Source of the DNA: Fimbriosthenelais zetlandica
Lineage: Eukaryota
DNA length: 64,000 nt
Assembly: GCA_977030845.1 (NCBI GenBank)
Contig: OZ365112.1
Location: 25,420,001 to 25,484,000 of the forward strand
Direction of reading: 5' to 3'
Position 1 is the stretch's first letter, and every line of letters begins with the position of its first letter. The notes below the pieces were generated by a model. That model did no database searches, was not told the origin of the DNA, and saw only the letters and a list, made by a program, of their open reading frames with translations. Below are positions 1 to 64,000 of this stretch, in pieces. Position numbers and translations under genes: made by a program.

Positions 1-965
1 TCGAATAACCAAAATAGTCGTGGTCAAATTTACCAAAAGGTTGTAGGAACCCTATACAATGTCATGGCATAACAATAAAACTGAAGTCCGGCTGCATATG
101 GTCGTAAACCCCTGTGGCCTCAGCAATGTGGGTATCACAAGAGGTATGGGACTATTTGCAGACGTCGTTCAGTTTTATCTAAATAATCATTATTTTATGT
201 TGATGCTTCGCTTGAAGGTTTTCTCAGCACCATCCAATGTCCTTAAAAATGTTGCCAAATCCTTTCTAGGATACACTTTGGGTAACAGTAAATTATTTTT
301 TTAAACAAAAAAACATAAAAAGTAAAGAAGTATTTCTCTGAATTTCATCTGAGACATTTAAAGAAAACCTAGTAAGAAAAGGACCACATTTGCACAATGT
401 ACACAATGTGACATACATGGATATATACATTAGAGTGCCTCACACACACCTGCACTGAATTGCTGTTCCTAAAGGAACACATGATATGTGCATTCGTAAT
501 ATAGTATTAGCTAGCAAAGCAAAATATTTATGAAATAAATTTATAACTATTTCTTATAGATTATAGATTTATATAGATTTGAATTTATAATTATGTAAAA
601 TCGGGAAGACCCGATGGTCGGCAAGGAATTTATAACAAGATAATTATCTTTAACATTGTGTATAGTTTTGTGGAATAAAATGTGTTAAAGATTTGTATTA
701 TTAGGACCCAAAGGCCAATAGATGTAAAATGGATAAACAGGTATCACTTAAAGGGGGCGGGCAGTAGATAGCTTGGAAAGATAACTCTTGAAAAGGCTGT
801 ACATAGTTGGGAGAGATCCATTAAAGTGGCCATAGATAGATGAGAGTAGTACTAGATCATTGGGATATACATATTAAATTGATTAAAGTGGAAATATATC
901 GTTAGGATATACATATTAAAGTATCAGTAGATAGTTATATTAACCTGTGTCGCCTTTGTTTACAG

Positions 966-3900
966 GGAACACTCTGTCCTCGCCAGTCCTCCCTCACACA
1001 CACCTTAGCCTCGCGACTCACAGCTCTCTGGCGACATGTTCGACATTCTAGACACACTTTCGAAAATACCCCAGATACAGGTATGTATGTCCATATTATT
1101 AATTAATTAATTCCTTCATTCCTTCATTCCTTCATTCATTCATTCATTCATTCATTCATTCATTCATTCATTCATTCATTCATTCATTCATTCATTCATT
1201 CATTCATTCATTCATTTTTGACAGGTTTCCTGGGTAAAGCGTTCACACGTCACCTGAACAGAATCTGGAACTACGGTATGAAGGGAGGTTTAGGCAGCTT
1301 CCTGCTCGTTCTAGTCTTCCCCCTCGTCTGCCTACTGGGCTCTACCCTCTCCCTAGTCGCCGGCCTCACAGCTCCGTTGTGGTAAGTCAATATACATGTA
1401 TTAGCATAACCTACTGGTCCTCTTACATCAACGTTATCAATATTTTTACTTTTATATCCTTTTTTTAAAGGAAAACTGTCAGAACTTTGACTCTAAATAA
1501 TTCCGAATAATATAGTCTTGAAACATTCAGTATGGAAATATTGAACTATTTAAGCATGTGATTTTAATGAATTTTTAAATAATTGCTTTTTAATTTCAGG
1601 ATGCCGGTAGTGACGTTGTGTGTTCATCTGTTTGAGGTGGTCATATTTGACTTTGACCATCAAGGTTAGTAGTTTTATTCCTGATGAAGATGACCTAGAA
1701 ATTATCAAAATAAAATGACTTTATTATAGATTATGTATCAAACAGATTATACTGTAGGTGCCCTCAAGAACATGACACTTTGAGAAATTGTTTTAGAGGT
1801 GTTCACTAATGGATGTTTTGTTCTGTTTTAGATGGCAGTAATAAGATCCTGTACCTGTGGGATGTACTCATCTGGAAGTTTCTCATACAGGGCTGTTTAC
1901 AGCCTATAGGCGCTCTCATTGCAGGCCTCGTCGCCTGCCCCATAGCCGCCTTGTTCATACAGCTGTGTAAGTCATTATTATATTTTTTGATTTTATATAT
2001 CATTTGATTGATAGTTGTTAAATTTGACTGGTACAACTGTATTTGATTGATATTTGTTGTTATACTGATACAACTGTATTTGATTGGTATTTGTTGTTAT
2101 ATGACTGATAGTAGTATTTGATTGATAACTGTTGTTATAATATATGACTGATACTAGTATTTGATTGATATTTGTTATATTTGATTGGTACAGTTGGAGT
2201 GATAAAGCGGGGGTGTCGAGCTATCTGGGATGCCTTCATGTTTCATGCCATCATTAAGAAGCGAGGCCGCGTGCCCTCCAGTAACACCTTTATAGCGCGG
2301 AGAATAGCTGGTCCCGGCCTCGCATCCAACTACTTTTACCAGGTACGTTCACACTCCAAATATCTCACACCTCAATGACCAAATAGGGATAGATCAAGAT
2401 GGAAACGGAAAGATGGATAAAGAGGGAGAGTGAGAGAGAGGGCATCGAAATAGAGGGAGGGAGATAGACACAGAAATGGGACAGACATAAAGGAAGAGAG
2501 ATCAAAAGCCATGTAGTATGATACTATAGCTGTTAATTTTTACGTTGAGAGCTGTTATTAACACCTATTTAACACCTACAGATCCACCCTGAGCAAGCTC
2601 TAGCAGCTGTAGAGGCGCAGATGGAACTCCATGAGCTCAAAGCATGGTCCGCTAATGTAGCGACGGTCGTGGAACAACCCATGAACGACTACACGTAAGT
2701 CTATACATCTCTACTTGATACATGAAAATATTTGTTCACAATGTTACTTTGTTGATCTGATCAATATGTATTCTAAAATGTATGGCTGTCTTTGCTTTTG
2801 CAGTAAGTTTGTGACGCGGATATTTAAGCCGTTCTCCTCGACTATTTCGGTGACAGGAGTTTACGAAGATTTGAGTCGAGAAACGAAAAACCTGCACCAA
2901 AAGCTCGACACTTCAGTCAACCAGTAAGTGGCTCACTCGTTTATTTAATATTTTTAATTTCTTAAATTCCTGAAGCATGGAAGTACATGTATATGGTTAT
3001 TATTTGCTCATTTCAGGAGGAAGAAAGCCTTGAAGACAGGATTGTCATCAACCTTGAAAGACCGTATCAAATTAACCAGTCGAGAATTGAAAGTAAGTTC
3101 TAGGAAAACGAGGTTTCAATACTTTTAACGTCTTCTCTAATCATAGGGAGCCGTATACGACTCCTCAAGAACTTTGTATCATTTCCATAGCTCTATTTCT
3201 CACCCCCTTTTCTCACGCCTCTATTTCTCACACCCCTCAGGTGACTGTCACACAGACAGCTAAGATGTTGGAGAGTTTTTACCCTGACCACGTGATCCGG
3301 CGGTTGGGGGTGAGTGAGCAGGAGTTCTGGGAGGAGCGTCATCTAGACGTGAATGACTGGCAGGGTCTGGCCACCCAGGTCCTCTGTGAGACATTCTCAG
3401 CCTCCTTCCTCTCACCACTCGAGGAAACAGATACATGCTTTAAGCTTGAGGTAAGTAGTGCTTGTCTCCCATAGAAAATAATTTTTAGAAATATTTTAGC
3501 CCGACCGTGATTCAGACGGTCTTTGGCGAGAGGCATGAAAAGATTTCTTTTCATTTCAATTTATTTTTTCCAGGTGAAACATCTGAATATGACCCGTTAC
3601 CTGGAGATGTTAAAATCTGCCGAGTTCAGAGATGACTTGGACGTAGTTAGTGCTGTTCACACTCCTAAAGGTATTCATTCATTATGTACAAATTAATCTG
3701 AGTTAAAGAGGCATGTAAATGGCCAGCCATGTCTCCCACTTCTGTAATGTTAACCTAAACAATCATGTATCAACCCTAATAGTAATTGATCTTATTTCCA
3801 CTTGTAGGTGATATAGATGTGGATGCTCCACGTATGGATATTAATCTATTTAATCCATTCAAACCCAACATGAAGTATGCCGATTACTATGCACCAAGGT

Positions 3901-4901
3901 AAGCTCTCATATTCCATGCTTCCTCATCTGGTCAGTCATTCAAAATTCATTAAAATGTGAAATAATATAATGAAATTCGTTTTAACAGGAGACCGGTTCG
4001 TTGGCCTAAACTATGGAAGAAACCAATCATGCTCTTCTCAGATATAGCTAAACTAGAGATACCCCTCCACATACCACACCCGGCCTTGATATCTCTACTA
4101 ATCTACAACAGGTCAGTCTTAATCTACTAGATAATCTCTTAATAGGTTACCTGGAAATCAAATTCCCAAGTAGGGTCTGAATTTACTAGTCCATCTACAC
4201 ATAGTGTTGTTATCTGGATTATAAAAAGCCTGCCGTGTCTCCCATTGACTTTGGTTAGAGGCATATAAAATAACCATTCTATAATTCAAGAAAACAAGAA
4301 TTAATGATGAAAATAAAGCAATGAATGACGTTTGACTTACAGAGAGGAGGACCAGGAGCCGATCGACCTGGAGGACCAGTGGGTGGAGCGCATCCTGCGA
4401 TCAGCCGAGGCCATGCCTTACATCGACGTGCGCGAGACGACCATGGTAGACCTATACGACGTCGACCCGGACCTCAGCACCCCGGACCACACCACCAACT
4501 CCGAGCCTGACGCCCTCATCTCACACCTCGCCGAGCAGGAGCGAGCCTTCTCCGAGGATAACATGCATGAACACACCCCGGACAGCCTTGGTCGTCCCGG
4601 CGGTGGTGGAGGGAGGGTGGTGGCACCAACTGCCGCCATCTCCATCGACATTCACAGTGAAGACGGGGAGTATAATCTACGCGAGGCCGTGGTGTACCGC
4701 GAGGCCGCAGTCGATAACTCCTGTGTCGTCAATGTTGGTGATGGGGATGGTGGAGAGTATAGTGGTGGACGGAGGAGGCGGAGAGATAGTGATGAGGATG
4801 AGGATGAAGGGGAGGGGGATGATGGGGAGTTCGTGGAGGAGGAGGAGGATGAGGAGTCGTTTAAGGAATGCTACCCCAACATGGCTAATACCTTACAATG
4901 A
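966..4901 (+). CDS. Uncharacterised multi-pass membrane protein, 5'-truncated (13 visible coding exons, ~669 aa visible) with acidic C-terminal tail
   Basis: Exons 966-1080, 1225-1381, 1600-1664, 1832-1966, 2194-2342, 2582-2694, 2804-2923, 3017-3092, 3241-3450, 3574-3670, 3808-3898, 3989-4111 and 4343-4901 all have AG/GT boundaries and join in one open frame (2010 nt incl. TGA). The product reads GTLCPRQSSLTHTLASRLTALWRHVRHSRHTFENTPDTGFLGKAFTRHLNRIWNYGMKGG..., then hydrophobic segments (LGSFLLVLVFPLVCLLGSTLSLVAGLTAPLW; LIQGCLQPIGALIAGLVACPIAALFIQLF), and ends in an E/D-rich tail. No start exon was identified in the window and no family name is assigned. Confidence 0.9.
1111..1216. repeat. (TTCA)n microsatellite in intron
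   Basis: Long TTCA run (TTCC variants at its 5' end) ending at the polypyrimidine tract of the acceptor at 1224. Confidence 0.95.
2003..2190. repeat. Degenerate ~38-40 bp minisatellite (TTGATTGATATTTGTTGTTATACTGATACAACTGTAT-like), about 5 copies, intronic
   Basis: Recurring TTGATTG(A/G)TATTTGTT(G)TTATA motif up to the acceptor at 2193. Confidence 0.8.
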
Positions 4902-4989
4902 TATATAGGCCCGGCACCCTGATGAGGTCAGGGCTGCGGCACTGTACTGGTCAGCGGCAGGGCTCGGTGATAACACTGCACTGGTTCAC

Positions 4990-5230
4990 TCTGTAATACC
5001 CCTACCCCACCCCTACCCACCCCAAATAGACACCTTCCTCTAATCCCAGCCCCAACACCAACCAACCCACCCCAACATCCCTGCCCACCCCAACACTCCC
5101 ACCAACACTCACCCCCAACAACCAAATTCCGCCTTCCTCCCCAACCACCATTCTGCACCCCTTCCCTTAATCCCATCCATCCATCCCCAAGTACCCCTAC
5201 CCCTACCTCTACCAACCCCTGGTACCCTAG
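4990..5230. repeat. C-rich low-complexity tract (CCCA/CCCCA) downstream of gene 1 stop; G-quadruplex potential on - strand
   Basis: Many C3-C5 runs separated by A/AC spacers. Confidence 0.7.
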
Positions 5231-5828
5231 CTTTTAGCTTCTAGTCTCAGTAAGCACTGGGCAACTTTATGAACCATCCCTAACGCAACCCTAACTTTAA
5301 TGTCAAGTTCTTGGCCGTTGGGTCGTTGTTGTGAAGGCCCTCCTCCCTCCCCCTCCTCACCCAAGATAACCAACATCACCTGTGATCCTCCCACCCTACC
5401 TGATCCATGAAGAACGCTGCTACACTCAAACAAACCAACAACCAAAAATACAAACTAACAAACAAACGAACAGACACAAACGAACAAACATAGCTGACGT
5501 GCCATTAGGGATAAAACCACTACCTTTATTCCTCCTTCACGAAGTATGCTCACATGTATGCGTAGACATGTAGGCTATGCGTAGACACGTATGTGTAAAC
5601 ACATATATACATGTGAACACGTACGTGTAAACGTGTAAATGCAGGAGTGTTGTCAGCACTGATATATGTGTGTACGGCATTGGATTATAAGATTGTGTGA
5701 ATGGGGCGCGAGTTGATTCTAGCACCAACAAAAAAATAACAACGTCTGTTTAATATTCGTGGCTAGTTCAGTGTTACTGTAGAATCCTGAGGAAAGTTTC
5801 ACGTAGGAAATCACTGAGAAACACATTA

Positions 5829-5933
5829 CAGTAAAACCTCCAAATAGGGAACTCTCTGAGGGAGTGAGAAAATGTGTTCACTATTATGGAGGTGTTCCCT
5901 AATCCGATGTGTTCACGCATGTAGGTTTTACTG
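5829..5933. mobile_element. MITE family A copy (Tc1/mariner-pogo-like, TA target)
   Basis: TA-CAGTAAAACCTC ... AGGTTTTACTG-TA ends; internal GTGTTCACTATT(A)TGGAGGTGTTCC motif shared with the other copies. Confidence 0.8.
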
Positions 5934-6176
5934 TAGTTTATCAGTGATAGGTGTGATTGAGGCGCGGATTTAGATTATCATTTAAGCTGGCCTGTTAGGA
6001 TGCTGATTTTTGTATTGATTATGTTTCTAGATCGGCCTATGCATCCACAGTTTTGAAATTATATTTCGCATTTCACCGGTTCATCTTTTTTGTATTCTCT
6101 CTGGCTGACCAAAAGCATCCTATGCCCCAGAAGAAATCCTGAACATCTTTAGATCATGTTTGGTTGTGTTGATCCA

Positions 6177-6355
6177 CAGTAAAATCTCTCTATAGCGGAC
6201 ACTTAGAGGACTGACAAGTGAAAAGAAAGTGAGGTAAGTGTTCACTATACGGAGGTGTTCCCTAATCAGAGGGGGCCGTATACTACACCTCTAGAACATG
6301 GGATTCTGAAAAAATGTTCACTAAACAGAGGGATCCACACCTTGAGGTTTTACTG
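6177..6355. mobile_element. MITE family A copy
   Basis: CAGTAAAATCTC ... GAGGTTTTACTG-TA; internal CTAATCAGAGGGGGCCGTATACTACACCTC. Confidence 0.75.
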
Positions 6356-6766
6356 TAGGTCTTTTCTTTTACTGAGACAAACTCCGTATTTATGACATAA
6401 TTTATATTAATTGAAATGATGACATTAAATAATTATAAGTAGGGATACAAAGGGCGATCCTTGGTTGGTGCTTCATATATGCTAGGGCTATTATTATATA
6501 ATATATGCATATAAACTATATATACACACGTAAATATATACTCAAATACTGGTTGATGTGATATACTATGATTTTTTATGGAACCTATTTATTAATGCCA
6601 AGTGCATTTAGTGAGTGAAGACACTCCCTCACGGCTGGGCAGGTGCTAATCTATCCCGTATATTAAATATATAGCCAGCTTTTTCTTCACTCGGCCTTTC
6701 ATTTGAGCCTTCACTTTAGTTGATGTCAAATCCAAACTGTTTCTTCATGTTTCGTCACTTGTTGTA

Positions 6767-6910
6767 CAATAGAACCTCTGTCTTTGGGGGAAATATTCAT
6801 TGTATGAAGGTGTTGGCTAATCAGAGGGAGCCGTATTTGACACCTCAAGTATTTGGCACTGTGCAAAAGTGTTCACTATATGGATGTGTTCACTGATGGA
6901 TGTTTTTCTG
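6767..6910. mobile_element. MITE family A copy, degenerate ends
   Basis: Internal CTAATCAGAGGGAGCCGTATTTGACACCTCAAGTATTTGGCACTGTG and GTGTTCACTATATGG match the family; the TIRs are decayed. Confidence 0.7.
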
Positions 6911-8034
6911 TTTAACTATTGTTCACTGATCCTGTCCTCACTATGTATGTATACACCCTAATGTTTTCTCACATACCTGTTATGCGTCCAACGGAAAGAC
7001 TTAGCACTGAATATCTGTCAGCTTTGCACAGCCTAGGTATCTGATTTCCACCCTATATAAGACTTGAAATTATTACTAAATATTTAGGGAAAACGCATTG
7101 AGATAAATAGTCTTAAGGAAATAATTCCGGGACGGTGTAGTAAGATTTTGCTCGAGGAAGAGTCCATTCTTGCCTGGGGAAGGGGAGACGGTATGACCTA
7201 TAATAACTGGTCTCATTTCATGATAAATATTACAATATAAGATTGTCGGATGGGCCTTTGAATAACACTCACTCAAAAGCTGGTTCCGATGAGCTAGAAA
7301 TCCATAGAAACATAAAAAGGATCGAAGATGTGCAATATATAAACAACCATGTACTTCGTGTGATACGATTCAAGACCTTGGGAATGTGAATAAGTTATTA
7401 AGTATTCATTAAATAGAAGTGTTCCCTATTCAGAGGTAAAGGAGGTCTTACTGAAATCTAAGCTGAATAGGTATGAAAGCAAATGTATATCTTGATTTTT
7501 AAAAATGACCCAACGATTGCATTCTGCTGATGAACTATTCTCGTGGTCATATTTTTCTTCAAAGTATATTCGTTCATTTTAAAGAAAGGAAGATATTTAT
7601 TAGGTGGGTAGGGGAAGGTTCATCTAAAAGAATATTTTTAAAATGAGTACGCAAATCTTGAACCATGTTGAACCAGATCATATTTAGTAGATTATTACCA
7701 GTAGTAGACATATAAATATTCATGAGGTATATTAATATTCAACTGTTACACTACACCACTTGCTATAGAAACCTGTAGAAATCTACCCCGACCTATATAT
7801 GTCTGTTGACGATGATGATCTATTGCCATGGAAACCGAAGTGAAAATAACATATTCACTCTCATAATTCATTTCATAGTAGGCTGCGTTATTCTTAGCAT
7901 AATCAACTTCTTGCCAAATATGAAATGACATTATATATAAAAGTTAGGTGAGAAAGATTGGCATTAGAATGTACATAATCTGTGGATATACAAAAACATA
8001 TATGTGTGTGTGGTGCTTGATGAACCTATAAATA

Positions 8035-8211
8035 CAGTAAAACCTCGGTATAGTAGACGATTTGATAAATGAAAAAGTGTTCACTATATGAAGGTGTTCC
8101 CTAATCAGAGGGAGCCGTATACGACACCTCAAGAACTTGGCACTGTTAGAAAGTGTTCACTATATGGAGGTGTTGGTTAATGAGGGGTGTCCACTTTTGG
8201 AGGTTTTACTG
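8035..8211. mobile_element. MITE family A, best-preserved copy
   Basis: Perfect 12-bp TIR CAGTAAAACCTC / GAGGTTTTACTG flanked by TA on both sides; core GAGGGAGCCGTATACGACACCTCAAGAACTTGGCACTG; no ORF. Confidence 0.9.
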
Positions 8212-8526
8212 TATGTCTCTGTAATCGAGCTCGAGTCTCAGCTATGTCCAGTGTGGTGGGTAGTTGAGGCATGATGATGCATATCAGTGGGGTTTAATGT
8301 ATGTAATAAGCTATAACCATTTACCCTTCTTCCTTTGGAACGCACACACAAATACTAAAACCCAGTTATCATTGTACTCCTCTAGAAAATGGAATTATGG
8401 AAATGAGTTTTGTGAGACTGGGATTATTATTTCGGATCTGAAGAATGAGCTGGCTTTGTGCTGGAGGTTCTTCATGTGTTGTCTGTTATAGTGTTGAAGA
8501 TGTGTTCGTTTATAGATATACAAGTA

Positions 8527-8681
8527 CAGTAAAACCGCATTATACTGGATGCTTGAATGGCAACTGGGAAAGATATTCACTTTATGGAGGTGTTCCCTTA
8601 TCAAAGGGAGCCGTATACGACACCTCAACAACTTGGCACTTTTAAAAATCTGAAGTGTCCATTATAATGGAGGTTTAACTG
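8527..8681. mobile_element. MITE family A copy
   Basis: TA-CAGTAAAACC ... GAGGTTTAACTG-TA with the same GGGAGCCGTATACGACACCTCAA core. Confidence 0.85.
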
Positions 8682-10108
8682 TACTTTCTTCCCCGCTTAG
8701 TACGTCTGATGCGACGAGAGCGTGTAATGGTCGTAACGGACACCTCAAGGTCATAGAAATAACGTCAAGTTGGTAGAAGTGACGTCAATGTCTGTTCTAT
8801 TCTCTATGATAACAAATCTTGCTCACATATTGGACAAATGTCACTTGGCTTCTAGATTTTATATTTTCTACTAAAAAAAAAAAGAGAAGTCGCAGAGCTT
8901 AAGTGTGTGGTTTTAGATGAGGGAACAAATTAGGTGGATAGTGCAAAAACATAAAACATGTACATTATTGCACTGAGCAGTGAAGCGTGATTTCACCAGT
9001 GTGCTTGAATATGTCAAATCCTGAATCTCAGAATCTCTTTCCTCCTCCCTTTGTTGTCTTCAGGCGAATCTAAGCTCAATATGAAATGTAATTAGTCCCA
9101 TGAATATATCTACATAAATATCTATAGAATTGTTAAAAGTTGTGGTTCGATGTTGACACTGTCTAACCATATAGATCTGATATATGTATTAACACAATTG
9201 CACAGTATTTTTAAATGTACTTTCTTGTTTCCTGAAATCCCTAATTTTGTTTTACTTGTATCCCCGCAAAGGTAAATTTTGCAGAGTATATTTTTATATG
9301 CAATAAGAAATTAATTTGTATGTCATTTATTAATTTGCAATATTATTTAATGTACATCGACATGTAGGTTGTTTTTCTTAAATCAGAAATGTACATATGA
9401 AAGTGGATATGATTTTGATGATATTTTCTACCTATGATTGTTGCTTGTCATATTTGTTCAGTAATCATCAGATATCTGTAGTGTCTAATTTCATTTTAAA
9501 AATTATTTATACGATGGTTTGGTATTAATTATAAAGAGCCTAATCTGTCTGAATTTATCCAAGGGAACAAAGCTTGGGAATGTATGGGTGACATATATTT
9601 TTAAATTTTGAGAGGTTCCCAATTACACATACATGTACTAAAATGAATTTGCATCCCTGTAATCTAATCTTTAGATAATTTATAATGAATTTTCACTGAG
9701 AAATTAATCATACAAGAAATTATAAGAATCTGTTCCAGTCTTGTTGCTGTTATCTGGATGTTAGTGTTGTTGGCTCTACTCATCTGAGAAGTGGAAATGT
9801 TAAACAGGTTTTCTCACGTTAAAGAAAACTTAAATCATATCTTGATATTCTAAATTGAAAATAACAAACCTAATGCGAGTTGTGCAATCTGTTTGTGAAT
9901 TTGATACCTGGGGGGAAATGGTTGTAAGTACCAAGGTTGCGGGGTTTTGTAAAATTGGTTCAATGTCAAATGAAATATTGTACTCAAAACCAATGTTAGT
10001 GTGTGTAGTAATGAACATTGTTAAGTCCTGGTTATATGAGTGGTGCATCTGTTAGGTAGATCCCCCATCCCTCACCCCTGTACATACTCACACACTTAAT
10101 GTACCATA

Positions 10109-10334
10109 TAGTAAAACCTCAGTGAAGTGAACACTTTTGACTGACAAAAACTTGTTCACTAATCTATATGGAGGTGATCCCTAATCAGAGAGAGCTGTCT
10201 TGCACTATGAGAAAGTGTTCACTAATTGGATGTGTTCCATAATCAGAGGGAGCTGTATACGCCACCTCAAGCACTTCAATGGCACTGTGAGAAAGTGTAA
10301 AATCAGTGGTGTACACTCATGGGAGGTTTCACTG
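10109..10334. mobile_element. MITE family A copy with internal duplication
   Basis: TAGTAAAACCTC ... GAGGTTTCACTG-TA; the core CTAATCAGAG(A/G)GAGCTGT occurs twice. Confidence 0.8.
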
Positions 10335-11149
10335 TATTATTTGTGAATCTTAGGTGATCATTTATATATAGGCGCTTGACTTGCGTTGTTTGATTATTTT
10401 TTCTAGAGAATCTCTACGTTTTCAAGCCTTGAATTTGTGAGTTCTTGGTGCAATACTCATGACAAATGTGGAATTTTCATTTAACCTATAGTATGATGAA
10501 TTAATGAATGTATAATTATGAAGGTATTTGACTGATGAAATCCTACCCTAGCTTTATATTTTGTGTGTGTGGTGTGCGTGTGTGTGCCTATACACTAAAG
10601 CCGCTGCAGATTCATAACGAATTACCAACCGGCAAATTGAAATCTAGTCCTTGAAAGTTAGTTGCTGGGTCGTATATATATACGTTCAGAAATAAGCATT
10701 TCTTTTTATATTCGTTTTGTTTTTACTAGTGAGGTGGTTTTGCAGTTATTGATGGCATGAATGTCCCAGCTTGATCGTCTTAATTAAAACTACCACATGT
10801 AGATGTCTGATGAAGCATTTTGATGCACGTGCTTGAGAGATAAAGAAAGCCTTCATGTAAATGTGTTAATAGATATTTGTACATAATATATATAAACCAT
10901 ATCTATATATATACTTACTAACCCCGTCTTCAATATGTATGCTCTGTATGACCATTTTTTTTTACACTCTGTGAAAGTCTGTAAAATTATTCAAGTGGGG
11001 ATAATTTCTAATTTCGTTTTAATGAGTTGTTCACACACAAGCTCGTCGCCCTCATGATCGGATTTTCAACTCTTGACTGTTGCAAGGCTGTTGTTGACGG
11101 AAACTGTATGTTTGTTGAGCTTTATTGTTGCCAGACCAGCGCTAAAATA

Positions 11150-11383
11150 CAGTAAAACCTCGGTATAGTGAACACTTTGGGGACTGTGGAGAAAGTAGAT
11201 CTATATGTATAATATTATATCCAGGTGTTCCCAAATCTAGGGGAGCTGTATAAGAAATCTCAAGAACTGGGGACTGTGAGATCGGTGGTGTTCCCTAATC
11301 AGAGTGATATGTGTGAAAAAGTGTTCACTATAATTATTGAGGTGTTCACTAATCCGAGGTGTTCACTAATGGAGGTTTGACTG
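11150..11383. mobile_element. MITE family A copy
   Basis: TA-CAGTAAAACCTCGGTATAGTGAACAC ... GAGGTTTGACTG-TA. Confidence 0.85.
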
Positions 11384-11869
11384 TATGGATATTCTGGCGG
11401 AGATGTATTGAGATATATTATATATACTGAAATGCCTTTGTCTAGTCTTGACTAATCATGCAAGTACGTCGTGTGGAATCATATATATTATGTCGGTTAC
11501 AAAAATAAAATGAATTTGCTGCCTGTAATATAGTCAGAATGGAAAGGTTCTAAGTGAAAAGCATTCCCAGTGGAAGCAGCTTTTAAAGTATAATTATAAA
11601 GCTTTATATCATTATAATAATGTGTGGTTTGACTTTCACAGCCAAGTGTTCCACGGAAAGATTTACAAAGAAAATGATTCATTTTTAATCTTCATGGCCG
11701 TCACCAGAATAATTTTTTAAAACCTGTACATTTAATGATTTTATCAATAAATGAGGGTTCAGGCCCTTACTTTTGGTGGAACATTTGCTTACTCGTCCTT
11801 GTAATTCATGTAACTTATTTCGTTTGGAGTAGGCATCTACCGTATATAGGATGTATTGTGATCCTTTTG

Positions 11870-11939
11870 AGACTGGGGTAAGGTTTTTACTATATAGAGG
11901 TGTCCCTTATTGAAAGGTGTTCACTAATAGGTTTGACTG
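11870..11939. mobile_element. MITE family A 3' fragment (other fragments at ~1750-1825, 3137-3176, ~7420-7455)
   Basis: ACTATATAGAGGTGTCCCTTATTGAAAGGTGTTCACTAATAGGTTTGACTG-TA matches the family right end. Confidence 0.6.
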
Positions 11940-12833
11940 TATATTTCATCAACAAAATTAAATACCGCGTCAGATTTTGTGAATATTTTATTATAAAATT
12001 ACATTATTTACTGAGAGTAGCACCTCTCCAGTGAAATTAGGGCACATTTTTGCATCGTGGGACAGTTTCCCTATGTTATAATATTCCTTATATAATTTCA
12101 TTCAGTAGGTTTATAAAATGATGTCCTACAATTTTGTGCTATTTATATACACTATTTCTACAATGTTAATTAAATTCTGGATTGTAAAATAAGCAGGTAG
12201 CTCCCTTAGTAGATTAAAATCATATTTATAAAAAAAAAATAACATGTTAGGTTCAAATGAACCAAGTAATCAGTAAAATACATAAAGAGGTATTTACATT
12301 ACATTCAAGACTAACACCTTATGTACATGTACCTTTTTGTAGTAGAATGCAACATTTGTATGGAATGATTCGGGTTCAAAATACTATAATTATGTCAAAA
12401 TTTGAATCGTGAAATGGACAGTTCCAAGGGCAGGAAAGAAGAATACAATAGAAATGAAGTTTTCCCTGCTTACAGTTTTAGGAACTAGGATTTATAAAAA
12501 CATTTTCAATTGGAATGTGAACATTTATAAACGCACTTGATATGACAATTCTTATTAACGATGAATATAAATCTTAAGGCTAGTTGGGGCTGTCTCTGCT
12601 TCAAGTTTTGGTCAGGATTTCCTTTAAGTTACACTAGAAAGTGAAAACCTTTACATCTGACACATTGGAAGAGTGAGAAGGTGAAATTTTCAAAGAAATG
12701 TTGTCTGAAAGATTATGAATCCCAAAATTCTGTTATCAGACTCTTGCATGCCTCTGTGCTCCCCAAGAATCTTATGGCTTCCTATTGTGTCTTCTATTTT
12801 GTTTCTTTTGTGATCCACACACATTTCTAGCTC

Positions 12834-13755
12834 TCACCTCCGCCATTGGAGGTAAACAATTATTGATGAGAGAGTGAGCAGTAGAATGTTGACTTGAGAG
12901 AGGCTGGAGGCTGTGTTACAATGGTCGTTAGCACATGTGTAGATACAGGCCCTGTAGACACGGTCATGATCAGGGTATCTGATAAACTGACACTGGTTAC
13001 CCATGTCACGAGAGCTACAAAACCTAGTCGTTCCTACCACACCTGGAATAGTGAAAAACAGGACATTTATATCATTATAGGGTAAATATTTAACAATTTA
13101 TTCATATCCCTTGTCCTGTGATATTTGGTATAATGTAGTCTATGTGGCTTTAAGATTGTACGTGTCAAAGATTGTAATACTGGGAAACCTGAGGATTTTC
13201 ATTTTTATTATTTTAAGTTTATTCAAAAGTTGTGAACACTTACCTCCCCATACACCTGTGGTCTTTATACAATACTGGGCAGCATCAACAGCACATTCTT
13301 CAGATTTCACTGTCAGTGAATTTAGATTCTCATGGTCGAAAAACTCTTTACAGTCGGGGTCATTCTTAGAGTCGCAATTATAACAACTAACTGCTGACAC
13401 TGAAAGAGTAAAAGGTATATTACTGTAGTGAAGGTCTAATAGCCTATGCTATATATCCTATCTCAGACTGAGCTTTGAAGCAGAATCAAACTAAATCCAG
13501 TGGAAATTATTATAAATATAGCTACACAGGGACACTAATATTATGTTATCCTAACAGCTAACTATTTTCATGGAGAATTCGAAGAGGAAATAGCATAGTT
13601 TGACAATATATCAGGATGAGGAATTCCCAAAACATACTCATGTAAAAGTAGGTCAGTGGATTCTCACCTGAACATGTCCCAATAATTAATTAAATCTTAC
13701 CTGATCTGACCGTGATCGCCAGTAAAGCGACTCCTATGAGTACCCACGGATTCAT
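12834..13755 (-). CDS. Quiver/sleepless-type Ly6 (three-finger, QVR-like) GPI-anchored protein, 139 aa
   Basis: Exons 13755-13701 (signal peptide MNPWVLIGVALLAITVRS), 13399-13244 (VSCYNCDSKNDPDC...EEC...YCIKTTG) and 13042-12834 (RFCSSRDMGNQC...RACIYTCANDHCN plus a hydrophobic GPI-signal-like tail) join in frame (420 nt). The cysteine pattern and terminal CN are typical of invertebrate LU proteins. Confidence 0.92.
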
Positions 13756-24987: not shown

Positions 24988-26482
24988 TGTGTACAATAGC
25001 AGGTTGAATCAATGAGGCAGGATAATCAGGTGATAGAAGGAGTACAGGTGACTGGTGATCAACAGTGTGGTCTGACTGGTATTGGTGACCTGTTAGTATT
25101 GTTCATTATGTGCAAGAATGTGTAGGTGGGCCTAGTAGTAATTGACTTCCTTGGACAAGGCCAGGACATATATGAAGTGGGTGGGGGAGGGAGGAATGAA
25201 TTGCCAAACCTTTGGTACAATGTAATGATTTAGAAAAACGTGTAAAATCTCTATTAAAATGTAAAGGATTATTTTGAACTTGGATCCTAAGTTGAACCAT
25301 AATAGTGAAGGACCATCCTCTCTTTCTTACACCACTTCGAAGTTTCCTCCTTGACCATACTTTCCCCTCGTCCTCATTCCTTTGCCCTTCCCTTCCCCCT
25401 TCCACACACCACTGTTTATCATGCTAATAATTGTACTCATTCCGTCACATTTCTGTACTATTTATTTGTTCTTTTTGCTGATATTTGGTGTTTCTTAACA
25501 CTGAATAATGTAATACCCAATACTGGCAAGTTAGTAATACTAAGTTCCTGATTTCAGGAATGGTATTTCTACTTCCATGCCAGCATTTTTGGCCCTAGTA
25601 AAGGTAGGTTTCAGACAACCTACTTAGCAAAATTCTTTGTACTTGAATTTAACCTGAATTTCCATGCCTCTGCTTTCTCAATTCTCTCTTCTTCTAGCTA
25701 TTTCTTCTCAACCATCCTTTTGTCCTGCCACCCCTTCCCCTTGACCTCCAACCCCATTTACGTTGCCCTAAAGCCCTCCCTCCTCTCGACTCCCAACCCT
25801 CTCGTCCTGAAAATTATCGTACAGGCACTAATTTTGAAAGTGCCACTGAGATCCTTAGGACAAGTCTTCCAAAAGCTGGAACTGCGCTTGCGTGCTGGCT
25901 ATGGGTGTTCATGCGGGTTTCATTTGGTGAATTACCGACCCCTACCTAGGTGTCACCCAGGTGTCACTATTGGGTTTGATGGCGGAGCACACTGCCGGAT
26001 GTATTCGTTTAAGTGAGCATTTCAGAAACCACTGAGTGAAGGTGGCTGGAAGATGAACTCGGGTGCCTGGGCACTTTGAGATCATTAGGATTTCATACTT
26101 AATATATTTCAAATGTTTCATTCATTTCATTTATTCAGTTTATTTATTTCCCGTCCTTCCTTTCCCTCCGCCCAAACCTTCCCCTTTTCTTCATTCCCTT
26201 GTCCTTCTCTCTTTCACACGCCACTATAACTCACTAATAACTGTACTCTTTCCATCTCAACTTCTCTAGTATTTTTTTTTACTTTTACTTTTGCTAATAT
26301 TTACGGTTACTTTCAGGACTGGATCTTCTGAGCCATTGGTATTGATTGGTACTGGATCTGCTGAGTCATTCGTATTGATGTCCACCAACAGCTGATATCT
26401 ACTGGAACATTTCTTCAGGCACAACAATCATCCGAGTTCCTCCTGACTATCTGGCTGAAGGTAAGACAATTTAAATTAATTA

Positions 26483-26881
26483 ATGCACCAGTCAATGTGC
26501 CCCCGAACTCCGCCACCGCGGGCTGACCTGGGGGTTCAGAAAAGTTGGGGCAGAACCACGCGGGGATTCAGACTTTTTTCGCCTTGTGAATTTTAGAATA
26601 TTTAACCATTATTAGAAACATTCAGCGACCATATAATATTATTATAAAATCACAGCATTTCCGACTTATAATTGTAAGGAAAACCTGGAATTAAGACATT
26701 AATTTTTCGACCGACCAAAAAATTCTTGGATCATAAAACAGAACCGATGACCTAGATTCCAGCCTAATGATCTCAATTTAATATTTGGATGTCAAATTTT
26801 AAGACACACATTTTTGGAGGTGGTCTGAAATGTCCTGGTCAGCCTGGGGGTTGGCGGAAGGCGGCACATTGACTGGTGCAT
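26483..26881. mobile_element. MITE family C (19-bp perfect TIR)
   Basis: ATGCACCAGTCAATGTGCC (26483-26501) / GGCACATTGACTGGTGCAT (26863-26881); no ORF; TSD unclear. Confidence 0.8.
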
Positions 26882-26990
26882 ACTAGGTATTAAGTATCTT
26901 TTGCAGGTTTTAGTCAGCTAAGCACTCTTATTAACCTCTTTTCTCTGTACGTAGGGGCCTTTTCTTTTCAGCTTGTCATTTGTGTAATTG

Positions 26991-27148
26991 CAGAATAGGT
27001 AGTTATTGTAGGATAGGTAGTTTTGTAGGATAGGTAGTTTTTGCAGAATAGGTAGTTTTTGTAGGATATGTAGTTTTTTAGGATAGGTACTTTTTGTAGG
27101 ATAGCTAGTTTTTGTAGGATAAGTAGTTTTTGTAGATAGTTAGTTTTT
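26991..27148. repeat. 18-bp minisatellite (GGATAGGTAGTTTTTGTA), about 8-9 copies
   Basis: Direct inspection. Confidence 0.9.
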
Positions 27149-27529
27149 CGTTGAGGTCTTAACATGAGAATGTAGATAGACCTCACCTGAGCCTGGTACC
27201 TCTTAATTTTGAGTTTGATCTCTTTGATTCTTGACTCTTCTATGAGGCCAAAAAATGTTTTGGAAATATTCCCTCATATTCCATTGTCTTTTGGAATATT
27301 TAGCAGTATATATATATTGCAGTATCTTTCAGGGCAGTCTATGCTAGTTGAAGCTCTCTTTATATAGCTCAATATTCCGAATTAGTTTATTATTTTATCC
27401 CGCATTTCCTCGTCCCTATTATTTTATCCCTCATTTTTTCTTGACCCCTTGAGAACACAGTTCCTCCTATTGTAGCTCCTTGATATTTTTGTCCCAGTCA
27501 AATATATTTAGCATTTTCTCACTGAGTAT

Positions 27530-28740
27530 AGACTATTTTGTCCCCTATTCTCTTACCTGATATTGTAGACATATCTTTATTTTAGACATATCTTTATTTT
27601 AGAGTGCCTTTAAACTTAGTGTTTACTGTCCTCGTTGATTCTATTTTGTGGACTCATCTGGATTTAATTCGATTAGCATTGACCTACCTTCCCTCCCATT
27701 AAGTCTTATAAATTTAGTCCAAGTTTTTTTAGATCCAATTTTATTTGTAGATTTATTATAGTACATACTACTTGATTTTCTTGTCTCTATTTGAAGTTTA
27801 ATATTCGCTTTGTTAGGGCAGTTATTTTAGTATAGTTTATTTTAGTTTCTAGTGACATTTTTCTCCCATTAAGTACAGTAGCATCTTTAGTCCATTTTTT
27901 TTGTTATAACCAGTTTTATTTTTAGATTTAATTTAGAATACTCCATCCTACTCCATGGCTATTTGATTATATATGTAGTTCAGTGCAGTCTACCCTAGCT
28001 TATCCCGAGTTAGTTATTATACAGTTCAGTATACCTCCCTTTAGTCCAAGTCTTTATAGATCCATTTTTATTTGTAGATTTAGTACAGTACATCCTACTT
28101 GATTTTCTTTACTCTAAGTTTAATATTTGCTTTGTTAGGGCAGTTATTTTAGTTCAGTTTATTTTAGTTTCTAGTGACATTTTTCACCCATAAAGTACAG
28201 GCTCGTCTTTAGTCCATTTGTTTTTATAACCCAGTTTTATTTGTAGAATGTATTGAGTATATTCCATCCGACTGAGTGTAGGTTATTTTGTCCCCTATTC
28301 TATTGCTTATATTGTAGACATATCTTTATTTTAGAGTGCCTTTTAACTTAGTGTTTTCTATCCTGGTCGATTCTATTTTGTTCACGCATCTGGATTTAAT
28401 TCGATTAGCATTGACCTCCCTTCCCTCCCATTAAGTCTTATAAATTTAGTCCAATTTTTTTTAGATCCAGTTTTATTTGTAGATTTAGTATAGTAAATCC
28501 TACTTGATTTTCTTGTCTATTTAAAGTTGTATATTTGCTTTGTTAGGATAGATATTTTAGTTTAGTTCATTTTAGTTTCTAGTGATATTTTTCTCCCAAT
28601 AAGTACAGTGTCGTCTTTAGTGCATTCTTTTGATTATGACCCGGTTTTAGTTGTAGAATAATTATTTAGAATATTCCATCCTACTCCATTTCGTATGATT
28701 TGATTAGATTTAGTTCAGGGAAGTCTAGCTACATCTCGAG
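27530..28740. repeat. Complex nested tandem repeat (750-bp higher-order period; ~330-400 bp sub-units x3)
   Basis: TTTTGTCCCCTATTCT...ATCTGGATTTAATTCGATTAGCATTGACCT...CTCCCATTAAGTCTTATAAATTTAGTCC at ~27536 and ~28286; the sub-unit TTTAGTCCAA...TTTTATTTGTAGATTTA...TTTAGTTTCTAGTGA recurs at ~27713, ~28040 and ~28445. Confidence 0.85.
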
Positions 28741-29337
28741 TAAGATTTTGTGTTAGGATAGTCAGTTCTTTACCATTTATTTTGTCCACTTTTTCTTTAG
28801 ATTCTTCTGTAGCATCAATCTAGTTTGTTTTTTTTAGTTCAGTCATTTTTTCATTGAACTTAGGATCTTATTCTGTGCTGCTTCTCTATATTAAGTTTCT
28901 CCTTTCTAATCCAACTCGGTGTATGTATTTCTTTTATATTTATTTCTGTACTTGCGCTAGCCATTCACCATAAAAATTCGCTTGTTTCCTCCCTCCTACA
29001 TCCTCCCCCATCCCTCTCTCACAGCCTGGTCAATAGTGTTCTTCCCCTCCCCCACCCAGCTTACCCCTACTCCTTCCATATGCCTGCCTCCTAAGAATTA
29101 CTTCATCCCTCATTTCCCCTCCCTCCCAACCTTCTCCCACTGCAACTCCCACTCCTCCAGTCTCCACTCTAACTCCCCCTCCCCTTGTATTATTCTCCCT
29201 CAATCAATTGATTTTTCCACACCTATAAATTTTATTTTATATCCTGTCACCCTCCCTGTCCCTACTTCCTGTCCCTAATACATAGTGTTCTCCCCTTCCT
29301 TTATATGTCTGTCTCCTAAGAAGTCCTACATCCATCC

Positions 29338-29525
29338 TCCCCCTCATCTCCCACTTCTCTCCCTTCCCCTCCTCCTCATCTCCCACTTCTCTCCCTTCCC
29401 CTCCTCCTCATCTCCCACTTCTCTCCCTTCCCCTCCTCCTCATCTCCCACTTCTCTCCCTTCCCCTCCTCCTCATCTCTTACTTCTCTCCCTTCCCCTCC
29501 TCATCTCCCACTTCTCTCCCTCATC
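29338..29525. repeat. Pyrimidine-rich ~33-36 bp tandem repeat (CCCCTCCTCCTCATCTCCCACTTCTCTCCCTT) within a larger C/T tract (28981-29560)
   Basis: About 5 copies; it accounts for the spurious ORF 29285-29599. Confidence 0.9.
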
Positions 29526-29860
29526 TCCAAAATTTCCTCCTGCCCCTCACTCAATCAATTTTGCTTGGTTTTTCATCACAGTGGCTAGCGCAGGCATAGA
29601 AATAAGTGATTTTTGCTTCTATTCAAGGTCTGTTTTATCTTGTTCAAGTTTCCTTTCCTTGTTTTAAGTCTTATCTCCATTCCTTTCCTTCTTTTAATAT
29701 TCTTTTCATTGAAGCGTAACTAATACCTTCCTTCATTTAAGTCTTATAACCTTGTTTACTAAGTCCTTTTTTAGTCTAGCTTACTTTCCCTTGTTCAAGT
29801 TTCCTTTCCTTGTTTTAAGTCTATCTCCCTTCACAGTCAGCTTTTCAAAATTATTCTCCA

Positions 29861-30323
29861 CTGTCACTGTCAACTACTGCTCTGCTGTCACCTTTCAAAA
29901 TTATTCTATCTCCACTGTCACTGTCTCTTATAGACACTGTCATAGTTGACAGTTTATTTCTATCTTCTATTTTTTTTCTATCTTCTTCTCTACTGTCAAC
30001 TAGTTGACAGTGCTTCTATTAGAAGCACTGTCAACTAGTTGACAGTAACATTTTTTTTTTATTTCCTTCTCCACTGTCAGTAGTGACTAGTCACTACTGA
30101 CAGTAGAGTTTGGAAAATCTTCTAAGTCCAAAGCTACTGTCAATGGCCAGAAGGGCCAGTTGACGTTGACACTCGAGATAGGTTCTGCCCACACGGCCAG
30201 GATTTTTCAAAAAATGACCTCCAGACTTAACCCCCTTTACAGGGATTAAGTCCAGAGGCACATCTTTTAATTTGTTCAGTCAATCTTCCCATTAATTGGG
30301 CAAGAAAGACCAAACAAATTAAA
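29861..30323. repeat. Cluster of perfect palindromes and hairpins
   Basis: 57-bp palindrome 29991-30047 (1-nt centre at 30019) containing two ACTGTCAACTAGTTGACAGT sub-palindromes; 32-bp perfect palindrome 30073-30104; further stems at 29936-29953, ~30138-30160, ~30218-30260 and ~30264-30323. Confidence 0.95.
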
Positions 30324-32606
30324 AGAGCTGTAAAAGGAATACAAACATATATACAATTTCAGTTAAACAATTTTATTTCACCATAAGAATCAAGCTGCAA
30401 CTTCTTGTTTTTCAGGTCTTCTCTGGACTTCAAACTGCTACAATGGTCCATTTTCATACATCTCAAGCACTTTACCTCTGCTGCATTGATATCCCCTGGA
30501 AAAAGAGGACATAAAACAGTCTTAGAAATCAGGATAATCATTTTGACACATCACTGCAAAAGAACATTTTTTGGTAATAAAATTGAACACACTGAAATGC
30601 CTACTTCTCTTTTCATATCAATAAGTTCGCATACTAATTTTGGCTTATTTAGGTTACAAATGAATTTACAGTGTATACAAATCTAGAGCTACATTACCTA
30701 CAGTAATTACATTTATGACTTCTTTAGGAATTTGCTAACAAACCTGTCTAGAACTACAGAGAAAAGATTTTTGGCTTATTTATTAACAAAAATTATACTG
30801 ACAAATATTGTGTTCACCTTGTCTATCTTTATACATTAGCAGTATAAAACTGACAAGATCATTTGTATGGGGAAATTAATTTTTAACCAAGAATATACTG
30901 AACATGACTTACAGAATTATACTAAAATGCCTATATCTAACTCAGTTTTAAAGGCTATTTAAAGGCTGTGTGCGAAAATGGACATTTTATCAGGAATTTA
31001 TATTTTTGGCATTTAGGAATACACTACATATAACTACCTACAATTAAGCCTATAGAGCAAATTTATAACTTTCATTAAGAGGGAATAACTTTGATGCACT
31101 ATCTGCTGTGGCCATCAACTAAAACATTTAGTTTATCCTCTATCTAGTTTTGCAAATTATTTAAAGGCCTAGATCGAGCTTATATGGATATTACTGTTAC
31201 AGAAACGGACCAAACTTTCTGACCTTATTTTAATAGCCTAGGTAGTAGGCATTTTAATTGGCTCTTTTTTTTAGAATATATCAGTTATGTTTTATAAAAT
31301 TGCTTCCTAGTTCCTAATGACTATTTTAGAGATAAATGCACTTAGAAAATCAATTAAAAATAATTAAAGACTAAACTTGCAGTCTAACTACAATTAAGCC
31401 TATAGAGCAAATAATTTATAACTTTCATTAAGAGGGAATAATTTACTTTAGAGCTTTTACCTATCTTGGTTCAATTAATTTACATTAGTAATATACTACA
31501 TATCTATTTTAAAAGCCTCTTAATTTGGTCAAAATTAAGATTTTCTGTTTTGCAAAGCCAGGTAATTTACTCTGACAATTGACACTACAATTCTCATGCC
31601 TGTAGCCATGGGTTGGGACGCGGGAGTTCTAAACCTTGCCCTTCCTACTCAACACAAACTATATAAGCCTCAAGTCTAACAACTTCACACCCAACTAAAT
31701 TATAACTCAAGTAATTCAATAAGAACGACTCAAAAATAATTTCCCAATATAAACTGCCAATACATTTACTCCCAACCAACTGATAACAAAATGTGGACAT
31801 CTCACCCTGAATCTAAATTAACCAACTAAAATAAGACCCAATATTAAGAATCCCACCCCACTAATTCTATCTACCTCCCAAATTGAATACAAAATATCAA
31901 CCTGTACCTCATCTTGACTAAATAAACCAACCCAACTCATTACTATTTACGACCCCAACTAAATAGAAATCCCACCTATATTAATTTACTAAACTAAACT
32001 CATTCTACCCGCCTTCCAAAATATGTATATCCTCAAATAAGCATTAACCAGCACCCCAACCAGATCTTAAAGACGCTACCCCTATTCCTAATTAGGACCA
32101 TACTAATGAAATACAAATGAACCTTGAACTCAAATCGGATCTAATTTATTAAAAAGCCTCCGCTGGGAATAAATTTATGACCCCACATAATTATCAAGAA
32201 TGAACTAGCTGGACTAATCAAATGAACCCTCCCTAATAGACTAATTACAAATTAAGACCCTAAACTAATTACCAAATAAATCCCCACCCCACCCCACCCC
32301 CACGGGGCAACACGTGGCTACAGGCATGATAACTGAACATAGAAAAAAAATCACGAAATGCTTGAGACAAGACTTGAGCTTCGGACTGACTGATTCCCTT
32401 TGGGAAATAGATTTTAACTATGGCCGCCAACGAAAATGCCATAGATTGTGGGTTCAAATGACAATTACAAATATTACCCGACCAATAGGGCGTACTTTTT
32501 CCCCAGTTTGTTAAAAACAACCAATGCTCAATTGTGAACGTGTGGGTCCGAAAACTAATCAACCAATGCTCAAGTCTTGCATTCAAGTAAAGAGGTAAAG
32601 CTTAGA

Positions 32607-33035
32607 ATAAAAACTGGTGGCTTCCTGGTGCATTCATGGGGCAAACAAATCTATGGGGATAATTTAGCAAATTAATGCTGTGAAATGTGAGGCGAACTTC
32701 TATATTTCTTTAGTGCACAAAAGCTGCTAAGCACCAATGAATTTCTAAAAGATTTGGGGATAATCTACTGCATAAGGGTCATTAACTTTTAGGAGATAAT
32801 TTGGCGCACAACGGATCCTCAAATTGAAATCAATTTCGAAAGATTTCTGATAATTTAGCTGACAAATATAGCTCTCGATTTTCGAAATGTTTAGGGATGA
32901 TTTCTTTAAATTCAACCTTGTTGGACAGGCAAACAAGGGGGGAAATTAAGCAAAAGGAAGCGGCGTAATTTACAAGCCATTGAAATATTGTAGTCCTGCC
33001 TTCATGAATGCCACGAGAAAACCACCAGTTCTTAT
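32607..33035. mobile_element. Possible old MITE (imperfect ~30-bp terminal inverted repeat)
   Basis: ATAAAAACTGGTGGCTTCCTGGTGCATTCATG versus the reverse complement of CATGAATGCCACGAGAAAACCACCAGTTCTTAT; internal repeats of GGGATAAT(T/C)TA. Confidence 0.5.
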
Positions 33036-33669
33036 ACCAGGAATAAAATAACTTACTTTTTGTCAGTATTTACTGGACGAATGAAGGGTGGGTGAATGCC
33101 TGGTGCCCCTGAACGTATGGTCGTCTCGGTATGAAAAGACAAAAAGGGAAAGAACATTAAGTATACGCATGAATACAAAAATAACATAACGTTAACCCAA
33201 AATAGTCTCGTATTACAGTAATGCGGCCAGCACAAAAGCTGAATAGTTCATTAAATTGTGCTGTGATAAATTAAAATGGCCACCATATTACCTTCACAAA
33301 TTGTACACAATATATCATAAATTTAAATACAGGATAAACAAAGTAAACTATTGTAAAATCCCATTTGCCATTCTCCACAAGTCTAGCATGGACATAATTA
33401 ATAAGTAAATTGAAGAAAACAACTAAGGAATTTAGATAACTAAGTCATACAGGCCGAGAATAAGAGTCCAAAAACTAAAGTAAAATACAATAAAAAGTTG
33501 AAGGTTTAAATCCAGGTGGAGAAAGGTGGCAGGGACTATACAATACAATACAATATAGAATAAATTCCTATGAATGAACACTCACCTCACACAACTGTCT
33601 CCTTTGCTGTCCAGAACGAAAAAGGCTGATGTGTTGAGATTCTTGGTCGTTGTTCCAGACTTCCTCAGA

Positions 33670-33840
33670 TCAGCCTTCTCATTGGCCGAGAGAGGTGTCA
33701 CATGGTGATGCAAAACCGCAGCAGTGCTTAGCAACCTCGGTTGGTGAGTGAGAGATTGTAGTCGCCTTTTCATTGGCCCTGAGAGTCGTCTCACTACCAA
33801 GTAACCAGAGGTTTTGTTAGGCGCCTGCCCATTGGTTGTT
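33670..33840 (-). promoter_or_regulatory. Candidate promoter: three CCAAT boxes on the - strand and RFX-like half sites
   Basis: ATTGG at 33681, 33772 and 33831 (the first two within a ~28-bp direct repeat); CTTAGCAAC and CTACCAAGTAAC; strong - strand donor GAG|GTGAGT at 33586. Confidence 0.4.
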
Positions 33841-34650
33841 TTGATCAGGTGATTAGTACTAGGTACAGGTGTGGCAAGATAGGTGGCATATGTTGCATCC
33901 CTCAATCTTGGTTCCCCGATTTCCCCCTGGGAACGCTCTTTGCAAGCATTCTGAACTGAAAATAAGCAGTTTCATATAATTTTACATGTCAAAAATGCAA
34001 AATAATGGTATAACAATGCGCATCTAACTCAAGTAGATGTAAAACTCTGTTTTAAAATGATTAAGTTTGGAAAAAAACGTGCGAACTTTTGAGATGGCCT
34101 CTATAAGGCCATGGGAAAAGACAGTTCTTTAGCGCCCACCTCCTAAAATATCCAATCTCCTCTTCCTTGGCCTCTTTTTCCCTATATTGGACAATAATTA
34201 TAGGCTCCCTAGTTGAATACTTCTTTAAAGTTTTTATAAGTTTCGCACTGAAGCCTGATATATATCACTCAGTTCATATCTTCCACCTTAACTAGCTCTA
34301 TGCGTGTCACACACCCACGGCCCTTTCATTTAGCCCCACCATCCATACTAAATTAAGCCCCAGACATGATTGCGGTGGTTATATCATGAGCACACACCCG
34401 TACAGCAGGCTGCCTGCCACTCGTCACTTGGCTACATCGGCCTGTATGCTCCCTCAGGGGCGGGAGGGGGGCGGGGGCGGTGGTGGTGGGGGAAGTGATC
34501 GCACACTCGTCACCTGGCCTGATATGGTCCCCGAGGGGCGGGGGAGGGGGTGGGGGGAGGGGTCAAGGTGGCGGAGATCTGCCCCCAAATCGCATCAGAT
34601 CCGTCATGCACAGATCTATGAGAGAATCATCCCGATCATGATCTTATCTT

Positions 34651-34780
34651 CATACACATTATGCCGATTTTTAATCTAAAGCGGGTTCTACACTACACTG
34701 ATCTGGGGTGCGATTTCATGATCTTAACGGTCTAATCAGATCAAATTGAAGTAAGATTAAGAATCAGCATAATGTGTATG
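34651..34780. mobile_element. Small inverted-repeat element (27-bp arms, 2 mismatches)
   Basis: CATACACATTATGCCGATTTTTAATCT / AGATTAAGAATCAGCATAATGTGTATG. Confidence 0.6.
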
Positions 34781-36365
34781 ATCCAGAACCGCCAATTGAC
34801 GTTCATCGGCCGGCAACTTACTAATCCCTTGACGATTGACCAGCATTAAAGCTGGAACACACTAATCCATACTAACCCCCATTTATAATGGCATCCAACG
34901 ATTGAAATTGTGTCAATGGTTAGTCTTACCTAGGAGTAAAGATCTGTTCAAATTACAAGCATTTGGTGTGAATAGAAATATAGAATCGGATAGCTATCGG
35001 ATGGAGCCTCTGAGATGTAGAATCGGATAAGTGTGCTCCAGGCTTTAGACGGAGCCCCTCATCCCTCCCATCAATTGCTACCACCTCCATGCACCACCCT
35101 CACACCCATGGTAGACCTAAGTCAATAGCAAATCAAATACTAGGTTAAGGTACGCCTAGCCTACGCCTACATTCTACACTTAAAATGCTATGTTTTATGG
35201 TATCGCCCTCAAGTTGTGTTCTATTGGGGTAGGAGACTCATGTGGGCATCGCCCTTCAGTTAAATTCTATTAGGGAAAGATATTAAGGCCTATGGGTATG
35301 TGGCCACAGCATGTGGAAATATTGTGTATAAATTTGCAACTGAACTTTGGCTTCAATTTTGACATTAGAACACTCTGATAAGGCGATACCTGTCAATCGT
35401 TAAAATTCAATGTCAGTCTACTCACATTTAGTAGTTGTAATCCCTGTTTGGCTCACAAAACAACCATCAAAATCGGTGATAACGTATCAAATTATTAGCA
35501 GGTGATGTTACCGGATGTTTATTGATTCGATAACAGCAGAAGTTGTCCCATGTTAAAACGCCAACATCAACCAGTTGTAACGTGTAGTTCCTTATTTATC
35601 CACTGGTATAATCTGGCGCAAATATCTGCTGCCATAGGGTCCAATGTTAAAAATTATTTAGCCCCCCCAGGCCCCTCCCCGGCCCCCAATCTGCACCCCC
35701 ACCCCCATGTTTACCCCAGGCACCCATCCCAACATCCTCCTAAAATTTCAGCCCGATTGGAAAAGGCTAACATGTCTAAATCCCTTGGATTGTGCAAAAG
35801 TGTCCCCTCCATAGACTCAATGTTAAAAATCACTCACGATTACAGGAATGTGTGCTACAGAGCCGGTTTGCCAGTCCACTACAATCGGATTTTCTCTACC
35901 TAATACGCATTATTGTCACTCAAATCCACGGGTATATATAACTTATGACCTCTACTGATACATCCCAAAAGAGCGGAGACGAAAAACGAGGAAAACTCCG
36001 ATTTTTGCGAGAGTGACAAGTCGGCCTCGCGTATACCGGCCTATAATTTGGCCTTTTAAAAACCTTAACAGCGCCCTCTCACTAAAAGTCGAAAAAGTTG
36101 AATAACTCTGTAAATAATGGGTCTAAAATTACAATTCAAACGGATTATTCTTAGTTGGAAGCATCTCCAAATATCTATGTGGTTTTTGTTGCACTAAAAT
36201 TAATTTAAAATTTCGATTTTTGGAAATGGAGGGAATTTGAGGTCTTAGCATTGATCTCTATGGAAGGAGGAGGCAGCGCGACTGTGGCGACCCGAAGGCG
36301 GCATGGAGGTGAACTACTCTGCTATGATCAAACCAAAGCTGAGCGGGGGGAGAGACCAAGGATAG

Positions 36366-36368
36366 TGG

Positions 36369-36403
<35 letters not shown>

Positions 36404-36418
36404 TGGGGGGGGGGGGAG
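36366..36418. repeat. (GA)n microsatellite followed by poly-G
   Basis: Direct inspection. Confidence 0.9.
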
Positions 36419-37283
36419 CACAAGTGTTGCGGCCCGAGATATGCAGCGGCAAAAAGGTGAACTACGCTGCTATGATCTAGCCAACGCTGAGCGCTCTAGA
36501 CACATGGCCATAGGAGTTCGTTTTGACTGGGTGGGGGTGGGGTGGAGGAGGGTGGGGGGATCGTGGGTGTTCAACCCCCGGCGGCGGGGCTTATATTTTT
36601 AAGGCAAATCCGATGCACGAATTAAATAAAAATAACCTAAAATATTTTCTGAAACCGGTGGAAATGTTCCCTACTTTCAGTATTCTGTCCGGGTGACTGT
36701 CCCTCATGCTGTATAGGCGGCTATCGATAATCATTATTATACGATTAAAACTACATGTTCTTGCCACTTCTTGTAGGTTTAACTTTGAAATACATATTAC
36801 TTTAGAACATAATTTAACATAATAATTAGCAGATTTTCCTTACAGAAAAATGCATTGAACCTTGTATCATGATAAAGTCTATATAGAATTTGGTTTAAAA
36901 CACATCGACCCAGACTCATTGTCATTCAATTAATTTATTTATTCAACATTCATCATTAATAATTTATTTTAACAATACAAAATCCAGAATCCTGTACATT
37001 TTATTAGATTGATATTTTCTGGAACCTTTGGCTGAATAATCGGGGCCTATAATAGGCACATCAACAACGTCCACAAATGATAAGTTAGGATTAAATAATA
37101 ATTATAGTATTATCAGATTTCACCATAATCAAATATGAAATATCTATTTTTAAAGGTATCCATGATTGAAGTTTCGACAGTGGTTATCCTTATCAATGTG
37201 TAACGAATTGTTCAAATTACAAGCATTTGATTGGAATAGAAATATTCGATAACATTTTCCATTGAGTTACTATTGAGAGTTAA

Positions 37284-37950
37284 TTCACGATTCTACGCGT
37301 ACGGGGTGGTGTCAAGTACGGGGCTCTATCAACACACTCAGGGGCGATTTCTGGAATAAATTACACTTCTATTAAGTCAAAGCCCAACATGAGAATATAT
37401 TAAAGCATTGGACAAATATTTTATAAATGATGCCTAAAAGTTGCTTCCGCTGAATGAGCACTGACGTACCAAATTGAGAATATGCCATAGAGTGTTTTTT
37501 GTGAGAAAGTACACATCAATGGAGGCAAAATACAAAATACAAAATAGGAATAGATGAAAAGTATATCTACCTGCATACATGGCATGTGAAGTCAGGAAAC
37601 TCCCGAACATTCGATAAAAGGGAAGAAAAGCCTTTTTCCATAGAGTTAGCACTGAGTGATAGTTCACTCTTCTGCCGGGGGTGGCGTCGGAGTACGGGGC
37701 GTTATCAGCACACTCCGGGCCATTTCTGAAATAAATTATAGTTCATTTAAGTCAAAATCCAACATTAGAATAGATTAAAAGTGTATCTACAATCATACAT
37801 TGAGTGTCGTATCTAAAAATGGTTAAATATTTTATAAATGATGCCTGAAGATCGCTCCCGTTGAATTAGCACTGTCGAAATTGAGAATATTCCTAAGAGT
37901 GTTTTCTTAGAGAAAACACACTTAAATGGAGTCAAAAATAATAAAATAAT
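37284..37950. repeat. Diverged two-copy tandem duplication, period ~380 bp
   Basis: GGGGTGG(T/C)GTC..AGTACGGGGC..TATCA.CACACTC ... TAAGTCAAA..CCAACAT.AGAATA ... TATAAATGATGCCT at ~37300 and ~37680. Confidence 0.8.
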
Positions 37951-37958
37951 GCAAAAAT

Positions 37959-38211
37959 CAAGTGTTGGAACAGATGGGTTTATAACGGAGAGTAAGCGGA
38001 GTATAAGACCTGCCGGGGGAGGATGCCTTCTCCATTTACAACTCCTCCTTCTATCCCCTTCCCAACATTTCACATAAAAGGGATTCTGGTTCTCTATTCT
38101 AACCATTTCCCATACATATCACAAGGCCTATACCCGATGATTATCACGGTGAAATCTCTCTCTTGGTGCACTTGACTCGATAGGTTTTCAACCCATCTGT
38201 TCCAACACTTG
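37959..38211. mobile_element. MITE-like element with 22-bp perfect inverted repeat
   Basis: CAAGTGTTGGAACAGATGGGTT (37959-37980) / AACCCATCTGTTCCAACACTTG (38190-38211); no TSD recognised. Confidence 0.65.
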
Positions 38212-39052
38212 TTTCTCTGCGCATGCCATGCCAATCAGCCCTCTCATCTATTACACAGTTATGGGTTGGATACTTTTGTTTTTCGTCTTTTCAATGGAAT
38301 GTGGCGAGGACATAGGTGAGCATGGGAACACTTATGTCGTTTATACACACATGGCGGCCAAGCTGTCGCCAGTGACCCCAAAATCTGGTTGGTACTTCAT
38401 ATAAAATTGAACATTACTGAGGGAAATACAACGTGGAACAAAATATTTTCGGAACAAATATGAAAGGTATTAAATATTGTCATATGTGTTCCACCAGAAT
38501 ATAAATAACCAAGGCAATATATTTTTTCTGAAATATCTTCCTTATATGACATAATAATTAAGTTCTATATTGTAATGAAAGTCCCGGTCAGATGTGATTA
38601 ATAAAAGAAAAAAAAACGGGTGATTTAGCTAATACTTAACCTATGTCTGAAATAGCGCCTTAGTTTTTAGACTTTGAGCAAACATTATTTCACCCGAAAA
38701 GAGAGCACACAATATTTCACCCGAAAAGAATTCTGATATCTTCATGTGTAAATTGTTTTAAAACTTTTAGAAAGAGTGTAGTTGACGTAAGTGGAGGTGA
38801 CCAGGCTGGTGGACTGGAGTGGCCCAGGTATTTCTACTCCATGGAGCATCCCACTAGGAGTTAAACAGGTGAGAAACCAACATCTGTCCAGCAGAAATAA
38901 AACTTGAACGCCACATAAGAACCGCTGCTTTTTTAGGATCGGACTTCCAGCGTGATAATATCATACCCTGTAAGAAGGATTTGACGTAAGCACAGGATTC
39001 GGTCGTTGCTTGAATTGATCGTTGCGCTGGACACATACTTATTACACACAGA

Positions 39053-40514
39053 ATGAGGCATCTTCGGTTGATGCTCCTGGGCTTGACAGCGTTCATTGGT
39101 AAGTTTCTTCTTCGTTTCTAGACATGATTCAGAAATTGTATAGTTTTGTTTGTAACTGTAACAAATACAAATACTGTAACAAATACATCTACAGAAAAGA
39201 CAAGTTGAAATTGTCATAATAAACAAAATCATAGGCTCCCTCCCTTAGAAGCGCCTTCTCATTGATTATTGTGTCATCATGGCCCATTCTCATAATACAC
39301 CATGTTCCCTTCTATTTAATATTTCTATCTTTTCCAGTGAAGAGTAGTGCCTTGAAATGCTACACATGCAGCTACCAAATCTCTGGCACAGACAGGGACA
39401 AAGAATGTGTTGACAAACCATGGAATGTGACACAAGGACAGAAGGAAATTAACTGTCCCTATCCTTACTGTGTGGTGTTTAGACAAGCTACAAGACGTAA
39501 GTCATTTACTGATTACTTTAGATTTTCAGAATTAGGAACTTTGGTAGATTGAATCACAAGGACAGTTAGCTTCACTTCACCTAAACCCCAATTGACATGG
39601 ATCAATCCAGCTGGCTCCAGATTATTTTCCCAGTAGGATTAGACTGTAATACTGTCTGTTATTGTACTTCACAGGTCTTTATACCATACTGACCTTTACT
39701 GAGATTGAATGCGGTAAGACGATTGCTTAACATTTTCGGGACGGGGCGGGCCTGAGATCTAACAGACATCTAGCCCCCCCCCCCCACCCACCCCTAGTAA
39801 CAGAATCCTGCATCTGCCCCTGCTTGATCATACAATGTATATGATTACAACCATTTCGGACGTTATTTTCTCCTTTCAGTGACAAATATATTCATTACAT
39901 TTGTCAATAACTTTACATAAATAATTACAGATCAGAACAAAATCCAGTCGTTCCACAGAGGCTGTGAAATGAAGGGCCGAGGTAACACATGTGTTCATGA
40001 CAGTTACTACTCTACATGTTCCTACACGTGTAACACCGACCTGTGTAACGGTGGAGATGGCGTACCCGTGGCTAGTGAGGTGGGACAAGATGTCATCAGT
40101 ACACCAAGACATGTTCCTGTACAACCTCACAGACCCAAACCATCAAGACCTACAGGTAAACCTGGCAGGAACAGGTACGATTACAATCCACACAAGTATG
40201 ACCACAGTCAACAGTACAATCGCAACGCCAAATACGATGATGCGAAACTGGCGAATGAAAATCACAAAATAAATGCTGGCACTGAGAACATGGATGGTGG
40301 CATGGGTCGCGGAGGAAAATCGGAGAAAAAGGAGAAAGGAAAGGACAGAGGAGAGAAGGGGAAGAATGAAAGAAGGAAAGGCGATTGTATGCACCCTTAT
40401 GCTTGTGATCAAAGCAAATATAGGCCTGGAAACAGTGCAGCCTCTTTAAATTTCCAATTCACAGTCTGTCTCCAAAGTATTTTCCTTTCTCTATTTGTCT
40501 ACTTTCAAAAATAA
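39053..40514 (+). CDS. Ly6/uPAR (LU, three-finger) domain protein with long hydrophilic stalk and GPI-signal-like tail, 262 aa
   Basis: Exons 39053-39098 (MRHLRLMLLGLTAFI), 39338-39496 (VKSSALKCYTC...C...C...C) and 39931-40514 (RGC...C...CSYTCNTDLCN, then the stalk and a hydrophobic C-terminus) join in frame (789 nt). A candidate non-coding first exon ends at 38868 (CAG|GTGAGA). Confidence 0.88.
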
Positions 40515-42144
40515 AATTTCATAAATCATAAGTACATTTATAAATACAGGTATACATTAATTTCTACATAAATATTCCCAAATGCTATAAGGGAAGTCTA
40601 TGCGTTGCCCATTTTTATATTTAAAATAAACACTTATTTGTAAACAACAATTTTATTGAGTATTTAGTAGTTCTAATACTATCTCGCTTCTTTCGGGAAC
40701 ATTCAACATTCACCACATTTTAAGCATGAACTCAACCTACGGTAATAAAAAGACATCCCGCCTTCATGAGAACAGGTATGCATTCAAATTATTGTAGAAG
40801 CACCATTATCAATTATACTGTTGGGCACTGTACTATGCACTGCACTTGGAAACTAGCTTTGAACGGAACCATGTTATCTCGATACCTATTTTAGTTTAGC
40901 CTGCACTTGGCAGTACTTACTTATATGTACATGTACAGAGTTATTTTGAATTCATTCATTACCTATACTTGTGTAATAATATACCTGAGCACGATTCAGG
41001 CCTTGGTTAGGAGGTCAAAATGTCAGTTCCTGAGCATGCAAATAAAATAATTGCCACTAGTTGGGGGTGGGAATATAGTTCGGACTCCTACGGACACCGA
41101 AAGTATGAACTCATTTTACTTAAGGCACCAGGGTGCTATTATACTTAGAGACCACTGATGATAGACAAAAAGGGAATGGGAAAAATTAATTAGCACAAGG
41201 TGAAATAAAGATCCTGGGGAAGCACCACAAGATGTGGGGGTTTCCAAAACCCCCGTCTTTGATATCCGACGTTCATCAACACACAGTAATGTTTTAAAGT
41301 ACATTCAGGTGGTCATACCACATTTTCCAAGTTCACAGGACCAGAGCTGTATTTTCCTATATACAATTTTTTGAACCAATGTTTTTCACGGTGCACAATA
41401 AGGGTATGCTTCTCAAGATGCCATTGGAAGACATTGTAATAGATCCTTAATATATAAGTATGTACACATAGGGCAGTATTCAAACAGTTTGAGACTGAAT
41501 AGTCAATGCATCCCTTCTTTTGAACATTTTGGATCATTCATTCCCTAATTTGTTAACATTTATCTACAAATCCTAGTTAATCATCATTCAACATTCATGA
41601 ATATGGCACTGAAACAATTGCCCTAACTCTGAGACAGTTGGTAGGGTAAGCCTCAAAATGAGCACATTAAAATGTAAAAATTGGTGCACAATACATACTA
41701 CTTGCTTTTGTTTAAAATTTGCTGAAAGTACATATTGTATATCAAAATCATTTGAGATCCTCGAGATCAAAATAATATTAAGCAATTTGGACAAAAATGA
41801 AATATATTTATATTAAAATGAACAAAATGACAATTTGGTATAAACGTAATGTACACCGGGGAATGAACACATTTGGTGCTATACTAATTTTAAAACAAAT
41901 ATACTTGGAAAATTTGCTCTAGCATGATCATCATGACTCTACATTTGTCCTATAGCAGCCATACTATGCGTATACTTTGCTAGGAGTAGGAAACTTGGCA
42001 CATTTGTATCATCATACCACAAGTCATTTTGTCTCTATGTACAAGTTCATCCTGGAAATTTCTCTCAAGGATTCTTTTAACTGTCTGTGCTGCATTTAAT
42101 TGTGTATTGCTTTGGGTTCAATAATAACTGATCTTTGCCAAATG

Positions 42145-58730
<16,586 letters not shown>

Positions 58731-61700
58731 CTGGAAGGAAGAAAGTAAAGTCTTATATATTTATACATTACATCACAAGAAACGATTTACTTAATTTCAA
58801 AATTGTCATGGCCTAATGTCCTACAATGGATTTAGGCGATTTAGATCAGTAATCATGGACGTGGAAGCTACAATAGACCAGGGAGGGGATGAGTGGTTGG
58901 GATAGTCTCGGCATTTAGTAATTTTTATAGAAGCATGGGATGCAAACTTTGGGTTTTATTGTTTTTATTATCAGCACTTTATTTACACCAGCCTGCTTAT
59001 TTTCAATTTGCAGTTTCAGGAAATACAAGTGCCTTTAAGAACTTTTTGATTCACTATTTATTTTGGGCATTTGGAAAGTTCTGATTGGCATTCCCTTCTT
59101 CATTAAAAAGATTTGATCATGGGACATTTTCTCCATAATGCACATAATATTATCTGAATATCAGTCTCTCTGATATTATGAACCAATTGAAGTCTGGCCC
59201 GGGATAATGGATAGACATTGACTTATTAGTAATGTGAGAAATTGTGAAGTTCAGAGATGGGGAAAAACGTGCCAAAACTAGCACACTTCTTAGCAGTTTC
59301 AGCTGCCAATGACCCCGACGTTGGATGAGTTTCACCCAACTTCAGAGAACTCCATTGAGGCGTGCTTATTTTCCCTCTGACACCCAGAATCAGTTTCCGG
59401 TCGGCCATGCGCACTGTGGAGAGTTTCGCAGGCCACTTCCGCTTCTCAGACAAGATGCGAGCTATCGACGACAGAACGTCATAGCTATCCTTTACCTTAC
59501 ATACACATTACGGGTTTACATGAGTCAGTCCCCATATGTTGGAAGTTCTACCTAAATCCACACACCCAGCTACCCATAAGGCACCGAGAAGCTCTCACCT
59601 ATCACCCTAGCAACCTAAGAGCACAAGGTTTCCATAGCAACCCGGCATGAAAAGCTTGGATAGGATTTCCATGTGTTTGCGTTAACTGGCCACATGGAGC
59701 GCAGCATGCTGAAACCAGGTCCGGACTCAAAGGGTGCCCAGGCCTGCGATTGGTTGAAATTTGGCAGTCCACGATAAGGACGCAGCGCATGAGCCTAAAC
59801 ACAGGCCAAACTAGATATCCCCGAAAACCTTGATACAGCTTACACGTGTTAAACTAATAATATATAGCAGCAATGGGTCTGGGTCGCACAGCTTGTGTTT
59901 AAAAAAAGAAAGTAATGCAAGTGATCATGAAGTAGAACCCTCGACAGACCTTTACTAACAATCTGAGGGCGCCCCGCTGTTAGGGCACATAAGGCGCATC
60001 ATCCAGTCACATGATATCCCGATCCTAGTTACCATTCTGCTGCAGTCTTTATTATTTTTTACCCTCACATGCCATTCCATTTATAACTACCATATCTGAA
60101 TGTAGAACATCCCCCAGCTAAAAAGTCTACAGGAAAGAAACACTGTTACGAAATGAGCAGAGCAAATGAGGACCAACGTTTCAAGTGCAATATTGAAATT
60201 ACTTTAAGTTTTTTTACTGCTTGGTTTTTGTAATTGTCCCCCGAGGCCAGTGTGGTTGCTTCGACCCTCTTGCTACATTAAATCTTAAGCAGCAATGTAC
60301 CCTTAATGATAGGTCCCATGATTATGGTTACACTTGGTGATTACAGAGCTGTGAAGGGGAGAATTAATTGGAGGCGTCACACTACTTGATCTTATGGCAT
60401 GGATTTTAGAGTTTGGCTTTGTACGACCATGATCAATTAACCACCCTTGAACACTGTAATTTCTCTGATAATAGAAAAGGTGTAGCCTAAGATAATCGTG
60501 AAGACAATTTTCCATGCATTATCATTTATCAGAAAGTCTACGATAATCACAGGAAGACCTCGATATGGACTATGTTTATGGAGGAAAATTTCTTAATTAA
60601 TAGGGCGGGACTGAAATAGCACACTTATATTGAAGGTTGCCTCGACATTTGATGAAGTACTTAAGGCAATACAACGAAGATGAGAGAACAATCAAATAAA
60701 TTATAAAAGGTTAAAATGGAGGACAGACATATAGAACAATGATTAATTACTTTTCCAGCGCTGAATTTGACTATGGGCATTATAGCAAATGATTACTAAC
60801 TAACGCGGAATAAAGCAACAGGTGTTTCATGGATGTGAACTTTGTTTAAAAAATGTTTGTGAAAATTGACCCGAGGGGGAAATAAATACACGTCGATGGT
60901 TGTTTTACTGGAAACTTATGTTACAAAGATGGCGGTTAATCAGGCATGAAGATGTCAAGTCTTTTTAACAGGACCCGCATCCTAAAGTCAAGCATACATC
61001 AAACTGATGACTGAACTATGCCTTATCTCACCCTGGTTATGGGTGGCCATTCCCATGACCATCATGAACACAACACCAGCAACTAAAGAACGTTTTTGTG
61101 GGAGGCCAGATAGCTGCTTATTAAACAGACAGCTAATTGAATTAGTGACAACTCGTTACATGTGCTATACATTCTGTCAGATCTGTTGCCGATACAAAAG
61201 CTCTATTCATGAAATCCTCAACGCAATTTCATAGATTTCAAATACACAGTAGGCCTACTTCATAGATTTCCTCAATATACAGATTTCTGACAAAAGTTAT
61301 AATTCTTGTTAAATTATCTTTTACGAAGATAAGTATCTTGTATATTCGAACATGACAAAATATACATTAGAGGATTTACCAATATAGTACCGAAAACATT
61401 TTAATTTGCAAATCCCCAAAGCAAAGATTTGCACCTGTGTAGACACACAGAACAGTTTAACTCTTTAGAACTAAATACCAGAAACCAAATCCCCAGGTGA
61501 ATACTAGACGCCTATTATCATCATACCTGTCCCTAATTACCTCCATCATGTTTTCTCTCCCGCCACTTAATAAGAAAAGCAGGCGAGGAGAGGATAATAC
61601 GTGGTGAGTGAATCAAGGGGGGCACCATCTTATCGAACCTCCCATATTTTATCCTCTATATAGTAAAGCCTACCCTTCCATATGACAATCATCACCGCTA

Positions 61701-62119
61701 ATTGAGACCAATAATAGATTTATCCCAATCTCTTCAGTGTAATTACCAATTATCAAGATATATCAAAAAGAGATACATCAAAACGAGGAAGAAAAAGAAG
61801 GAAGAGGACAAAATACAACATGCACTATTGTAAGCAGCTAGGAGATGGGGTGAAGTATTGGAATAAATTTTAATCTGGAGTTAAAAGAAGGGGAATAAAT
61901 CTTGTAGATGGTAGAAAATGAGTCATGCTCAATGACACTGAGATCCACGGATCGAGGGGAGATGCAGACACTAGTAGTGAGTTAACTTATGGACATCTTT
62001 TATCAAGTAAAACTTCACCTTCTCACTTTTCTCCATCTCCATCCCCATCAGCCACATCAACACTCCTCCTCCCCTACACAACACACCTTCCCTTCCACAA
62101 GATCACCCCCTTTACCCCA

Positions 62120-62514
62120 GTTTCCATGGCAACAAAGACATTGAGTCCCGCCAGCTCGGGTGCACCCCCATTCCTCTCTCTCGCTCGGTTCCCCTGGCGC
62201 TTTCCCTTACTCCATGCCCCAACTCTCAAAGTTTTGTAAACTTCTCCTCCTCGTAACCTACCTCCCTCATCAGGCTCTGTGACCGTCAGTAACATCCTAT
62301 CATTGAACTTTTGTTACTTGGTAACGTCCTATGTAATGTTATGGTTGCTATGGTGGTTTCCAAGACGATGGTACTCAACGTACATCCATGTTGGTCACTG
62401 GTTTCCTTGGCAATCGGCTGGACACGCTGGGATTCTACTCCCTTCACCCTTCTCCACTACTACAACAACCCACCCCACAGTCATGTGACACACCGACCCA
62501 GTTACCAGGGCAAC
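62120..62514. promoter_or_regulatory. Cluster of RFX X-box motifs around the candidate first exon of Gli
   Basis: GTTTCCATGGCAAC 62120-62133; GTTACTTGGTAAC 62313-62325; half site GTTGCTATGG 62344-62353; GTTTCCTTGGCAAT 62401-62414; GTTACCAGGGCAAC 62501-62514. Confidence 0.6.
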
Positions 62515-64000
62515 CATCGGTCGTCTGCTACCGCATTCCCAGCTCCACACTGCTGGTTACCAGTAGACAGCCGCCTCAAAAGCCCTCCAGCTCCGACGAT
62601 AAACCCAAACTAATGTTTAGAGCTTGATAAACTATTGAGGGAAAGTTCAGGGGAAGTGGGTAAACCCCTCCAGAACAACTCCATAGGTGGAAAAGCAAAT
62701 AGATCTAGGTGCTCCTTGAGTGGACTGGGTCGGTCTGGGGGCCAGCTCCCTCCCAACTTCCGTTCATATACCACCAGTATGAATCCCTATTGGGGGAAGG
62801 GGAGGAGGGGTGAACAAATTCCAAAAGCTACAGGGGGCCCGAGACCTCCTGGATACCTCCTCGGGTGGTGGGGGCTACAGGCCCTGAAGTTTTGCCCTGA
62901 ACGAAAAGAAATGGGACCTTCTTGTTGTTCAGGCCCTTTGGTCAAAGGGCACACGGACCACATATCCTGAAGGGCCTAAACAAGTAATTGTTTGTACACT
63001 CCTTTGTCCAGCCATATGATTGTCCGGTAAAATTACCAGGGAAAGGAGATAAGGGGAGATAAGACAATGTACATTCTGAAATATTAGAAAGCCTGAGATA
63101 TTGTAGACAGCTGTAAGAGATAAAACGGGAGAATATGAAGAAGTATGACTTATTGTGTACGGGTGTCTACTAGGCTGCTGCTGCTGGACTTAATAGGCAT
63201 CCAATGAAGCTTTAAATTCTCATTTGTCACAGCAAATAACCCCTTTCTTCGGTCAGGGAATACAAAGGATTTCTAGTCCCAAAGGAACTACCAAGTGATG
63301 ATTAACGAGTCAAGGGTGGTAGAAGGGAATAAACACTCCAAGTATCAATTAGGAGGTGAAAGTTTTGGGTTGAAGAAATCAGCAAAACTATTCTTAGACA
63401 TGACCCTCTTGCTTGAATACTTTCACAGTGGGGAGAGTAAAGTGCAGCCGACATTTCTAAAGAATGCAGGGAGGCTGGGATGTGTGGTCTTTCATAAGCT
63501 TACATATGATTAAACAATTCCATCTTTGATACGTTCAGACAATTTGTTAATGGGCTGTAATTGCACTAATTGTGAAGTAATACTCAATAGATTTTCCAAT
63601 AATGTTCCGGAAACCTATTAGTGATCCACTACACGACATTCAGAAGTACTCAGATGAAAGGTTGAAGTGTGTAGAAAGATTAGTCGGCAATCATTATGGA
63701 AGGATAGTTTTCCCCTCTGCCCTCTTGAAATGAAAACCACCTTGTTCACACTAACAAGGATTCCTTAACACTTTTAGAGCAGGCTGAACAAATATACACC
63801 AGTCAGAATGACATATTTCAGACTTGAGGCATTCTCCTCACTCAATGACACAGTGGGATGGTTTCCTGTCCCCGCCATACTTGTGGTCGACAATTGGGCA
63901 AAATCTGAAAGGGTGTACCAGGCACAACCCTGAAGGGAGAGCAGACCAAATCGGGCTTATCTTTTGAAGCAATGGTCATGCAAGACAACATGAGTCAGTC

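Follow-up and report, generated by a model that had tools for sequence, protein, structure and literature searches.

An array of hexamers and nested palindromes located near the middle of the 64-kb stretch of DNA analysed here (the window) is real, statistically striking and unique within the window, and any function that it might have is putative. The explanation that we favor, and to which we give about an even chance of being correct, is that the array would be a young, single-copy and lineage-specific minisatellite whose inverted-repeat cores have been perfected and extended by replication template switching. The organization of the array in units, the perfection of its palindromes and their uniqueness in the window, and the absence of the hallmarks of transposons and viruses can be read directly from the DNA and constitute the basis of this proposal.

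Anatomy of the array and its genomic setting

The first evidence of an unusual composition comes from the hexamer CTGTCA and its complement TGACAG, which appear 13 times within positions 29861-30142. An exact pattern search returned nine copies on the plus strand and four on the minus strand, the same counts that had been given in the original prediction. The same search retrieved 42 occurrences in the whole 64-kb window, for which the expectation is 32.8 +/- 5.4, and the 29 copies found in the other 63.7 kb are at chance level. When all hexamers were compared, CTGTCA/TGACAG formed the densest non-microsatellite cluster of the window, and only microsatellite words and C-runs reached a higher count per 290-bp span. 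At the level of symmetry, the most prominent element is a 57-bp perfect palindrome (29991-30047) that the repeat finder resolves into two 28-nt arms (29991-30018 and 30020-30047), 100% complementary and with 1 nt between them. It is made of two 20-bp palindromes, ACTGTCAACTAGTTGACAGT, flanking GCTTCTA-T-TAGAAGC, and this 20-mer occurs exactly twice in the window when 0.01 occurrences are expected. A second perfect palindrome of 32 bp (30073-30104; 16+16 nt with a spacer of 0 in the palindrome scan) grows to 20+20 nt at 95% (arms 30069-30088 and 30089-30108), also with no spacer. Both palindromes had been predicted with these same limits, along with at least four more hairpins. At least five more were indeed found up to 30326, at 29936-29953, 30108-30133, 30136-30166, 30218-30262 and 30263-30326. 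ACTAGT is central in three palindromes and TAGT in a fourth, all of them inside tandem units. According to a scan of the whole 64-kb window, perfect palindromes with arms of at least 10 nt are restricted to the array, and the five with 9-nt arms found elsewhere are about the chance level estimated from shuffled sequence. Folded as single-stranded DNA, positions 29840-30340 reach -100.5 kcal/mol, compared to -42.5 +/- 4.3 for shuffled versions (z = -13.4). The array had also been placed at a skew switch, and the AT skew does turn at about 30.0 kb, going from -0.38 (29500-29999) to -0.01 (30000-30499) and becoming positive from 31.5 kb rightwards.

Hexamers and palindromes are not independent features of this region but parts of one repeat structure. 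The array consists of five head-to-tail units of 50-93 bp that can be aligned in one register (alignment A1) with a mean column identity of 61%. This unit structure rests on a manual alignment of short, T-rich sequences, and Tandem Repeats Finder made no call there because the divergence among the units and their variation in length are too large; the direct sub-repeats D5, D6 and D8, exact or near-exact in the output of the repeat finder, back the tandem units. Each unit runs from a T-rich spacer through TCTCC or TCTCT into a core of the form ACTGTCA(A)...(T)TGACAGT, whose centre varies from unit to unit while its symmetry stays. Common to the units are the spacer, a TCTCCACTGTCA head and a AGTTGACAGT tail; the core starts with ACTGTCA(A) and ends in U2-U5 with (T)TGACAGT, but with TGACGT in U5. 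Read in the orientation of the motif, ACTGTCA is present at 12 of the 13 sites and ACTGTCAA at seven, with TCTCC or TCTCT preceding most of them. The count of 13 hexamers is explained because each unit core holds two to four.

From left to right, the array is preceded by a decayed unit, U0 (29820-29842), recognized in the sequence and in the list of one-mismatch motifs as TCTCCC...CACAGTCA, with 1 mismatch to CACTGTCA. U1 (29843-29892) carries the spacer TTTCAAAATTATTCT followed by CCACTGTCACTGTCAACTACTG...CTGTCACC and contains three direct copies of CTGTCA without the inverted arm (D5, D8, A1). U2 (29893-29953) has the same spacer, 100% identical to that of U1, then the head TCTCCACTGTCACTGTC, and terminates in the small palindrome ACTGTCA-TAGT-TGACAGT (29936-29953). 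The third CTGTCA of both U1 and U2 is retained although 11-13 bases around it are unrelated in alignment A1. In U3 (29954-30047) a T-rich spacer leads to the 57-bp palindrome (inverted repeat I1), and in U4 (about 30047-30108) another one leads to the 32-bp palindrome, with its 95% extension over 30069-30108 (D6, I3); a 30-mer within these two spacers shows 87% identity between U3 and U4. Finally, U5 (30105-30166) is composed of a TTTGGA/TCCAAA hairpin (30108-30133) and an imperfect palindrome, ACTGTCAA-TGGCC-AGAAG-GGCCA-GTTGACGT (30136-30166). Every core centre from U2 to U5 is itself symmetric: TAGT in U2, ACTAGT twice with GCTTCTA-T-TAGAAGC between in U3, GTAGTGACTAGTCACTAC in U4 and TGGCC-AGAAG-GGCCA in U5.

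The array constitutes the right-hand end of a tandem-repeat-rich block of about 3 kb (26988-29825) that is T/C-rich on the plus strand, with a GC skew down to -0.83 and an AT skew of about -0.4 on that strand. The contents of the block are mutually unrelated and include an 18-mer repeated 8.7 times (26995-27148), a duplication of ~730 bp (27.5-28.7 kb), a polypyrimidine 32-mer repeated 5.9 times (29336-29521) and a 151-bp duplication. A TTAAGTC motif recurs along the block and reaches the hairpin at 30228-30252. At the left edge of the block sits a small G+C-rich foldback (26500-26870) with inverted arms of about 30 nt, of the GGTCAGCC...GGCGGA type, separated by about 310 bp. On the other side of the array, a MITE-like element of about 750 bp (31588-32335) is delimited on both sides by inverted repeats of 40 nt with 78% complementarity (CATGCCTGTAGCCA...). 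Other repeats of the window are a long CCAT/CATC microsatellite-like array at 22131-22394, with CACTCATCTGT units interspersed, and a tRNA-like fragment at 24915-24990 (GGAATTGAACCCCGGTCTCC...) that is probably a decayed tRNA-derived repeat; an ARAGORN scan of the window called no tRNA.

Regarding the genes, a 904-aa open reading frame on the minus strand (42.1-44.9 kb) was assigned to Gli as its last exon; a brachiopod, molluscs and annelids provide its best named relatives. The array is thus located about 12 kb downstream of this developmental regulator. Between the two, a pair of plus-strand candidate exons (39262-40130) displays by eye the three-finger cysteine pattern of Ly6/uPAR proteins (CYTC...C...CPYPYC, then ...CNTDLCNGG). 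Further to the left, large plus-strand exons at 16195-19900 encode a low-complexity protein rich in serine, arginine and glutamate, for which no Pfam domain was detected and whose single relative in the protein collection is distant (38% identity); a Pfam search on the large open reading frames of the window gave no domains. Closer to the array, a plus-strand gene is represented by short exons at about 23.1-26.46 kb, the last visible one ending in a splice donor. On this strand AATAAA is absent from 26.4 to 30.58 kb and the first ATTAAA is found at 30318. On the minus strand, CCAAT boxes lie at 33.7-33.9 kb, and inspection by eye pointed to three candidate exons (about 33586-33700, 33064-33132 and 30362-30487) that have GT/AG borders and lack a convincing open reading frame; the last one ends near 30360, by an AATAAA (30372). 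Convergent transcription into the array is plausible from the skew and the poly(A) signals.

A proposed origin by tandem duplication and template switching

The mechanism that we propose for the formation of the array combines two processes. Tandem duplication would have multiplied the unit up to five copies, or six with the decayed U0, in non-coding DNA at the right end of the pyrimidine-rich block. Within the units, the nascent strand would fold back and copy its own complement, a template switch of the DNA polymerase by which the arms would be repeatedly perfected and lengthened. A first round of this process would give rise to the spacer-less 20-bp and 32-bp palindromes, and the 57-bp palindrome, itself composed of palindromes, would come from a second round. 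The 13 CTGTCA/TGACAG hexamers would then be a by-product of unit duplication. It has been described that template switching makes perfect hairpins in a single event (PMC10710096), and also that imperfect inverted repeats, those at transcription-factor sites among them, become homogenised and expanded through it (PMC13100816).

Traces of such copying are found when the palindromes are compared with U1. In this non-palindromic unit ACTGTCAACTA is followed by CTGCTC, whereas in the 20-bp palindrome it is followed by the exact reverse complement of its own preceding bases. This pattern is the one expected if an inverted copy of local sequence had been made, and not from an insertion. Likewise, GTCA(A)CTACTG is present in both arms of U4 while U1 has the direct form, and the U4 palindrome runs into the flank of its own unit, with CTCCA on the left and TAGAG on the right. 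The comparison uses the paralogous U1 only, the nearest relatives being 38-53% identical at the protein level. Since the spacers are of 0 or 1 nt and the central bases would be unpairable in a loop, the symmetry seems to have been made by DNA copying and not by selection of a fold.

The age of the arms points in the same direction. They are perfect, yet between U3 and U4 the adjoining spacers differ by 13%. By our own calculation, arms dating from the U3/U4 duplication would be free of mismatches with a probability of about 0.02 in the case of the 28-nt arms and 0.11 in that of the 16-nt arms. Perfect arms beside diverged spacers therefore indicate that the arms are younger than the duplication or under homogenisation.

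From these features we infer that template switching has been the generating process and that the array lacks a selected function. Two aspects of the array stand against this reading. First, the symmetric cores with different centres that four of the five units retain could equally be the result of selection, either for a hairpin or by a protein that binds as a dimer. Second, the retention of CTGTCA in U1 and U2 amid unrelated flanks hints at conservation of the motif itself. Foldback template switching had already been mentioned in passing in the original prediction, and it is the process that best fits the anatomy of the array, with the proviso that individual events cannot be polarised without an outgroup.

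Other explanations for the array

Subterminal regions of the Ac/Ds and En/Spm transposons contain a short transposase-binding motif in both orientations, including tail-to-tail dimers. It is conceivable, although unlikely, that the array is a motif-dense subterminal end of a DNA transposon of this sort, or a tiny foldback or MITE-like cluster with ACTGTCAA ends and variable interiors. The 13 repetitions of a 7-8-bp motif over 290 bp, in both orientations and with variable spacers, are what would be seen in such an end, and the four palindromes combine constant outer arms with varying inner content. In addition, the adjoining internal tandem repeats resemble the interior of some non-autonomous elements, and other MITE- or inverted-repeat-like elements exist in the window, such as the one at 31588-32335. 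Nevertheless, a second motif cluster or an inverted partner is absent within the 64 kb. A blastn search with a word size of 7 revealed no second copy of the array in the window, and no large degenerate palindrome is centred on it. A 10-nt inverted match (GGGCAGAACC) linking 26.5 kb with 30.18 kb was considered as a possible transposon end and discarded, being at chance level. Moreover, the palindromes have no target-site duplication, the flanking A...T merely continuing the palindrome, and no transposase open reading frame is found nearby, the large ones having no Pfam domain and belonging to host genes.

A somewhat more doubtful alternative concerns the TALE homeodomain proteins Meis, Pknox and TGIF. 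The array would be in this case a homotypic cluster of their sites with a role near Gli as enhancer, silencer or boundary, and palindrome formation would be the way in which new sites arose. The TGACAG core is present at all 13 sites and its extended form TTGACAG (CTGTCAA) at seven of the 13, the hexamer is retained where its flanks are not, and the array lies about 12 kb downstream of Gli. The same genome presumably has excesses of TGACAG or ATTGACAG close to Hox1 and teashirt as well. The arrangement of the sites nonetheless differs from that of the canonical dimer site. The DNA in the crystal structure of TGIF1 is ATTGACAGCTGTCAAT, in which TTGACAG stands head-to-head with CTGTCAA (PMC6158717). 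This canonical head-to-head arrangement, TGACAGCTGTCA, is not formed by any pair of sites in the array, where TGACAG is never directly followed by CTGTCA. Instead, the half-sites face outwards (CTGTCA...TGACAG), and the intervals of 4, 6, 6 and 18 bp that separate them fit no single dimer geometry, although monomers could bind each putative half-site. Hence, of the TALE array that had been suggested, the match of the hexamers and of the seven extended forms to a half-site holds, and the dimer arrangement and spacing turn out to be non-canonical. Besides, the number of sites follows from unit duplication. As regards conservation, the nearest relative of the Gli last exon in the protein collection is 53% identical, and the window's own open reading frame is itself absent from the records. 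Two Gli loci of distant relatives, taken from ENA assemblies, show no non-coding similarity to the window, and over the 10 kb that follow the last Gli exon they contain no CTGTCA cluster, which at 51% amino-acid identity is a weak test.

The two rightmost hairpins have led us to contemplate a role at the RNA level. H1 (30263-30326; repeat I2) and H2 (30218-30262) are older, imperfect hairpins listed on the minus strand. H1 has 28-nt arms (30263-30290 and 30299-30326) that are 82% complementary; it folds with about 29 pairs and a 5-nt loop, reaching -34.1 kcal/mol as minus-strand RNA and -27.7 as plus-strand RNA. For H2, the minus-strand RNA forms 22 pairs, including 5 G.U, at -31.6 kcal/mol, and the plus-strand RNA 16 pairs at -18.8. 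Of the transitions within the two stems, seven are G.U-compatible when read on the minus strand and one when read on the plus strand (one-sided binomial test, p about 0.035, 8 sites), and the same tandem CA/TG change of an arm, giving tandem G.U pairs, is found in both hairpins. A T6 run (30205-30210) comes after H1 and H2 on the minus strand. These observations give a weak hint that RNA structure on this strand matters, and H1 and H2 may correspond either to a small structured RNA or to two old members of the palindrome series.

Extended to the whole array, this idea would turn it into a cluster of hairpin RNAs (proto-miRNAs, hpRNAs, or a structure for termination or processing) carried by a spliced, apparently non-coding minus-strand transcript starting near 33.7-33.9 kb, the perfect palindromes being the newest hairpins, a scenario that we judge improbable. 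In its favor, H1 and H2 fold far better as minus-strand RNA and show the G.U asymmetry just described, candidate exons with GT/AG borders and no open reading frame as well as the CCAAT boxes at 33.7-33.9 kb were recognized by eye, and new miRNA hairpins are documented to arise by template switching (PMC10710096). However, Rfam was empty at gathering score, and the sub-threshold miRNA matches, of 18-31 bits when the cut-offs are 66-104 (the best one, 30.8 bits against a cut-off of 100), reflect a generic similarity between hairpins. The Microprocessor favors stems of about 35 bp with loops of at least 10 nt (PMC10710096), a geometry poorly matched by the perfect palindromes, whose loops span 0-1 nt and whose stems measure 10-28 bp. 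Moreover, the first AATAAA on the minus strand (30372) lies upstream of all the hairpins, and the G.U asymmetry is based on 8 sites. The structured RNA that had been envisaged for this region thus retains weak support, confined to its two rightmost imperfect hairpins. A more speculative version, to which we give still less credit, would make the array a birthplace of hairpin-RNA genes, in which a tandem repeat located 3' in a non-coding transcript of the minus strand would generate one perfect hairpin after another by serial template switching, and the two oldest ones (30218-30326) would already be maintained as RNA, in line with their strand-specific G.U pairs. If this were true, the perfect palindromes would produce the same hairpins from either of the two convergent transcripts.

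The remaining possibilities, a replication origin, a viral hr-like element or an assembly artefact, are highly improbable. Baculovirus hr regions are repeated palindromes with a restriction-site core set in direct repeats, and the palindromes of the array do have a constant restriction-like core of 6 bp (ACTAGT) in direct repeats, the resemblance on which an origin- or hr-like element had been proposed. This proposal is not sustained by the data, given the host-gene context that includes Gli, the lack of a second copy in the window and the empty searches of viral, phage and plasmid sequences: an exact scan of IMG/VR with the 20-mer and a BLASTN comparison against plasmid and phage collections both yielded no match. 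As there is no plasmid or phage match, vector contamination is argued against as well, despite the presence of SpeI, SfiI and XhoI sites. Four metagenome contigs matching the 20-mer were rejected as unrelated prokaryotic palindromes, terminator- or operator-like or located in high-GC intergenic DNA, and a full-text literature search for the palindrome sequence found no paper. To our knowledge, metazoan origins are not defined by sequence of this kind. Foldback chimeras are known in long-read data, but such read chimeras give kilobase-scale inversions and not palindromes of 20-57 bp in diverged tandem units, and an assembly artefact is unlikely.

Meaning of the array and comparison with known systems

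If tandem duplication followed by template switching is the correct explanation, nested perfect palindromes can be built by these two processes within a few hundred bases, with dense consensus half-sites for transcription factors and stable hairpins as side products. Such half-sites and hairpins are thought to be the raw material for enhancers, dimer sites and new small-RNA genes. It would also be a caution for motif-based annotation, as a 13-site "TALE array" would have emerged from repeat structure alone. The array would acquire greater weight if it were bound by proteins, a source of small RNAs, or polymorphic or fragile in the population.

Several known systems share part of this organization. 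With baculovirus hr regions the array has in common, at the level of architecture only, repeated perfect or imperfect palindromes with a fixed 6-bp restriction-site core in direct repeats; unlike them, it is located in an animal chromosome, as a single copy in the window, with no viral genes and no similarity in the viral collections searched. TALE sites (TGIF/MEIS/PKNOX) have the same TGACAG core, and TTGACAG is identical to each canonical TGIF1 half (PMC6158717), whereas the halves that in the canonical dimer site are head-to-head (TGACAG|CTGTCA) are everted and 4-18 bp apart in the array. Like the subterminal repeats of Ac/Ds and En/Spm-CACTA elements, the array concentrates a short direct and inverted motif within about 300 bp; in contrast to these elements, neither a terminal inverted repeat nor a target-site duplication was found for it, and the 64-kb window contains no second end, no transposase and no other copy.

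The closest resemblances are to the two systems that we combine in the favored explanation. As in minisatellites, head-to-tail units of variable length share a common frame at a single, non-coding locus inside a larger repeat-rich block, with the difference that here the unit core is itself palindromic. As in the inverted repeats generated by template switching, the array presents perfect and (nearly) spacer-less short palindromes, apparent inverted copies of adjacent sequence, perfect arms amid diverged DNA and nested rounds of palindromes. It departs from the described cases in containing four or five such putative events in consecutive tandem units. The array is best regarded as a new, lineage-specific case of processes already known, namely tandem duplication and the expansion of inverted repeats by template switching.
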